Translations under genes and position numbers: made by a program
Notes under the pieces: model-generated
Told to the model about the DNA's origin: nothing
The model's input: only the letters and a program-made list of their open reading frames with translations
Databases searched by the model: none
Shown here: piece after piece, positions 1 through 62,800 of the stretch
Layout: each line of letters begins with the position of its first letter
Position numbering within the stretch: position 1 is the stretch's first letter
Source of the DNA: an uncultured Alphaproteobacteria bacterium
GTDB lineage: Bacteria > Pseudomonadota > Alphaproteobacteria > Micavibrionales > UBA9664
Length of the DNA: 62,800 nucleotides
Direction: 5' to 3'
NCBI GenBank assembly: GCA_964010795.1
Contig: CAXGMH010000002.1
Location: 1-62,800, forward strand

Positions 1-292
1 TCAGTCCCAGTGTGGCTGATCATCCTCTCAAACCAGCTACTGATCGTCGCCTTGGTAGGCTTTTACCCCACCAACTACCTAATCAGCCGCGGGCTTATCC
101 TTGGGCGATAAATCTTTGATCCGGAGATATTATGCGGTATTAGCAGTCGTTTCCAACTGTTATTCCGCACCCAAGGGCAAATTCCCACGTGTTACGCACC
201 CGTCCGCCACTATCCCGAAGGATCGTTCGACTTGCATGTGTTAGGCCTGCCGCCAGCGTTCATTCTGAGCCAGGATCAAACTCTCAAGTTTG
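1..292 (-). rRNA. rrs: 16S ribosomal RNA, 5' end only (the gene continues past the window start)
   Basis: The reverse complement of 230-292 reads AACTTGAGAGTTTGATCCTGGCTCAGAATGAACGCTGGCGGCAGGCCTAACACATGCAAGTCGAACG. This is the universal 27F region followed by an alphaproteobacterial-type 5' domain. Confidence 0.95.
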
Positions 293-674
293 AATCCTGT
301 CACTGCATTTGTTTGACCGAAGCCAAACGAACGTGACATTAAAAAAAAATTTCGAAAACCTGCACTTACTGTGCAAAAGACACGCATAAGAGCAGATAAT
401 CATAGTTGTCGTATCTGACAATTACTAAGCTCATCCGCTACCTGCGCATCTCTTCTCTTATTAAACAAACTATATCCAAGAACCGGCGATAAACACAAAA
501 CTACGTGTAAGGGTTTATCGCAAACCCCCTTAAGGGCATTTAATTTTCCATGAATGGAGCTGACATTATATAGACAAAAGATTTTTAAAAATCAAGCCCT
601 AAAATCAGCTTTTTTCATTTTATTTTTCTCAGCAACTTCGTTTTCCGTTAGGGCATCGCGCTGCCGAGATCGGA

Positions 675-745
675 CTTATAGGCGAATTAGTTCCCCCATG
701 TCAAACATAAAAATGCATTTTTTTGAAAAAAAATTCAAAACCCTG
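675..745 (-). promoter_or_regulatory. Candidate rRNA operon promoter with an A/T-rich UP-like element
   Basis: On the minus strand: TTGACA (704-699), an 18-nt spacer, then TATAAG (680-675). It is preceded by GAATTTTTTTTTCAAAAAAATGCATTTTTATGT and lies about 380 nt upstream of the mature 16S 5' end. Confidence 0.5.
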
Positions 746-766
746 ATTTTCTAGGCGAAACAGCGC

Positions 767-1993
767 TTGTCCAACCTCAACGACGCGTCTAATTTCTTAT
801 CTATGATATATAAACCTGACACAGCAGAATTTTATTCTTTTCCCAAATGGCCGACTCTTTTGACGAAAGCCGGGCTGTTTGCTCTCCTTCTATATGTCGC
901 TTTTTTTACAGCGCCTATTTTACAAGAGGCCATTCAAGCTGCACTTGCAGATGCGTATATAGCCGTAAGCGCCTTTGTAGGGATGACAGTTGCCGTGTTC
1001 TACATTTTTGAAAGGCGTTTCAAATCAAATCTGGAAGCCTTTCTGGAAACACAAAAACAATGGCACATTCCCGTTGCTGCAATGCTGGGTGTGCTGCCCG
1101 GATGCGGGGGCGCCATTGTTGTCATCACACAATTCACACTTGGGCGCACAGGATTCGGAGCCGTCGTCGCGGCCCTTTGCGCGACAATGGGAGATGCCGC
1201 ATTCCTGTTGCTTGCCAAAGCACCGGAGACTGCACTGGCTATTTTTGCTGTCGCCTATATATCTGGGACGGTCACAGGCTTTATCGTCGAGCGCATTCAC
1301 GGGCGCGACTTCTTACAACGCATAAGACAAGAAGGCATGACCCTAATAGATGAAGCACGTTGCCGCATGGCGCGCTACCCCGTCCTTATTCAACTGCTTT
1401 GGTTTGGATTACTCATACCTGGCATTATTCTGGCCTTCGGGAACGCCTTCCAAATTGAAACCGACCAGTGGTTCGGAATCTATGCATCTTATGAGCCGAC
1501 AAAATTAATCGGCATTGGCGGCGCCTTATTATGTTTTGTCATTTGGTGTTTTATGCCCGGCACAGGATCAGGGCTGGTCAATCTGGCCGCACAGCCCGGC
1601 GCAGAGCACACCGTCTCTGTCTGGCAAAGAATCATCCTCGATACCAGCTTTATCACCGCCTTTGTGATTCTTGCCTTCACTGCATATGAGCTTTTGATGC
1701 ATTTCACGGGATGGGATCTTGCCTCAGCCTTTGATGCGATCGCCATTTTATTGCCGCTTATTGCTACACTTATTGGCTTTATTCCCGGATGCGGACCACA
1801 GATTATCGTCGCCACATTGCACATTAACGGGCTTGTGCCTTTCTCTGCATTACTGGCAAATGTCTTAAGTAATGACGGTGATGCCCTCTTCCCGGCAATA
1901 GCCATTGCGCCGCGCACAGCCCTGCTTGCCACATTATACACGGCCGTTCCGGCCTTAATAATCGGCTACGGATTTTACTTTATAGGGGTCTAG
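767..1993 (+). CDS. Polytopic membrane protein, ArsP_2-like putative 10-TM metal transporter
   Basis: 408-aa hydrophobic ORF. Its two halves each carry a P-G-C-G motif (LPGCGGAIVV and IPGCGPQIIVA). The start is TTG at 767; the first ATG is at 803. Confidence 0.5.
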   Translation: MSNLNDASNFLSMIYKPDTAEFYSFPKWPTLLTKAGLFALLLYVAFFTAPILQEAIQAALADAYIAVSAFVGMTVAVFYIFERRFKSNLEAFLETQKQWHIPVAAMLGVLPGCGGAIVVITQFTLGRTGFGAVVAALCATMGDAAFLLLAKAPETALAIFAVAYISGTVTGFIVERIHGRDFLQRIRQEGMTLIDEARCRMARYPVLIQLLWFGLLIPGIILAFGNAFQIETDQWFGIYASYEPTKLIGIGGALLCFVIWCFMPGTGSGLVNLAAQPGAEHTVSVWQRIILDTSFITAFVILAFTAYELLMHFTGWDLASAFDAIAILLPLIATLIGFIPGCGPQIIVATLHINGLVPFSALLANVLSNDGDALFPAIAIAPRTALLATLYTAVPALIIGYGFYFIGV

Positions 1994-2730
1994 TCTTTTT
2001 CACCCTCTTCCCAGCGCAAGCCGAATCCAAACGCTCGGTCCATACCAGGATGGCCTCGGAAATACTCCGCGTGCTTAGTCAACTTAATCTGACCGTCCTT
2101 ATTCTCGAGACTGACAAGCGCACAGATGGGCACATCCTCTTCGAAACTGTTAAGTGTAATTTCAACCGGCTTTTCACCCGGAACGCGCAAAGACACTATG
2201 GGCTGGATCTGTTGCCAGATTTGTGGGCCTTCATAAATATAGCTATAGATCAAAATACGTTTGACCTTATCCCAATGACGGGCATTGATCTGTAAGAATT
2301 CGTCATCATCAGGGGTATTCCCATTACGTTCATCCCCCGAAAGGGTGATATAAGGCGCATCATCAAAATCACCAAAGATCTCGCCGAAGGCCTGCACGGC
2401 ACCGCGGCGGCCATCCTGAAGCTCGTAAAGACAGCCCAGATCAAGATCGACACCTGTCCCGCTGACTTTTTGCATCAAGCGGTTAATAAGCCCCTCGGCA
2501 CGAATATAGACGACATTCTCCCAGGCCAGACCAACACGGATCACCGGATCGCCGTCTTGGGGAACCTTAATCAACGTCTCCAGAGTTTCACCACTAAGCT
2601 TGCGTAATTCGGGATCCATTCCCTTTTGTCGCACACCGGCAGCGCCTTTGGCTTGTCCGTGACCTGAAAATTTCGCGCGATCCCTTGTCGCTTCGCGAAT
2701 CGAATCCTGAGAAGATTTTTGACGGCTCAT
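1990..2730 (-). CDS. TerD-domain (TerA/TerD family) protein
   Basis: VDLDLGCLYEL and SGDERNGNTPDDDE match TerD calcium-binding sandwich motifs. I trimmed the start to ATG 2730, which has GAAGGGAG 7 nt upstream. The open frame extends to 2775. Confidence 0.7.
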   Translation of the reverse strand: MSRQKSSQDSIREATRDRAKFSGHGQAKGAAGVRQKGMDPELRKLSGETLETLIKVPQDGDPVIRVGLAWENVVYIRAEGLINRLMQKVSGTGVDLDLGCLYELQDGRRGAVQAFGEIFGDFDDAPYITLSGDERNGNTPDDDEFLQINARHWDKVKRILIYSYIYEGPQIWQQIQPIVSLRVPGEKPVEITLNSFEEDVPICALVSLENKDGQIKLTKHAEYFRGHPGMDRAFGFGLRWEEGEKD

Positions 2731-2766
2731 GATCTGGCTCCCTTCATATCTTGTATAAGAGTTAGC

Positions 2767-2964
2767 ATGAAACAACTAAAAGCCCAAGACATATCCCTCA
2801 TCATTGAGATGGCATGGTGTGACAAAACCGGCTTCAAAGCGATTGAGGCCGAATATGGCCTATGCGAATCGGAGGTGATGAAACTCATGAAGAACCACCT
2901 CAAACCCAATTCTTATAGAGTCTGGCGCAAACGCGTTAATCGACAGGCCAAAACTTATCCTTAG
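2767..2964 (+). CDS. DUF2805 / TIGR03643-like small protein
   Basis: The 65-aa sequence MKQLKAQDISLIIEMAWCDKTGFKAIEAEYGLCESEVMKLMKNHLKPNSYRVWRKRV fits the conserved DUF2805 pattern. I trimmed the start from 2719. Confidence 0.6.
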   Translation: MKQLKAQDISLIIEMAWCDKTGFKAIEAEYGLCESEVMKLMKNHLKPNSYRVWRKRVNRQAKTYP

Positions 2965-3042
2965 ACACAGCCTGCGCTCTTGCAATTTTCGCAGAAAATC
3001 TTTAATTCCTGATGAGTATTTAAAAGCAAAAGAGGAAAAGCC

Positions 3043-4677
3043 ATGGCCGCCTATCAATATATTTACGTTATGAAAGACCTTTCCAAAGCCTATTCAGGCG
3101 GAAAAAAGGTTATCGAGAATCTGACACTGAGCTTCCTCCCCGGCGCTAAGATTGGGGTTTTGGGGCCAAATGGTGCGGGTAAGTCGACATTGCTTAAAAT
3201 TATGGCCGGCGTAGATAAAGAATATACAGGAGAGGCCTGGTCTGCCGAGGGCACCAAGGTAGGCTACCTGCCACAGGAACCACAACTCAACCCTGATAAG
3301 TCCGTGCTGGAAAACGTCCTTGACGGTGTGGGCGAGATGCAAGATATGGTCAACCGCTTTAACGCAATCGGTGCCGAGATGGGCGACCCTGATGCGGATA
3401 TGGACGCGTTGATGACCGAGATGTCAGACCTACAGGAAAAAATTGATGCTGCCGATGGCTGGGATATCGAGCGTAAGGCTAAAATTCTGATGCAAGCACT
3501 GCACTGTCCCAAAGACGGCTCAGAGGTTGCCAAGCTTTCAGGCGGTGAGAAACGCCGCATTGCTTTGGCGCGCTTGTTAATGGATCAGCCTGATATGCTT
3601 TTACTTGACGAGCCGACAAACCATTTGGACGCTTCTTCTGTGGCATGGTTGCAAAACCACCTGACAGAATATAAGGGCACAGTCGTGATGATTACGCATG
3701 ACCGTTACTTCCTTGATAATGTTACAGGCTGGATTCTAGAGATGGATCGAGGCACAGGTATTCCTTATGAAGGCAATTACTCGGCCTATCTTGAAAACAA
3801 ACGCAAACGTCTCCAGCAAGAATCCCGCGAAGAAGAAGCGCGCCAGCGCACATTGGCGCGTGAACTTGAATGGATGCAGGCTTCACCAAAAGCCCGCCAA
3901 GCCAAGTCAAAGGCGCGTATCAATGCGTATCACGAACTGTTAAAAGACGCGCAGACACAAACCAAGAAAGACGCACAAATTGTTATCTCGCCCCCGCCGC
4001 GCCTTGGTGATCTGGTGATCGAGGCGAAGAACCTTTCTAAATCCTATGGCGACAAACAACTCTTTAGCGACCTCAGCTTTAAACTACCTCCCGGAGGGAT
4101 TGTCGGTATCGTCGGCCCTAACGGAGCGGGAAAGACAACACTGTTCCGTCTTTTGACCGGTCAGGAAACACCCGATAGCGGTGAGATTCGTATCGGAGAC
4201 ACGGTCGAGCTTGGCTATATCGACCAAAGCCGCGACTCACTCGATGACAAAAAATCGGTATGGGAAGAAATCTCCAACGGCGATGATATCTTTTATATGG
4301 GCAAGATAGAGATGAAGACACGCGCCTATGTCTCTTCCTTTAACTTCCGCGGCCCCGACCAGCAAAAACGCGTTGGTGTGCTTTCGGGTGGAGAGCGTAA
4401 CCGTGTGCATCTGGCCAAAATGTTAAAGAAGCCGTCAAACCTGCTTCTCCTTGATGAACCGACAAACGACCTCGATACCGAGACTCTGGCCGCACTCGAA
4501 GACGCGCTTGAGCGTTTCCCGGGCTGTGCCGTTGTGATCTCTCACGACCGTATGTTCCTTGACCGTATCGCCACGCATATTCTTGCCTATGAAGGCGACG
4601 GACAGGTTACATGGTTCGAGGGCAATTACGCAGATTACGAGGCAGACCTCGCACGACGCGAAGCGCAAGCTGCCTGA
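3043..4677 (+). CDS. ettA: Energy-dependent translational throttle protein EttA (ABC-F ATPase)
   Basis: 544 aa with two ABC cassettes (GPNGAGKST twice, LSGGEKRR and LSGGERNR). The N-terminus AAYQYIYVMKDLSKAY is typical of EttA. Confidence 0.92.
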   Translation: MAAYQYIYVMKDLSKAYSGGKKVIENLTLSFLPGAKIGVLGPNGAGKSTLLKIMAGVDKEYTGEAWSAEGTKVGYLPQEPQLNPDKSVLENVLDGVGEMQDMVNRFNAIGAEMGDPDADMDALMTEMSDLQEKIDAADGWDIERKAKILMQALHCPKDGSEVAKLSGGEKRRIALARLLMDQPDMLLLDEPTNHLDASSVAWLQNHLTEYKGTVVMITHDRYFLDNVTGWILEMDRGTGIPYEGNYSAYLENKRKRLQQESREEEARQRTLARELEWMQASPKARQAKSKARINAYHELLKDAQTQTKKDAQIVISPPPRLGDLVIEAKNLSKSYGDKQLFSDLSFKLPPGGIVGIVGPNGAGKTTLFRLLTGQETPDSGEIRIGDTVELGYIDQSRDSLDDKKSVWEEISNGDDIFYMGKIEMKTRAYVSSFNFRGPDQQKRVGVLSGGERNRVHLAKMLKKPSNLLLLDEPTNDLDTETLAALEDALERFPGCAVVISHDRMFLDRIATHILAYEGDGQVTWFEGNYADYEADLARREAQAA

Positions 4678-4682
4678 TATCT

Positions 4683-4874
4683 ACGCTCAAACGGCGCTAA
4701 GCCTTTCGCCGAACTGTCGGCGGGGCACGGTCGTGCCCTTAGTCTTTGTTCAAGCCGACGACCGTCGGTCGCGAACGGTTTCGCGAAAAGCCTGCGTGGC
4801 GTGAGAACGCATATATAAACACCACCCTCTCTCACTGGGAGAGGGAAGCGAAAGGCTTAGCGCCGTCCGAGCGT
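4683..4874. repeat. Composite palindromic intergenic repeat (REP/MITE-like), left copy
   Basis: Blocks 4683-4720 and 4770-4801 recur as perfect reverse complements at 8309-8346 and 8276-8307. An inverted partial copy of the first block lies at 4848-4874. Nested hairpins occur at 4722-4738, 4755-4768 and 4825-4845. Confidence 0.85.
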
Positions 4875-5069
4875 ATTACATAGAACGCCTTACGTGAATC
4901 GCCGTTTGAGCGCCCAGCATAAAGTTTTTAACACCTCTTTAACGCTTTAGCCCTACAATTAAACAGTGGAAAAGGGTGTCCCGCTCATGCTATAGTGGTA
5001 TGTAAAACGCGGGAATAATTAAATTTAAATGCGATAAATCAAGGCGTTAGCGCCGGGTGTGTAGGGACT

Positions 5070-7868
5070 ATGAGCAATTTTTTCAATCCATCTGTGGACA
5101 ATCAAAACCCACAATCAGGCAACAATAATGATGACAAAAAGCGTGGATTCTGGAGCGCTTATTGGCGTACCGCATGGCTTCCCGGTATCGGACCAAGGCT
5201 GAAACAACTCGGCTGGAGGCTGGGACATTTCGCCTATTTGCTGGCGCTTATCTATCACGCTGTGCGCCTTATTCCTGCGGGTCACCCCGTTCTTAACCCC
5301 GTTAATATCGGTAAGTTCGGTTTCCGCGATGTGATCGGCACAGCCGCAGATAACGTAAAGATGAGCCGTGAGAATCTCGATCAGGTTCTCATGTTCTTCG
5401 CCGTTATTCTCGGACTTGTGGTGATTATATTACAGTTCCTGGCTATCATCGGTATGGTGGTCGCAGATTTTGCAATCACACAAGCCAACGCCCAAGTGCC
5501 GGGCGGTGTAGGGAGTTTCTTCTCCGTCGATGACCCCACCAAGGATCTCGCTTTGGTCGGACTTGAAATGGTTTTCGGCACCGATATCTTCGGCGCAGCG
5601 GCAACTGTAACCCCGATTGTTACAGCGTTCCACGCGCTCCTCGCGTTTTTCAGCCATGTGATGCTGATTATCGCTATTATCATTTTACTTTATTATGTGA
5701 TCGTTGTGGTCAGTGAATCTGCGATGACAGGTACGCCATTCGGCCGACGCTTCAACGGTTTTTGGGCGCCCGTGCGATTGGTTGTTGCTTTCGGCCTTTT
5801 GATCCCGATGGCAAACGGCCTTAACACAGCCCAATATGTCACACTCTATGCCGCCAAAATGGGCTCCAACATGGCGTCGAATGGCTGGGCTTTGTTTACA
5901 GACACCTTCTTTGATCCATCAACTTGGGTAGTCGCACCATCCGGCCCGGATTTTGAAGAGCTTGCAGGTGCTATATTTGTAAATGAGTTATGTGCGTATC
6001 TCGTCAATGAAAATAGTGGTCCAGACACAATTACACGCCGCGTCAGAGTGCCATTAAACCCTGGTAATCCTATCTTCAGAGCGCGACAAATAATCTCTCT
6101 AGGCGGCCTTGGCTACGGCTCAACACCTCTTGAGAATTTTGACATCGGAATGATGGGAAACACTGAGACAGCCCAAAGAAATGTTCATATATATTGGACA
6201 AGAAAGGACGACCCGCTTCAAGCGCCTGACGCAACCTGCGGTGCTATTAACGTCCCGATCAAGCTGAATTCAGGTAGCAATGAATATGTAGGAAGTGAGA
6301 TTTACGAACCGCTACAGCAGTTAAGGCTGGCTTACTTTCCTGTGATTTCCGCTATGGCAATTAAACTGCTTGAATCTTCGGATGGCGGAGAAGCAACGAT
6401 ACCGACAATATATGAATTACTCAAAGCTAGCGGGCCTGATAGCGATACGCCTCCCGATATGCCATCTAACGCGATTGCCGGCGCTGTTATAAGCGCAGGA
6501 CAGGCCAGTCTTGCTGAGCGCGTTCAGGAATCCATGGAAACACTCAGATCAAATCAAGAAGACAATGATCTACAAACTATGTTGAAACAGCAAGGATGGG
6601 CAGGCGCAGGCGGTTTGTTCTACCAAATTGCGCAAATCAATGGCGAGATATATGACGCTGTTCACGAGTCGGTCCCTTCGGTAGAGCGCTCTCCGCAGAT
6701 TTTATCAGAAGACTCTCCTTTTGGACGTGTCGGTCGCTTCCTGACACAGTCAGTAGCCTGGGCCGGTCTCGGAAATAGACCCAGCGCCTTGCAGGCAGAA
6801 GCTAATCATATTCTTCCTATTGCAATGGAATGGTTCGCAAACGGATTGGAAGCCGAAAGTCGGGGTAGTGTCCCTCTGGAGAATCCTAGAAACGCGTCTA
6901 ATATTCTAAAAAGTTTTGCGTCCAGTGTTTTTGCATCTCACACATTATTTGATATGCAGAACACATATAGTGCCAACCCACTCGCACAACTGAGCGCCGG
7001 GGGTAAAGAACTGATGCAAAAATCAATGGCATGGCTTGGGATTTATGCTGCCGCCATGCTTGCAACCGAAGTTATAAGTGGCGGCCAGCTGGAAACGCTT
7101 GCTATCGTCACCTCCGGACTGGCACAAATCCTAATCACAATAGGTATGACAGCTGGTATCATATTGCATTTCATCATTCCGCTCTTACCGTTTATGTACT
7201 TCCTATTCGCAATCGTCGGCTGGATTTCCGAGATTTTCGAGGCCATTGTTGCTATGCCATTATGGGCGCTGGCTCATATCCGCATTGACGGTGACGGGTT
7301 ACCCGGACAAGCGGCTAGCAATGGCTACTATCTGATATTCGGTATATTTACACGGCCTATCTTTATATTGTTCGGCCTTATAGGCGGATACACATCCTTT
7401 ATGGCTGGTGTCTATATCCTGCACAATGTTTTTGATGGTGCGATTTCGGCTATGATGCGTGATGCCGTAGGCGCAGGGATCAGCTCTCTCGGCTTTACCA
7501 TTATGTATGTCGTTATTGTCTATAATTTGGCAAACACAGCTTTCAAAATGATTGATACAGTGCCAAGTCAAATCATGAGATGGCTTGGCTCAGGCGCACA
7601 AGGCTTTAATGATGGTCGAGATCCCGGCATTTCCAATATACAACAAGTTGCCGGGGTTGCAGGTGGTTTCCTGGGCAGCCAAGCTATGCAAGGTATGAGC
7701 AATAGCTTCAAAGAGAAAATGGGCAAAGCTCAAGGTAGAGAACAAGAAAAAGAACAAGGTAAAGCCGCTAAAATTCAAGCGGAGCGTCATGATGATCTTA
7801 TGGCAGCATTGGGCAAAAAAAGCGGTGGCTCGGATGACAGTGGCTCGCCTTCCGGCTCAAAATCATAA
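5070..7868 (+). CDS. Large polytopic membrane protein, possibly DotA/TraY-like
   Basis: 932 aa. There are 4-5 N-terminal TM helices, a soluble domain of about 380 aa, a C-terminal TM bundle containing AIVAMPLWALAHIRIDGDGLPGQAASNGYYLIFGIFTRPIFILFGLIGG, and a K/E/Q-rich tail. The family assignment is from memory of DotA/TraY topology and its C-terminal motif, and is not verified. Confidence 0.45.
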   Translation: MSNFFNPSVDNQNPQSGNNNDDKKRGFWSAYWRTAWLPGIGPRLKQLGWRLGHFAYLLALIYHAVRLIPAGHPVLNPVNIGKFGFRDVIGTAADNVKMSRENLDQVLMFFAVILGLVVIILQFLAIIGMVVADFAITQANAQVPGGVGSFFSVDDPTKDLALVGLEMVFGTDIFGAAATVTPIVTAFHALLAFFSHVMLIIAIIILLYYVIVVVSESAMTGTPFGRRFNGFWAPVRLVVAFGLLIPMANGLNTAQYVTLYAAKMGSNMASNGWALFTDTFFDPSTWVVAPSGPDFEELAGAIFVNELCAYLVNENSGPDTITRRVRVPLNPGNPIFRARQIISLGGLGYGSTPLENFDIGMMGNTETAQRNVHIYWTRKDDPLQAPDATCGAINVPIKLNSGSNEYVGSEIYEPLQQLRLAYFPVISAMAIKLLESSDGGEATIPTIYELLKASGPDSDTPPDMPSNAIAGAVISAGQASLAERVQESMETLRSNQEDNDLQTMLKQQGWAGAGGLFYQIAQINGEIYDAVHESVPSVERSPQILSEDSPFGRVGRFLTQSVAWAGLGNRPSALQAEANHILPIAMEWFANGLEAESRGSVPLENPRNASNILKSFASSVFASHTLFDMQNTYSANPLAQLSAGGKELMQKSMAWLGIYAAAMLATEVISGGQLETLAIVTSGLAQILITIGMTAGIILHFIIPLLPFMYFLFAIVGWISEIFEAIVAMPLWALAHIRIDGDGLPGQAASNGYYLIFGIFTRPIFILFGLIGGYTSFMAGVYILHNVFDGAISAMMRDAVGAGISSLGFTIMYVVIVYNLANTAFKMIDTVPSQIMRWLGSGAQGFNDGRDPGISNIQQVAGVAGGFLGSQAMQGMSNSFKEKMGKAQGREQEKEQGKAAKIQAERHDDLMAALGKKSGGSDDSGSPSGSKS

Positions 7869-7894
7869 GATAAGTCAGATAAATAATAAATTTA

Positions 7895-7928
7895 CAAAAA
7901 ACCCTCTGCGTTACGTAGGGGGTTTTTT
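7895..7928. terminator. Bidirectional rho-independent terminator
   Basis: AAAAAA, then the CCCTCTGC GTTAC GTAGGGGG hairpin (8 bp with two G-U pairs), then TTTTTT. It lies between convergent genes ending at 7868 and 7949. Confidence 0.7.
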
Positions 7929-7948
7929 CATTATGTGTGTATAGATAA

Positions 7949-8230
7949 TTAAGCGGATTGAGCTGCTGACTCGCGGACGAAGCGACGATCGCAATAGCCG
8001 CATTCAATAAAAGACTGGCCGTCAAAACTGTACCATACCTTTGGGTGCCCGAGAGCGCCATGGCCACCATCGCAAGACACACCGTCAACCGTATCAGGCA
8101 CGATAAACGTTTCAGGATGCGCAGCAGGATTCTCAGCCCGCGTCACAGCATCACTGCCTACAGGGAGCAACTCCGCTCCTGCATTGTGGCTTTTTACGCT
8201 TGGTAAGTTTTGATTTGATGTTTCACTCAT
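7949..8230 (-). CDS. zf-CHCC zinc-finger protein (NDUFS6-like C-terminal domain)
   Basis: The C-terminus VSCDGGHGALGHPKVWYSFDGQSFIECGYCDRRF matches the CHCC zinc-finger pattern. Confidence 0.6.
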   Translation of the reverse strand: MSETSNQNLPSVKSHNAGAELLPVGSDAVTRAENPAAHPETFIVPDTVDGVSCDGGHGALGHPKVWYSFDGQSFIECGYCDRRFVRESAAQSA

Positions 8231-8275
8231 TTTTATAATGTAGGAGATTTTAAAACTCTATGCAATACGTTCAAG

Positions 8276-8346
8276 CGCCACGCAGGCTTTTCGCGAAACC
8301 GTTCGCGGCCGACAGTTCGGCGAAAGGCTTAGCGCCGTTTGAGCGT
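8276..8346. repeat. Palindromic intergenic repeat, right (inverted, compact) copy
   Basis: It is the exact reverse complement of 4770-4801 plus 4683-4720, joined by a single G and lacking the 49-nt insert of the left copy. Confidence 0.85.
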
Positions 8347-8397
8347 TAAACATAGATTTCCCTTGCCACACACACGCGGATTGCGTACCACAATTAT

Positions 8398-8781
8398 ATG
8401 AGTACGCAAGTCACCATGACCGACAATCCGATTGCCGCAAAAGAATCGGCAAGCTATGTCGTGTTTAGCGTCAACACAAAACGTGCGCTAAAAAGCTATC
8501 AACTCTCTATCCTTGCCCATGAAGTCATGCATAGTGACGGACGATTAAAAGGCATAGAAGACCTAAGCGAGCGCCAAGCCGCCCTCCGCAATAACGTCTT
8601 GGAGCAAATCGAAAAAGGCGAGAGCCTGCCCCGCCCCGTTGTCGGCATCGGTATCAATGATAATTTTGAGCTTGGTGCAGGGCGCGATGTGTTTATGACA
8701 CTGGCCACTCTTGGCCACTCTACAATCGAAGTTCATATGCGCAAAAGCCAGCTAAGCGAGCTGGAAGATTTTAAAAATTAA
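8398..8781 (+). CDS. Hypothetical protein
   Basis: 127-aa ORF with no recognisable motif. It lies between the right repeat copy and uvrD. Confidence 0.45.
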   Translation: MSTQVTMTDNPIAAKESASYVVFSVNTKRALKSYQLSILAHEVMHSDGRLKGIEDLSERQAALRNNVLEQIEKGESLPRPVVGIGINDNFELGAGRDVFMTLATLGHSTIEVHMRKSQLSELEDFKN

Positions 8782-8824
8782 GAGGGTATAGACTCACCGC
8801 GCAAAAACACTACACTCAACTCTC

Positions 8825-11095
8825 ATGAGTCTCACAGATTTCACAGAAGAAGATACGCCAAGCTCAAACAGCGCGCAGGCACCCGCCTATATGGGCGGGC
8901 TGAACACGGCGCAGCGCGACGCCGTGAATCACATAGACGGGCCTTTGCTTGTGTTGGCAGGTGCAGGCACAGGAAAAACGCGTGTGCTCACAACACGTCT
9001 TGCGCATATCCTCCATAGCCGCAAGGCCTTTCCCGGCCAGATTCTGGCAGTGACTTTTACCAACAAGGCCGCAAGTGAAATGAAAGAGCGAGTCTCGCAT
9101 TTGCTTGGTGGAGCGCCTGTTGAAGGGTGGTGGCTTGGCACGTTCCACGCTCTATGTGCGCGGATGTTACGCCGTCACGCAGATCTTGTCGGCTTGAGCT
9201 CTGATTTCACAATCATCGATACAGACGACCAGATCCGCCTTATCAAGCAGTTGATGGAGGCCGATAATATCGACACAAAGAAATGGCAGCCCAAAGTCAT
9301 TGCCGGCATCATCAGCCGCTTCAAAGATCAAGGTAAAACACCCGCTCAAGTCACCGCCGATGATACAGGCGATGTTGCCGGCGGCAAGCTGAAAGGCCTT
9401 TACGCGAAATATCAAGAGCGCCTGCGCGTTGTTAATGCCGCAGATTTCGGCGATCTTCTCTTGCATATGCTCACCATATTCCAAAAGCCCGAGCATAAAG
9501 ACGTGCTGGAAGGCTACCACCACCAATTCAAATACCTGCTCGTTGATGAGTATCAGGATACCAATGTCGCGCAATATCTCTGGCTGCGACTGCTGGCGCA
9601 AGGGTCGAAAAACCTGTGCTGTGTCGGTGATGACGACCAGTCCATCTATGGCTGGCGCGGAGCGGAGGTCGGCAATATTTTACGTTTTGAGCAAGACTTC
9701 CCCGGTGCCAAAATTGTCAGGCTCGAGCAGAATTACCGTTCAACAGGCAATATATTGAAATGCGCGGATGCGGTGATTGCACATAATGAGAACCGACTTG
9801 GTAAAACACTTTGGGCGGATGCGCCAGATGGCGATAAAATCAAGATACAAGGACTGTGGGACGGGCAAGCAGAGGCACGTTGGGTCGGCGAACAGATCGA
9901 GCGTCTGCACAGCCAGATCAGAGAAGCCACTGGCCGGAAATATAACCTCAATGATATGGCCGTTCTGGTGCGTGCAGGATTTCAAACCCGTGCCTTTGAG
10001 GAGCGTTTTATTAATATCGGCCTGCCTTACCGCGTGATCGGCGGTCCTCGCTTTTACGAACGTAAAGAGATTCGAGACGCGCTGGCTTATTTCCGTGTCG
10101 TCATGCAACCCGATGATGATTTGGCGCTGGAACGGATTATCAACACGCCCAAACGTGGCCTAGGTGACACCACCATCCAGCGCCTGCAAACCCATGCAAG
10201 AGCAAGTGGTATTTCGCTATACCGTGCGATCCTTGATTTGCTGGACACGGATGAGATCAAGCCAAAGCCACGCGGCACAATCGCAAACCTGTTGCGCGAT
10301 TTCAGCCGCTGGCGCGGGCAACTCTCGGAGGTTCATCACTGTGAGCTGGCCAAGCTTGTGCTCGATGAATCCGGCTATACAGAGATGTGGCAAAAAGATA
10401 CCAATCCGGACAGCCCCGGGCGCTTGGAAAACCTGAAAGAGCTTGTCTCGGCCATGGAAGAGTTTGAGACAATGGCAGCCTTTATGGAACACGTCGCACT
10501 TGTGATGGAAAATGACGCCAACTCATCCGCGGATATGATTACGATCATGACACTTCACGGCGCCAAAGGTCTGGAATTTCCAGCTGTATTTTTGCCCGGC
10601 TGGGAAGAAGGGCTTTTCCCCTCCCAACGCTCCATGGATGAAACAGGGCTTAAAGGGCTTGAGGAAGAGCGTAGACTTGCCTATGTCGGCATTACCCGCG
10701 CACGGGAAAAGGCCTTTATCTCTCACGCTGCCAATCGTCTAATGTATGGCAACTGGATCAATGCCATACCCTCCCGCTTTATTGATGAACTCCCTGAGGA
10801 CGCGGTTACGATCGAGGCAGAAGACGGAATGTATGGCGGCGGGAGGTCTCAACATTGGGACAGCTCAGGCACTATGTCACACAGACAAAGCAGCGGTCAT
10901 ACGTCCTTTGTACCCCGCGCTAAAACCAATCCACTGGTCGATAGTGGCGAAGGCGGTCTCAGACCTGGCTCACGCGTGCGTCACAAATCCTTTGGCGAAG
11001 GCGTTGTCATCCTTCAGGACGGCAACAAACTGGACATCCAGTTTGACAGGCAGGGGCGCAAACGCGTCCTGTCCAGCTTTATCGAAGAAGTCTAG
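8825..11095 (+). CDS. uvrD: ATP-dependent DNA helicase, UvrD/PcrA family
   Basis: Contains AGAGTGKT (Walker A), LLVDEYQDTN, VGDDDQSIYGWRGA, TLHGAKGLEF and VGITRAR helicase motifs. Confidence 0.9.
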   Translation: MSLTDFTEEDTPSSNSAQAPAYMGGLNTAQRDAVNHIDGPLLVLAGAGTGKTRVLTTRLAHILHSRKAFPGQILAVTFTNKAASEMKERVSHLLGGAPVEGWWLGTFHALCARMLRRHADLVGLSSDFTIIDTDDQIRLIKQLMEADNIDTKKWQPKVIAGIISRFKDQGKTPAQVTADDTGDVAGGKLKGLYAKYQERLRVVNAADFGDLLLHMLTIFQKPEHKDVLEGYHHQFKYLLVDEYQDTNVAQYLWLRLLAQGSKNLCCVGDDDQSIYGWRGAEVGNILRFEQDFPGAKIVRLEQNYRSTGNILKCADAVIAHNENRLGKTLWADAPDGDKIKIQGLWDGQAEARWVGEQIERLHSQIREATGRKYNLNDMAVLVRAGFQTRAFEERFINIGLPYRVIGGPRFYERKEIRDALAYFRVVMQPDDDLALERIINTPKRGLGDTTIQRLQTHARASGISLYRAILDLLDTDEIKPKPRGTIANLLRDFSRWRGQLSEVHHCELAKLVLDESGYTEMWQKDTNPDSPGRLENLKELVSAMEEFETMAAFMEHVALVMENDANSSADMITIMTLHGAKGLEFPAVFLPGWEEGLFPSQRSMDETGLKGLEEERRLAYVGITRAREKAFISHAANRLMYGNWINAIPSRFIDELPEDAVTIEAEDGMYGGGRSQHWDSSGTMSHRQSSGHTSFVPRAKTNPLVDSGEGGLRPGSRVRHKSFGEGVVILQDGNKLDIQFDRQGRKRVLSSFIEEV

Positions 11096-11766
11096 ATCCA
11101 GTCGCTCAAAAGGCCGGCCTCTTGCAAATCACCACCAATGATTAGCGAGCCAAAAATATAAAGACCGATTGCAATCATGCCACAAGACGCAACTTTACGA
11201 ACCGCATTCAAAACAGGTTCCGAGAAGCGGTGCCTGAGCCAGAAAATCGGCAAGCAATACGCTGTTACAACGATGATATGTGCGGTAATATGTGCGAGCC
11301 TGACGACAAGGATTTCAAGTGCTGTAAAATCCATCTGCCCTGAAAGAGTCGGTACAGCCGCCAAAATAAAAACAAGGTCGAACGGATTACTCAAGCTCAA
11401 AAGGAATGCGGCTATTGCGGTTTGCGTGAACCCCTGTGCCTCTAGCTCTGCGCGTTTCTTCTCACCATCTTCCGAGCTTGGGGCGACTGCTAATCCCTTT
11501 AATCCTAATGTTACAAACAACGCCGCAGCGGCCCCCTTAAGGAACACAAAAACCATACCGAAATGTTCAGGGAGAAGAGATAAGCCACCCAGCAATAAGA
11601 AATAGGTGGCCGTTCCTGCCAAAATCGTCGCGCCACTGAATACCAAAATCTGTTTCCACTGACCTGATAACGCAAAGCTGGTCGCCCCCATAATGAAGGG
11701 TCCGGGCTTGGCCATATGAAGCATGGCAGCAAAAAAGACTGGAAGAAACAGGCTCATCAACATCAC
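11092..11766 (-). CDS. LysE/RhtB-type translocator-like membrane protein
   Basis: 224 aa, about 6 TM helices, with an N-terminal KPGP motif. Confidence 0.5.
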   Translation of the reverse strand: MMLMSLFLPVFFAAMLHMAKPGPFIMGATSFALSGQWKQILVFSGATILAGTATYFLLLGGLSLLPEHFGMVFVFLKGAAAALFVTLGLKGLAVAPSSEDGEKKRAELEAQGFTQTAIAAFLLSLSNPFDLVFILAAVPTLSGQMDFTALEILVVRLAHITAHIIVVTAYCLPIFWLRHRFSEPVLNAVRKVASCGMIAIGLYIFGSLIIGGDLQEAGLLSDWI

Positions 11767-11820
11767 AAGAGCCTAAACCGCCCGCTTGTAACGGTCAATA
11801 AAAACGGATAGTTTAATCCT

Positions 11821-13068
11821 ATGACACTAGAATGGATAAGTTTTGGATTGGGGCTTGGCTTTGGCGTTTTGATCGCGGGGCTGGCACTTGGATATTTTGC
11901 GCTAAAAGGTCTGCGTGCAAAAGCACAGGATAATGAGATCGATGCGCTTAAAACCCGCCGTGCAGAGCTTGAGACCGAATTACGCCTTGAAAAACAAGCA
12001 ATCACAGAAGCACGCGAAGCGCTCAGCCACCAGTTCACTTCACTCTCTCAAGAGGTTTTAAGCAAAAACGCCGAGCAGTTTTTAACCCTCGCACAGGAAA
12101 AACTCAAACACGCCCAAGGCGATGCGCGGCATGATCTTGAGAAACGCCAAACGGCTATCAATGAGCTGATTAAGCCGATCAAGACACATCTGGAAAAACT
12201 AGAGGCAGCCGTTGAACAGGCCAAAGGTACAGACCAATCGTTGATGGAACAGGTTCAACATTTACAAAAAACCGCAATGCGTATTGACGGTGCTTTGCGT
12301 AATCCACGCCACCAAGGAGCATGGGGTGAAAAAGTACTGGAAGGTCTTCTTGAACATTCCGGCCTGATGAAAGGCGTACATTTCCGCTCACAGCAAGAGC
12401 TACATATTGACGGGCAAAAGCTGCGTCCTGACTATGTGATATCGCTTGGTGACGGGCTGAACATCATTGTTGACGCCAAAGCCCCGATCCATGATTTCAG
12501 CGAGAAAATTTCCGAGACGGATAGTGAAGTAGAATATAAAGCGCATACGGCGAAACTGGCGCAGCAAATCCGCAGCCATGTACAAGAATTGCGCAAACGT
12601 TCTTATTGGGAAGGAATCGATAATGTCGATTTCACGGTCATGTTTTTACCATCCGAACACGTTTTCTCGGCAGCGCTTCAGGCCGACCCTCATCTAATCG
12701 ACTATGCCGCAGAAAGCAAGATCATCGTAGTCTCTCCGACACTTATGCTCTCGTTGCTTAAAGTCGTGAGCTTTTCCTGGCGACAGGCAGAGCTGGCCGA
12801 AAATGCCAAGGCAATATCGGAAAGTGGTGCCGAACTTCACAAACGTCTAGGCAAATTCAGCGAGTATTTGGGTAAAATGGGACGTGGCCTCTCACAAGCT
12901 ATTGGTGCCTATGACGATGCAGTCGGGTCTTTCGAAGCGCGTGTCCTGCCACAAGCGCGACAGCTCGAAGAGCTCCACGTCACCTCAAAAGGAACGCAAG
13001 GGCTGGAAAGCCCAGGCAAACTGGAGAAATCTCCACGCAAGCTACAAGCTTTGACTTCCGACACATAA
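11821..13068 (+). CDS. rmuC: DNA recombination protein RmuC
   Basis: An N-terminal TM helix, a long coiled coil, then the conserved RPDYVI...DAK...MFLPSE nuclease-like core. Confidence 0.88.
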   Translation: MTLEWISFGLGLGFGVLIAGLALGYFALKGLRAKAQDNEIDALKTRRAELETELRLEKQAITEAREALSHQFTSLSQEVLSKNAEQFLTLAQEKLKHAQGDARHDLEKRQTAINELIKPIKTHLEKLEAAVEQAKGTDQSLMEQVQHLQKTAMRIDGALRNPRHQGAWGEKVLEGLLEHSGLMKGVHFRSQQELHIDGQKLRPDYVISLGDGLNIIVDAKAPIHDFSEKISETDSEVEYKAHTAKLAQQIRSHVQELRKRSYWEGIDNVDFTVMFLPSEHVFSAALQADPHLIDYAAESKIIVVSPTLMLSLLKVVSFSWRQAELAENAKAISESGAELHKRLGKFSEYLGKMGRGLSQAIGAYDDAVGSFEARVLPQARQLEELHVTSKGTQGLESPGKLEKSPRKLQALTSDT

Positions 13069-13111
13069 GCCACTAAATAAACACTTAAACTTTAAAGGGT
13101 AAAATATCATT

Positions 13112-13699
13112 ATGAGTTTAATGGATGTTATCATTGTTCCCGATCCTGTTTTGAGGCAGGAGGCAAAAGTCGTCGAGACTATCAATGACGACGTTGCCGC
13201 CATATTGGATAATATGGCCGAGACAATGTATGAGAGTAACGGTATCGGTCTGGCCGCCAATCAAGTCGCCTTGCTAAAGCGCGTCCTTGTTATGGATGTA
13301 CCGAAAGGATGCTGGGAATATAAGGGCAAAGACCGCCACGGCATCATGCAAATCGGGCCGTCCTCGCAGGCAAAGGAGCAAGAGACGCAAAACCTCTTAC
13401 AAATGGTTAACCCCGAGATTGTTCAAGCCTCCGAGCTGCGCTCTGTTTACTCAGAGGGATGTCTGTCCATTCCCGGTCAATATGCCGAGGTGGAACGTCC
13501 GGCCAAAGTAACCGTGAAATACATCGACAAGCACGGCAAAGAACAGGTCTCGGATTTCGAAGGTCTCGATTCGCACTGCGTTCAGCATGAAATCGACCAC
13601 CTCAATGGCGTCCTGTTCGTCGATTATCTATCTCGCCTGAAACGCAACACGATATTGCGCAAGGTTGAAAAAGCCAACAAGCATACCCAGCTTTTGTAA
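13112..13699 (+). CDS. def: Peptide deformylase
   Basis: Contains the GIGLAANQV, EGCLSIPG and HEIDHLNG motifs. Confidence 0.92.
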   Translation: MSLMDVIIVPDPVLRQEAKVVETINDDVAAILDNMAETMYESNGIGLAANQVALLKRVLVMDVPKGCWEYKGKDRHGIMQIGPSSQAKEQETQNLLQMVNPEIVQASELRSVYSEGCLSIPGQYAEVERPAKVTVKYIDKHGKEQVSDFEGLDSHCVQHEIDHLNGVLFVDYLSRLKRNTILRKVEKANKHTQLL

Positions 13700-14603
13700 T
13701 ATGGGGTCATTTACCGATATCCGCGAAAAACTGATCGCTAAGCTTCCAGAAGGCGCAAAACCTTATGCGTTGCTGGCAAGGCTGGATCGCCCCGTCGGAG
13801 TGTGGCTATTGCTCCTGCCCTGTCTTTACGCCATTTTGATGGGAGCGGATGGCGGTTTCTCGCTCACTCTTTCTGATGCCAAAACTCTTACCATTGCCGT
13901 CATCGGTGCGTTCTTAATGCGCGCAGCCGGATGCACTATCAACGATCTATGGGACCGTAAAATCGACGCAAAAGTCGAGCGCACATCCCGGCGCCCGCTG
14001 GCAAGCGGTGCTCTACAGCCCAGACAGGCCATCCTTTTTCTGGCCAGTCTATTAGGGCTTTCGCTTTTACTATTATTACAACTCCCGCTCTTGAGTATAT
14101 TCATCGGCTTTGCCGCAATTATTCCGATCATATTATACCCGCTGATGAAGCGGATTACATACTGGCCACAGGCTTTCCTTGGCGTCACCTTTAACCTCGG
14201 CATTCTGATCTTATGGCCGGTTTATGCTGACCCTCTCCCTGCTCAGGCCTATGTGCTTTATCTCTCCTGCATTTTCTGGACATTGGCTTATGACACAATC
14301 TACGCACATCAAGACATCCGCGACGATATAGCGGTCGGTGTAAAATCAACCGCACTCAAATTCGGCGAACACAGCAAAACAATCGTGAGTGTCTTTTATA
14401 TTTTGTTTTTTATAGGTGTTCTTATTGCAGGAAAACTGAATGAAGCACCGCTTTTGTTTTACCCGCTTATGCTGATCCCGATCTGGAATGTCCGTACGCT
14501 TTTAAGACACTGGAATCCCGATGACCAGCAAAGCTCGCTTGACGGCTTCAAGGCCAATATAGGCCTCGGCTTATCATTGCTGATCCCGATGATCTTCAGT
14601 TAA
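13700..14603 (+). CDS. ubiA: 4-hydroxybenzoate polyprenyltransferase
   Basis: UbiA prenyltransferase motifs NDLWDRKID and YAHQDIRDD, with 8-9 TM helices. I trimmed the start to ATG 13700, just after the def stop. Confidence 0.85.
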
Positions 14604-15244
14604 TTGAGCTTGGCCAGAATATCGGCAACAATCTCGGCGGCTGGTGTTTCGATTTTATAAATCGAGCGCAAAGTATCGTCAGGGCTCATCAGATAAATAA
14701 AGGATGAATGATCGACAGTGTAGTCGGACATCGTCTCATCCTGAAATTTCGCCGCATAGACACGGTATTCTTGCTTTGCCGCCTCTACCTGATCGACACT
14801 TCCGGTCAAACCAACCAATGCAGGATGGAAAAGCGATACATATTCGGCCATCACAGGCACTGTATCCCTCTCTGGATCGACCGAGATAAAGAGCAAATGC
14901 AATTGCTCCTGAATCTCTGTTGGAAGTTGCGCATAAGCCTCGCTGATTTTTTGTAACTCTGTCGGACAGATTGCCGGACAATAGGTAAAGCCGAAATAAA
15001 TCAGCTTATGCTTATCCGCATAATCTGCCTGAGTAACGGTCTCTCCCTCATGATTGACCAGTGTGAACGGGCCACCGATCGGCACACCGGCCATATCGCC
15101 TGTGATTGCCGTGCCGCCACCGCTTGTCGTCTGACCATTATCGTGATGGCGGGCGAAATAAATTTGAATGGCAGCAATTGCGACCATAAAAAATGTTGCT
15201 AAAGCTATAAATCGAATACGTGTCATATGAGGTAATATATACAA
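14600..15244 (-). CDS. SCO1/SenC copper chaperone
   Basis: An N-terminal TM helix, the FGFTYCPAICPTEL CxxxC motif, and a conserved H in TVDHSS. Confidence 0.85.
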   Translation of the reverse strand: MYILPHMTRIRFIALATFFMVAIAAIQIYFARHHDNGQTTSGGGTAITGDMAGVPIGGPFTLVNHEGETVTQADYADKHKLIYFGFTYCPAICPTELQKISEAYAQLPTEIQEQLHLLFISVDPERDTVPVMAEYVSLFHPALVGLTGSVDQVEAAKQEYRVYAAKFQDETMSDYTVDHSSFIYLMSPDDTLRSIYKIETPAAEIVADILAKLN

Positions 15245-15308
15245 CGCTCTTATTTTGCCAAGAGCCTGCCGAGATCACAACCAACTAAACGGTTTTGCCT
15301 GATTTTTC

Positions 15309-16409
15309 TTAAGGACGGGGTGATGGCGTTACAATTGCACGGTCTCCGACGCTATATGCTATTGGTTGCTCTTTCTCAAAGGCGACACCCGGAGGGGCCA
15401 TAGATAGCGTGTCGCTTCGAAGTTGAGGCACGCGCTTTGCCATTGCATTCTCACTCTCATATAAGGACACATTCCAAACAGCCTCACTGCCGTATTGACT
15501 CTTCATTCTGTAATCAAGCCCGCGCTTGTCATCGAGGATAAAATGGCTTGCACCGTAAAGTATAGCGACTCTACCCGCAGCATCGTTCTGTGCTCGGTGA
15601 TCCTCAATCGCCTGAATGGCAATATCCGCTGTTCGGCGATCATCTAATCTTTGCTCATATTGATACTTCCGAAGAGAACCTTCTGCCGCGAGGAAACGTT
15701 CCTCTTCTTCTCGGCCTGCTTCTCGCCAATATCTATTATATTCTCTTTGATAGATACGCTCATCCAAGCCCTCTGCTCCCAAAATCTCTTCACTATATCT
15801 ATCAACAATTCTTGTTATTATTGCCGTATGGTGCCTGTGATATAATGCACTTGCCTCTTGAATATGAGGTGGAGCGTTTTCTATGAGTTCCATGTCAATC
15901 GTAGCACCTTGCCCCGAATCGATGAAAGCGACCTCCATGCCGTTACGGCCAGCAGCTGATACCATGCTCAATAAGGTCAATGTATTTTCTCTGCGTTCTG
16001 CTTCAGTGTCCCCGGCAAACACAAAATAATTTGGATGACGTTCCATAAATTCTTCCGCTGTGATCTTACCTGCGGCCAGAAGCTCTCCACTCTCTTGATA
16101 AATATGGGGTATCTCAAAGAATATGGCCGTATGGCCAGTATCGGCCAAGGCCGTCATACCTTCATCCGCAAGAAAACGGTACACACCCTGCGCCTGATGA
16201 TCATTATCGTGCAAAAGCGTAATACGGGCGCTGTCTGGTGCGTTATGAAGCACCGAGTGAAAGCCATCGTCTTGCTTCCCCTCACTATGAAGATGAACAG
16301 AATCAACGCTTACAGATGGCGTAATCTGAGATGGTTCCTCATACCCGCTTGTTGCAGCAACCATAAAGGCTGCTACTGATGTTATAATCGGTGCTAAAAA
16401 TACTGCCAT
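15309..16409 (-). CDS. Secreted hypothetical protein, possible Tiki/ChaN/TraB-superfamily fold
   Basis: 366 aa with an N-terminal hydrophobic signal or anchor. RITLLHDNDH and RVAILYGASHF resemble the paired GxxH-type motifs of that superfamily. AGGGGAG lies upstream of the ATG. Confidence 0.55.
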   Translation of the reverse strand: MAVFLAPIITSVAAFMVAATSGYEEPSQITPSVSVDSVHLHSEGKQDDGFHSVLHNAPDSARITLLHDNDHQAQGVYRFLADEGMTALADTGHTAIFFEIPHIYQESGELLAAGKITAEEFMERHPNYFVFAGDTEAERRENTLTLLSMVSAAGRNGMEVAFIDSGQGATIDMELIENAPPHIQEASALYHRHHTAIITRIVDRYSEEILGAEGLDERIYQREYNRYWREAGREEEERFLAAEGSLRKYQYEQRLDDRRTADIAIQAIEDHRAQNDAAGRVAILYGASHFILDDKRGLDYRMKSQYGSEAVWNVSLYESENAMAKRVPQLRSDTLSMAPPGVAFEKEQPIAYSVGDRAIVTPSPRP

Positions 16410-16431
16410 TACTCCCCTAACCTTAACGCAA

Positions 16432-16461
16432 ATTCTAACACAAAAATATAAATTATGTCAA
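16432..16461 (-). promoter_or_regulatory. Candidate sigma70-type promoter for 15309..16409
   Basis: On the minus strand: TTGACA (16461-16456), N18, TAGAAT (16437-16432). Confidence 0.45.
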
Positions 16462-16513
16462 TAAATTGCGTTGCGAATTAGCAAGGAATAATCTCGATCA
16501 AGACGGTGAGACC

Positions 16514-17269
16514 TTAGAGTACATCCAGCATTTTAGCCACAAGCGGATGTCTGACGATATCACTCTGACTAAGCTCGATGATGCCGATACCCTCGACCCA
16601 TTCGAGCTTGCTCACCAGTGTTCTGTATCCCGATAGCCCGTCCAATAGATCCGACTGGTCAGGATCTCCCGTTAACACCATTGTTGAATGCCACCCCAAG
16701 CGAGAGACAATCATCTTAAGCTGTTGGTAGGTACAGTTTTGTGCCTCGTCAATGACCACAAAGGCATTATTAAGCGTACGTCCGCGCATAAAGCCGACAG
16801 GTGCGATCTCAATTGTGCCGTCTTCCATATATTGACGCAAACGCTTGCCGCCCAGACGGTCACCCAGCGCATCGAAAAGCGGGCGTAAATAAGGCGCCAT
16901 TTTCTCATACATATCGCCCGGCAAATAACCGATCGACTCACCTGCGTCTGTGGCCGGACGAGAAAGAACGATGCGTTCTACTTCACCATCTTCAAGCGCC
17001 TCAACCGCGGCTGCAATTGCCAAATATGTTTTTCCGGTTCCTGCTGGGCCTGTCGCTATGGTCAATGAGTTCTCCTCGATAGAATCCATTAAGTCTTTCT
17101 GGCCGTCAGAACGAGGCTTTACGCGTTTGAGGTATTTTTTGTCCCGCTGATTATCAATTTGTTCATCCAGAGGATCCCAGTCTACAGACTCAAAGATCGG
17201 CTCGATATTGCTTCGGCCTGTGTTGAATTTCTGTTCTTGTTTTAGGCTGCGTTTGGAACGTTTTGCCAT
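16514..17269 (-). CDS. phoH: PhoH family ATPase
   Basis: Contains GPAGTGKTYLA (Walker A), VVIDEAQN (Walker B) and LTGDPDQSD. Confidence 0.9.
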   Translation of the reverse strand: MAKRSKRSLKQEQKFNTGRSNIEPIFESVDWDPLDEQIDNQRDKKYLKRVKPRSDGQKDLMDSIEENSLTIATGPAGTGKTYLAIAAAVEALEDGEVERIVLSRPATDAGESIGYLPGDMYEKMAPYLRPLFDALGDRLGGKRLRQYMEDGTIEIAPVGFMRGRTLNNAFVVIDEAQNCTYQQLKMIVSRLGWHSTMVLTGDPDQSDLLDGLSGYRTLVSKLEWVEGIGIIELSQSDIVRHPLVAKMLDVL

Positions 17270-17605
17270 GGGAGGTCCTCCTTGGGGTTAAGGTGAGGTG
17301 GGGTGATATATGGCCAATGGCATGGGAGAAGCGCATATATCCTGATCGGGCAAAGCGAATGCTTTTTGCCGGATAAGACTGTCTAGCGGAGAATAAAGTC
17401 AAAAAGAGGTTAGGCCGGTTTACCCGGCTGAGTGTTATGGCGGGAATGGCTTTGGTTCGTATATGTGTCAATAAAACCGTCGCATTTAAGTGCTCAACCT
17501 ATATCAAGCATCTCAGATTCGGTTAACAAAGTGCAAATTTATTTAGCTGTATAGAGATTTATCCACTTTCTTGGATAATGCCCAAACAAATGCTATTTTC
17601 ATGAG

Positions 17606-17797
17606 ATGGATAAGGATACACAGAGCAAAGCTAAACTGACCAACGCGCAAACTGACACCGAAAGTGGCGCAGAAGGCCTGCCCCCCGAAGAAGAAATGAG
17701 ACGTTCACTCGATGCCCTTAAGGTCATGCATCAGCGTGGCCTGATTTCCGATCAAGAATATGAGACACGTAAACAAGACTTTATCAGCAACACATAG
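17606..17797 (+). CDS. Small SHOCT-domain-like protein
   Basis: In this 63-aa ORF, the C-terminal LDALKVMHQRGLISDQEYETRKQDFI fits the SHOCT pattern. Confidence 0.45.
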   Translation: MDKDTQSKAKLTNAQTDTESGAEGLPPEEEMRRSLDALKVMHQRGLISDQEYETRKQDFISNT

Positions 17798-17842
17798 GGC
17801 AATTATATTGACATATTAATTTACACAGGATATTAATACTTC

Positions 17843-18655
17843 ATGAAAAATTCAAATACATATACACCCGCTCAAAAGCGTCAGATTGCAGGAAATACAG
17901 CCACTGATACGCCATTCCTGTTTGAATCCTTTAATTCCTTGATTGCACTTCAATCGCATCCTATTTTGGCCGCTGTTAATCTTGGCTTTGCGTTCTTCGT
18001 CGCAGCTGTACGCTATCAAAGCGAAAAAATCGCACTGGGCAAGCAAGAACAGTCAGAGAAGCCGTCAAAATTTTCTGCCATCAGAGACAACTTTGTCGGC
18101 AATCTCGGCGCCTCACTCGAAGCATCGGGCGTCGTACTTGGTCTCGTCAGTCTTGCCGGAATCGGGCTCGCCGCGCTATCAGGCGCCACTCTTATGCCTG
18201 CGCTTATCCTCGGCGCCTTCGGAATTGCAAATTTCGCACGCGGTTTTGCAATGCGCTTTGAGCAGGACAGTGCAAAACGTAAATTACTAGACACAGTTGG
18301 CATTGGCTTTGCTGCTTTGGGTTGTATTCTTGTTGCACCCGCCTCCCCACTTATTGTCAAAGGCATTATTGCTGGTGCGGCCGTGCTTGAGGCCGGCAAG
18401 GCTTTTGGTGCTAAATTTATTCCAAATGGGGCGCCTGATGTAACATTCGCGGCAGGTCTGGTTGGTAACGCCTTCTTTAGCGGCAACCCTCTATACGCCC
18501 TTGCAAATCTTGGTTTTGCAGCAGCCTTTATGAGCCTTGCAGCAACAAAAACAAAAGGCGGTCCGGTTCAATGGATCAGACATTGGACAGAGTTTCAGGA
18601 TAAAGACGCTATTGCCCAAGAAACATCGCACACAACGCAAACACCAAAACCGTAA
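17843..18655 (+). CDS. Hypothetical multi-pass membrane protein
   Basis: 270 aa with Gly/Ala-rich TM helices and no catalytic motif. Confidence 0.55.
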   Translation: MKNSNTYTPAQKRQIAGNTATDTPFLFESFNSLIALQSHPILAAVNLGFAFFVAAVRYQSEKIALGKQEQSEKPSKFSAIRDNFVGNLGASLEASGVVLGLVSLAGIGLAALSGATLMPALILGAFGIANFARGFAMRFEQDSAKRKLLDTVGIGFAALGCILVAPASPLIVKGIIAGAAVLEAGKAFGAKFIPNGAPDVTFAAGLVGNAFFSGNPLYALANLGFAAAFMSLAATKTKGGPVQWIRHWTEFQDKDAIAQETSHTTQTPKP

Positions 18656-18668
18656 ACGACGCAGACAA

Positions 18669-19250
18669 TCAGAAACGTTTTTCAGGTTCAAGATATCGTT
18701 TTTGGATCAAAGAGTAATTGTAGTCACAAATCAATGCGATAAATCTGAGGTAAGGTGCCAGCTCTATGCGCGGATGCGCCGATTCTTGCGCAAAAACGAT
18801 TCCAAGCTCGTCTCTTATACTCTTCTTCAAGGCGCGCCCAAGGGCGTTATGAGCATAAACACGGCTATATTCCTGCCGCGACAACACAGCCCTTTCACCT
18901 TCTTTTGATAAAGAAGATGAAATAATTGATGGCCCAAGTATAGCCACAATATAATCTTGCCATTCCTGCTTATATCTATCATCCAGACGAAAAATAAACT
19001 CTTTTTCCTCTTGAGCTTGGCCTTGCTCTTGCGCGGCATTTTTAAAAGCCAGTGTCAAAGAGAAATCACGGTTGATCCGAATCGTCAAACTATTATCTGC
19101 GAAAGGCAATAAAGAAGGATCTTCTACGGCAGCTTCCAGCTGTAAGCTGGTTTCCAGATCATACACCGCGCATTGACCGTCCAGAGGTTGCGCTTCTTCT
19201 GGCTTATCAAAAGTAATCTCTATTGAGCGTATGGCATCCATAAGAAACAT
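18669..19250 (-). CDS. Hypothetical protein
   Basis: The open frame runs to 19622, but the first 124 codons overlap nrdB out of frame. I trimmed it to ATG 19250, downstream of the nrdB terminator. Confidence 0.4.
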   Translation of the reverse strand: MFLMDAIRSIEITFDKPEEAQPLDGQCAVYDLETSLQLEAAVEDPSLLPFADNSLTIRINRDFSLTLAFKNAAQEQGQAQEEKEFIFRLDDRYKQEWQDYIVAILGPSIISSSLSKEGERAVLSRQEYSRVYAHNALGRALKKSIRDELGIVFAQESAHPRIELAPYLRFIALICDYNYSLIQKRYLEPEKRF

Positions 19251-19287
19251 ATAAACAAGAGCTATACATAACGCAAATTCTTTGCGT

Positions 19288-19312
19288 GAAAAAACCCGCC
19301 GTAATGGCGGGT
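19288..19312 (-). terminator. Rho-independent terminator of nrdB
   Basis: On the minus strand: ACCCGCC ATTAC GGCGGGT followed by TTTTTC, 27 nt after the nrdB stop. Confidence 0.75.
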
Positions 19313-19338
19313 TCTTATCTATTATCTTATCTTGCCCT

Positions 19339-20463
19339 TTATTCAGCAGCTGAACCGAGACTGGCCTCAGCTTCATTCGCGGCCTTAGACTTACCGTAAT
19401 TGCCCGAGAACAGATCATCAGCAAAAACTTCTTCCCATGACCCGCGGGTCGAAGCCTTTGCATATTCTGTTGCACGGTTTTCAAAAAAGTTTGCGTGCTC
19501 CATACCGTTGAGCATCTGATCCATCCAAGGCAATGGGTTTTTCTCAACATTGAACATCGGCTCAAGATTAAGCTGTTGCAAGCGACGGTCTGCAATATAG
19601 CGGATATATTGCTTGATCTCATCAGAACTTGTTCCCTCTACCGGGCCCATCTCAAAGGCCAAGTCAACAAACGCGTCCTCATGGCTGACAATAGTTGCAC
19701 AGCATTCACGAATCTCGGATTTCAACTCGTCATCCCAGATATCTTTGTTTTCTGCGATGAACGCATTGAACAAACGGATCATAGACAAACAGTGCAAAGT
19801 CTCGTCACGTACAGACCACGTTACAATCTGTCCCATGCCCTTCATTTTGTTAAAGCGCGGGAAGTTCATAAGGATTGCAAAAGACGCAAACAGCTGTAGA
19901 CCTTCGGTAAATGCACCAAACATCGCCATAGTTTTGGCAATGTCACGACGAGAATTCATATTCGCGCCTTGCATATAGTCATATTTGTCCTTCATTTCCT
20001 TATACTCCATAAAGGCAGAGTATTCGGTCTCAGGCATTCCAATCGTATCAAGCAAATGCGAGTACGCAGCAATGTGAACCGTCTCAATATTCGAAAACGC
20101 AGAAAGCATCATTTGAACCTCAACAGGTCCAAATACCTGAGAGTAATGCTTCATATAGCAGTTATTGACCTCAACATCAGCCTGCGTAAAGAATCGGAAA
20201 ATCTGCGTCACAAGGTTCTTCTCCGCAGGAGAGAGGTTTTTACGCCAGTCGCGTACATCCTCGGCCAATGGCACTTCTTCAGGTAGCCAGTGGATACGCT
20301 GTTGAGTTAACCATGCTTCGTAGCACCAAGGATATAGGAACGGTTTGTAAACATGGCGTTCTTTCAAAAGATTCGATTTACCGAAGCTTGCGCCCTGCTC
20401 CTGCGCCTGTGCGCGCTCTTTATTACTATCTGTCTCCGAAGAGAGTGCAAAGTTGTCAGCCAT
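19339..20463 (-). CDS. nrdB: Ribonucleotide-diphosphate reductase beta subunit (class I)
   Basis: 374 aa. The ferritin-like diiron core is recognisable around FRFFTQADVEVNN and the FASFAIL...RDETLH region. AAAGGACGG lies upstream of the ATG. Confidence 0.9.
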   Translation of the reverse strand: MADNFALSSETDSNKERAQAQEQGASFGKSNLLKERHVYKPFLYPWCYEAWLTQQRIHWLPEEVPLAEDVRDWRKNLSPAEKNLVTQIFRFFTQADVEVNNCYMKHYSQVFGPVEVQMMLSAFSNIETVHIAAYSHLLDTIGMPETEYSAFMEYKEMKDKYDYMQGANMNSRRDIAKTMAMFGAFTEGLQLFASFAILMNFPRFNKMKGMGQIVTWSVRDETLHCLSMIRLFNAFIAENKDIWDDELKSEIRECCATIVSHEDAFVDLAFEMGPVEGTSSDEIKQYIRYIADRRLQQLNLEPMFNVEKNPLPWMDQMLNGMEHANFFENRATEYAKASTRGSWEEVFADDLFSGNYGKSKAANEAEASLGSAAE

Positions 20464-20589
20464 ATCTGCCGTCCTTTCGTTATTTTTCTCAAGTTTAATG
20501 TAAGGGGCTTTACCGGAATTACCAGAAAAGAATCTGTGCCGAACGTGAGTCGTTCACATGAATCTTACCTTTTCCGATTCGCTCCTATA

Positions 20590-20636
20590 GCACAATATAA
20601 AGTGTGTCATTTTTTCAAAAACACAAGATATAGTAT
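20590..20636. promoter_or_regulatory. Tandem NrdR boxes upstream of nrdB
   Basis: GCACAATATAAAGTGT (20590-20605) and ACACAAGATATAGTAT (20621-20636) each match acaCwAtATaTwGtgt at 14 of 16 positions. Their starts are 31 bp apart. Confidence 0.7.
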
Positions 20637-20674
20637 AAGCGTGCCAACCACAATCTTTCTCATATGAAAAAGAG

Positions 20675-21919
20675 TTACCGAAAATCCGGCCTGTTACTGT
20701 TAAATTCAGCGCGCTGTAAAGGCACATCAAAAGCCTCTTTATTATAAAACCTTTGCGCAATACTTTGATTTAAATCAGCCGTAAAGGCAGAATCTTCGCG
20801 AAGGCTGTTAAAAATTTCTCTGACATTCGGGTCATAAAGGTGAAAACATGGCTGAACAAAGGCCGTATATATATAAGGATTTTTCAGGCACATTGCAGGC
20901 AGGCGCTCTCCCAGCTTTTTATAAAATGCGTCAGAGAGATACTGCCCCTCCATATTTTCAGAATTCATATTCTGAACGGCAATCAAAGCCGCTATAAACT
21001 TGTTTTCATCGCCATCAAGCGCCATGGTAAGCTTCTGGCTAAGGTCAGTGCTCATATATTTTTCAAGAGCGGGCAAGAGAAAACGGTCGAGTTCTGCTTT
21101 TATGTGTTGCAGGTCCTTTTTGCCAAGGGGCGCAGACACAGGATAGGCACTGATATCCGACTTAAGGGACTCTTCCCTTAGGGTTTCCCCCCGTGCGGGG
21201 GCAGGCTTATTCGGCAATTTATAATAACCATTCCCCTCTTCGTCATGGCCGGTGATTTTCAAGCTATAGCACCCTTTTGCATCCGGAACGGCCAAAACAC
21301 CGACGCGAATCGTACCCAGATATGGCCGAGTATCAACAAAGACAGGTCCGGGCCTTATCACCTCTTGCACAACAGCATTGGAAATCGCCATAGAGCCATA
21401 TGAGAAAGGCCCCAAATTTCTATGCATTCTCAAAAGAATATTTAACTGCGCCGGACTGGCTGTAAGCATAAGGTCTGAAAGCGCTATTAAAAAAACCTCC
21501 ATGCCCGCTCGGCCGGTCGATCCTTTAACAATAACATCACTCGTTCCTTTAAAATCATCCTGTATTTTGGAGCCTTGTTCCTCACCTGGGCAAACGGCAT
21601 ATGCGCGGGTCTTTGGCAATAAAGGACGCAACTCATCGGGAATAAATGCATCAAAGACATATTTGCTCTCAAGCATCAGAGCGAAAAGGTAATCACGATT
21701 GAGTGCATCGAGTATAATGCCGTGCTTTTCAATGAATGCGTCTTCCAAATTATATTTATAGTTTTGCCCATAAGCACGGTCATATCCAGTAAAGCCGGAT
21801 GCAAAGCCGTCATTAAGCTCTAGGATACGCACATCATTATCTTCGGTCAGCATCAGGTCAACCGTGAAATATAACGGCTTACCTCGCCCGGATTTCTGTG
21901 TCATTGCATTTATAACCAT
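20675..21919 (-). CDS. Hypothetical protein with ATP-grasp/TTL-like motifs in unusual order
   Basis: 414 aa. FTVDLMLTEDNDVRILELNDG (an ExN-type motif) lies at the N-terminus. DVIVKGSTGRAGMEVFLI and AVVQEVIRPG...DTRPYLGTIRVGVLAV follow, then a helical tail of about 130 aa. Confidence 0.45.
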   Translation of the reverse strand: MVINAMTQKSGRGKPLYFTVDLMLTEDNDVRILELNDGFASGFTGYDRAYGQNYKYNLEDAFIEKHGIILDALNRDYLFALMLESKYVFDAFIPDELRPLLPKTRAYAVCPGEEQGSKIQDDFKGTSDVIVKGSTGRAGMEVFLIALSDLMLTASPAQLNILLRMHRNLGPFSYGSMAISNAVVQEVIRPGPVFVDTRPYLGTIRVGVLAVPDAKGCYSLKITGHDEEGNGYYKLPNKPAPARGETLREESLKSDISAYPVSAPLGKKDLQHIKAELDRFLLPALEKYMSTDLSQKLTMALDGDENKFIAALIAVQNMNSENMEGQYLSDAFYKKLGERLPAMCLKNPYIYTAFVQPCFHLYDPNVREIFNSLREDSAFTADLNQSIAQRFYNKEAFDVPLQRAEFNSNRPDFR

Positions 21920-21925
21920 AAACCA

Positions 21926-21954
21926 TAACTACACCGCAGAAATAATTATGTCTA
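21926..21954 (-). promoter_or_regulatory. Candidate promoter placed at leaderless distance from ATG 21919
   Basis: On the minus strand: TAGACA (21954-21949), N17, TAGTTA, 6 nt, then ATG. No Shine-Dalgarno sequence is present. Confidence 0.35.
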
Positions 21955-22022
21955 TTTTTTTCTTGCATTGCCCCACATTATTTGTTATACATAATAAAAA
22001 TACACTTTATGGAGATTTAAAA

Positions 22023-22571
22023 ATGATTGCGGCAGAGGCTTTAAAACAAAAACTACAAGAAAATAAAACAGCTGAAGAAGCTCGGGCTGAGAAAGCCAGA
22101 GGTCAAGAGTATGCTTTACAACTGGTTGAACATTTTCAAGAGGCTGCTTCTGGCATTAATGCCATTGCTGGAGCATATCTTGACGTTCAAAAAGTCGGCA
22201 CGTGTAAGGATGGAGACGAATACGTTATTGGCGTAAACTTCAGCGATCCCGAAGAAAAAGAACAGCGAACACGCCATAGAAAAGAAGGGTATGATGCCTA
22301 TTACGTTGTATCAGCCAAAGGCATACAAAAAGTATCAATGGTTGGATTTTTCGACACAGAAATAGACACAAACCATGATCGTCTAGACTATGGCAATAGC
22401 TATATACATAAAAGATCAGAAGTCATGACATACAAGGAATTCATGGATGACATTGCAACAGTCGCGGCTAGAAGCCTGGATACCAGCGATACAGAACAAG
22501 CCGTGCAGAATGCTGCTCAAATCGATAAAATCGTAGAACGCTCTGTCAAAAGTGCGCCCAAGATGGGCTAG
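22023..22571 (+). CDS. Hypothetical protein
   Basis: 182 aa. GGAG lies 8 nt upstream of ATG 22023, and TTGCAT-N17-TATACA lies upstream of that. I trimmed the start from 21864. Confidence 0.5.
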   Translation: MIAAEALKQKLQENKTAEEARAEKARGQEYALQLVEHFQEAASGINAIAGAYLDVQKVGTCKDGDEYVIGVNFSDPEEKEQRTRHRKEGYDAYYVVSAKGIQKVSMVGFFDTEIDTNHDRLDYGNSYIHKRSEVMTYKEFMDDIATVAARSLDTSDTEQAVQNAAQIDKIVERSVKSAPKMG

Positions 22572-22600
22572 GCTCTAAATAGCGCAGATATAAGAACAAC

Positions 22601-22631
22601 AAAAAACCCGGCAAGCTTAGCCGGGTTTTTT
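22601..22631. terminator. Bidirectional rho-independent terminator
   Basis: AAAAAA CCCGGC AAGCTTA GCCGGG TTTTTT, between convergent stops at 22571 and 22654. Confidence 0.8.
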
Positions 22632-22653
22632 AATTCTTTTTAGTATCAGATTA

Positions 22654-24480
22654 TTACTGACAGCTGAGGCATTCCTCATATTTAGCCGGCTCTTCTGCCA
22701 CTGGCTGGCCTTCTTTCGAACGCTTCCAGCTGGCATCTGATTCAGCACGCTGAATTGAGCGAGAACGGCAGTAATACAAGCTCTTCACACCCCTCTTCCA
22801 TGCCATGTAGTGAATCTGGTGCAGGTCTTTCTTGTGAACATCCGCAGGAAGGAAGATGTTCAAAGACTGTGCCTGACAGATAAATGGCGTACGGTCAGCG
22901 GCGTGCTCGATCAACCAGCGCTGATCCATCTCAAATGATGTCTTGAACACATCCTTTTCATCTTGGGTCAGGAAATCAAGATGCTGGACAGAGCCTTCAT
23001 TTGTGTAGATAGAGCTCCACACATCTTCCTGCTCTTCCTCGGTCATCCCCTTATCATCCATAAGCTGTTGGAAGTAACGGTTCTTCACACCGAAAGACCC
23101 AGATAGCGTTTTATGAGTGTAGGCATTGGCCGCGATTGGCTCGATCCCCGGAGATGCACCGCCACAAATAATAGAGATAGAGGCTGTTGGTGCGATTGCC
23201 ATTTTATTGGAGAAACGCTCCATGCGGCCATAATCCGCAGCATCCGGGCAAGGGCCACGCTCATGCGCAAGCTTGACAGAGGCATCATCTGCCTGACGCT
23301 TGATCTGTTGGAACATACGACGGTTCCAGACCTTCGCCATCACTGATTCCATCGGGATCATTTTTGACTGTAGGAAAGAGTGGAAGCCCATCACACCCAA
23401 GCCAACAGAGCGCTCGCGCATGGCAGAGTATTTTGCCTTTTTGAAGTTGTCCGGCGCTTTGTTGATAAAGTCTTCCAAGACATTATCAAGCATCCGCATC
23501 ACATCTTCGATAAAGGTCGGGTGGTCTTGCCACTCATCGAATTTTTCGAGGTTTAGAGATGAAAGACAGCAAACAGCCGTTCTATCCTTACCATCCTGAT
23601 CGATTCCTGTCGGCAATGTGATTTCAGAACACAAATTAGATGTCTTAACCGACAGACCTGCCATTTTGTGGTGTTCAGGGATCGCACGGTTAACATGATC
23701 GATATAGATGATGTAAGGCTCACCTGTTTCAACGCGCGCTGTAAGCAAACGAATCCACAGATCACGCGCCTTCACTTTATCAATCACAGAGTTATCATAA
23801 GGCGAACGCAAAGCCCATTCATCATCAGTTTCAACCGCACGCATGAAAGAGTCTGTAACCAGAACACCGTGGTGCAGGTTCAACGCCTTACGGTTATGGT
23901 CACCGCCTGTCGGACGACGCAGCTCAATAAACTCTTCAATTTCCGGGTGCCAGATCGGCAAGTATACAGCCGCAGAACCGCGACGCAAAGATCCTTGGGA
24001 AATCGCCAAAGTCAAAGAGTCCATAACACGGATAAACGGAATAATACCCGATGTTTTACCGTTGCGACCAACTTTCTCGCCGATTGAACGAATATTGCCC
24101 CAATAAGAGCCAATCCCGCCACCACGAGCCGCCAACCAGATATTTTCATCCCAAAGACCGGCAATGCCGTCAAGGCTATCTTGTGATTCGTTCAAGAAAC
24201 ATGAGATCGGTAAGCCACGATCCGTACCGCCATTAGAAAGCACAGGAGTCGCAGGCATAAACCACAAATTTGAAATGTAATCATAAAGGCGCTGCGCATG
24301 AGCATCATCGTCACCATAGTAACGAGCGACACGTGCGAAAAGATCTTGATACTGCTCATCCGGCATCAGATAACGATCGGTCAGAGTCGCCTTACCGAAT
24401 TCGGTCAAATTCTCATCACGAGCATTATCAATTTTAATACGGGGGCCGACATCACTTTGTCGCACGTTATTATCGAACAT
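22654..24480 (-). CDS. nrdA: Ribonucleotide-diphosphate reductase alpha subunit (short form without a long N-terminal ATP-cone region)
   Basis: 608 aa. Contains NLCSEI (active-site Cys/Glu), the PTASIS region, and a C-terminal CLSCQ redox pair. AAGGAG lies upstream of the ATG. Confidence 0.9.
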   Translation of the reverse strand: MFDNNVRQSDVGPRIKIDNARDENLTEFGKATLTDRYLMPDEQYQDLFARVARYYGDDDAHAQRLYDYISNLWFMPATPVLSNGGTDRGLPISCFLNESQDSLDGIAGLWDENIWLAARGGGIGSYWGNIRSIGEKVGRNGKTSGIIPFIRVMDSLTLAISQGSLRRGSAAVYLPIWHPEIEEFIELRRPTGGDHNRKALNLHHGVLVTDSFMRAVETDDEWALRSPYDNSVIDKVKARDLWIRLLTARVETGEPYIIYIDHVNRAIPEHHKMAGLSVKTSNLCSEITLPTGIDQDGKDRTAVCCLSSLNLEKFDEWQDHPTFIEDVMRMLDNVLEDFINKAPDNFKKAKYSAMRERSVGLGVMGFHSFLQSKMIPMESVMAKVWNRRMFQQIKRQADDASVKLAHERGPCPDAADYGRMERFSNKMAIAPTASISIICGGASPGIEPIAANAYTHKTLSGSFGVKNRYFQQLMDDKGMTEEEQEDVWSSIYTNEGSVQHLDFLTQDEKDVFKTSFEMDQRWLIEHAADRTPFICQAQSLNIFLPADVHKKDLHQIHYMAWKRGVKSLYYCRSRSIQRAESDASWKRSKEGQPVAEEPAKYEECLSCQ

Positions 24481-24572
24481 GGCGCAAACTCCTTTGTCCT
24501 AACTTTGAAATAAAGTAGGATTTTTTTGTTATTTTTTACCGTGAACACGAAAAGATGTTCTTTGGAAGATAA

Positions 24573-24620
24573 ACACAAGATCATGTCGTGCTTACATCTT
24601 CATGCTACTACATCTTGTGG
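24573..24620. promoter_or_regulatory. Tandem NrdR-like boxes upstream of nrdA
   Basis: ACACAAGATCATGTCG (24573-24588, about 11 of 16) and CTACTACATCTTGTGG (24605-24620, about 11 of 16). Their starts are 32 bp apart. Confidence 0.5.
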
Positions 24621-24863
24621 TCAGCGCAATAGGAATAAATTGATATCACAGCTTATACACAGTAGGAAAAACTGTCTGTATCCGAGAAAAAAAAACGATT
24701 CGCACGCGACAAAACTACGCTGAAAATTTTCCTGAATAATTTTAAAAAATACCTATATACAGTTATTTGCCGTAAGCAAACCTCAACATATTGTGCCAAG
24801 ATGACATATTATGACCACCAACGAGTGCTTTTTTGCGAATCAAATGCAATTGATTCGAAACAA

Positions 24864-25871
24864 CTACCGCGCAGGAATGGTCAAGCTAGCGACAAGCCGT
24901 GCTTCTCTTGACGAAACCTGATACTTCTCTCTGAGCTTCTCAACATGAGATTGCGGACCAAGCACACCCGACTGCGCCGCATCATTGAACATTCCATCAA
25001 AATCAATATGTCCGTATTTGGAATAGAGCCTGATTGCCGTTTCAGCAAACAAAGGCCCATGCCCGTCTACTCCGACGACCCTTCCTTTTTTCGCCGCCAT
25101 GTCTAATGCTTGGCAATGGTCGATGTAATGCGCCAATTCATGAAGCAGAACATTCGTATCGGCAAAATTAGGTTCGATATATATTTCCTGAGAAGATGTG
25201 CTATAGAATGCGCACACCTCACCTGGTATGTTTTTAATCTTGATTTCAATCGGCTCGACGCCTTCTTCTTCACAAATCTTATCTGAAAAACTGCGCAGAT
25301 CCTCTTCAGTTGGAAGCAGGTCACCCTGTCTTTGAGCAACAGCAATCATTTGGATGGCTGTCAGGTAATCATTCTCAAACCTATACCATTTCTTTTCTTG
25401 CAGATCATGAAGGAAAGCATCTGCATTAGCAGAGCGCGCATTAACAATTTCATTAAGAATATTGTTGATGTCTTTTTTCAATGCCCATTGAACGCCCCAT
25501 GCTGCTATAGGCAAACTTACGAGAGGAATAAGGAAACCAAGAATATCGAACTGAATACGATCCGCGAGAGCGTCCCCGACAAAAAAACTGGCCAAGAAAA
25601 CGGACGCTGCGGCACCGCGGATCACATTTTCCTTTCCACGCATAAGAATATGCAGATGGGCGCTACTCAAGTATTTAGCATCATCAACAAATTTACGCGC
25701 AGCGCAAGCTCTGAGAAAGGTTTTAGTCAAGGACTTCTCTGGCGCATGGCGCGGCGTAACTTTCAATCTGGTGGTGCCGAATCGCCCATGAGAGAGCAAG
25801 AAACTGTGATCCGAATGCGGAGAATAGCTCTCTTCAATTAAAAGCCCGTTACTATCTTTTTGATTAGCCAT
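24864..25871 (-). CDS. Membrane-associated SprT-like zinc metalloprotease-domain protein (paralogue 1)
   Basis: 335 aa. A central hydrophobic pair of helices (ASVFLASFFVG...LGFLIPLVSLPIAAWGV) is followed by LLHELAHY ... GHGPLFAET. Confidence 0.55.
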   Translation of the reverse strand: MANQKDSNGLLIEESYSPHSDHSFLLSHGRFGTTRLKVTPRHAPEKSLTKTFLRACAARKFVDDAKYLSSAHLHILMRGKENVIRGAAASVFLASFFVGDALADRIQFDILGFLIPLVSLPIAAWGVQWALKKDINNILNEIVNARSANADAFLHDLQEKKWYRFENDYLTAIQMIAVAQRQGDLLPTEEDLRSFSDKICEEEGVEPIEIKIKNIPGEVCAFYSTSSQEIYIEPNFADTNVLLHELAHYIDHCQALDMAAKKGRVVGVDGHGPLFAETAIRLYSKYGHIDFDGMFNDAAQSGVLGPQSHVEKLREKYQVSSREARLVASLTIPAR

Positions 25872-25877
25872 GCCCCT

Positions 25878-25907
25878 CTTATAAACAAAGACACAAAGTT
25901 ATGTCAA
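25878..25907 (-). promoter_or_regulatory. Candidate promoter for 24864..25871
   Basis: On the minus strand: TTGACA (25907-25902), N18, TATAAG (25883-25878), 6 nt, then ATG 25871. The -35, spacer and -10 are the same as in the rRNA promoter candidate. Confidence 0.4.
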
Positions 25908-25916
25908 CAAAAAGGG

Positions 25917-26831
25917 TCAATGCGGGGCTTTATAAGCAACAAAGGAGTCGGATCGGTCACGATATAATTGATATTTCTTGCGAAGCTCGCAAACATGGCT
26001 TTGCGGGCCAAGCAGCCCGCGCTCAACCGCCGAATCGAACAGATAGTCAAAATTAACACCACCATAACGGGAATACAGCGTAACAAGCGTTTCAACAAAC
26101 AAAGGCCCATGCCCATAATAGGCATAATCTCTTCCTCTATTCTCACGAGACAGGCGCTCTATTGTGAAATAATGCGCCAACTCATGCAAAAGCATATCAA
26201 GCCGCTCGGCATCAGGGCCTAACATAATACGTTTTTCATTTGCGCTATACGCTCCCACTGTTCTCGGCAGGCTGGGCTCGGCCATAACCGGGATCGGTTC
26301 AAAGCCTTGCTCACGGCATATTTGATCGGAGCGTTGCTGAAGCAGACCTAAATCACCTTGCTCCCTCTTCAAAACATCTTGATTTTTAAGATATATCAAA
26401 TGAGCAGACACACGATCAAAAAGATAAACCTTTAAACGAAAAGGGTCATAAAGATCGGCAAAAGCTGCGCCATTCTCTTCCTCTCCGGTTAAGAATAACT
26501 TTTTACACCAATATGCAATCGCCGAAGAAAGTATAAATTTAGACAACATAGGGACAGCCCTAAAAGGAGCCATGAGCCTCTCTACTTTCTTTGCCGTTAT
26601 CCTTAAATGAGCATCATAAGACGTTAAGTATTTTAACGTCTTATAAAAATCTATGGCCTGCGCTGAAGAGTTAAAGCGGATGGAAAGCCCTCCACGCGAC
26701 CAGGCTCGAGGTCGCAATGTGAGTTTTGAGCCGCCAAACACAGAGGGTTTCATAGTAAAATATGAATCAGAGTATGGCGAGTACCATATTTCGCCTGAAT
26801 TTCCCTTGGACGCACATTGATTAAAAACCAT
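25917..26831 (-). CDS. SprT-like zinc metalloprotease-domain protein (paralogue 2)
   Basis: 304 aa. It contains LLHELAHY ... GHGPLFVET and aligns with paralogue 1 at both the N-terminus (YSPYSD...KLTLRPR) and the C-terminus (LLGPQSHV.ELRKKYQ). Confidence 0.55.
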   Translation of the reverse strand: MVFNQCASKGNSGEIWYSPYSDSYFTMKPSVFGGSKLTLRPRAWSRGGLSIRFNSSAQAIDFYKTLKYLTSYDAHLRITAKKVERLMAPFRAVPMLSKFILSSAIAYWCKKLFLTGEEENGAAFADLYDPFRLKVYLFDRVSAHLIYLKNQDVLKREQGDLGLLQQRSDQICREQGFEPIPVMAEPSLPRTVGAYSANEKRIMLGPDAERLDMLLHELAHYFTIERLSRENRGRDYAYYGHGPLFVETLVTLYSRYGGVNFDYLFDSAVERGLLGPQSHVCELRKKYQLYRDRSDSFVAYKAPH

Positions 26832-26837
26832 AAGACA

Positions 26838-26868
26838 GTAGATACGTCATTAACGTAGTTTATGTCTA
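26838..26868 (-). promoter_or_regulatory. Candidate promoter for 25917..26831
   Basis: On the minus strand: TAGACA (26868-26863), N18, TATCTA, 7 nt, then ATG 26831. No Shine-Dalgarno sequence is present. It overlaps the stop codon of the upstream SDR gene. Confidence 0.3.
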
Positions 26869-27615
26869 TAAAAAAGGAGAGATAAGTGCCCCATGCTCTG
26901 TGCAGCTCTCATGCAAATAGGGCAAGAACGCTTTAGCCGATTCGTCTGCGGTGATCGTCTCACCCGGGAAACCACCCGGAAAAGCATCTTGTAATAACTG
27001 TGTGTCAACAACTCCGGGGCGCATGAGGTTAACCTTCAGATAACTATCTTCAACCTCAGCCGCATATGTTTTCACAAGCGCCGATAACGCGGCTTTGGAT
27101 GCCGCATAGCCGCCCCAGTAAGCAGTGCATTTTTCCGCCATGCCCGAAGTCACAAAAAGAGCGCGGCCAGCATCACTTGCCCGTAAAAGAGGATCAAGCG
27201 TGCGAATAAGTCGTAAATTTGCCTCAACATTAACGCACAGAATTTCCTGCATCTTTTTCGGGTCAAGATGCGAAACAGGGGTCAACGGCCCAAGCATCCC
27301 TGCATTGGCCACCAGAATATCAAGTCCGCCAAAACGCTCCGCCAAATGCGGCCCCAGCGTATCTATCAATTCTCCCTTACGAAGGTCACAAGGAATAATT
27401 GTCGCATAGCCGTCACCCGGCATCTCGCGAATCTCATCATCCAGCTTTTCTAAAGCCCCGACCGTACGAGCCATCACAATCACATGAGCACCAGACTGTG
27501 CCAATAGCTTGGCCACAGCACGGCCAATGCCACGCGATGCGCCTGTGATAAGGGCTGTTTTACCTGAAAAGTCTAAATTGCTGATAGTGTCGCTCTCGCT
27601 CATACTCATATTCAC
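26866..27615 (-). CDS. Short-chain dehydrogenase/reductase family oxidoreductase
   Basis: Contains the TGASRGIG Rossmann motif, NAG, and the YAASK catalytic motif. Confidence 0.85.
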   Translation of the reverse strand: MNMSMSESDTISNLDFSGKTALITGASRGIGRAVAKLLAQSGAHVIVMARTVGALEKLDDEIREMPGDGYATIIPCDLRKGELIDTLGPHLAERFGGLDILVANAGMLGPLTPVSHLDPKKMQEILCVNVEANLRLIRTLDPLLRASDAGRALFVTSGMAEKCTAYWGGYAASKAALSALVKTYAAEVEDSYLKVNLMRPGVVDTQLLQDAFPGGFPGETITADESAKAFLPYLHESCTEHGALISPFL

Positions 27616-27643
27616 TTTGTTCCATTACTCTTCATATTTTTGA

Positions 27644-28549
27644 TCAAAAAGGAGAGAGCATTTGCTCGCGCTCCTCTAATGTCCGTGTGATCTTTGCAAT
27701 CACAATCATCACATCTTCGTTCTCAGCATAAGCAGGCAATGAGGCCTTTCCACGCAAGAAATTACGGACATCTTTATATTGTGTTCCGGCAGTGACAAAC
27801 AAACCTTCGAGCACTTCATGGACAGCCTGTTTTTTAAAGGCCTCGATATCCGCATTATTAATTTGCGCCTGTGTGATTTCACCATCAGTTTCTAAAAAGC
27901 GGTCAAAAAGTAACTGCAAGTACTCATCATCACCATTTGCGATATAAGCACCCCAGAAACGTTGAATATCTTCCGGCGAGTCCAGATCATCATCCAAAGG
28001 CGCGGGCAGTGGCTCAAACTGAGTGCCGTTCGGATACGACCAGTTCTGTTTACCTGACAACCAGGTGTCAATCATATCTGTCTGGCCTGCATGACGCATC
28101 GCCCGGATAAATGTTCCGGCCTGATACTGCGTCAACTCAAGCGAGTTCAGCCAATCCATAACCAATGTCGGATTATCGGCAAACAACGCCGATAGAAAAC
28201 CGATCACATAATGTTGCTCATGGGGCTCTTGATCCATATAACCATGATCGATCAGACGCTGCAGCATGATAGGCGTTAAAAATACCGGCTTATTGAGATA
28301 GTAATAATCCATATAACGCTGAAGCTTGAAATCCAGCTCCCATGGCTCTGGCTTTTCCATCTCAAGAGGGGACGCTTCGGACTGTGCGCGGTCACGATCG
28401 AGTGCGCCGAAACCGGGCATTTGCGCTCCAGCGCGCTGTTGCTGCATCAAAGAACGCATTGATTGCGACTGTGCCTGTGCATAGGCGTCAATGCTCAATG
28501 CAAGAACAGACAAAACAGACAAAGCTGTTACGAATAAGGTCATTCTCAT
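27644..28549 (-). CDS. Secreted hypothetical protein
   Basis: 301 aa with the signal peptide MRMTLFVTALSVLSVLALSIDAYA. Its ATG overlaps the purF TGA (ATGA). Confidence 0.55.
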   Translation of the reverse strand: MRMTLFVTALSVLSVLALSIDAYAQAQSQSMRSLMQQQRAGAQMPGFGALDRDRAQSEASPLEMEKPEPWELDFKLQRYMDYYYLNKPVFLTPIMLQRLIDHGYMDQEPHEQHYVIGFLSALFADNPTLVMDWLNSLELTQYQAGTFIRAMRHAGQTDMIDTWLSGKQNWSYPNGTQFEPLPAPLDDDLDSPEDIQRFWGAYIANGDDEYLQLLFDRFLETDGEITQAQINNADIEAFKKQAVHEVLEGLFVTAGTQYKDVRNFLRGKASLPAYAENEDVMIVIAKITRTLEEREQMLSPF

Positions 28550-30027
28550 TTCTGGACCTCCTTTAAGCTGGATACTTTTTTCGTATCTTGGGACGAGTCA
28601 AAATCCACCAAGGCAACAGGGTAATTACCGCTAAAACACGCATCACAAAACTGCGGGTTGGCATCGTTGCGCTCAACATTACCGACTGCGCGGTAAAGCC
28701 CCTCAATCGATATATAGGCCAGTGAATCAACGCCGATCTGTTCAGCGATCTCCTCAACCGAATAATTGTAAGCCATCAGACGGTCTTGCTCCGGTGTATC
28801 AATGCCGTAAAAACATCCATGCGTAATGGGCGGAGACGAAACGCGCATATGCACTTCACGCGCACCCGCTGCGCGCACCATCTCGACAATCTTGCGCGAT
28901 GTCGTGCCGCGCACGATCGAATCATCGACCAAAATAACGGATTTTCCTTCGATCAGGGCGCGATTGGCATTATGCTTGAGCTTAACGCCCAAATGCCTGA
29001 TTTTATCTGTCGGCTCGATAAATGTCCGCCCGACATAGTGATTGCGAATAATACCCATCTCATAGGGAAGCCCACTGGCCTGCGCATAACCCATCGCAGA
29101 AGGTACACCGCCATCAGGCACAGGTACAACAATTTCTCCGCCATCAACGGGCGCTTCCCGCGCAAGCTCGGCACCGATCTCTTTACGTGCCTTATAGACA
29201 GGACGGCCTTCGATCATACTGTCCGGACGGGCAAAATACACATATTCAAAAATACAGAATTTGCTTGATTGCTTACCAAAGGGGAAACGGCTCTCAAGCC
29301 CGTCTTCATTGATTAGAACCATCTCTCCCGGCTCAATCTCGCGGATTGCCGTTGCTCCGACAATATCAAGCGCGCAGGATTCAGACGCCAAAATGTAGCT
29401 GTCTTTTAGCTGGCCTAAGACTAAAGGCCTCAAACCATTTGTGTCGCGATAGCCAATCACACCGTCTTTGGACAGCACGACCATAGAACACGCGCCTTTA
29501 ATCTGAGCCATCGCGTCGGTAAAACGCTCAATCACCGTCTTGCCGCTACTACGCGCCATAAGATGGATCGCAACCTCTGTATCACTTGTTGACTGGAAAA
29601 TAGCACCGTCACGCACCAATGCCTGACGCAGGCTGTATGCATTGGTAAAGTTTCCGTTATGCGCAAGAGCCAGACCGCCTCCTTCAAGGTCGGCAAACAT
29701 CGGCTGTACGTTTCGCAAAACGGGCGTACCCGAGGTTGAATAACGATTATGGCCGATCGCCATATTCCCGGGAAGGCTATCAATCACCGTTTGTTGAGAA
29801 AATGTGGCATCAACAAGGCCGAGCGCCCGCTTGATATTAAAATCCTGCCCATCATAAGTAACGATCCCGCACGCTTCCTGACCGCGATGCTGTAGAGCAT
29901 GGAGCCCGAGCGCCGTCAACGCCGCAGCCCCCTCATGACCATAAACAGCATACACGCCGCATTCTTCTTTGAATTTATCATCCAGAGGATCAAATACGGC
30001 TTGTGTTTTATGGTCTTGTTTATTCAT
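28546..30027 (-). CDS. purF: Amidophosphoribosyltransferase
   Basis: Contains the N-terminal nucleophile context ECGVYAVYG, the PRPP-binding motif VILVDDSIVRGTT, and a C-terminal Cys cluster. Confidence 0.95.
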   Translation of the reverse strand: MNKQDHKTQAVFDPLDDKFKEECGVYAVYGHEGAAALTALGLHALQHRGQEACGIVTYDGQDFNIKRALGLVDATFSQQTVIDSLPGNMAIGHNRYSTSGTPVLRNVQPMFADLEGGGLALAHNGNFTNAYSLRQALVRDGAIFQSTSDTEVAIHLMARSSGKTVIERFTDAMAQIKGACSMVVLSKDGVIGYRDTNGLRPLVLGQLKDSYILASESCALDIVGATAIREIEPGEMVLINEDGLESRFPFGKQSSKFCIFEYVYFARPDSMIEGRPVYKARKEIGAELAREAPVDGGEIVVPVPDGGVPSAMGYAQASGLPYEMGIIRNHYVGRTFIEPTDKIRHLGVKLKHNANRALIEGKSVILVDDSIVRGTTSRKIVEMVRAAGAREVHMRVSSPPITHGCFYGIDTPEQDRLMAYNYSVEEIAEQIGVDSLAYISIEGLYRAVGNVERNDANPQFCDACFSGNYPVALVDFDSSQDTKKVSSLKEVQK

Positions 30028-30772
30028 TGAGATCCTGCTGGCTTGGCTCTTTTGTATTATTATTCAGCTCTTCTATTAAGCGGTTCATAATCGCTCTTTG
30101 TCCACCCTCATAAGCAGATTCGCGCGAAGACGACGTGTCACTGCCTGCCTGCCCTTCCTTACCGCTCTCTTCAGGTGGGCTGACTTCTTTCATTAAACGC
30201 TCGAGATTATCCTCTACTCGTGACTTCTCATCCGAGCTATCACTCTCTTCAGTATCGCCCGTATTGGGTAATAATTTCGTTAATGTCTCTGCCGTCCAGT
30301 CGAGATAATAATACGTCGCCGCAGGCTTCACATATTGCTCCTTCATCTCATCGCTCATAAAGATATGGAACGGCAAGTAAAGCAACCCTATCAAAACCAC
30401 GCCGCGCACAAATCCAAAGATAAGCCCGAGCGTACGGTCCAAAGCCCCAAGGCCGACTTTCTCTGCTGCCTCAGAGAGGAAATGCGACAACACGGATAAG
30501 GTAATAATAAACAAGACAAGAATACCGCCATAGGCGCCAACTTTCGCCACCAGTGAGATCGGTAGAACGCCGAATACAGCCTGTGAACCTTCGGCATTGG
30601 GGTCATGTAACATATTATACAAAGTAGGCTCGACATATGGCGCCAGTAAAAACGCCATAAACGCTGCACCGACAAGACCGAACACAGTCAGCACCTCTTT
30701 GATAAAGCCGCGGAAGAAAGCAATCGCCATCGAGACGATCAGAACAATAGAAATGACGATATCGATAATCAT
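30020..30772 (-). CDS. cvpA: CvpA family membrane protein
   Basis: The N-terminus DIVISIVLIVSMAIAFFRGFIKE and 4 TM helices fit CvpA. The gene lies immediately upstream of purF and overlaps it by 8 nt. Confidence 0.85.
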   Translation of the reverse strand: MIIDIVISIVLIVSMAIAFFRGFIKEVLTVFGLVGAAFMAFLLAPYVEPTLYNMLHDPNAEGSQAVFGVLPISLVAKVGAYGGILVLFIITLSVLSHFLSEAAEKVGLGALDRTLGLIFGFVRGVVLIGLLYLPFHIFMSDEMKEQYVKPAATYYYLDWTAETLTKLLPNTGDTEESDSSDEKSRVEDNLERLMKEVSPPEESGKEGQAGSDTSSSRESAYEGGQRAIMNRLIEELNNNTKEPSQQDLNE

Positions 30773-30851
30773 GTCTTAAGATTTAGGCAAATCGCTGGAC
30801 TTTTGCAAGGCAAAAGCCTACCTAAGACACTAGGGAAAGGATGGATTTGTT

Positions 30852-31838
30852 ATGAAAGCAATTATATTTGAAAATTTCGGTGCCGCCACGGACGTCTTGA
30901 ATGCTACCGAGATTGAAAAGCCACAGCCACAAAAAGGCGAAGTCCTCGTCCGCATACACACAAGCGGGGTTAATCCATCCGATGTAAAAAAAAGAGCCGG
31001 CTCTTTCCAAAATCTTCTTGATGACGGCTATGTTATTCCGCATAGCGACGGTGCCGGCATGATTGAAGCCGTAGGCGAGGGCGTTGATAAAAACAAAATC
31101 GGCCAAAAAGTATGGGTCTATCAGGCACAACATCGCCGCAGATTCGGCTCGGCCGCTCAGTATATTTGCCTACCCGAAGACCGTGCACCTGAACTGCCCG
31201 AAACCGTTGATTACGCAACAGGCGCTTGTTACGGCATCCCTGTTATGACCGCACATCGCTGTGTTTTTGCCGATGGCGATCCCAAAGGGCAAACAATTCT
31301 CGTCACGGGTGGAGCGGGCAAGGTTGGTTATTACGCGATACAATGGGCGGTTAAAGCAGGCGCCAATGTCATCGCCACGGCCAGCAATGACGAAGATGCC
31401 GCTCTTTGCAAATCCTTGGGCGCTACCCATATCGTCAATCACCGCGAAGAAGGGTGGGGTGGCCAGATCTTGGATTTACTCGACGGCGGTAAGGTTGACC
31501 GTGTGGTCGAGGTTGAATTCGGATATAATTTGACTGAGGTTTTAAAGGTCTTGCGTATCGGCGGCACGATTGCGACCTATTCATCGGCGCGTGCTATGAA
31601 CCCGACAATTCCTTTTTACAAGATGCTGTTTATGGATGTGACCACACGATTCGTGCTTGTTTATGATATGCCTGAGTCAGCAAAACAGCAGGCAATTTCT
31701 GACATTGCAAAGGCCGAAAAAGAAGGCTGGCTCAAACACCGAATTGCCAAACGATTCGCTTTTGATGACTGCGCCAAAGCCCATGAATTTGTCGAGGCCG
31801 GCTCGCCGGGCGGATGTGTTATTGTGGAAATTGATTAA
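30852..31838 (+). CDS. NADPH:quinone oxidoreductase-like medium-chain dehydrogenase
   Basis: 328 aa with a GroES-like N-terminal domain and the GGAGKVGYYAIQWA nucleotide-binding motif. Confidence 0.8.
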   Translation: MKAIIFENFGAATDVLNATEIEKPQPQKGEVLVRIHTSGVNPSDVKKRAGSFQNLLDDGYVIPHSDGAGMIEAVGEGVDKNKIGQKVWVYQAQHRRRFGSAAQYICLPEDRAPELPETVDYATGACYGIPVMTAHRCVFADGDPKGQTILVTGGAGKVGYYAIQWAVKAGANVIATASNDEDAALCKSLGATHIVNHREEGWGGQILDLLDGGKVDRVVEVEFGYNLTEVLKVLRIGGTIATYSSARAMNPTIPFYKMLFMDVTTRFVLVYDMPESAKQQAISDIAKAEKEGWLKHRIAKRFAFDDCAKAHEFVEAGSPGGCVIVEID

Positions 31839-31841
31839 ACT

Positions 31842-32390
31842 TTAAGGTGTTGGTGTATTACATTGCCCCGTTGCGCGGTAGCGCATTGTCTCCTCTCGAG
31901 AGTCCGTGAAACATACTGTCTCGCCGGTTTCTTCTTCATAGCGAGCGATTGCCTCTTCGATCAAACGGGCACGGAGATTAGTAGCAAGTTGCCCCCGTTC
32001 ATCGGAAGTGAGCCGATTCATTAAATTCGAAAGGTTGTTGTTTACACCGAATACTGCACCGCCCATGCGTCTCGAGAAGAAATAGCTATACAAATTTCCT
32101 GTAGAATAAGAAAAACCAGAAACATGGTCTTCACCCATAGTATTTGCGCCATTGAAACTATATGTCGATTCAGAGTGGGTTAGGAAAAAAAGCGCTTCAT
32201 GTTCGAAAACGTTGGAAAGCCAACGATTTTTATCATTAAATCCTTCAATAATTTCGAGCGTTTCTTTACCATTTATAAATCCAAGGTCTTCATTTATAGA
32301 AGCAATCGCATGGTTTTCAAGTATGACATGACATACTACCAAAAATGCAGAGGCAGCTACTACTATCGAAACCTTATCTTCATAATTCAT
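31842..32390 (-). CDS. Membrane-anchored hypothetical protein (cassette paralogue X1)
   Basis: 182 aa from ATG 32390 (AGGGGA 5 nt upstream). One N-terminal TM helix. The C-terminal 55 aa are about 88 percent identical to the product of 32784..33368. Confidence 0.6.
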   Translation of the reverse strand: MNYEDKVSIVVAASAFLVVCHVILENHAIASINEDLGFINGKETLEIIEGFNDKNRWLSNVFEHEALFFLTHSESTYSFNGANTMGEDHVSGFSYSTGNLYSYFFSRRMGGAVFGVNNNLSNLMNRLTSDERGQLATNLRARLIEEAIARYEEETGETVCFTDSREETMRYRATGQCNTPTP

Positions 32391-32458
32391 AATTTTCCCC
32401 TGGCTCATTCGAATGTCTCGGTAAGCTATCAACCAAAACAACAATATGTCAACAAAAA

Positions 32459-32728
32459 TCAATCGGCGGTTTTATGCTCTTTAGCGGTGGTGCCTGGGCG
32501 ACCGAGCATTGTCAGGAGGTCTGCGAGGCTGTCCATCTTAAGCACAGACAGGCTTTCGATTTTATCAGGCAGGGCTTTGCGCCCCTTGCCAGTCGGTGCG
32601 ATGCCGTGTTTAAAGCCAAGTTTTGCGGCCTCTTTCAGGCGTTGCTCTGCCTGCGCCACAGCGCGGATTTCTCCTGCCAAGCCGACCTCGCCAAACACAA
32701 CCGTGTCACCGTCATTTTCTACTCCCAT
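32459..32728 (-). pseudogene. Orphan duplicate of the last 82 codons of radA (possibly expressed as an 89-aa ORF)
   Basis: 32459-32707 aligns without gaps to 33438-33686. The translation is identical to the RadA C-terminus except for one residue (E for G). TTGACA-N17-TATGTT lies at 32769-32741. Confidence 0.8.
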
Positions 32729-32783
32729 ATATTTTTTTAGAACATAAAGCGAAAATAGCAATATGTCAAACATAATCAAACTC

Positions 32784-33368
32784 TTAAGGTGTTGGCCCAT
32801 TACATTGTCCTGTTGCGCGGTAGCGCACTGTCTCTTCTCTTGAATCGGTAAAACATACTGTCTCGCCGGTTTCTTCTTCATAGCGAGCGATTGTCTCTTC
32901 GATCAAACGCGCACGGAAATTAGTAGCAAGTTGGTCACGTTCATCGTTTGTTAAGCCTCGCATTCCATGTGTTATATCCTCATCAACATTAAAGGCTGTC
33001 CCATATAATTGCCGCATACCAAGAAGCGTAGACAAAGTCCCTGTTGCATGATTAAACCCTGTAACAGAGTCTTTGCCAAAATTATTGATGAAAACGGACC
33101 GATGCATCAATTCAGAGCCATTAATAATGCTTTGCGCCTCTTCAGTGAAAATATCAGATAGCCATTTTTCTCTGTCTTCAAAACCCTCAATCACTTCGAT
33201 GGTTTCAACACCGTTGATGTGGCCAAGTTTATCAGTGATAGAAATAACTTCTTCATCATCACTTGCGCCATCAAAAGAGACAACAATTGAAAAAAGGCCT
33301 GCACAAATTGACACAACGATCCCAGAAAACAAACCAAACCCCATAACCACAGATCTATCATCACTCAT
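32784..33368 (-). CDS. Membrane-anchored hypothetical protein (cassette paralogue X2)
   Basis: 194 aa. GAAGGTGA lies upstream of the ATG, and TTGACA at 33431-33426. One N-terminal TM helix and the conserved C-terminus RARLIEETIARYEEETGETVCFTDSREETVRYRATGQC. Confidence 0.65.
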   Translation of the reverse strand: MSDDRSVVMGFGLFSGIVVSICAGLFSIVVSFDGASDDEEVISITDKLGHINGVETIEVIEGFEDREKWLSDIFTEEAQSIINGSELMHRSVFINNFGKDSVTGFNHATGTLSTLLGMRQLYGTAFNVDEDITHGMRGLTNDERDQLATNFRARLIEETIARYEEETGETVCFTDSREETVRYRATGQCNGPTP

Positions 33369-33437
33369 ACATTTTCACCTTCATAAAATTATTAATTATG
33401 AATAACTATATATAAGTAGGCAATATGTCAATAAAAA

Positions 33438-34871
33438 TCAGTCGGCGGTTTTATGCCCTTTAGCGGTGGTGCCTGGGCGACCGAGCATGGTCAGGAGGTC
33501 TGCGAGGCTGTCCATCTTAAGCACAGACAGGCTTTCGATTTTATCAGGCAGGGCTTTGCGCCCCTTGCCAGTCGGTGCGATGCCGTGTTTAAAGCCAAGC
33601 TTAGCCGCCTCTTTCAGGCGTTGTTCGGCTTGCGCTACGGCGCGGATCTCGCCCGCCAAGCCAACCTCTCCAAACACAACCGTGTCAGAGGCCATTGGCT
33701 CGTTATTCATTGAGCTAATAAGCGCAGCGGCAACAGCCAGATCGGCGGCTGTCTCGCTCACACGGAAGCCACCGGCGATATTAAGATAAATGTCATGCTG
33801 ACTCAGCACGATCCCGCAACGCGCCTCAAGAACGGCTGTAATCATTGCCAAACGGTTGGAATCCCAACCAACAACGGCGCGGCGCGGTGTTGCAAAGCTG
33901 GTCGGCGCAACGAGTGCCTGCACCTCAACCAACACAGGGCGAGACCCTTCCATCCCCGCAAGAATACAACTGCCCGGTGCTTGGCCTTGGCGCTCGGAGA
34001 GGAACAGCTCGGACGGGTTGGCGACTTCCTGCAAGCCGTCTTGTGTCATGTCAAACACACCGATTTCATCAGTCGGACCAAAACGGTTCTTCACAGCACG
34101 CAAGATTCGAAAATGATGGCCGCGATCTCCTTCGAAATACAGGACGGTATCGACCATGTGCTCCAGCACACGCGGTCCGGCAATCATGCCTTCCTTAGTC
34201 ACATGACCGACAAGGACAATGGCGATATTATATTTCTTGGCGACTCGGATCAGTGCCTGAGACGACACACGCACCTGCGTCACCGTTCCGGGTGCTGAGT
34301 CGACATTATCGACATACATCGTTTGAATTGAATCGATAATAACCAGTTTCGGCTTGGTCTCTGCCTGTTCAAGAGATGTCACAATATCACGAATATTGGT
34401 CGCGGCCGCCAACCCAACAGGCGCTTTTTCAAGGCCTAAACGCGAAGCACGCAGGCGCACCTGATCGACCGCTTCCTCTCCGGAGATATAAAGACAACCC
34501 GTCTTTTGCGCAGCCATTTTACATACTGCCTGTAGCAGCAAAGTCGATTTCCCGATCCCCGGATCTCCGCCAAGGAGGATACAACTCCCCGGCACAAGCC
34601 CGCCACCAAGCACACGGTTAAGCTCTTCAAGCTGTGTTGAAATCCTTGGCAACGTCTCGCCCTGCCCGTCAAGGGAGACAAAATCAATGCGTTGGCCTTT
34701 GGCCGTACTGCCTGCTCCGCTCGTTGTGGCTGACAATCCTTTTGGCGGCCCCGCCTCTATGCGCTCCTCTATCATTGAATTCCATGCGCCACAAGCTTCA
34801 CACTTGCCTGCCCATTTCTTCGCAACCGAGCCGCATGACTGACATATATATTGCAGTGAACTTTTTGCCAT
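33438..34871 (-). CDS. radA: DNA repair protein RadA/Sms
   Basis: Contains an N-terminal CxxC...CxxC zinc finger, the GDPGIGKST Walker A motif, KNRFG, and a Lon-protease-like C-terminal domain. Confidence 0.95.
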   Translation of the reverse strand: MAKSSLQYICQSCGSVAKKWAGKCEACGAWNSMIEERIEAGPPKGLSATTSGAGSTAKGQRIDFVSLDGQGETLPRISTQLEELNRVLGGGLVPGSCILLGGDPGIGKSTLLLQAVCKMAAQKTGCLYISGEEAVDQVRLRASRLGLEKAPVGLAAATNIRDIVTSLEQAETKPKLVIIDSIQTMYVDNVDSAPGTVTQVRVSSQALIRVAKKYNIAIVLVGHVTKEGMIAGPRVLEHMVDTVLYFEGDRGHHFRILRAVKNRFGPTDEIGVFDMTQDGLQEVANPSELFLSERQGQAPGSCILAGMEGSRPVLVEVQALVAPTSFATPRRAVVGWDSNRLAMITAVLEARCGIVLSQHDIYLNIAGGFRVSETAADLAVAAALISSMNNEPMASDTVVFGEVGLAGEIRAVAQAEQRLKEAAKLGFKHGIAPTGKGRKALPDKIESLSVLKMDSLADLLTMLGRPGTTAKGHKTAD

Positions 34872-34875
34872 AGGA

Positions 34876-36555
34876 CTAGCCCTCTCTTTGGAAGGCCCAT
34901 TTGATCGCAGTCTCTAAGCCATTTAGATTTCCTGAAAGGACAATCTGCATGGTTTTGCGCGGGGTGGCGCCGCGGCCGAGATAAATCGATTCCTCTAAGG
35001 CCAGCTGGCCACCGCGATGGAAAAAGCGCCAACCTTCACCCGATGGTACGCGGATGAGCGCCTCTGTACCTTCACGCACAAGCGAAACCTTGACCGATGG
35101 ATGTAAATGGAAGCGTACGGCATAATGATGTGCTCGGCCACTTTCGAAATCGCGCGTCAGGATATCTTCGCCGCGAAAATCCTCGCCATCCTCGGCCAGA
35201 TATAGACGGCGCTTATGCGTCACGCCATTGAGCGTATAGTATCCGTTATGCGTACTTTCGGCAAAGGCGGCCTGCCCCATATCTTTACGTTTGCAGCCAT
35301 GGGTCAGTGTATTGGTTCGCCCAACATGACCGCTTTCTTTAATTTCATAGGCATTACGGTCATCCATCGTCAAAGTTGTATGCGCAGGCGTACTCCGCAA
35401 AGCATACACCCAATCACTATCCGCAGGATGTGTCCCGCAATTCAAAATGATGCGGTGTTTCCCGCGTGTCATCTCAAAGGCAAGAGGCGCGGCGTGCAAA
35501 CGCTTATCATGGCCGTTCGAGGGCGTACGCCCCGTATCGAACATCACACGAGTCTTACCTTGCGATAAGCGTTCGAACCCGGTTTCCGGCAAACGGGAAC
35601 AGCTCTTGCCGCGCACTCCGGCACGTTTAATAATTAGGGAAAGAAGGTTTTCGGATCCCTCTTGCGTTCCATGAAAAACAGCCAGACGCCTATCGACATA
35701 GCGGAAAAAACGCATAGCGGGCAAAGCACGGTCAAGCGTCTGCTCGATTGTGGGGTGAACAGGATAATTCCCTGCCTTAAGGGCTGCGCGGATATCAAGA
35801 AGCACCATGATTGCCTCGACCAGATCGGCCGGAGAACGTGTCACACAGCCGCCATCAGACAAAATCAGCTTTGGCAAAGATGCTTTAAGCATAGACAGGC
35901 CTTGTTCAATACGGCTTTCCTGTCCTTGCAGCGATATCCCGCCATAAATCAAGCCTTTGGCTATATATAACACGCTAAGCGCGTCTTCATTCTGGCCGGC
36001 ATCAACGGTGGCAATACGGCATATATGTTTGAATTGTCGGCCAAGAGAGTCAAAAAATATGTGCTGAAAATGCTCATCCGCACTCGCACCAAAGAACTCG
36101 TATTGGCCAATCCAGTTTGAAATGCGTTGCCCCGTCAGTCCGGAATTCCAGCTTTCCGGAGACCATTTTCCATCACGCTCTATCCAGCCCAGTATCATTG
36201 ACCTCGCCTGTTTACGGCCGATATCACCACCCAGTGCCTTAAGGTCGCGCAACCAGTCAAAGCTTTGCTGGGCGCGCCAATGCGCCGCCGAATCTTGACG
36301 TTTGACCCAGACACAATCACTGGACTGAAACAATGCGCCTTGATGATCCAGAACATTATTACACAACCAGCGCCCACGCCCTGAATCCCCCGGCCAGACA
36401 TCAGATAAAGAGACAATAAAACGATGCTCGAGCTTTGTCGCCAAAGCCCAGTTATATATCGGCGAACCACAAGCAATCTCTTGCGCCCGGTCTTTGACAA
36501 GTCGGATTGTCGGCTGTATCCAGTTTTTTGCCCGTGCAAGCACTTGCATTCTCAT
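34876..36555 (-). CDS. Heparinase II/III family protein
   Basis: 559 aa. The length and the C-terminal [10 protein letters not shown]...ILNCGTH pattern fit the alphaproteobacterial heparinase II/III-like family. Confidence 0.65.
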
Positions 36556-37214
36556 TCCCCTCTTAACGCGCGGATATTGTCAGCATAACGATCCGGCCCA
36601 CCCTTAAAGGTTGCTGTTCCCGCCACCAAAACATCAGCTCCGGCGGCAATAACCTCTTTGGCTGTTTCAGGATTAATTCCGCCATCAACCTGCAAATCAA
36701 TTGCACGGCCTGTTGCCTGTATGCGTGTACGCGCCTGTTCAATCTTATTCAAAACAGGAATGAAACTCTGTCCGCCAAAACCGGGGTTGACAGTCATAAT
36801 CAAAATCAAATCGACCAAATCCATGACATGATCGAGAACAGAAACAGGCGTTGCAGGGTTTAGTGCGACACCAGCCTTTTTACCGAGCCCGCGAATAGTC
36901 TGCAAAGAACGGTGCAGATGCGGGCCTGCCTCGGGATGAATCGTGATAATATCCGCCCCAGCCTTGGCAAAATCTTCTAAATAAGGATCGACTGGCGCTA
37001 TCATCAAATGGCAGTCAAAAACCTTGTCACTATGCGGGCGCAATGCTTTCACAACATTCGGGCCTATTGTCAAATTCGGCACAAAATGCCCGTCCATCAC
37101 GTCAATATGAATGTAATCCGCCCCAGCCACGTCAATAGCGCGTACTTCCTCGCCCAGTCTGGCGAAGTCTGCAGATAAAATAGAAGGTGCGATTTTGATA
37201 GAATTTTGACTCAT
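36552..37214 (-). CDS. rpe: Ribulose-phosphate 3-epimerase
   Basis: Contains [20 protein letters not shown] and [10 protein letters not shown] motifs. I trimmed the start to ATG 37214; the ORF extension overlaps rsmB. Confidence 0.93.
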
Positions 37215-37246
37215 ACTGAAACTGTAAAAGAGTCGTGCGACTTTTG

Positions 37247-38575
37247 CTAGTCCTGATGCACAAGTCTGGCAGCATAAAAACCGTCCATGCCCCCTTGCGC
37301 GCTCAGGTGATGGGGCAGACAACGCAGATCCCCTTTCTGGGAGATGAGTTGCTCAAAACCGTAAACATCTCCGGCCTCAAGTGGTATACGTTTAAAGCGA
37401 GGATTGGCCTTTAAGAACCGTTCGACCTGTGCTTCCCCTTCTTGTATCTGTAAAGAGCACGTCGCATAAACAGCCATTCCACCCTGCTTTAAAAGTTCAG
37501 GCAAACGGTCGAGCATCTTTTCCTGAAGCGCCACAAGCTTTTTCATGTCATTGCTTGTTTTAAGATGCATCAGCTCTGGGTGGCGACGAATCGTCCCCGT
37601 AGCCGAACATGGCGCATCCATCAAAACCGCATCATATTTTTGCCCGGATTTCGGCCGCCAATCCAGAGCATCCGCAATTTCAATCTTTGCCGAGAGCTTC
37701 GTGCGCTCGAGATTCTCCTTAAGCCTTTGCATTCTTTTGGCCGATCGGTCGAGAGCCGTCACCTGCGCACCAAACGCTGCAAGCTGCATTGTTTTCCCAC
37801 CCGGTGCGGCACACAAGTCAAGGACATCTTTGCCGTCTATATCACCGAGCAAACGCACAGGAATCTGGGCGGCAAAGTCCTGCACCCACCACGATCCGTC
37901 ACGATATCCCGCCAATTGCGAAATATCCCGCCCGCTATTGAGGCGCAAAGCGCCACCAGGCAAGATACGCGCATCCAATGTACCCGCCCAAAAAGACTGC
38001 TCTTTCTCATCGCGTAAGGACAGGTCAATTGACGCAGGCAAAAGGCAAGCCTTAGCCATAAGAGCTGCCTGCTCTTCACCATAGGCACTGACCCAACCCT
38101 GCCATATCCATGCCGGTAAATTCACAGAGGCAGGAAGAGCCTTGATTTTTTGCTCTAACATATGACGCTCACGCTCGACACGCCTTAAAACGGCGTTGAG
38201 CATATTCGCCTGTTTGGAAAATTTCATTGCGTGCGCCAGTTCAACAGTCTCATGCACCGCGGCGTGAGACGGCGTGCTCAGATATAAAAGCTGCACCACA
38301 CCAAGCCTTAGGATATGGGCCAATAAAGGAGGTTGCGGCATCTCGCCCTTTTGTAAAAGCGGGGCGGTCACGGCATCAATCTCGCCCATATGGCGCAGGG
38401 CGGTCGCGACAAGCATATGCGCAAAGCGCTTATTTTCTGTTGTCAAATTACGATAAGAGCCCTCAGAGAGCATCGCCTGATCGAGCATCTGGTTTTTATC
38501 CAAAACTGCCTCTAGCAGCCTCAGGGCAGCAAGGCGCGCATTCTGTTTCGGGCTTGTTTTCTCATTCATGCTCAT
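37247..38575 (-). CDS. rsmB: 16S rRNA (cytosine967-C5)-methyltransferase
   Basis: An N-terminal NusB-like domain plus the SAM-MTase motifs [24 protein letters not shown] and YATCS. The start is uncertain (TTG 38584, ATG 38575 or ATG 38569). Confidence 0.88.
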
Positions 38576-38614
38576 AACAGCCAAGATAAAGCGTTTTCAC
38601 GCAGTTGCAAAAGC

Positions 38615-39451
38615 TTATTTCGCCATTTCCTGTAATCGGCGAATACGCTCTTGTGTCGATGGGTGCGTAGAGAACAACCCATCAATCGCATGAACGTGCA
38701 AAGGGTTAATGATAAACATATGCGCCGTAGCTGGATTGGCCTCGGCTGCATGATTATCAATCACCTTTGTCCCCTCACTGATACGCTCCAAAGCAGAAGC
38801 AAGCCACAACGGACGACCACAGATCTCAGCACCAATTCGGTCCGCCTCATATTCTCGTGCGCGGCTGATCGCCATTTGCACGACACTCGCCGCAAGCGGT
38901 GCAAGAATAGAAAGCAGCAAGACCCCGACAAAGCCCATAGGCGCATTGCGGTTACCTCCGAACCAAAGTGCGAAATTAGCCAGCATAGATATCGCTCCTG
39001 CCATAGTTGCGGTGATCGTCATAATAAGGGTGTCACGGTTTTTCACATGAGCCAGCTCATGCGCCATAACAGCCGCGACCTCTTGAGCACTCAAACGCTC
39101 CAGCAAGCCTGTTGTAGCTGCAACGGCCGCATTTTCGGGATTGCGCCCTGTTGCAAAAGCATTGGGTTGAGGATTGGGAATGATATAAACGCGCAGCATC
39201 GGCAGGGCTGCATTTTCTGCCATTTGCCCAACCATATTATAAAGGTCAGGCGCGGTCTCGGCAGTGACCTCCTCAGCGTTATAATGGCGCAAGACGAATT
39301 GATCCGAATTCCAATAAGCCCATAAATTCATCGCAGCCGCCATGCAAAACGCAATCGCCGTACCGCCAATCCCGCCAAGCATAAAACCGATCCCCATAAA
39401 CAAAGCGGTCAGTCCCGCCATCAGCAATGTTGTTCTCAAATACCCGTTCAT
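38615..39451 (-). CDS. htpX: Zinc metalloprotease HtpX
   Basis: HELAHV (HExxH), 4 TM helices, and a downstream EYEAD motif. Confidence 0.9.
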
Positions 39452-39525
39452 TTTGATGACCCTTAATTATCGTGAAAGCAATTCGGGGCTTCCCAGCTGG
39501 GTCGCCCTCGCCTATATTATATGTT

Positions 39526-39714
39526 ATGAGCGATGATAAAAAACAAGAGACATCAAATGACGGCGTCAAAGGCGTTTTAAAGCCTGTGTCAAAGATAGAT
39601 TATGACGGCCATAAACCACAGAAAGACTGGCCTGAGGAGATTGGCGGCGTTGACGGCCCCGAACCGACGCGCTTTGGCGATTGGGAAAAAGACGGGCGCT
39701 GTAGCGACTTCTAG
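39526..39714 (+). CDS. DUF1674 (SDHAF4-like) small protein
   Basis: The C-terminus EIGGVDGPEPTRFGDWEKDGRCSDF is the DUF1674 signature. I trimmed the start to ATG 39526. Confidence 0.7.
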   Translation: MSDDKKQETSNDGVKGVLKPVSKIDYDGHKPQKDWPEEIGGVDGPEPTRFGDWEKDGRCSDF

Positions 39715-39737
39715 ACCTGCCCCTTAAGAACCATGAG

Positions 39738-40982
39738 CTATGTGCTCTCTTCTTCCAAAATCTGTTGCAGGGCGACCTGCGTAGGGCGCAAAGGTACCGT
39801 GCTGTATTCTCCTTGGTCGTCCAGAGGGACAGACGGACTTGTGATAATACGGTAAAGGCCAAATACAGCCATAATCAGAAGAACAAGGCCAATAGCAGGA
39901 AAGAACGCGACTTCGCCAAACACACCCATAAACACAGCCGCGTAAAGCGGACCGAAACACGCACCGATACCGTTAATCAGTATCATGCCTGAACTGGCTG
40001 GCAAAATCTGGCGCGGCGTTAAGTGGTCATTAGCGTGTGCGACACTAAGCGGGTAAATTGAGAAAACAAATCCGCCCAGTACAAATACCAGCGTCAAGAA
40101 AACGATATTGATACCCGGCTCGACAACCAAAAAGCCTGAGCTGACAAAAAACACACACAAACAGGCGGCGACAATGACATGACGGCGGTCCAGATAGTCA
40201 GAGACAAAGCCAAGCATAATAGGAATAGCCGCGCCACCGGCAATCAATAGCGCCATAATGATCGATATCTCGGCCACATTAAACCCAGACTGGCTTGCGT
40301 AAACAGCCCCCATAGCCAGCAACGTTCCCGCACCGATACCGGAGAAAAGCGTTCCGACAACACCCAATGGCGATATCGAGAATAACTTTTTGAAAGGCAA
40401 TGGCTCTGCCTCTTCAATTTCAGGGCCGCTTTGCCGTGAAAGGGCCACAGGCAGTAAAGCAACAGAGACCAGAATTGAGGTCAGGGCAAAAAGTGATATA
40501 CCACTCGGCGAAGCGATATTCAGCATAAATTGTCCCATAACCATCCCGCCATAAGTCAGGAATGTATAAAACGACATAATCATGCCGCGCGCGCTGTTAT
40601 TGGCCGATTTGTTCAGCCAGCTTTCGACAACAATAAAAAGTCCCGCATAACAAAAACCCGATGTGATACGGATAAACGCCCATAAAACGGGTTGGAGAAA
40701 CAAGCCGTGCAAAAGGATAGTTGTCGAGGCCAAAGAGGCGAGTGCCGCAAACACGCGTATGTGCCCGACACTGGATATCAGCCCCGGCGCGTACATAAAC
40801 CCGCCGAGAAACCCGACATAATAACAGGACATCAAAACACCCGTGACCCATGTGTCGAAATTCTCGATATCCGCTCTAAGGCCAAGCAGTGTTCCCTGCA
40901 AACCATTGCCGATCATCAAAACCAGAATCCCGAAAAACAGCGGCCAATTTGATCTTAAAATGTCACGGATCATATCCCGCAC
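39738..40982 (-). CDS. MFS transporter
   Basis: 414 aa with about 12 TM helices and two-fold internal symmetry. Confidence 0.8.
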   Translation of the reverse strand: MRDMIRDILRSNWPLFFGILVLMIGNGLQGTLLGLRADIENFDTWVTGVLMSCYYVGFLGGFMYAPGLISSVGHIRVFAALASLASTTILLHGLFLQPVLWAFIRITSGFCYAGLFIVVESWLNKSANNSARGMIMSFYTFLTYGGMVMGQFMLNIASPSGISLFALTSILVSVALLPVALSRQSGPEIEEAEPLPFKKLFSISPLGVVGTLFSGIGAGTLLAMGAVYASQSGFNVAEISIIMALLIAGGAAIPIMLGFVSDYLDRRHVIVAACLCVFFVSSGFLVVEPGINIVFLTLVFVLGGFVFSIYPLSVAHANDHLTPRQILPASSGMILINGIGACFGPLYAAVFMGVFGEVAFFPAIGLVLLIMAVFGLYRIITSPSVPLDDQGEYSTVPLRPTQVALQQILEEEST

Positions 40983-41013
40983 TCCATCTGTTCAGTTTTT
41001 CAAGGCTCTGGTT

Positions 41014-41823
41014 TTAGCCAAAATCAAAATCAATAATAACCGGAACATGGTCCGATGGTTTTTCCTTACCGCGCCATTGTTCAGGCGTGTGATGCGCCTT
41101 CAAGAAAGGCTTGAGCACCGGCGTTACCCATAAATGGTCCAAACGACGGCCACGATTCGAAGCCTGCCAGTCGCGCGAACGGTAAGACCACCAGCTATAT
41201 AATTTTTCATCTGCATCGACAAATTCTCTTGCCGTATCGACCCAGCCCATACTCGCCTGCATTTCTGCCAGATGCTCAACCTCGATTGGCGTATGCGAGA
41301 CAACCTTCAAAAGCTGTTTATGTGACCAGACATCCTGTTCTTGTGGAGCGATATTAAAATCACCCAAGGCAATAACGGCGTCATCGGCATTATATTCCGA
41401 AGGAAAGAAATCCGTCAGCTCTTTTACAAAATCGAGCTTATGGCCGAATTTCGGATTAATCTCCCGATCAGGCTCATCGCCTCCCGCAGGAATATACAAC
41501 CCATGTATATCAATGGATCGGTCATATCCCGCGACGTTCAGTCTGACTGAAATATGGCGGGAATCATCCTTGCCGCAACGATTATGAACGCGCACATCGT
41601 CAAAGGGAAGTTTCGACAAAATGGCCACACCATTATAACCGGGCATACCGTTGAAATGGATATGCTCATACCCTGCCTTGCGAAAATCCTTAGTGGGAAA
41701 TTGCGCATCCGGCGTTTTGGTTTCCTGCAAACACAATATCTCAGGCTGAAATTCATTCAGCATTTCAAGAACCAGTTTTTCGCGCAGGCGAACCGAATTA
41801 ATATTCCATGTTGCTACTCTCAT
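41014..41823 (-). CDS. xthA: Exodeoxyribonuclease III
   Basis: Contains MRVATWNINSVR, LCLQETK, GDFNIAP and SDHVPV motifs. I trimmed the start to ATG 41823. Confidence 0.9.
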   Translation of the reverse strand: MRVATWNINSVRLREKLVLEMLNEFQPEILCLQETKTPDAQFPTKDFRKAGYEHIHFNGMPGYNGVAILSKLPFDDVRVHNRCGKDDSRHISVRLNVAGYDRSIDIHGLYIPAGGDEPDREINPKFGHKLDFVKELTDFFPSEYNADDAVIALGDFNIAPQEQDVWSHKQLLKVVSHTPIEVEHLAEMQASMGWVDTAREFVDADEKLYSWWSYRSRDWQASNRGRRLDHLWVTPVLKPFLKAHHTPEQWRGKEKPSDHVPVIIDFDFG

Positions 41824-41938
41824 GAGGTTTGAGCCTAACCAAAACGCGCGTCCACTCAACCTCTTTTTTAAAAAATATATAATAACTCATCGACGTTGCT
41901 CTCTGGACGTTTCGTAATGAAACGGGTAAACAGACGTT

Positions 41939-42970
41939 ATGGAACAATTTGCATCACTCGATATTTTATTTTTGGCGCTCAGTGCGATCGGCTTTGGTAT
42001 ATGGCTTTTAATCCGTGGCGGTGACGCCACTGTTGATGCCGCCACGGCCATTGCGACAAAGCTGCATATCCCAACCTTGGTCATCGGTTTTACAATTGTC
42101 GCCTTCGGCACGTCTTTGCCGGAACTGATCGTCTCCATTAATGCAAATTTCAAGGATTCTCCTGGTATCGCCTTTGGAAATGTCATCGGCTCAAACATTG
42201 CCAATATTCTGCTGGTTATCGGCGCCGCAGCGGCGCTATCCCCTGTTATTGTCAACCGCAAGGATATTAAACTCGACACATTAAAGATGGTTCTTGTCTC
42301 CGTGTTTTTATCGGCATTACTGCTCAGCGGGATAGGCATTCCGGCCTTTGTCGGGTTGATAATGGTTCTCGCCCTCATCGGATATGTCGGCTTTCAGTAT
42401 TGGTCTTCCAGAAAATCACTTACTCCAAGTTCAACTGCAACTACAACCGCCACGCCTGCATCTGATATCTCTACAGAGACAGGATCAAATGATGAGGCTC
42501 AACAACCGCTTTGGCGATGCGTTTCAACCCTCTTATTCGGCCTGTTCGCCGTAGCCATTGGTGCGGACATCCTTGTCCGTGGCGCAATTGTCGCCTCATC
42601 CATCATCGGCATTCCAGAGGCCGTTGTCGGCCTGAGTGTTATCGCCTTTGGTACATCCTTGCCCGAACTGGCCACCTCTGTTGCTGCTGCGATGAAGAAA
42701 CAAGCAGGCATCGTCGTCGGCAATATTCTCGGCTCCAATGTCTTTAACATTCTTTTGATCTTAGGCGTAATGTCCATACTCAAACCTATTCCCGCAGATG
42801 CCATCAACCCACAGCTTATCAGCTTCGATATCTGGGTGATGGTCGGCGTTGCGATCCTTTTTGCGCTTGTATTACTGTTGCGCGGAAAGCTTGGGCGTAT
42901 GACAGGTATTTTCATGATTGCCGGTTATACAGCCTATATCGTCGCGTTATCTTATATTTACACAATCTAG
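41939..42970 (+). CDS. Ca2+/Na+ antiporter (CaCA, YrbG-like)
   Basis: Two alpha-repeats are present: GTSLPELIVS...GNVIGSNIANILL and GTSLPELATS...GNILGSNVFNILL. Confidence 0.88.
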   Translation: MEQFASLDILFLALSAIGFGIWLLIRGGDATVDAATAIATKLHIPTLVIGFTIVAFGTSLPELIVSINANFKDSPGIAFGNVIGSNIANILLVIGAAAALSPVIVNRKDIKLDTLKMVLVSVFLSALLLSGIGIPAFVGLIMVLALIGYVGFQYWSSRKSLTPSSTATTTATPASDISTETGSNDEAQQPLWRCVSTLLFGLFAVAIGADILVRGAIVASSIIGIPEAVVGLSVIAFGTSLPELATSVAAAMKKQAGIVVGNILGSNVFNILLILGVMSILKPIPADAINPQLISFDIWVMVGVAILFALVLLLRGKLGRMTGIFMIAGYTAYIVALSYIYTI

Positions 42971-42992
42971 ACAATCGCTTACCCTGAGATTT

Positions 42993-43577
42993 ATGAGCAT
43001 ATCCTTACAAGACAAAGACACATTGAATCTGAGCGAAAACACACCTGGTCTACGCAAAGTTATTGTCGGCGCAGGGTGGGATCTTGACCAACTCGAGGGA
43101 CGACAGCCAATGGATGTCGACCTAACCTGCTTTTTACTCGATGTGAATGAACAGACACGCGAAGACGAAGACTTTGTCTTTTATAACAATCTCGAAGCCG
43201 CAGAAGGGGCTGTCGTGCATAAAGGCGATAATCGCACAGGTAGTGGCGAAGGAGATGACGAAATCATCTTTATCGATCTTGCCGCCACACCGATGAATGT
43301 CGCCAGGATCACATTTGTCGCGTCGATTTATGAAGGGCCTGAGAACGGCTATGAATTCTCACAAGTCAAAAATGCCTATATCCGCATCTATGACGAAGAC
43401 ACAAAGGCGGAACTGGCGCGCTATAACCTCAGCCGTGACTTCCCAGGCGAACAAGCCATCATATTCGGAAGCCTTATCCGTATGGGCGATAAATGGGAGT
43501 TTGAAACGCTGGGCGAGCCAGCCTCCGGCGGCCTATCGGCAATTGCCAAGCAATACGGCCTTATGATTGCGGAATAA
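42993..43577 (+). CDS. TerD family protein
   Basis: Contains GAGWD, DVDLTCFLLD and GDNRTGSGEGDDEIIFIDL, the canonical TerD Ca-binding motifs. I trimmed the start to ATG 42993. Confidence 0.85.
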   Translation: MSISLQDKDTLNLSENTPGLRKVIVGAGWDLDQLEGRQPMDVDLTCFLLDVNEQTREDEDFVFYNNLEAAEGAVVHKGDNRTGSGEGDDEIIFIDLAATPMNVARITFVASIYEGPENGYEFSQVKNAYIRIYDEDTKAELARYNLSRDFPGEQAIIFGSLIRMGDKWEFETLGEPASGGLSAIAKQYGLMIAE

Positions 43578-43621
43578 ACAAATAGCCCTTATAAACCGAG
43601 TATATCTCCTTCAAAAGAAAA

Positions 43622-43643
43622 GCCGCGCCCAACAAGACGCGGC
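43622..43643. terminator. Hairpin between convergent genes
   Basis: GCCGCG CCCAACAAGA CGCGGC, flanked by an A-rich sequence upstream. There is no clean T-run. Confidence 0.35.
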
Positions 43644-43682
43644 CTTAATAACTACATCTGTTTTATAAAAGCCTTAACGAGC

Positions 43683-44642
43683 CTAGCGCCCCTCGACACT
43701 GCGCAAATATCTCAAGAACGCACTGTCAGGCGACAGGATCAACTGAGTACCTTCCTCACCAAAACTGTTCTCATACGCTTCCATAGAGCGCAAGAAGCTA
43801 TAAAAGTCAGGGTCTTTATTATAGGCATCCGTATAGGTTTTAATCGCTGTTCGGTCACCCTCACCACGAATGATCTGAGCCTTTTTGTTGGCTTCAGCCA
43901 AAATAATGGTTCTCTCTTTTTCCGCCTTGGAGCGAATCTCGAGCGCAAGCTCGCGACCCTTGGCACGTGTTTCTGTAGCACGCTCGCGGCGCTCGGTAAT
44001 CATACGGTTAACCGTAGAGGTGCGCAGCTTGTCCGTCAGGTCGGCACGGACGATACGGATATCAACAATCTCGACACCAAAGCCACCATCTTGAAGCGCG
44101 GCATTCACCGTCTCGCGGATCTCATTCATAATCTCGGAGCGTTTTTCGGACAAAATTTCACGCAAGGTTGTCTGCCCCAATACGTTTCTTGTCGCATTGC
44201 TCATAATGCCACCAATACGCGTCGTTGCTGTATCTACGGTCTGAAGCGTCTTAAGAAACGCCAGAGGGTCAGTAATACGGTAACGTGCGAAACTATCGAC
44301 TAAAATCGGCTCACCACTGACTTCAGCGCCAAGGTCAGCAGCCTCTTCACCATCTGCCGCATTACGCAGTACTGAACCGCGGTCATCCGAAGAGATATTC
44401 ATACGCTCGGGCGCGGGATCAACGGAAAGGATACGACTATCGAAATAGCGAACCTGTTGAATGAATGGCAATTTAAAATGAAGGCCGGGCGTTTTAATAA
44501 GGTTTTCACCCTCTGTACCGATAGGCTGACCGAATTGCAGGACAATCGCCTGCTCGGTTTCATCAACCGTATACAAAGACTGGGACATAAAAATCATTCC
44601 GGCTGCGAGTACGAAAACAAATCCAACGAGTATTTTTTGCAT
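43683..44642 (-). CDS. hflC: Protease modulator HflC
   Basis: A SPFH/band-7 domain with an N-terminal TM helix, immediately downstream of hflK. Confidence 0.9.
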   Translation of the reverse strand: MQKILVGFVFVLAAGMIFMSQSLYTVDETEQAIVLQFGQPIGTEGENLIKTPGLHFKLPFIQQVRYFDSRILSVDPAPERMNISSDDRGSVLRNAADGEEAADLGAEVSGEPILVDSFARYRITDPLAFLKTLQTVDTATTRIGGIMSNATRNVLGQTTLREILSEKRSEIMNEIRETVNAALQDGGFGVEIVDIRIVRADLTDKLRTSTVNRMITERRERATETRAKGRELALEIRSKAEKERTIILAEANKKAQIIRGEGDRTAIKTYTDAYNKDPDFYSFLRSMEAYENSFGEEGTQLILSPDSAFLRYLRSVEGR

Positions 44643-44662
44643 AATATCTATCCTTATCGCTC

Positions 44663-45790
44663 TTACTGCGTATTGCCTGATTTACGGTTGATCTCATTGA
44701 GCGGCAGATAGGGGACAACGCCCGAGCTACCCTCTTCTTGATCGATGATAATTTTCTGTGCACGGCTCATAATCTTTTCCATCGTCTCAAGATATAAACG
44801 CTCCCGCGTGACGTTCTTACCACTCACATAGGCTGCGTAGATCTCGTTAAAGCGCTGGGCATCACCCGATGCACGCGCGACACGTGACTCACGGTAAGCT
44901 TCTGCTTCTTGTACCAGCTGAATCGCCTCACCTCGTGCTTTTGGAATAATGTCATTGGCATAGATCGTCGCCTCATTCTGGAACGTCTCCGCATCTTGCA
45001 AAGCAGCAACGACATCTTCGAAAGCAGGGATCACATCCGGATGAACCGTTGCGTCCTGAATAAGAACCTGAACAATGTTAACACCCGCTTTATATTGATC
45101 GAGATTATCCTGCATGATCTGTTTCACGCGTTGAGACACAGCATCACGGCCCGTTGTGATAATGCGCTGAAGCTGAGTCTGGCCGACCACTTCACGGATC
45201 GCACTTTCAGCGACTTTTTTGATTGTGCTTTCTACGTCACGAATTTGGAACAGGAAGTCTTCGGCAGCACTGATATTCCACTGTACCTCTAAATCCAGAT
45301 CAACAATATTGGCATCACTGGTCAGCATTAAGCTCTCATCCGCTACATCGCGAATAGCACTTCCGCCACGGCGTGTATTAACCTCACGGTAACCGATCTC
45401 GAGCTTGCGAATGTTATTGACGTTAATCACTGTGACCGTCTCAATCGGAGAAGGCAGGTGATAGCCCATACCCTCTGTGACTTTCGTACGGTTCCAATCC
45501 CCAAAGCGCTGGACAACGCCGCGCTCACCGGGCTGGACAAAATATATACCGCTGGCAAACCACAAGCCGATAATTACAATAATAATCAACGGGATAAAAT
45601 TACTCTGGCCGCCCATGCCTCCGCCAAATTGTTCTCTTGCCTGTCTAAGCAGCTCATCAAGATCAGGCTGCTCAGGACCATTTGATCCGCCACGCCCGTT
45701 CGAGCCGGAACCCTTACGACCGCCACCGCGGTTTTGATTGCCGGGTTGTCCCCATGGATTATGCTTATCGCTCAAATGTAACCAGCCCAT
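44663..45790 (-). CDS. hflK: Protease modulator HflK
   Basis: A Gly/Arg-rich N-terminus (NPWGQPGNQNRGGG), a TM helix and an SPFH domain. Confidence 0.9.
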   Translation of the reverse strand: MGWLHLSDKHNPWGQPGNQNRGGGRKGSGSNGRGGSNGPEQPDLDELLRQAREQFGGGMGGQSNFIPLIIIVIIGLWFASGIYFVQPGERGVVQRFGDWNRTKVTEGMGYHLPSPIETVTVINVNNIRKLEIGYREVNTRRGGSAIRDVADESLMLTSDANIVDLDLEVQWNISAAEDFLFQIRDVESTIKKVAESAIREVVGQTQLQRIITTGRDAVSQRVKQIMQDNLDQYKAGVNIVQVLIQDATVHPDVIPAFEDVVAALQDAETFQNEATIYANDIIPKARGEAIQLVQEAEAYRESRVARASGDAQRFNEIYAAYVSGKNVTRERLYLETMEKIMSRAQKIIIDQEEGSSGVVPYLPLNEINRKSGNTQ

Positions 45791-45914
45791 CTTTTATCCT
45801 GCTCCTTATGTGCTAATAAAGATATTTGCCCTGACATAATTTTTACGCTATGTCCTAACGCATACAAACATACGATTTTGTGAATAAATGGCAAGCCTAA
45901 TCGGATAAGAGACA

Positions 45915-46982
45915 ATGGAAATTGATCGCAGTATTTTCAAAAACATTAAGGATATGAACAGTCAGCCCCTTGATACAAGCCCTTTGATACAATCTGCCTT
46001 TATCGAAGGCAACAGCGCAATTGTTGTGATCGAGATCGATCCTGCCAAAGCAGGCGAGGCCGAACAGATGCGCCAATCCGTGGAAGCTACCCTGAAAGAA
46101 CATTATACAGGCAAAGACGTGCGCGCCATTTTAAGTGCCAGCAAAAGCGCACCTGAATTTAAAACCAACGAGAAAAAAATGGCGCGCCCGCCAGTGCGTG
46201 AAAATCTAAAACCGCCACAAATAAAACAAATTATTGCCGTAGCAAGTGGCAAGGGCGGTGTCGGTAAATCGACTATCGCTGTTAATCTAGCTTCGGCCTT
46301 GCAACGATCCGGCTTGCGTGTCGGCCTTATGGACGCAGATATCTACGGGCCCTCTATTCCCCATGCTTTTGGCCTGAGCGGCCATCGCGCAACCATGAAA
46401 GACGGCAAGGTTGTGCCACCTGTAACGTCTGAAGGTCTGGCCTTAATGTCGATCGGCTTTCTGGTTGATGCCACACAACCGATGATCTGGCGCGGGCCGA
46501 TGATCCAAAGCGCTATTCGTCAATTCTTACAAGATGTAGCTTGGCCGGCTCTGGATATATTGGTGGTTGATATGCCACCCGGCACAGGGGATGCACAGCT
46601 GACAATGGCTCAAAAAGTACCGATGAGCGGGGCTGTCGTCGTCTCCACCCCTCAGGATCTCGCGCTCATTGATGCGCGCAAAGGCATAGAAATGTTTACA
46701 CAAGTAAATGTCCCGATCCTCGGCTTGATCGAAAATATGAGCGGACATCAATGTTCTGCCTGTGGACATACGGATCATATTTTCGGACACGGCTCACTGC
46801 AAAGCGAGGCGGAAAAATATAACGCGCCGTTCCTTGGTGCTATTCCACTGACACTCTCTTTGCGTTCAAGTATGGACGACGCCCGCCCGCTAGATCATGA
46901 CTGCACCGCTTTCTTTGATACCATCGCCCAGCGTCTCAAAGACACATTATCGGCCACAGACAACACCGAGGCCAGAGCATGA
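45915..46982 (+). CDS. apbC: Mrp/NBP35 (ApbC) iron-sulfur cluster carrier ATPase
   Basis: Contains the deviant Walker A SGKGGVGKST and a CSACGH CxxC motif. Confidence 0.9.
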   Translation: MEIDRSIFKNIKDMNSQPLDTSPLIQSAFIEGNSAIVVIEIDPAKAGEAEQMRQSVEATLKEHYTGKDVRAILSASKSAPEFKTNEKKMARPPVRENLKPPQIKQIIAVASGKGGVGKSTIAVNLASALQRSGLRVGLMDADIYGPSIPHAFGLSGHRATMKDGKVVPPVTSEGLALMSIGFLVDATQPMIWRGPMIQSAIRQFLQDVAWPALDILVVDMPPGTGDAQLTMAQKVPMSGAVVVSTPQDLALIDARKGIEMFTQVNVPILGLIENMSGHQCSACGHTDHIFGHGSLQSEAEKYNAPFLGAIPLTLSLRSSMDDARPLDHDCTAFFDTIAQRLKDTLSATDNTEARA

Positions 46983-47755
46983 GCATACAGCGCTGGAAAC
47001 TTATCATTGAATATGACGGGCAAGGCTATTCCGGCTGGCAAAGACAGGAAGATGGCACACGTACAATTCAATCGAAGATTGAAGAGGCTTTCTTTAAATT
47101 TTGCCAAAAGGATGTACGTTTGCACGTAGCAGGGCGAACAGATGCAGGCGTACACGCTATGGGGCAAATCGCGCATTGCGATCTTGATTATGGAGACCGT
47201 CCCTTAAGCGGCATTGACCTTGCCAAAGCACTTAACGCTCATCTAAGACCCGCACCGATCGCAATCTTGAACGCAGAACCTGTGGATCAGGAGTTTCATG
47301 CCCGCTTTTCCGCAAAGAACAAGCTTTATCGCTACCGTTTTTTATGTCGAACAGCACCACCTGCGATTGAAGCAAACCGTTTTTGGCACGTCAAAGGGTC
47401 GCTTGATATCGCCTCCATGCAAGAGGGCGCTAAACACCTTCTTGGCGAGCACGACTTCACCTCATTCCGTGATAGCCAGTGTCAGGCAAAATCCCCGATT
47501 AAAACGCTGGATCGCCTCGATATCACCTCTATTACCTATGACACTCAAGGCGGTATCGAAGTGAGGATGGAGGCCGAAGGCCGATCATTCCTTCACCATC
47601 AAGTACGTAACATTGCCGGTACATTAAAATTGGTCGGCGAAGGAAAATGGAAACCCGAAGACGTTAAGCAAGCACTCGATGCACGCGATAGAAAAAAGGC
47701 CGGCCCAACCGCCCCCGCACAAGGCTTGGTGCTGGTCAAAATTGACTACACCTAA
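46979..47755 (+). CDS. truA: tRNA pseudouridine(38-40) synthase
   Basis: Contains GWQRQ, the catalytic Asp motif AGRTDAGVHA, and FLHHQVRN. Confidence 0.92.
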   Translation: MSIQRWKLIIEYDGQGYSGWQRQEDGTRTIQSKIEEAFFKFCQKDVRLHVAGRTDAGVHAMGQIAHCDLDYGDRPLSGIDLAKALNAHLRPAPIAILNAEPVDQEFHARFSAKNKLYRYRFLCRTAPPAIEANRFWHVKGSLDIASMQEGAKHLLGEHDFTSFRDSQCQAKSPIKTLDRLDITSITYDTQGGIEVRMEAEGRSFLHHQVRNIAGTLKLVGEGKWKPEDVKQALDARDRKKAGPTAPAQGLVLVKIDYT

Positions 47756-47816
47756 ATTCCATATTTACATACCATCCCGCTTGTTTTATTACATTATTAG
47801 GAAAAGGGAGATCGCT

Positions 47817-48341
47817 ATGTCACAAAATTTACCCGTCATCAGAAATGACTTTGAGGCTGTTTGCGGCATGGAAGGAGCGAAAAGGGTCAGAGTTTCCAAA
47901 TCGGCCATACACCCCGTGCGCAACGCTACTCCCGGCGAGGTTGCTCTCAACAAAGAGATCGCCAAAGACAACGATATTGCAATCATGCCCCGAGATACAA
48001 AAAATGCCACCGCCGAGGCATTATATTTCATGAGCTCGCAAAAATTACTGAGCACATCGGAACACAAATATACAGATGATGAATTGGCTTATTGGAGCAT
48101 TGAGTGCAAGCCTGTTGATGCTGTGATTGTACCACTATCCCAAGGCCCATTCCATCTTGAGGCGCCAAGAGGATGGCTTAATCACCAAGGTTGGGACGTT
48201 AGAGAAGCATCAGGTTTTGATACGCCGATCCTTTTTCAGATGGCCGGCTTTTTAATCATCAAATCCAAAGACGGCATATTCTATGACAAGCCAAACCGAA
48301 AAGACGGCCGCTTCCGCGTGATCGACTATAATCTCGATTAA
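47817..48341 (+). CDS. Hypothetical protein
   Basis: 174 aa. AAGGGAG lies 6 nt upstream of ATG 47817. No recognisable motif. Confidence 0.5.
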   Translation: MSQNLPVIRNDFEAVCGMEGAKRVRVSKSAIHPVRNATPGEVALNKEIAKDNDIAIMPRDTKNATAEALYFMSSQKLLSTSEHKYTDDELAYWSIECKPVDAVIVPLSQGPFHLEAPRGWLNHQGWDVREASGFDTPILFQMAGFLIIKSKDGIFYDKPNRKDGRFRVIDYNLD

Positions 48342-48344
48342 ACC

Positions 48345-49289
48345 ATGATAGAATTTATCTGGCATCCGCCGACCGCCGACTTATACAGCCATTACCTCAA
48401 TAAGGTCACGCAACCAAATTTGTTGCAATCCTATCCCTATGCGCTGGCCATCCGTAAAACCCAGTATTTAGCGCCAATTCCAGCCACTATCATAAAGGAC
48501 GGGAAGGAAATCGGTTTCTTCCAAGCGTTTGAAGCAAAAACCGTTTTCGGGGCATTCCATGTGATAACGCTTGATCGTGGGCCATGCTGGTTCAAGGGTG
48601 CAGGCAGTGACGAAGATTGGAAAATGTTTACGAAGGCGCTCAATCACGCTTTTCCCAAGCGCTTTGGCCGCAAGCGACGTTTTATGCCGGAACGCCACTC
48701 AGATCAAAGCACCGAATTTTTTGAGGTGAGTGGCTGGCATAAACGAGAAAAGGCCGAAGCCTATAAAACACTATGGCTTGACCTCACCCCCAGTCTTGAA
48801 AATTTACGCGCAGGGCTGGCTCAGAAATGGCGCAACGCCCTCAACAAAGCCCAGCGGCAAGATATCGACATACAAATCAAACAAGACATCACTGCTCAAG
48901 CCTTGTTCCTGAAACACTACCTACAAGACCGTCTGGACAAAAAATATGCCGGTGCCTCTCCTGCTTTCTTAAAAGTACTGATGGAGACGGCGCAGCATAC
49001 AGATGATCTGATAATTGCCGAAACCTATCAAAAAGGTCGATTGATCGCTGCGCAGCTTTTCATCACACACGGCAAAGCCGCCACCTATCAGGCAGGATGG
49101 TCATCACGGCAGGGCCGCGCCAGCAACGCACACACGCTTTCGCTATGGCAGGTTATGGAACAATTAAAGGATAAAGGCGTTATATGGCTTGACCTTGGCG
49201 GCATTCGCCATACTGATAATGAAGGTCTGACTCGTTTCAAAAAAGGAACAGGCGGGCAAATCATAACTTTGACCGGACAATATGGATGA
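48345..49289 (+). CDS. FemAB-like GNAT-fold protein
   Basis: 314 aa. WRNALNKAQRQ and the C-terminal HGKAATYQAGWS...LDLGG region resemble the FemAB/BioF2-like acetyltransferase (Acetyltransf_6) family. Confidence 0.5.
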   Translation: MIEFIWHPPTADLYSHYLNKVTQPNLLQSYPYALAIRKTQYLAPIPATIIKDGKEIGFFQAFEAKTVFGAFHVITLDRGPCWFKGAGSDEDWKMFTKALNHAFPKRFGRKRRFMPERHSDQSTEFFEVSGWHKREKAEAYKTLWLDLTPSLENLRAGLAQKWRNALNKAQRQDIDIQIKQDITAQALFLKHYLQDRLDKKYAGASPAFLKVLMETAQHTDDLIIAETYQKGRLIAAQLFITHGKAATYQAGWSSRQGRASNAHTLSLWQVMEQLKDKGVIWLDLGGIRHTDNEGLTRFKKGTGGQIITLTGQYG

Positions 49290-50095
49290 TAAAATTCACA
49301 GCTGCGCTTCTTTTCTCCCTCTCACTTTTCAGCTATGCCGCTCACGCCGAACAACAGCAAGATATCCGTAATTACAGCTATGCCGTTTATGCGGGTGGCT
49401 TTTATGTGCTCGATGCCGATATGACCCTGACACACACAGATGACACCTATGACATCCATCTCGACACCAAGACACACGGGCTTCTTGACCGTGTCGTCTC
49501 TTGGGCAGGCATATTTGAGACTACAGGCGAGATCAAAGGTGATGAAAGACAAGTCCTCGAACACAAATCCACAGCCACTTTTCGAGGCGACACGAATATT
49601 AAATCATACGCCTATAACCCTGATGGCCAATTCAAATCTTTGACCCTGACCGATCACGAAAAAAACAAAGAACCTGTTACAACCGTATCAGACATTAAGC
49701 CTGAGCTTGCCGATGGATCGACCGATATCCTAACGGCTATGTTGTCCATGATGAGTGATGATGCACCCTGTAATGACAGGGCAGATGTCTTTGACGGCAA
49801 ACGCCGCTTTGAGATCGTCTTCCGCAAACTTGATGACACGGTTTTATCGACCAGCCGTTATAACAGCTATGGCGGGCCTGCATCCGTGTGCGAAATCGAA
49901 ATCTTCCCTAAAGGCGGGAAATGGCATGAAAAGCCGAGAGGCTGGCTCTCGATACAAGAACAAGGCCGGGAGAAAGGCCAACTTCCAAGACTATGGGTTG
50001 CGGAAATAGACGGTCTTTACGTACCAGTCAAAATCCTCGTTAAAACAAATTATGGTACCTTTCTCATGCATAAATCCGATCAGGTTGTCCATTGA
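49286..50095 (+). CDS. Secreted protein, possibly DUF3108
   Basis: Has the signal peptide MIKFTAALLFSLSLFSYAAHA. Its ATGA start overlaps the upstream stop. The DILTAMLSM...VFDGKRRFEIVF pattern is DUF3108-like. Confidence 0.45.
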   Translation: MIKFTAALLFSLSLFSYAAHAEQQQDIRNYSYAVYAGGFYVLDADMTLTHTDDTYDIHLDTKTHGLLDRVVSWAGIFETTGEIKGDERQVLEHKSTATFRGDTNIKSYAYNPDGQFKSLTLTDHEKNKEPVTTVSDIKPELADGSTDILTAMLSMMSDDAPCNDRADVFDGKRRFEIVFRKLDDTVLSTSRYNSYGGPASVCEIEIFPKGGKWHEKPRGWLSIQEQGREKGQLPRLWVAEIDGLYVPVKILVKTNYGTFLMHKSDQVVH

Positions 50096-50143
50096 ATTTT
50101 AACCAAATTAGGTTAGGATTATAGTTTCAAGGAAAGGAAGCCT

Positions 50144-50893
50144 ATGACAATGCGATCGCAGCCCCAAAACGAGCTTACAAAGGGGAATGTTCTATTCATT
50201 ATCTTGCTGGCCGTTGCACTCTTTGCAGCACTGACCTACGCCGTGACAAGAGGGGAACGCGGCGGTGTGGTTGATATTACCGCAGAGAAGGCTGAAACAA
50301 TCTCGGCACAAATCATACAATTCACCAGTCTGGTTGAAACCGCCATGACACGTTTAAAGTTATCCAATGGTTGCAGCCCGAATCAAATCAGCTTTAACTA
50401 TGACAGCGACGCCGATGGCAACTTTATGGATGCAGGCGATCTTTACAACAACACCTCAAGCCCGACAGATCTATCTTGCCATATCTTCCACCCCAGCGGT
50501 GGCGGCATTGCCTATATAGAGCCAGCAGATGAATGGCTCGACAGCACACAATCCGCCGAAGGAATGTATGGAGAATGGGTCTTCACCGCCGCTAATACCG
50601 TTGAAAATATCGGGCTGGATGCCAATGCCGATATGGTTGTTTTACTGCCCTATCTGAACCGAGAAGTCTGTGTGCAGATCAATGATAAATTAGGTGTTGC
50701 GAGTGCGCCCGCCAACCCGCCTGCCGAAGGTTCGAATATTGATATGACACGCTATGCAGGCACGGTCTCTTCCTCGCCTTCCGCAATCTGGGACACTTCG
50801 GCCGATGGACGTGAAGCCGCCTGTCTGACCGCAAGTGATACAACACCAGCCTCCGGGTCTTACTTTCTCTATCACGTTCTGGAACCGCGATGA
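50144..50893 (+). CDS. Pilin-like secreted protein, paralogue P1
   Basis: A short basic leader ending in KG, then NVLFIILLAVALFAALTYAV, an amphipathic helix and 4 Cys. The C-terminus is SGSYFLYHVLEPR. Confidence 0.4.
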   Translation: MTMRSQPQNELTKGNVLFIILLAVALFAALTYAVTRGERGGVVDITAEKAETISAQIIQFTSLVETAMTRLKLSNGCSPNQISFNYDSDADGNFMDAGDLYNNTSSPTDLSCHIFHPSGGGIAYIEPADEWLDSTQSAEGMYGEWVFTAANTVENIGLDANADMVVLLPYLNREVCVQINDKLGVASAPANPPAEGSNIDMTRYAGTVSSSPSAIWDTSADGREAACLTASDTTPASGSYFLYHVLEPR

Positions 50894-51582
50894 ACAAACA
50901 AAAAGGCAATGTCTTATTTATTATCCTTCTAGCCATAGCGATGCTGGGTATGCTCACAGCCGTCGTTACTCAAATGACGAGCAGCGATATGAAAGGACCG
51001 GATGCCGAAAGACTTGGGCTTAAGGCTAACGAAGTCTTGCAATATGCCGAATCTCTGAAAGCTGGTGTCGAGCGCGTCTATGTACAAGGGCGCCGCTCAG
51101 AAAGCGAAATCCGTTTTGCCCATCCCGATCTCGATGCCAGTTATGGAGATGTATCCAGCCTTGATCCGGAACAAATGGTCTTCCACACGCGCGGAGGCGG
51201 TGTGGATTACCGCGATCCGCCTATCGGCGTGAATGATGGCTCCGCATGGTTTTTCACAGGCAGCTCTTGCATTCCTTTAATCGGCACAGGCACCGCGACT
51301 GACTGCACAGGCTCGGGTGCGGCATCGGCTGAATTGCTCGCCATCTTACCTAATATCACCGAAGAATTTTGCACCGCGCTGCGCAAACGACTGGGCAGAA
51401 CAGGCAGTATTCCCCAAGATAGTGACACAGCCTATGACAGCAGCGATGAACATTTTGCAGGAAGCTTTTCCGCCTCTCATGCTATTGCCAATCTGGATGG
51501 ACATTCAACCGGCTGCTTTGAAGGCGATACAACACCTGCTTCAGGCAGCTATCATTTCTACAAAGTTTTACTCGCGAGATAA
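50890..51582 (+). CDS. Pilin-like secreted protein, paralogue P2
   Basis: MNKQKG then NVLFIILLAIAMLGMLTAVV, with 4 Cys and the C-terminus SGSYHFYKVLLAR. Its ATGA start overlaps the P1 stop. Confidence 0.4.
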   Translation: MNKQKGNVLFIILLAIAMLGMLTAVVTQMTSSDMKGPDAERLGLKANEVLQYAESLKAGVERVYVQGRRSESEIRFAHPDLDASYGDVSSLDPEQMVFHTRGGGVDYRDPPIGVNDGSAWFFTGSSCIPLIGTGTATDCTGSGAASAELLAILPNITEEFCTALRKRLGRTGSIPQDSDTAYDSSDEHFAGSFSASHAIANLDGHSTGCFEGDTTPASGSYHFYKVLLAR

Positions 51583-51597
51583 GGGAACAAAAAACAT

Positions 51598-53040
51598 ATG
51601 GAACTGTTTACCCATGACAAAATCGGTCACAGACGCGCTACAAAAATAGTCGCCACTCTTGGCCCTGCCAGCAATCACCCCGATATGCTTGAATCTCTTA
51701 TACAATACGGAGTTAATGTCTTTCGCGTTAATTTCTCGCACGGCAAAAGCGACGATCACCGGAAAACAATCTCGGATATTCGTGCCATTGAGAAACGCCT
51801 CGGGCGACCAATTGCTGTTCTTGCCGATCTGCAAGGTCCGAAACTCAGGATCGGCACCTTTGCAAAGAGCTCAGTCGGTTTAAAGAAAGGACAGAGCTTT
51901 TGCTTTGACCTTGACCCAAAGCCGGGGGATGAAACACGCGTTTGCCTTCCGCATAGGGAAGTACATGATATTTTAAATGAAGGTGACAAAATCTACCTTG
52001 ATGACGGGCGCGTACGCCTGCAAGTCACGGGCAAGAGCACAAACACACTTGAGACAAAAGTACTGGCGGGTGATGCCCTTTCCGACAGAAAAGGGTTCAA
52101 CCTGCCCGGCCTCAAACTGCCTATACCGGCTTTGACGGAGAAAGACAAAGCGGATTTAAATACCGCTCTTGATGCCGGATGTGACTGGATCGGCATGAGC
52201 TTTGTACAAACGGTCGAGGACGCCCAAGAAGGCAAAGACCTGATCGCAGGTCGCGCCAAACTGATGGCAAAAATTGAAAAACCCGCGGCCCTGCATAACT
52301 TTGAAGGGATCCTTGATGTCTGCGACGGGATCATGCTTGCACGTGGTGATTTAGGTGTTGAAATCCCGGCCGAAGATGTGCCGTCTGTTCAAAAACGCAT
52401 TGTTGCCTTGTGCCGACAATCTGCAAAACCGATTATCGTTGCAACCCAGATGCTTGAATCTATGGTCTCAAGCCCTATTCCGACACGCGCCGAAGCCTCT
52501 GATGTTTCTACTGCGATATATGACGGTGCCGATGCGGTCATGCTTTCCGCAGAAACGGCCGTGGGTAGTTACCCGCTTGAGGCTGTATCCATGATGGATA
52601 AAATCGCCCACCGCGTTGAACAGGACAGTATTTACCGCAAGATGGTTGATAATGCCCCTATACAAGCCAGAGAAGGCGATGCGGGTGACGCATTGATGAT
52701 CGCTGCGGAGCAGGTCGCACAAGACATTGAGGCTGATGCCATCGTCACCTATACAACATCCGGCTCGACTGCCTTGCGTATCGCACGCTTACGCCCTTCA
52801 ATGCCTGTTTTATGCCTGACGCAAAACGAAGATACAGCACGTTATCTCTGCCTTGCCTATGGCGTTATGGCTGTGCATTTCCCGAATGAAATCGGCTTCG
52901 AAGATGTCGTCGAGAAAGCGCGCAATATTGCTTTGGAGAAAGAGCTGACGCAACAGGGCGGCAAACTCGTTATCTCTGCCGGTGTCCCCTTTGGCACACC
53001 CGGCACCACCAATACATTGCGAATCGAAATTCTATCCTAG
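51598..53040 (+). CDS. pyk: Pyruvate kinase
   Basis: Contains TKIVATLGP, NFSHG, MLARGDLGVEIP and MLSAETA motifs. Confidence 0.93.
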   Translation: MELFTHDKIGHRRATKIVATLGPASNHPDMLESLIQYGVNVFRVNFSHGKSDDHRKTISDIRAIEKRLGRPIAVLADLQGPKLRIGTFAKSSVGLKKGQSFCFDLDPKPGDETRVCLPHREVHDILNEGDKIYLDDGRVRLQVTGKSTNTLETKVLAGDALSDRKGFNLPGLKLPIPALTEKDKADLNTALDAGCDWIGMSFVQTVEDAQEGKDLIAGRAKLMAKIEKPAALHNFEGILDVCDGIMLARGDLGVEIPAEDVPSVQKRIVALCRQSAKPIIVATQMLESMVSSPIPTRAEASDVSTAIYDGADAVMLSAETAVGSYPLEAVSMMDKIAHRVEQDSIYRKMVDNAPIQAREGDAGDALMIAAEQVAQDIEADAIVTYTTSGSTALRIARLRPSMPVLCLTQNEDTARYLCLAYGVMAVHFPNEIGFEDVVEKARNIALEKELTQQGGKLVISAGVPFGTPGTTNTLRIEILS

Positions 53041-53061
53041 CCTATATCAGGTGAGATGATT

Positions 53062-53367
53062 TTATTCAGCCAAATCCAGGACAAGATTCCCCGTGCTGTC
53101 ATAGCTCAGCAAGCGTCTAACCTTTGCCGCGACATCAGGGAAAATAGAACCATCGAAATCTATGATATCTTTTTCAATTAAGGCCACCTCGACCTCAGGC
53201 GGCAAACTGATTTTACGTCCCCACGCCATGCGGTAAATCAGGTTCATCAACGCCGTATGCTTATAGTGAGAAATCAAGAAACGCTGTATTTCACACTGAT
53301 TACGTTTAACGACAAGTTTCTTGCCGGGCTGGCTTCCGCCATTGAGATATTGTAAATAAGCGACCAT
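53062..53367 (-). CDS. Hypothetical protein
   Basis: 101-aa ORF with no motif recognised and a weak ribosome-binding context. Confidence 0.35.
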   Translation of the reverse strand: MVAYLQYLNGGSQPGKKLVVKRNQCEIQRFLISHYKHTALMNLIYRMAWGRKISLPPEVEVALIEKDIIDFDGSIFPDVAAKVRRLLSYDSTGNLVLDLAE

Positions 53368-53531
53368 GACACCCTCCGTGGTTTGCTAATTACTAAGAGC
53401 ATCCCCAGACTTTTTCAATCTGAAATCACCCTTCTTCTTCACAAATCTCCCCCACAGAGATATCCTTAGAATACGATTAAAAGTTTAATAAAATTTTAAT
53501 TTTATTTTATTTATACAGAAAGTTTATATTT

Positions 53532-54326
53532 ATGAGACAGTATCATGATTTAATGCGCCATGTCCTAGACACAGGGACAGATAAGTCAGACCGCACGGGA
53601 ACGGGGACACGCTCTGTTTTCGGATATCAAATGCGCTTTGACCTAAGCGAAGGTTTTCCGATGGTCACAACAAAGAAACTGCATTTACGCTCGATCATTC
53701 ATGAGCTGTTATGGTTTCTCTCCGGTGACACCAATATCGGATATCTCAAAGAAAACAAAGTACGCATCTGGGACGAATGGGCCGATGAGAACGGCGATCT
53801 GGGCCCTGTTTACGGATATCAGTGGCGCAGCTGGCCAACCCATGACGGCCGCATGATAGACCAGATCAGCAAAGTCGTTGACCAGATTAAAAATACACCG
53901 GATTCGCGCCGTTTAATTGTATCGGCATGGAACCCGGCTTTTATCGAAGAGATGGCGCTCCCGCCTTGTCACACTATGTTCCAATTTTATGTCGCCAATG
54001 GCAAGCTCTCCTGCCAACTTTATCAGCGCTCTGCCGATATCTTCCTCGGTGTGCCGTTTAACATCGCCTCCTATGCCCTGCTAACTATGATGATGGCACA
54101 GGTTTGCGGCTTAGAAGCCGGTGATTTCGTTCACAGCTTCGGCGATGCGCATCTTTACTCAAACCACTTTGAACAAGCCGAGCTGCAACTCTCGCGCGAG
54201 CCGCGCGCCTTGCCGACAATGCGTATCAACCCCGAAGTCAAAGACATCTTCGGCTTCAAATATGATGATTTTACATTAGAGGGCTATGATCCCCATCCTC
54301 ATATCAAGGCTGAGGTCGCAGTTTAA
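53532..54326 (+). CDS. thyA: Thymidylate synthase
   Basis: Contains DRTGTGT, the active-site PPCH in [10 protein letters not shown], and [21 protein letters not shown]. Confidence 0.96.
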
Positions 54327-54868
54327 TGCCCCCAAAAGATTCGTCAATCAAACTGTCGATCATTGTCGCTATGGCCGAGAACCGTGCCATAGGCAAAGAC
54401 AATGCCTTGCTGTGGCACATTCCAGAAGACCTGAAATTTTTCAAGGAACAGACTTTTGGTCATGCTCTGATTATGGGACGCAAAACCTATCAATCTATCT
54501 ACGATATGCTCGGCAAGCCTCTGCCGAGACGCTATTGCGTAGTCCTGAGCCGTGACGATAACTATAAAGTAGAGCCTGCAAGCGGCTGTGTTACCTCCTC
54601 TCTTGAGGAAAGCATTGAAATAGCTAAAGAATTTGCAAGAAAAAACAATCAAAGTGAAGTCTTTTGTGCCGGTGGCGGCACAATCTATGAGCGATTATTA
54701 CCCTTTACAGACCGAATTTATTTGACAAATATTCAAAAAAGCTTTAATGGGGACACGTTCTTTCCCGAACTTGATATGAGTAATTGGGAGCAAACACAGT
54801 GTCGACAAGGCCAAGGCAAGGATGAAACATCTCTGTCCTATCAGTTTTTAACCCTTGATCGCAGCTGA
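54326..54868 (+). CDS. folA: Dihydrofolate reductase
   Basis: Contains IVAMAENRAIGKDNALLWHIPEDLKFFK and LIMGRKTY. The start overlaps the thyA stop. Confidence 0.9.
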   Translation: MPPKDSSIKLSIIVAMAENRAIGKDNALLWHIPEDLKFFKEQTFGHALIMGRKTYQSIYDMLGKPLPRRYCVVLSRDDNYKVEPASGCVTSSLEESIEIAKEFARKNNQSEVFCAGGGTIYERLLPFTDRIYLTNIQKSFNGDTFFPELDMSNWEQTQCRQGQGKDETSLSYQFLTLDRS

Positions 54869-54906
54869 ATACATAATAGCTATTTTTGATTTAAGGGATA
54901 AAGCCC

Positions 54907-55131
54907 ATGCAACAGTATTTCCACCTTCGCGGTTTTAAATTGCCACGCCCTCGCAATGACAATCCTGCGCCGGCTCAAGATTTTACAGCCGATGAGCAAT
55001 ATGTCCTTCGTCGCATGGCACGCGGTGAATTCGTGACACAGGAAAATAGCGGCTTGAACGAAAAAGAATGGCTAACCCTTATGACTCGCCTTGGCCGCTC
55101 AACAGGCTCTGACCAATCTGCAAACGCATAA
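54907..55131 (+). CDS. Hypothetical small protein
   Basis: 74-aa ORF with no motif recognised. AAGGGA lies upstream. Confidence 0.35.
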   Translation: MQQYFHLRGFKLPRPRNDNPAPAQDFTADEQYVLRRMARGEFVTQENSGLNEKEWLTLMTRLGRSTGSDQSANA

Positions 55132-55160
55132 AAAAACCGCCGAGATAAATATCTCGACGG
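55131..55160 (-). terminator. Rho-independent terminator of the phasin gene
   Basis: On the minus strand: CCGTCGAGATA TT TATCTCGGCGG followed by TTTTTT. Confidence 0.65.
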
Positions 55161-55195
55161 CTTCTGGTCATCTAATTTCAGCGATAACGTAATTA

Positions 55196-55921
55196 TTACG
55201 CTGCGCGTTGTTTGGAGGCCTTTTCAACCACTGTCGTGATTTTCTTATTCAAAGGTTCAGCAGCGTCTGTACAGATTTTAATGTATTTCTCGGAAATCTG
55301 CGTCGCGCCGTTAAGCGTATGGTTCAAAGAAGATTGAGCCAATTTGTTTTGCTTTTCAGTGAATTCATTCAAAGAGCGGCAGCTCATCAAATCTTTGAAA
55401 GACGCCATTGTTTGCTCTGTGGATTCTTGTGACCAGCCCATCATTGCCTGCATAAGGTCTTGGTAACCTGTCGCAGCGATGTTCGAGCTTTGAACCATAG
55501 CGTCAAAAAGCTCACGGCTGAATTCATTGGCTTGCTCAAAGCCCTGATATGTCTGTTTTGTAATCTGCTCAAAATTTGCAGTGTTCTGGTTAGATGCAGG
55601 CATTGTAACCTCCTCAGGTTTCAGTTTAGGTGCTGTCGTCTTTTTACGAGCAGCGGGTTTGGTTTTACGCGATGTCTTGGCTGCAGCGGTTTTCTTTTTT
55701 GCAGCTGCAGGTTTGGACATCTTTGCCGCCTTTTTAGAAGCTTGCGGCTTTGCTTTCGGTGCAGATGCGGATTTCGCATCCACGCCTGATTTAACTTCTG
55801 TTTTCTCTACGCGCTTGGCTGTTGTTTTAGCTTCGCTAACAGCAGCCGTTTTTTTCGACTCTCGCTCGACCTTAGCATTTGTTTCCGTTGCTTTTTCTGG
55901 CGTATTTGGTGTTTGCGCCAT
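55196..55921 (-). CDS. Phasin family protein with a Lys/Ala/Pro-rich N-terminal extension
   Basis: The C-terminal 130 aa (FEQITKQTYQGFEQANEFSRELFDAMVQSS...) look Phasin_2-like. The N-terminal 105 aa are AKKxAAxK repeats. Confidence 0.7.
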   Translation of the reverse strand: MAQTPNTPEKATETNAKVERESKKTAAVSEAKTTAKRVEKTEVKSGVDAKSASAPKAKPQASKKAAKMSKPAAAKKKTAAAKTSRKTKPAARKKTTAPKLKPEEVTMPASNQNTANFEQITKQTYQGFEQANEFSRELFDAMVQSSNIAATGYQDLMQAMMGWSQESTEQTMASFKDLMSCRSLNEFTEKQNKLAQSSLNHTLNGATQISEKYIKICTDAAEPLNKKITTVVEKASKQRAA

Positions 55922-55947
55922 GTCTATATCCTTAGCATTATCAAAAA

Positions 55948-56020
55948 TTGTTCACTGCACAATAATTATAATTTAATACGAGAAAGGGTCTTTGTCAACG
56001 CTATTTTGTGCAACGCACAA
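55948..56020 (-). promoter_or_regulatory. Phasin promoter flanked by two operator-like inverted repeats
   Basis: On the minus strand: TTGTGCGTTGCACAA (56020-56006), then TTGACA (55998-55993), N17, TAAATT (55975-55970), then TTGTGCAGTGAACAA (55962-55948). Confidence 0.45.
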
Positions 56021-56156
56021 TCGTATGCAGTCATACTATTCCTGCATTCAACCACATAAGATTTTAAAAGCAAATCAATGACTCGCCATAAACAAAGATA
56101 TAGGTTAGTATAATCACTTAGACGTAAGATGATAATAATATCAAAAAAACATAGCG

Positions 56157-57524
56157 ATGCGGTATATCTCTCAACAGACATTATGGGCTCTCTTACTGAC
56201 ACTCTTTTGCCTGGCGTCATTCAGCCATAGTGCGAGCGCAAATCCCAAATACGCTTCTATTGTCATTGATGCCGATACAGGCCGTATTTACCACCAACGT
56301 CACGCGGATAAGCGCTTACACCCCGCTTCTCTAACCAAGATGATGACGCTGGTTATGGTCTTTGATGCGCTAGAATCCGGACGCCTTACGCTCAATAGCC
56401 GTATTCCAATTTCCCGCCACGCAGCCGGCATGGTACCCAGCAAGCTCGGCCTTCCTTCAGGAAGCTCTATTCAAGTCAAGGACGCCATAGCAGCCCTTGT
56501 CACAAAATCAGCTAATGACGTCGCCGTTGCCATTGCCGAAAAACTCGGCGGCACAGAAGCACGCTTTGCGTGGCACATGACAAGCAAAGCAAGACAGATC
56601 GGCATGACACAAACTGTCTTTAAAAATGCATCGGGACTTCACCACCGTGAACAGATATCCACCGCGCGCGATATGGCCAGACTGGCTCGCTATATCATCC
56701 GCAAATACCCCGCTTATTATCCTTATTTTTCTATGCAGCGTTTCAGCTATCGCGGCAAAACCTACGAAAATCACAATCGCCTCATGCGCCGTTATGCGGG
56801 GATGGACGGCATGAAAACAGGCTATATCTCTGCTGCAGGATTTAATCTTGTAGCGTCAGCCGTGCAGGATAATCGTCGCTTGATCGGTGTGGTCTTTGGC
56901 GGCAAAACATCGCGGTCACGCAATGACCATATGGAGGCTTTGCTCAATACAGCCTTCGGCAAGGTTCAGCGTGAACAGCTTATTGCCAATGCAATACAAA
57001 CAGCCCCCCAACCATCACGCAAACCTACGGATCAAATGCAAGATGATTCTCAGCTGGCAGCTCTGAAAACCGTAGCGGATACGGGACTTGTATTCGGCCG
57101 CAACGCCCAGAGCGGAGAGCCTGTTTTGCTCTCTGACCTGATCGGCCAAGGTGATGTTGATCCGGAAATGCGCGAACGCTTTATGACAGGCCTGGTCGCA
57201 GCCACAGCCCATACAGGAACACAAAAGACCTTACCCTTTATAACTGAGCTTAATAGTACCCCCGCCAAAAAGGAAAGCTTCTATGCCGGCGACTGGTCTA
57301 TTCAGGTCGGCGCATACACAAGCCGTGTCGCTTCTGAAACAGCAATCCAGAAGGCCAAAGTCAAGCTGGCGCAAGCAGATTTCGGCCCCCTTACAGGCAG
57401 AATCGTCCCTGCAAGGCGCAGTGACGGCGTGCTATTCAGAGCACGCCTGACCGGACTGGATGAAAAAGCGGCCAATGATGCCTGCGCTCAATTAAAAGAC
57501 TGCCTAATCGTCCCGCCACGTTAA
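56157..57524 (+). CDS. D-alanyl-D-alanine carboxypeptidase (S11) with C-terminal SPOR domain
   Basis: Has a signal peptide, the SLTKMMT (SxxK), SAN and KTG motifs, and the SPOR-like C-terminus WSIQVGAYTSRVASETAIQKAK. Confidence 0.88.
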   Translation: MRYISQQTLWALLLTLFCLASFSHSASANPKYASIVIDADTGRIYHQRHADKRLHPASLTKMMTLVMVFDALESGRLTLNSRIPISRHAAGMVPSKLGLPSGSSIQVKDAIAALVTKSANDVAVAIAEKLGGTEARFAWHMTSKARQIGMTQTVFKNASGLHHREQISTARDMARLARYIIRKYPAYYPYFSMQRFSYRGKTYENHNRLMRRYAGMDGMKTGYISAAGFNLVASAVQDNRRLIGVVFGGKTSRSRNDHMEALLNTAFGKVQREQLIANAIQTAPQPSRKPTDQMQDDSQLAALKTVADTGLVFGRNAQSGEPVLLSDLIGQGDVDPEMRERFMTGLVAATAHTGTQKTLPFITELNSTPAKKESFYAGDWSIQVGAYTSRVASETAIQKAKVKLAQADFGPLTGRIVPARRSDGVLFRARLTGLDEKAANDACAQLKDCLIVPPR

Positions 57525-57539
57525 GAGAAAACCACACAA

Positions 57540-58313
57540 ATGAAAACGCATCCTCATAAAGGCAATGTACTTTTTTTAATTTTACTTGCTGTTGCCTTAT
57601 TTGCAGCCCTCAGCTATGCCGTAACACGCGGTGAACGTGGCGGCGTTGTTGATGTCACCAAAGAAAAGCTAGACCTATGGTCTTCCGAGATTATTCAATA
57701 CGCAACATTAATGGAGCAAACAGTAACGCGTTTGCGTCTTTCCAATGGATGCCGTGACACACAAATTTCTTTTCAACGAGATTGGGACGGTGATGGTACA
57801 ATCGAGGATAATGCCGATGACCAACATAACGGATTTGCTCCGAATGATGGTCGCTGTCATGTTTTTGATGTAAACGGAGGGGCATTGCCCTATCAAGCCG
57901 CGAGCACGGACTGGCTGGATCCGGCCCAATCAACAGCTACGACCTATGGCAACTTTTATTTCCACGGAGGAAGCTGTATTCGTAATGTGGGCACAAGTGG
58001 AACCGGAGGCCCCAGCGCATTTTGCGATTCTGATCCGGCAGGTTTTGCGGAGCTGTTTATGATGGTGTCAGGTTTAAGAGAAGAGCTATGCGCTTCCATT
58101 AATGAAAGGCTAATCGGCGATCCAACAATTCCAGTAGATGCTGTGCATTCCCATTCTCGAACAAGCTTTTACGGCACATATGACGGGGCCAGAGAAACAA
58201 GCGATACTGCGGGTCTGATTGATGGAAACCATACGCTTTGTTTTCAAGGCAATCCCACAAGCGATTTCATGCCCAGCGCCTATCATTTTTATCATATTCT
58301 CATCGCGCGTTAG
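57540..58313 (+). CDS. Pilin-like secreted protein, paralogue P3
   Basis: MKTHPHKG then NVLFLILLAVALFAALSYAVTRGERGGVVDVT, nearly identical in protein sequence to the P1 N-terminus. It has 6 Cys and the C-terminus SAYHFYHILIAR. Confidence 0.4.
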   Translation: MKTHPHKGNVLFLILLAVALFAALSYAVTRGERGGVVDVTKEKLDLWSSEIIQYATLMEQTVTRLRLSNGCRDTQISFQRDWDGDGTIEDNADDQHNGFAPNDGRCHVFDVNGGALPYQAASTDWLDPAQSTATTYGNFYFHGGSCIRNVGTSGTGGPSAFCDSDPAGFAELFMMVSGLREELCASINERLIGDPTIPVDAVHSHSRTSFYGTYDGARETSDTAGLIDGNHTLCFQGNPTSDFMPSAYHFYHILIAR

Positions 58314-59234
58314 TCAGCGCAAAACACGGTCTGCATAATTTGATACATCATAGATTTTCACCGGATAACCTCGGCGTTCGCGCAAAACTTTATGTATCAA
58401 GGCCCAGTCTATTTCGTGCTTTTTCCGTTCGCCGACTGTATCCGTAAGCCACGCAAGAAAGCCTTTTGGGACATTGTAAATCGGCGCATCACCTTGACGC
58501 TCAAAAGAGATCGCCTGCTCAACGGGCGGATGTACTTCCATGTAAAGTGCGCTTTCAATCCAAGCAAGCTTCACCGGTTGATCGACCACGCGTACGGGCA
58601 TTCCCTTCTCGGCGAGGGCATATAGCTGTTTGATATCTTCGGGGTATAGACGAATACAGCCCGAGCTGACACGGCGGCCTATGCCCCAAGGTTTATCCGT
58701 TCCATGCATCAAATAAGCGGGCCAGCCAAGATAAACGGCATGAGAGCCCAGTGGATTATCAGGCCCCGGCGGTACGGTTTGCGGCAGATCAGGATTATCT
58801 TCGCGCATTGATGGTGTCGGCGTCCAGCTTGGGTTAGGGCGTTTCCAGCTGACTTTCGTCTCGCCCAACGGCGTATCAAACCCCTCACGACCAATCCCGA
58901 TCGGGAAGCTGCGCGGCGCTTCATCCCGGCTTTCAGGGAAATAGTAAAGTCGCATTTCTGCCAAATTAATGACGATGCCTTTTTGAGGAGCATCAGGAAA
59001 TAAATGCCATTTCGGCAAAATCACATCTGTGCCTTCGCCGGGAAGCCAAGGATCAACACCCGGATTGGCAGCCCTGATCTCGGTAAAGCCCAGACCATGC
59101 TCTCTTGCGATATTGAGTAATGTATCACTACGGCTGGCCGTCATTTCCTCCATTGAGCCGACACCGCCAGCATGAACAGATGCTGACAGGCCAAAAGACA
59201 GGCAAAAACATAGTAATAAAATCACAAATTGCAT
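58314..59234 (-). CDS. L,D-transpeptidase with LysM domain
   Basis: Has a signal peptide, a LysM-like domain (DTLLNIAREHGLGFTEIRAANPGV), and the YkuD catalytic motif HGT...GRRVSSGCIRL. Confidence 0.88.
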   Translation of the reverse strand: MQFVILLLCFCLSFGLSASVHAGGVGSMEEMTASRSDTLLNIAREHGLGFTEIRAANPGVDPWLPGEGTDVILPKWHLFPDAPQKGIVINLAEMRLYYFPESRDEAPRSFPIGIGREGFDTPLGETKVSWKRPNPSWTPTPSMREDNPDLPQTVPPGPDNPLGSHAVYLGWPAYLMHGTDKPWGIGRRVSSGCIRLYPEDIKQLYALAEKGMPVRVVDQPVKLAWIESALYMEVHPPVEQAISFERQGDAPIYNVPKGFLAWLTDTVGERKKHEIDWALIHKVLRERRGYPVKIYDVSNYADRVLR

Positions 59235-59260
59235 AACAATGAGTTATAGGGGCGAATGCT

Positions 59261-59644
59261 CTATTTGACCAGTTTTAAATGGAGATTCCCTCTCACCATC
59301 CTATTATCCAGATCTTTATCGTCAATGGCTGAAAAAGCGGCAAGTGCCTCGCGGAAATTGTCTGTTGATATGATTTGTTTTGAACGATCAAAGACACGAT
59401 AGAAGCATTTCTTTCCCTTTTGCGAGCGCCGTTTTTCGATCGCAGCAGAAAAATCCGTGCCTGCAACCGTCTTGTCGAGAACGGCAAATACACATCGGTT
59501 TTCTTCGCCGGAAATGCCATAATCACGCCAGCCCTTGCGCATCACACCCGTGGTATATGCACTAAGTACTGCCCTGAGCTCGCTCGGGTGAAATAAAGAC
59601 GAGGTTATCCTCATCCCAGGATGGACATCTGGCCGATCACGCAT
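59261..59644 (-). CDS. Hypothetical protein
   Basis: 127-aa ORF with no motif recognised. Confidence 0.4.
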   Translation of the reverse strand: MRDRPDVHPGMRITSSLFHPSELRAVLSAYTTGVMRKGWRDYGISGEENRCVFAVLDKTVAGTDFSAAIEKRRSQKGKKCFYRVFDRSKQIISTDNFREALAAFSAIDDKDLDNRMVRGNLHLKLVK

Positions 59645-59696
59645 AGTATTAGTTTAACACGAATTAAGCTTAAAAACCAACAAGGCGGAGGAAATT

Positions 59697-60254
59697 ATGG
59701 CTCTTTTAGAAACGCCACAATTCGATACGGGTGAGAAAGCCACGGATTTCAAACTGAAAAACATTGATGACAAGACCTATACGCTTGATGAACTCAAGGG
59801 GCGGGCGGGCACCGTCATCGCCTTTATCTGCAATCATTGCCCCTATGTGGAGGCAGTGGTCGACCGGCTTGTCGAGACGGCAAACAAGCTTGAACCCCTT
59901 GGCGTTAAGACAATTGCCATCATGCCTAATGATACCGATAACTATCCGGCTGACTCCTTTGAGAATATGAAGATCTTTGCAAAAAAGCATGGCTTTACTT
60001 TCCCGTATTTAATCGACGAGAGTCAGGATATTGCCAAGGCCTATGGCGCTGTGTGCACACCCGATATTTTCGGCTTTGATGCCCATTTGAAAATGGTTTA
60101 TCGGGGGCGTATCGATTCAGCCGGAAAGAATCCGCGTAATGCCGACACAAAAGCCGAATTGTTCGAGGCTATGTCACAAATCGCCAATGGTCAGGATCTC
60201 CATCAGCCACAACACCCATCAATGGGCTGTTCGATCAAGTGGCGTGAGGGGTAG
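59697..60254 (+). CDS. Thioredoxin-fold thiol-disulfide oxidoreductase (AhpC/TSA-like)
   Basis: FICNHCPYV is a CxxC motif in a thioredoxin-fold context. GGAGGA lies upstream of the ATG. Confidence 0.75.
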   Translation: MALLETPQFDTGEKATDFKLKNIDDKTYTLDELKGRAGTVIAFICNHCPYVEAVVDRLVETANKLEPLGVKTIAIMPNDTDNYPADSFENMKIFAKKHGFTFPYLIDESQDIAKAYGAVCTPDIFGFDAHLKMVYRGRIDSAGKNPRNADTKAELFEAMSQIANGQDLHQPQHPSMGCSIKWREG

Positions 60255-60351
60255 GATACCGAGAGTCGTTTTTTCTGTTCTTGACTCATTCGTCATTTCG
60301 GGCTGTTATGCAACACGTAAAAATGATGTTAAGACAGGATATTAAAAGACA

Positions 60352-61032
60352 ATGAATGATCTTTTAAAAGAAGCACAAGAAGAACTGCAACGCGAACGCT
60401 GGCACAGCCTCTGGAACCGTTATAAATTTCCTTTTTTCGGTATTATAGGCGCGCTCATTCTGGGTACAGCCGCATGGAGCTGGTGGGAATACGACCACAA
60501 TAGCCGTATGAACAGCGCGGGAGCAATCCTGCTTGAGGCGTTTTCCATACCACAAGGCGAGGCGCGCAACGAAGCTCTGAAAGGCACGTTGAGCGAGCTG
60601 CCCGCTAAAACGGATGCTCTGGTTAAAATGTTACTGGCGGGGCAAGCCCTACAAAGCGACTCCGATGATTTTGCGCAGGCTCAATACAGAGATATCGCAG
60701 CCGACCAGAATGCTGACCCGATTTTGCGCAATATGGCCCGGATCAATCACGCAGGAATCCTGCTCCGTAAAAAGGAAGTAACAGCAGCAGATATTCGCGA
60801 GATCCTCGAGCCTGTCTTAGAAGATCAAGAGAATGTATGGCATGGCCATGCATTGCTTTATCAGGCATTGGCAGAAGCGCATCAGGATCAAGACTACACA
60901 CAGGCAATCCTACATTTAGAACAGCTGCAAACGCGCTATGGCCCGTTCTCAAGCTTCCAACCTATCATCAGTGAACTGTTACCCCTTTATCAGTATCAGA
61001 TGACACAAAACGAGGTGAAAGATGCTCAATAA
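60352..61032 (+). CDS. YfgM-like membrane-anchored TPR protein
   Basis: One N-terminal TM helix after a basic helix, then a helical-repeat C-terminal domain. It sits in the conserved position upstream of bamB and der. Confidence 0.6.
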   Translation: MNDLLKEAQEELQRERWHSLWNRYKFPFFGIIGALILGTAAWSWWEYDHNSRMNSAGAILLEAFSIPQGEARNEALKGTLSELPAKTDALVKMLLAGQALQSDSDDFAQAQYRDIAADQNADPILRNMARINHAGILLRKKEVTAADIREILEPVLEDQENVWHGHALLYQALAEAHQDQDYTQAILHLEQLQTRYGPFSSFQPIISELLPLYQYQMTQNEVKDAQ

Positions 61033-62353
61033 AACTCTCTTATCACTGATCGCCGTCTTTTCGATTTCTTTGCTCACATCCGGCTGTTCAACATGGCTCG
61101 GCGAAGATGAGGGCCCCGGCCTTCCCGGTGAGCGCATTTCTATTCTAACACTGGAAGAAAGCCTGGAACCCGATGATGTCGCCCTTTCCGCAGAAGGCTT
61201 TATCGTCAGCGAAGCATGGGATAATCAATTCTGGCCACAAGCCGGTGGTTACCCGAACCATGCTATGCAGCATCTTGCTTTAACCACACAACAACCTAAA
61301 AAGCTCTGGAGCGTCAATATCGGACGCGGGAGCCAGAGCGACAACCCGCTTCTGACACAACCGATCCTCGTTGACGGCATCATCTATACAATGGACACCA
61401 ACAAAACCGTTACAGCATTTGATGCAGAAGACGGTGAGCGTATCTGGAAACATGACTTGCGCAAAGGGAATGACGAAACACTAAAAGGCGGTGGACTGGC
61501 TTTTGGTGGCTCTTACCTTTATGCGACAACGGGCGGGACAAAAGTCACCGCCTTGGGCCCGAAGACAGGTGAAGTTTTCTGGACGACACAGATCAGCAGC
61601 CCTTTGCGCGCTGCGCCTACTGCTTTTGAAGATCATGTCTATGTCTCAACACTGGATAATCGCGTCATCGCACTTGATAGCGAGACGGGCAATACAATAT
61701 GGAGCCATCAGGGATTACAAGAAGACGCTGGCTTTCTCGGCGCCCCCAGTCCTGCGGCAAATGGTAAAATCGTCGTACCGGCTTTCTCTTCCGGTGAAGT
61801 TTTTGCCCTGCGCCGCGAGAACGGCTCTGTTGCATGGTCAGATTCACTGGCAAGCCTGAGAACACGCACAGGCGCAGGGAGCCTCAATGACATTGTCGGC
61901 CATCCCGTGATTGATAAAGGTTTCGTTATCGTACAAAGCTATGGCGGACAGATCGTCGCCATTGACGAGCGCAGCGGTAATCGCGTCTGGGATCGTAATA
62001 TCGGCGGCCAGTCAACACCTTGGGTCGCAGGCAACCATCTCTTTACCCTGACCAAGAATAACGAGCTCTTGGCTTTGGGACGCGATAGTGGCGCGATCCG
62101 TTGGGTAAGGCAACTGCGCCGTTTCAAGGATCAAGATGACGCTTATGGCGCTATAAGCTGGGCAGGCCCAGTATTAGCCGGAGAACGTTTGCTGTTAATC
62201 AGCACTTTGGGCGATGTCGTTGCCGTATCACCAGAAGACGGATCAATCATAAGAGAATGGAATACAACCGGCTCGGTACATATTGCACCGATTGTGGCAA
62301 AGCAAACGCTCTATGTGCTCGATGATAACGGTCGTCTAACGGCATACAGATAA
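61022..62353 (+). CDS. bamB: Outer membrane protein assembly factor BamB (PQQ-like beta-propeller lipoprotein)
   Basis: Has the lipobox LLTSGCS and repeated beta-propeller blades (G...W pattern). It lies immediately upstream of der. Confidence 0.85.
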   Translation: MLNKTLLSLIAVFSISLLTSGCSTWLGEDEGPGLPGERISILTLEESLEPDDVALSAEGFIVSEAWDNQFWPQAGGYPNHAMQHLALTTQQPKKLWSVNIGRGSQSDNPLLTQPILVDGIIYTMDTNKTVTAFDAEDGERIWKHDLRKGNDETLKGGGLAFGGSYLYATTGGTKVTALGPKTGEVFWTTQISSPLRAAPTAFEDHVYVSTLDNRVIALDSETGNTIWSHQGLQEDAGFLGAPSPAANGKIVVPAFSSGEVFALRRENGSVAWSDSLASLRTRTGAGSLNDIVGHPVIDKGFVIVQSYGGQIVAIDERSGNRVWDRNIGGQSTPWVAGNHLFTLTKNNELLALGRDSGAIRWVRQLRRFKDQDDAYGAISWAGPVLAGERLLLISTLGDVVAVSPEDGSIIREWNTTGSVHIAPIVAKQTLYVLDDNGRLTAYR

Positions 62354-62387
62354 GCCGGATCGCGATAAACAAGAAAGTATTACAATA

Positions 62388-62800
62388 ATGCATACCCCTT
62401 TTCGCATTGCCCTGATAGGTCGTCCCAATGTTGGGAAATCAACATTGTTCAACAAGCTTTGCGGCAAAGCCTTGGCGATTGTTGATGACCGCCCCGGCGT
62501 TACGCGCGATTACCGCGAGGCACAGGCTAATCTGGCCGGACAAACCGTTACGCTTATCGACACAGCCGGACTTGAAGACGAAAAAGGCGAAACAATGTTT
62601 GGGCGTATGCGCCGACAAACAGAGCAGGCTATTGAAACAGCGGATATGCTCCTCTTTATGATTGACGGCCGCGAGGGCGTAACACCGCTTGATGCTCATT
62701 TTGCTGGACTGATCCGCAAGAACAAACAGCCAAAATTGCTTATCGTCAATAAATGCGAGAGCCAAAAAGGGTCTCTAGGACTGGCTGAGAGTTATCAGCT
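62388..62800 (+). CDS. der: Ribosome-associated GTPase Der/EngA, N-terminal part (runs off the window)
   Basis: The translation from ATG 62388 reads MHTPFRIALIGRPNVGKSTLFNKLCGKALAIVDDRPGVTRD...DTAGL, which covers G1-G3 of the first GTPase domain. There is no stop before the window end. Confidence 0.92.
   Translation, partial: MHTPFRIALIGRPNVGKSTLFNKLCGKALAIVDDRPGVTRDYREAQANLAGQTVTLIDTAGLEDEKGETMFGRMRRQTEQAIETADMLLFMIDGREGVTPLDAHFAGLIRKNKQPKLLIVNKCESQKGSLGLAESYQ

Follow-up and report, generated by a model that had tools for sequence, protein, structure and literature searches.

Genes and repeats downstream of radA

The locus lies in a window of 62.8 kb, i.e., the whole stretch of DNA that was analysed, and has the gene order radA - X1 - radA' - X2 (Table 1). 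The product of the intact radA gene matches S. pneumoniae RadA (5LKM) over its full length, whereas in the orphan copy of its 3' end, radA', Pfam recognises no more than the final 43 positions of the ChlI/Lon-like model. X1 and X2 are AT-rich paralogues with 52% identity (GC content of X1 is 0.42 vs 0.48 for the window). No match to the X family was found in Pfam, NCBIfam, PHROGs, PADLOC or PDB, and the AlphaFold model of X has a pLDDT of 50. The divergence of X2 from X1 is uneven along the gene: the last 54 codons show a dS of 0.38 and a dN of 0.07, and the remainder a dS of 1.76 and a dN of 0.61. An Rfam scan of positions 30700-35000 did not find RNA families.

Table 1. Features of the radA downstream region (positions in the window)
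Feature	Position	Strand	Basis or remark
radA (477 aa), intact	33438..34871	-	TIGR00416 RadA, 588 bits vs cut-off 403
R, repeat copy: last 82 codons of radA, stop codon and ~17 nt of motif M1	33421..33687	-	Repeat search and alignment
M1, motif TGATTTTTATTGACATATTGC, overlaps the radA stop codon, upstream of X1	33414..33441	-	Three-copy family D3
X1, 194 aa, no known family	32784..33368	-	Hydrophobic N-terminus, two C-terminal Cys
J, junction; 5' region of a beheaded X-type gene	32709..32783	-	Alignment to the stretches from M to the start codon in X1, X2 and sister X3
M2, within J	32752-32779	-	
-35 TTGACA and -10 TATGTT, within J	32769-32764; 32746-32741	-	Promoter scan, 10 of 12
In-frame ATG, within J	32728-32726	-	
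SD-like GGGAG, within J	32726-32722	-	
SD-spaced ATG, within J	32715-32713	-	Out of frame with radA'
radA', orphan copy of radA codons 396-477 and stop codon	32459..32707	-	Base-by-base alignment
Diverged patch in radA'	32621..32690 (radA counterpart 33600-33669)	-	13 synonymous, 0 non-synonymous
M3, upstream of X2	32435..32462	-	Left part is radA-tail copy, right part M2-like
X2, 182-aa paralogue of X1	31842..32390	-	Alternative start 32408
T', repeat, X2 3' end	31842..32004	-	89% identical to X1 3' end (32784-32946), repeat D2
Quinone-oxidoreductase-like gene, convergent	30852..31838	+	Pfam ADH_N, ADH_zinc_N

Sites resembling TTGACATATTGC with at most one mismatch occur three times at this locus, and one further site, at chance level, was found in the 62.8 kb. 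The TTGACATAT box is also present 3' of a radA-type stop codon in a sister lineage, represented by contigs on which the radA 3' end is followed by M, a single X gene (X3) and cvpA. The quinone-oxidoreductase-like gene is missing from the sister locus, where X3 adjoins cvpA directly.

The 75-nt junction J, which separates X1 from radA', is the 5' region of a beheaded X-type gene. Besides the alignment given in Table 1, its AAAAATATATG-GGAG resembles the sister AAAAATATATGTGGAG with a shuffle p of 0.01. Two other candidates for the origin of J, the decayed 3' end of the oxidoreductase gene (p = 0.65) and the X3-cvpA spacer of the sister lineage (p = 0.28), were rejected.

Substitution pattern between radA and its orphan tail

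Repeat D1 comprises 267 nt with 94% identity (32442-32708 / 33421-33687). Our recount agrees with an earlier note on this DNA in that 32459-32707 aligns without gaps to 33438-33686 on the minus strand, at an offset of 979 bp, and in the number of differences, 16, of which one is non-synonymous and the other 15 are synonymous changes at third codon positions. The concentration at third positions, on which the note had based its argument, thus holds (binomial P(>=15/16) = 8e-7). The homology of both copies also extends ~17 nt beyond the stop codon, into the repeated motif, a feature that the note did not contain. The sole non-synonymous difference falls on codon 77 of 82, which is GAG (Glu) in the orphan and GGG (Gly) in radA. 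Nei-Gojobori estimates are dS 0.29 and dN 0.005 for the whole repeat, dS 1.16 and dN 0 for codons 1-29, and dS 0.05 and dN 0.008 for codons 30-82.

Thirteen of the 16 differences are located in nt 18-87 of the repeat and only three in its last 162 nt, with a maximum chi-square breakpoint at nt 87 (permutation p = 0.012), in line with the gene conversion or recombination junction that had been proposed near 32620. The first 17 nt of the repeat, including the five leftmost codons, are identical in both copies, so the diverged stretch appears to be an internal patch; this argument depends on five identical third positions (~p = 0.02-0.05). The best-fitting patch covers codons 6-29, with a log-likelihood 3.2 above that of a block reaching the left edge. 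The uneven spread of differences noted earlier is therefore borne out, with 13 of them clustered and three proximal to the stop codon, but they form no gradient, and the distal block is an internal patch. As in a recombination tract, the cluster has sharp edges with near-identity on either side and respects the reading frame, 13/13 of its differences being synonymous.

Outside the patch, the copies differ at 3/179 coding nucleotides and at 1/~17 nucleotides past the stop codon. The former comprise one non-synonymous and two synonymous differences, too few for a selection test. Judged by these values, the radA-tail copy is likely to be recent. The dS between X1 and X2, 1.76 over the N-terminal and 0.38 over the C-terminal portion, is far above the 0.05 of codons 30-82, and the X paralogues are probably much older than the radA-tail copy.

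Within the patch, radA' and radA differ at 13/29 third positions. For comparison, this radA shows 15/29 and 13/29 third-position differences from its two closest sequenced relatives (77% and 74% amino acid identity), and the radA tail of the sister lineage has a dS of ~0.86. The divergence of the patch (dS 1.16; 13/29 third positions) is thus apparently at the level of species. Neutral decay cannot, on these counts, be the source of the pattern: with 4 to 8 of the 13 changes placed on an unconstrained copy, the chance of finding only synonymous ones among them would be 9e-3 to 2e-5. The logic of the earlier note, that divergence confined to synonymous sites has arisen under protein-level constraint, is sound.

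A donor radA with either version of the patch was not found in the protein and DNA collections searched. Among 5.8 billion protein clusters, the best match to full-length RadA was 78% identical, with no close donor allele, and the C-terminal 145 aa used as a query retrieved nothing close except the orphan ORF itself. Two scans of metagenome DNA gave no matches, one of which looked for exact occurrences of the orphan's patch in JGI metagenome contigs (0 hits), and codon usage gave no signal as to which version of the patch is foreign.

Population contigs, sister lineage and relatives

Thirteen further metagenome contigs from Tara Oceans samples (L081-L094 with the window itself excluded) are 99.9-100% identical to the window wherever they align. 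Both repeat copies are spanned by L081, L083 and L084, and the layout is therefore not an assembly artefact. All sampled contigs of this lineage are clonal; every contig with X1, X2 or radA matches the layout of the window, and no single-cassette variant was seen among them. In L085 and L086, a different sequence is joined exactly at the M1 edge; searches with its 170 nt against metagenome contigs, viral contigs and the window gave 0 hits. The hybrid end of L086 gives a hint of a 942-bp deletion or circle arising between the X 3' ends. Contig-end chimeras are common in these assemblies. Two more contigs, L100 and L101, were considered as carriers of orphan radA tails and judged to be contig-end chimeras.

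The sister contigs begin at codon 22 of the repeat, inside the radA tail, leaving 3/13 patch sites comparable, and these split 1 to 2. With the sister lineage as outgroup, the changes ACC to ACA, GGG to GAG (Gly77Glu) and A to G in M are all derived in radA'/M3. Thus, 3/3 polarised differences outside the patch, two of them coding, fall on the orphan side, as expected of an unconstrained copy. Over 1693 nt, two of the sister contigs, L095 and L096, differ at only 5 positions, which cluster in a 19-nt stretch of the radA 3' end. Instead of being alleles, these clustered variants could be paralogues from a single genome.

Across 80 related genome loci, we found neither a second radA tail nor an X gene. 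The radA-cvpA gap differs among relatives.

Proposed origin of the radA-tail copy

We lean, if only modestly, towards the view that two ordinary recombination events in a variable spot downstream of radA left radA' behind as a non-functional by-product; we infer the order and mechanism of both events, as well as the copy that received the patch. The setting is the radA-cvpA gap of a marine Micavibrio-like lineage, which holds fast-evolving X genes of no known family, each with its own TTGACATAT-type promoter motif (M). In a first, recent event, the 3' part of radA from codon 396 to the stop codon would have been copied downstream of X1 together with the first ~17 nt of M1, about 267 nt in all. 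The left end of the copy may have been attached by an illegitimate join a few bases past an X-type start codon, leaving the promoter, 5'UTR, RBS and ATG of the X-type gene, i.e., J, as an out-of-frame fusion to the fragment, and at the right end the copy would have stopped within the shared M core. The sequence replaced in this event could have been a third X gene or just a short stretch.

In the second event, homologous recombination would have overwritten a short tract in one copy (codons 6-29; at least 70 nt but under ~180 nt), the template being a radA allele that had diverged to the degree seen between species. Since such an allele would have evolved inside an intact radA, every difference that it introduced would be synonymous. 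The earlier note had left two options, a selected small protein, or divergence of the two copies in full-length radA genes of different lineages followed by recombination. Our results favour the latter, while the selected protein is unsupported.

On the sequence at hand, the fragment is probably neither a new gene nor a mobile element and looks like a recent recombination scar. It would serve as a caution that an all-synonymous gene fragment is not necessarily under selection: the apparent signal here may come from a short tract of another functional allele seen against a very young duplicate, with the orphan serving as a snapshot of radA kept inside the genome. None of this implies a molecular system that is new. 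In the proposed scenario, an uncultured and rarely sampled lineage would exchange short tracts of DNA even with relatives at the distance of other species, and its radA-cvpA gap would be a hot spot accumulating lineage-specific, rapidly evolving genes of no known family.

Alternative explanations

A rather unlikely alternative is that a whole homologous unit, the radA 3' end, M promoter and X allele of a related species, was inserted beside the resident unit. The imported unit would be radA'-M3-X2 or, alternatively, R-M1-X1, with one end placed by homology (in the X 3' end or radA) and the other by an illegitimate join, either through homology-facilitated illegitimate recombination or through Campbell-type insertion of a circle; gene conversion would later have made the copies uniform over the 180 nt next to the stop codon and over the first 17 nt. 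Such a history agrees with the existence of related species that have the radA 3' end, M, X layout, with the inter-species level of synonymous divergence in the patch, with N-terminal parts and 5'UTRs of X1 and X2 that have diverged like orthologues of different species, and with the illegitimate left junction. However, it requires at least two further conversion tracts for the identity flanking the patch. In addition, the homologous tract ends in the 11-nt M core with unrelated sequence directly after it, for which the edge of a fresh copy is the simpler explanation. The C-terminal parts of X1 and X2 also show a far lower dN between them (0.07-0.10) than against sister X3 (0.55-0.61), which argues for a shared within-lineage history, and neither the full-length RadA search nor the C-terminal search sampled a donor.

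We consider it improbable that the radA tail acts as the homology arm of a cassette-exchange locus, at which X genes are gained, displaced and swapped between lineages through recombination anchored in the conserved radA 3' end and M, each gain leaving an orphan that is later trimmed. The X genes would then encode fast-evolving, possibly exported proteins of a predatory bacterium. This arrangement would be analogous to the orphan-module arrays of polymorphic toxins, but built on a housekeeping gene. Similar to Rhs/CdiA loci with orphan 3' modules, there is a main gene, a small variable gene, a displaced 3' fragment and another variant of the small gene, and the retained homology could permit swapping. 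In contrast to those loci, radA is a conserved repair gene, its orphan encodes the same amino acids and no alternative tip, and X, which lacks a toxin or immunity signature, is a gene of its own with a separate promoter.

Translation of the fragment, which the earlier note had considered, is very improbable in our view. According to this explanation, an old in-place tandem duplication of the unit [radA tail - M - X] was kept by purifying selection, and the M2 promoter drives an 89-aa product, or a 113-aa product from ATG 32800, for example a modulator of RadA ring assembly, whereas the stop-proximal part was recently homogenised by gene conversion. The proposed signals, TTGACA-N17-TATGTT at 32769-32741 and the ATG at 32728 that gives 89 aa, are indeed both present, and M2 is the best sigma-70-like match in the region. 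The patch has a dN of 0 at a dS of 1.16, which is of the same order as the dS between X1 and X2, making equal age possible. Upstream, the frame stays open as far as 32881, and gene callers predict the 113-aa product on 10 contigs; yet an open frame is automatic in a copy that is 99% identical as protein.

The expression signals point the other way, as the promoter, 5'UTR, SD and ATG belong to the beheaded X-type 5' region. The properly spaced ATG at 32715 opens an ORF of 26 codons out of frame with the fragment, and the in-frame ATG at 32728 overlaps the SD-like GGGAG and has no SD of its own. Another ATG, at 32800, is preceded by AGGA 7 nt upstream, but this position is inside X1. The crystallised P domain (5LKQ) aligns to RadA residues 282-451, and the fragment begins at residue 396; of the Lon-like P domain with its roughly 170 residues it holds only ~56, about the last third and not a complete folding unit, followed by a poorly conserved tail. 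Furthermore, the fragment has the derived state at the single amino acid that differs, the identity of the first five codons at third positions would be surprising in an old duplicate, and the 80 related genome loci contain no such fragment. We thus found no evidence for a selected 89-aa protein.

The scar of a site-specific mobile element is barely credible, although such elements classically leave a direct repeat of a gene 3' end whose differences are mostly synonymous. The element would target the radA 3' end and carry a surrogate 3' end, the copies being attL and attR; the repeat itself with its mostly synonymous differences, the intact upstream gene, the variability of the radA-cvpA gap among relatives and the sequence joined exactly at the M1 edge in L085 and L086 all agree with this. 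The attL/attR-like cassette integration suggested earlier is nevertheless contradicted by the lack of an integrase or recombinase between or beside the repeats, where the ORFs from radA to cvpA are X1, radA', X2 and the oxidoreductase gene, by the tiny size of the "element" (979 bp and one gene), by the homologous promoter-plus-X units after both copies, which att sites of an unrelated element would not produce (integration would leave the element's DNA behind one copy and the chromosome's behind the other), and by the left edge of the orphan, which falls in an X-gene start and looks like an illegitimate join, not an att core. The junction in L085 and L086 carries little weight because chimeras at contig ends are frequent in these assemblies. 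A literature search on radA as an integration target found nothing relevant.

Comparison with duplication relics and mosaic genes

The favoured origin, a recent copy overwritten by a short tract, has counterparts in two known classes of events. Like the relics of illegitimate or microhomology-mediated duplication, radA' is a truncated 3' gene copy, one end of which lacks extended homology (in the X-gene start) and the other of which lies inside a short shared motif. The microhomology here would be ACGGT on both sides, as judged from the sister X3, which begins ATGGATACGGTA, and from radA, which has GACACGGTT.

Mosaic genes built from short inter-lineage tracts are exemplified by the pbp genes of pneumococci and by housekeeping alleles of Neisseria. 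The patch resembles them in that a sharply bounded tract with purely synonymous, species-level divergence lies within near-identical sequence, and in that a second clustered tract is found in the same region of the gene in the sister lineage. The difference is that the partner here comes from the same genome, 979 bp away, as an orphan copy rather than the allele of another strain, and the tract is visible only because of this copy. The clustered changes between L095 and L096 can be described as a patch of like kind in the radA tail of the sister lineage.

Organization of the radA-cvpA locus

The minus-strand gene order is radA, M1, X1, J (with M2), radA', M3, X2, a convergent oxidoreductase gene, cvpA and purF, where X1 and X2 are family-less genes, M1-M3 are copies of a promoter-type motif, and J is the junction between X1 and radA', an orphan copy of the radA tail. 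This layout is real, since 13 further metagenome contigs of the same lineage (L081-L094) match the window at 99.9-100% identity throughout their aligned parts, and three of them span both copies. The motif TTGACATATTGC occurs in the 62.8-kb window only as M1, M2 and M3, apart from one chance-level mismatched site.

Features of the radA-cvpA region in the window and in three relatives (L001, L002 and L101)
Feature	Location	Strand	Description
radA	34871-33438	-	TIGR00416, 588 bits; full-length match to S. pneumoniae RadA 5LKM
X1	33368-32784	-	194 aa
J	32709-32783		75 nt between X1 and radA'; contains M2
radA'	32707-32459	-	gap-free repeat of the last 82 radA codons and stop
X2	32390-31842	-	182 aa
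Oxidoreductase gene	30852-31838		convergent
radA-cvpA gap	L001 9436-9918		reverse-strand ORF, 160 aa
radA-cvpA gap	L002 9417-9424		no gene
radA-cvpA gap	L101 549-860		unrelated ORF

X1 and X2 are 52% identical and AT-rich (GC 0.42 vs 0.48), are both hydrophobic at the N-terminus, share two conserved cysteines at the C-terminal end, and have no matches in Pfam, NCBIfam, PHROGs, PADLOC or PDB. Their last 54 codons show dS of 0.38 and dN of 0.07, against 1.76 and 0.61 for the remainder. Contig L086 (1660-1691; window 32866-32835 vs 31924-31909) tracks X2 and then an X1-type 3' end inside a 163-nt X repeat, which is either the junction expected from recombination of X 3' ends (942-bp circle, deletion or amplification) or an assembler path choice.

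The first 170 nt of both L085 and L086 are AT-rich, unrelated to the window and abut exactly the downstream edge of M1 (window 33413), past which the contigs continue as X1-radA'-X2 at 100% identity. Searches of the window, of viral contigs and of JGI metagenome contigs gave no match to this sequence, which could represent a strain variant, a second locus or a chimera; chimeric ends are present in other contigs of these assemblies. Unrelated sequence is also fused to radA at the ends of L084 (1-121; MutL-like coding sequence, with the junction at window 33747), L100 (1-32) and L101 (1-115). These ends are most likely assembly chimeras, and because of such fusions radA tails look like ORFs in their own right in the protein database (P0123, P0124).

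Comparison with related genomes

The host is a marine Micavibrio-like alphaproteobacterium, the nearest sequenced radA being 77% identical in protein. Neither an X gene nor a second radA tail occurs at any of 80 related genome loci. Of the two closest genomes, one has cvpA immediately after radA and the other an unrelated gene on the reverse strand. The radA-cvpA gap is a variable spot, as its differing contents among relatives show, and a gene-gain hot spot with lineage-specific contents.

A search with an X1+X2 profile HMM added X3 to the family as its third member (E = 8e-46). X3 is carried by three contigs from a sister lineage; the core genes of that lineage and of the window share 80-92% protein identity, with dS saturated. 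These contigs begin within the radA tail, and the layout read downstream of that point comprises the radA 3' end, a TTGACATAT box, X3, cvpA and purF, with a single X gene and no oxidoreductase. A perfect hairpin, CTTTTGC-(3 nt)-GCAAAAG, precedes cvpA (window 30800-30816; sister contig L095, about 812-828); it is kept in the sister lineage despite the different neighbour (oxidoreductase in the window, X3 in the sister), and L002 has just one arm (CTTGCAAAAG).

The diverged patch in the repeated radA tail

An independent recount reproduced the figures of the earlier note, namely 16 differences between radA' and the radA tail, 15 of them synonymous third-position changes and one a Gly/Glu replacement at codon 77; the chance probability of this third-position excess is 8e-7. 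The clustering that it described also holds, with 13 differences within nt 18-87 and three within the last 162 nt (breakpoint test p = 0.012), but its diverged distal block does not: nt 1-17 of the repeat are identical in both copies, which makes codons 6-29 an internal diverged patch, a model better by 3.2 log-likelihood units. Beyond the stop codon, homology extends for ~17 nt, into the motif TGATTTTTnTTGACATATTG.

All differences within the patch are at third positions, 13 out of 24 of which are affected. Over a 29-codon block this amounts to 13/29 third positions, as compared with 15/29 and 13/29 for this radA against its two closest sequenced relatives (77% and 74% amino acid identity), and the divergence is comparable to the sister-lineage distance (radA-tail dS about 0.86). 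Neutral decay of the orphan is ruled out as the source by the probability that 4 to 8 changes on an unconstrained copy would all be synonymous (9e-3 to 2e-5), and random clustered mutation is unable to yield a purely synonymous tract. The tract must have been templated by sequence that evolved within a working radA; the protein and DNA collections searched yielded no donor. The sister lineage offers a precedent, since L095 and L096, from different samples, have only five differences over 1693 nt (four synonymous, one Thr/Ala), and these cluster in a 19-nt stretch (123-141) of the same radA tail. Both contigs share their first base, in codon 22 of the repeat, and this shared start with the clustered differences hints at an assembly-graph branch and possibly at a second radA tail in the sister lineage.

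Junction J and the age of the copy

J aligns with the M-to-start-codon stretch of X1, X2 and X3 (alignment A2), and the 5'UTR sequence AAAAATATATGTGGAG of the sister lineage is matched in J by AAAAATATATG-GGAG (shuffle p = 0.01); J is thus the severed 5' region of an X-type gene. It comprises the promoter motif, the UTR, GGGAG (32726-32722), which resembles a Shine-Dalgarno sequence, and, six bases on, an ATG at 32715. This ATG lies in a different frame from radA' and opens merely a 26-codon ORF, and the in-frame ATG 32728, previously proposed as the start of a promoter-bearing fragment, overlaps GGGAG and lacks a separate ribosome-binding site.

The radA-sequence join sits at most a few bases from the X-type start. 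The two sides have ACGGT in common (X3 starts ATGGATACGGTA; radA codons 396-398 are GACACGGTT), and short chance homology may have guided this illegitimate left join. The right end of the copy falls inside the TTGACATATTG core, past which M3 is closer to M2 than to M1.

Outside the patch, radA and radA' differ at 3/179 coding positions and one position past the stop, far below the divergence of X1 and X2, so the radA tail was copied long after the two X paralogues arose. When the radA tail of the sister lineage serves as outgroup, each of the three differences that can be polarised (ACC->ACA, GGG->GAG and A->G in M), the sole amino acid change among them, is derived in the orphan, which fits, in small numbers, an unconstrained orphan.

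Origin of radA'

We regard radA' as a recombination scar with a mosaic tract, both of them products of familiar types of event, in a lineage that has been little sampled. Somewhat probably, a radA tail was recently copied by an illegitimate event and a short tract was then recombined from a diverged functional radA: the copy would have been inserted into the start of an X-type gene within a pre-existing array, and the tract would have replaced codons 6-29 of either radA' or the radA tail. Import of the whole unit from a related species, followed by homogenisation, would account for both the species-level divergence and the illegitimate junction, but it requires further conversion tracts to either side of the patch and seems rather unlikely. 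There is a slim chance that the locus is a cassette-exchange site anchored on the radA tail.

The earlier note had offered a translated, selected fragment as its first alternative. A product of 89 or 113 aa has a slimmer chance still, given the frame relations at J, the orphan's derived amino acid change, the lack of a comparable fragment elsewhere and the truncation of the Lon-like P domain: alignment with 5LKQ places this domain at residues 282-451, and the fragment, which begins at 396, has just its final third or so. The second alternative, divergence within full-length radA genes of different lineages followed by recombination, was essentially right in spirit; its attL/attR arrangement is hardly credible, there being no recombinase and the flanks following both repeats being homologous to each other.

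Distant X-family member and other family-less genes

P0245, encoded upstream of greA on contig L098 from another organism, is a distant member of the X family (E = 2e-5). A 25-nt direct repeat, TCTTGACGAAATCCAAAAAATCGGC, flanks its gene on both sides (L098 111-135 and 873-897; 88% identity), and upstream of the gene lies AATTGACATAAAAAT, with 15-nt identity to the X3 leader of the sister lineage. X genes may travel as small promoter-bearing cassettes. Another family-less tandem pair, without a Pfam match, was found in the window between an SDR gene and the large ORF 22654-24480; these adjacent paralogous minus-strand ORFs (24864-25871 and 25917-26831; 335 and 304 aa) are 34% identical (E = 2e-42) and have a common LLHELAHY motif.
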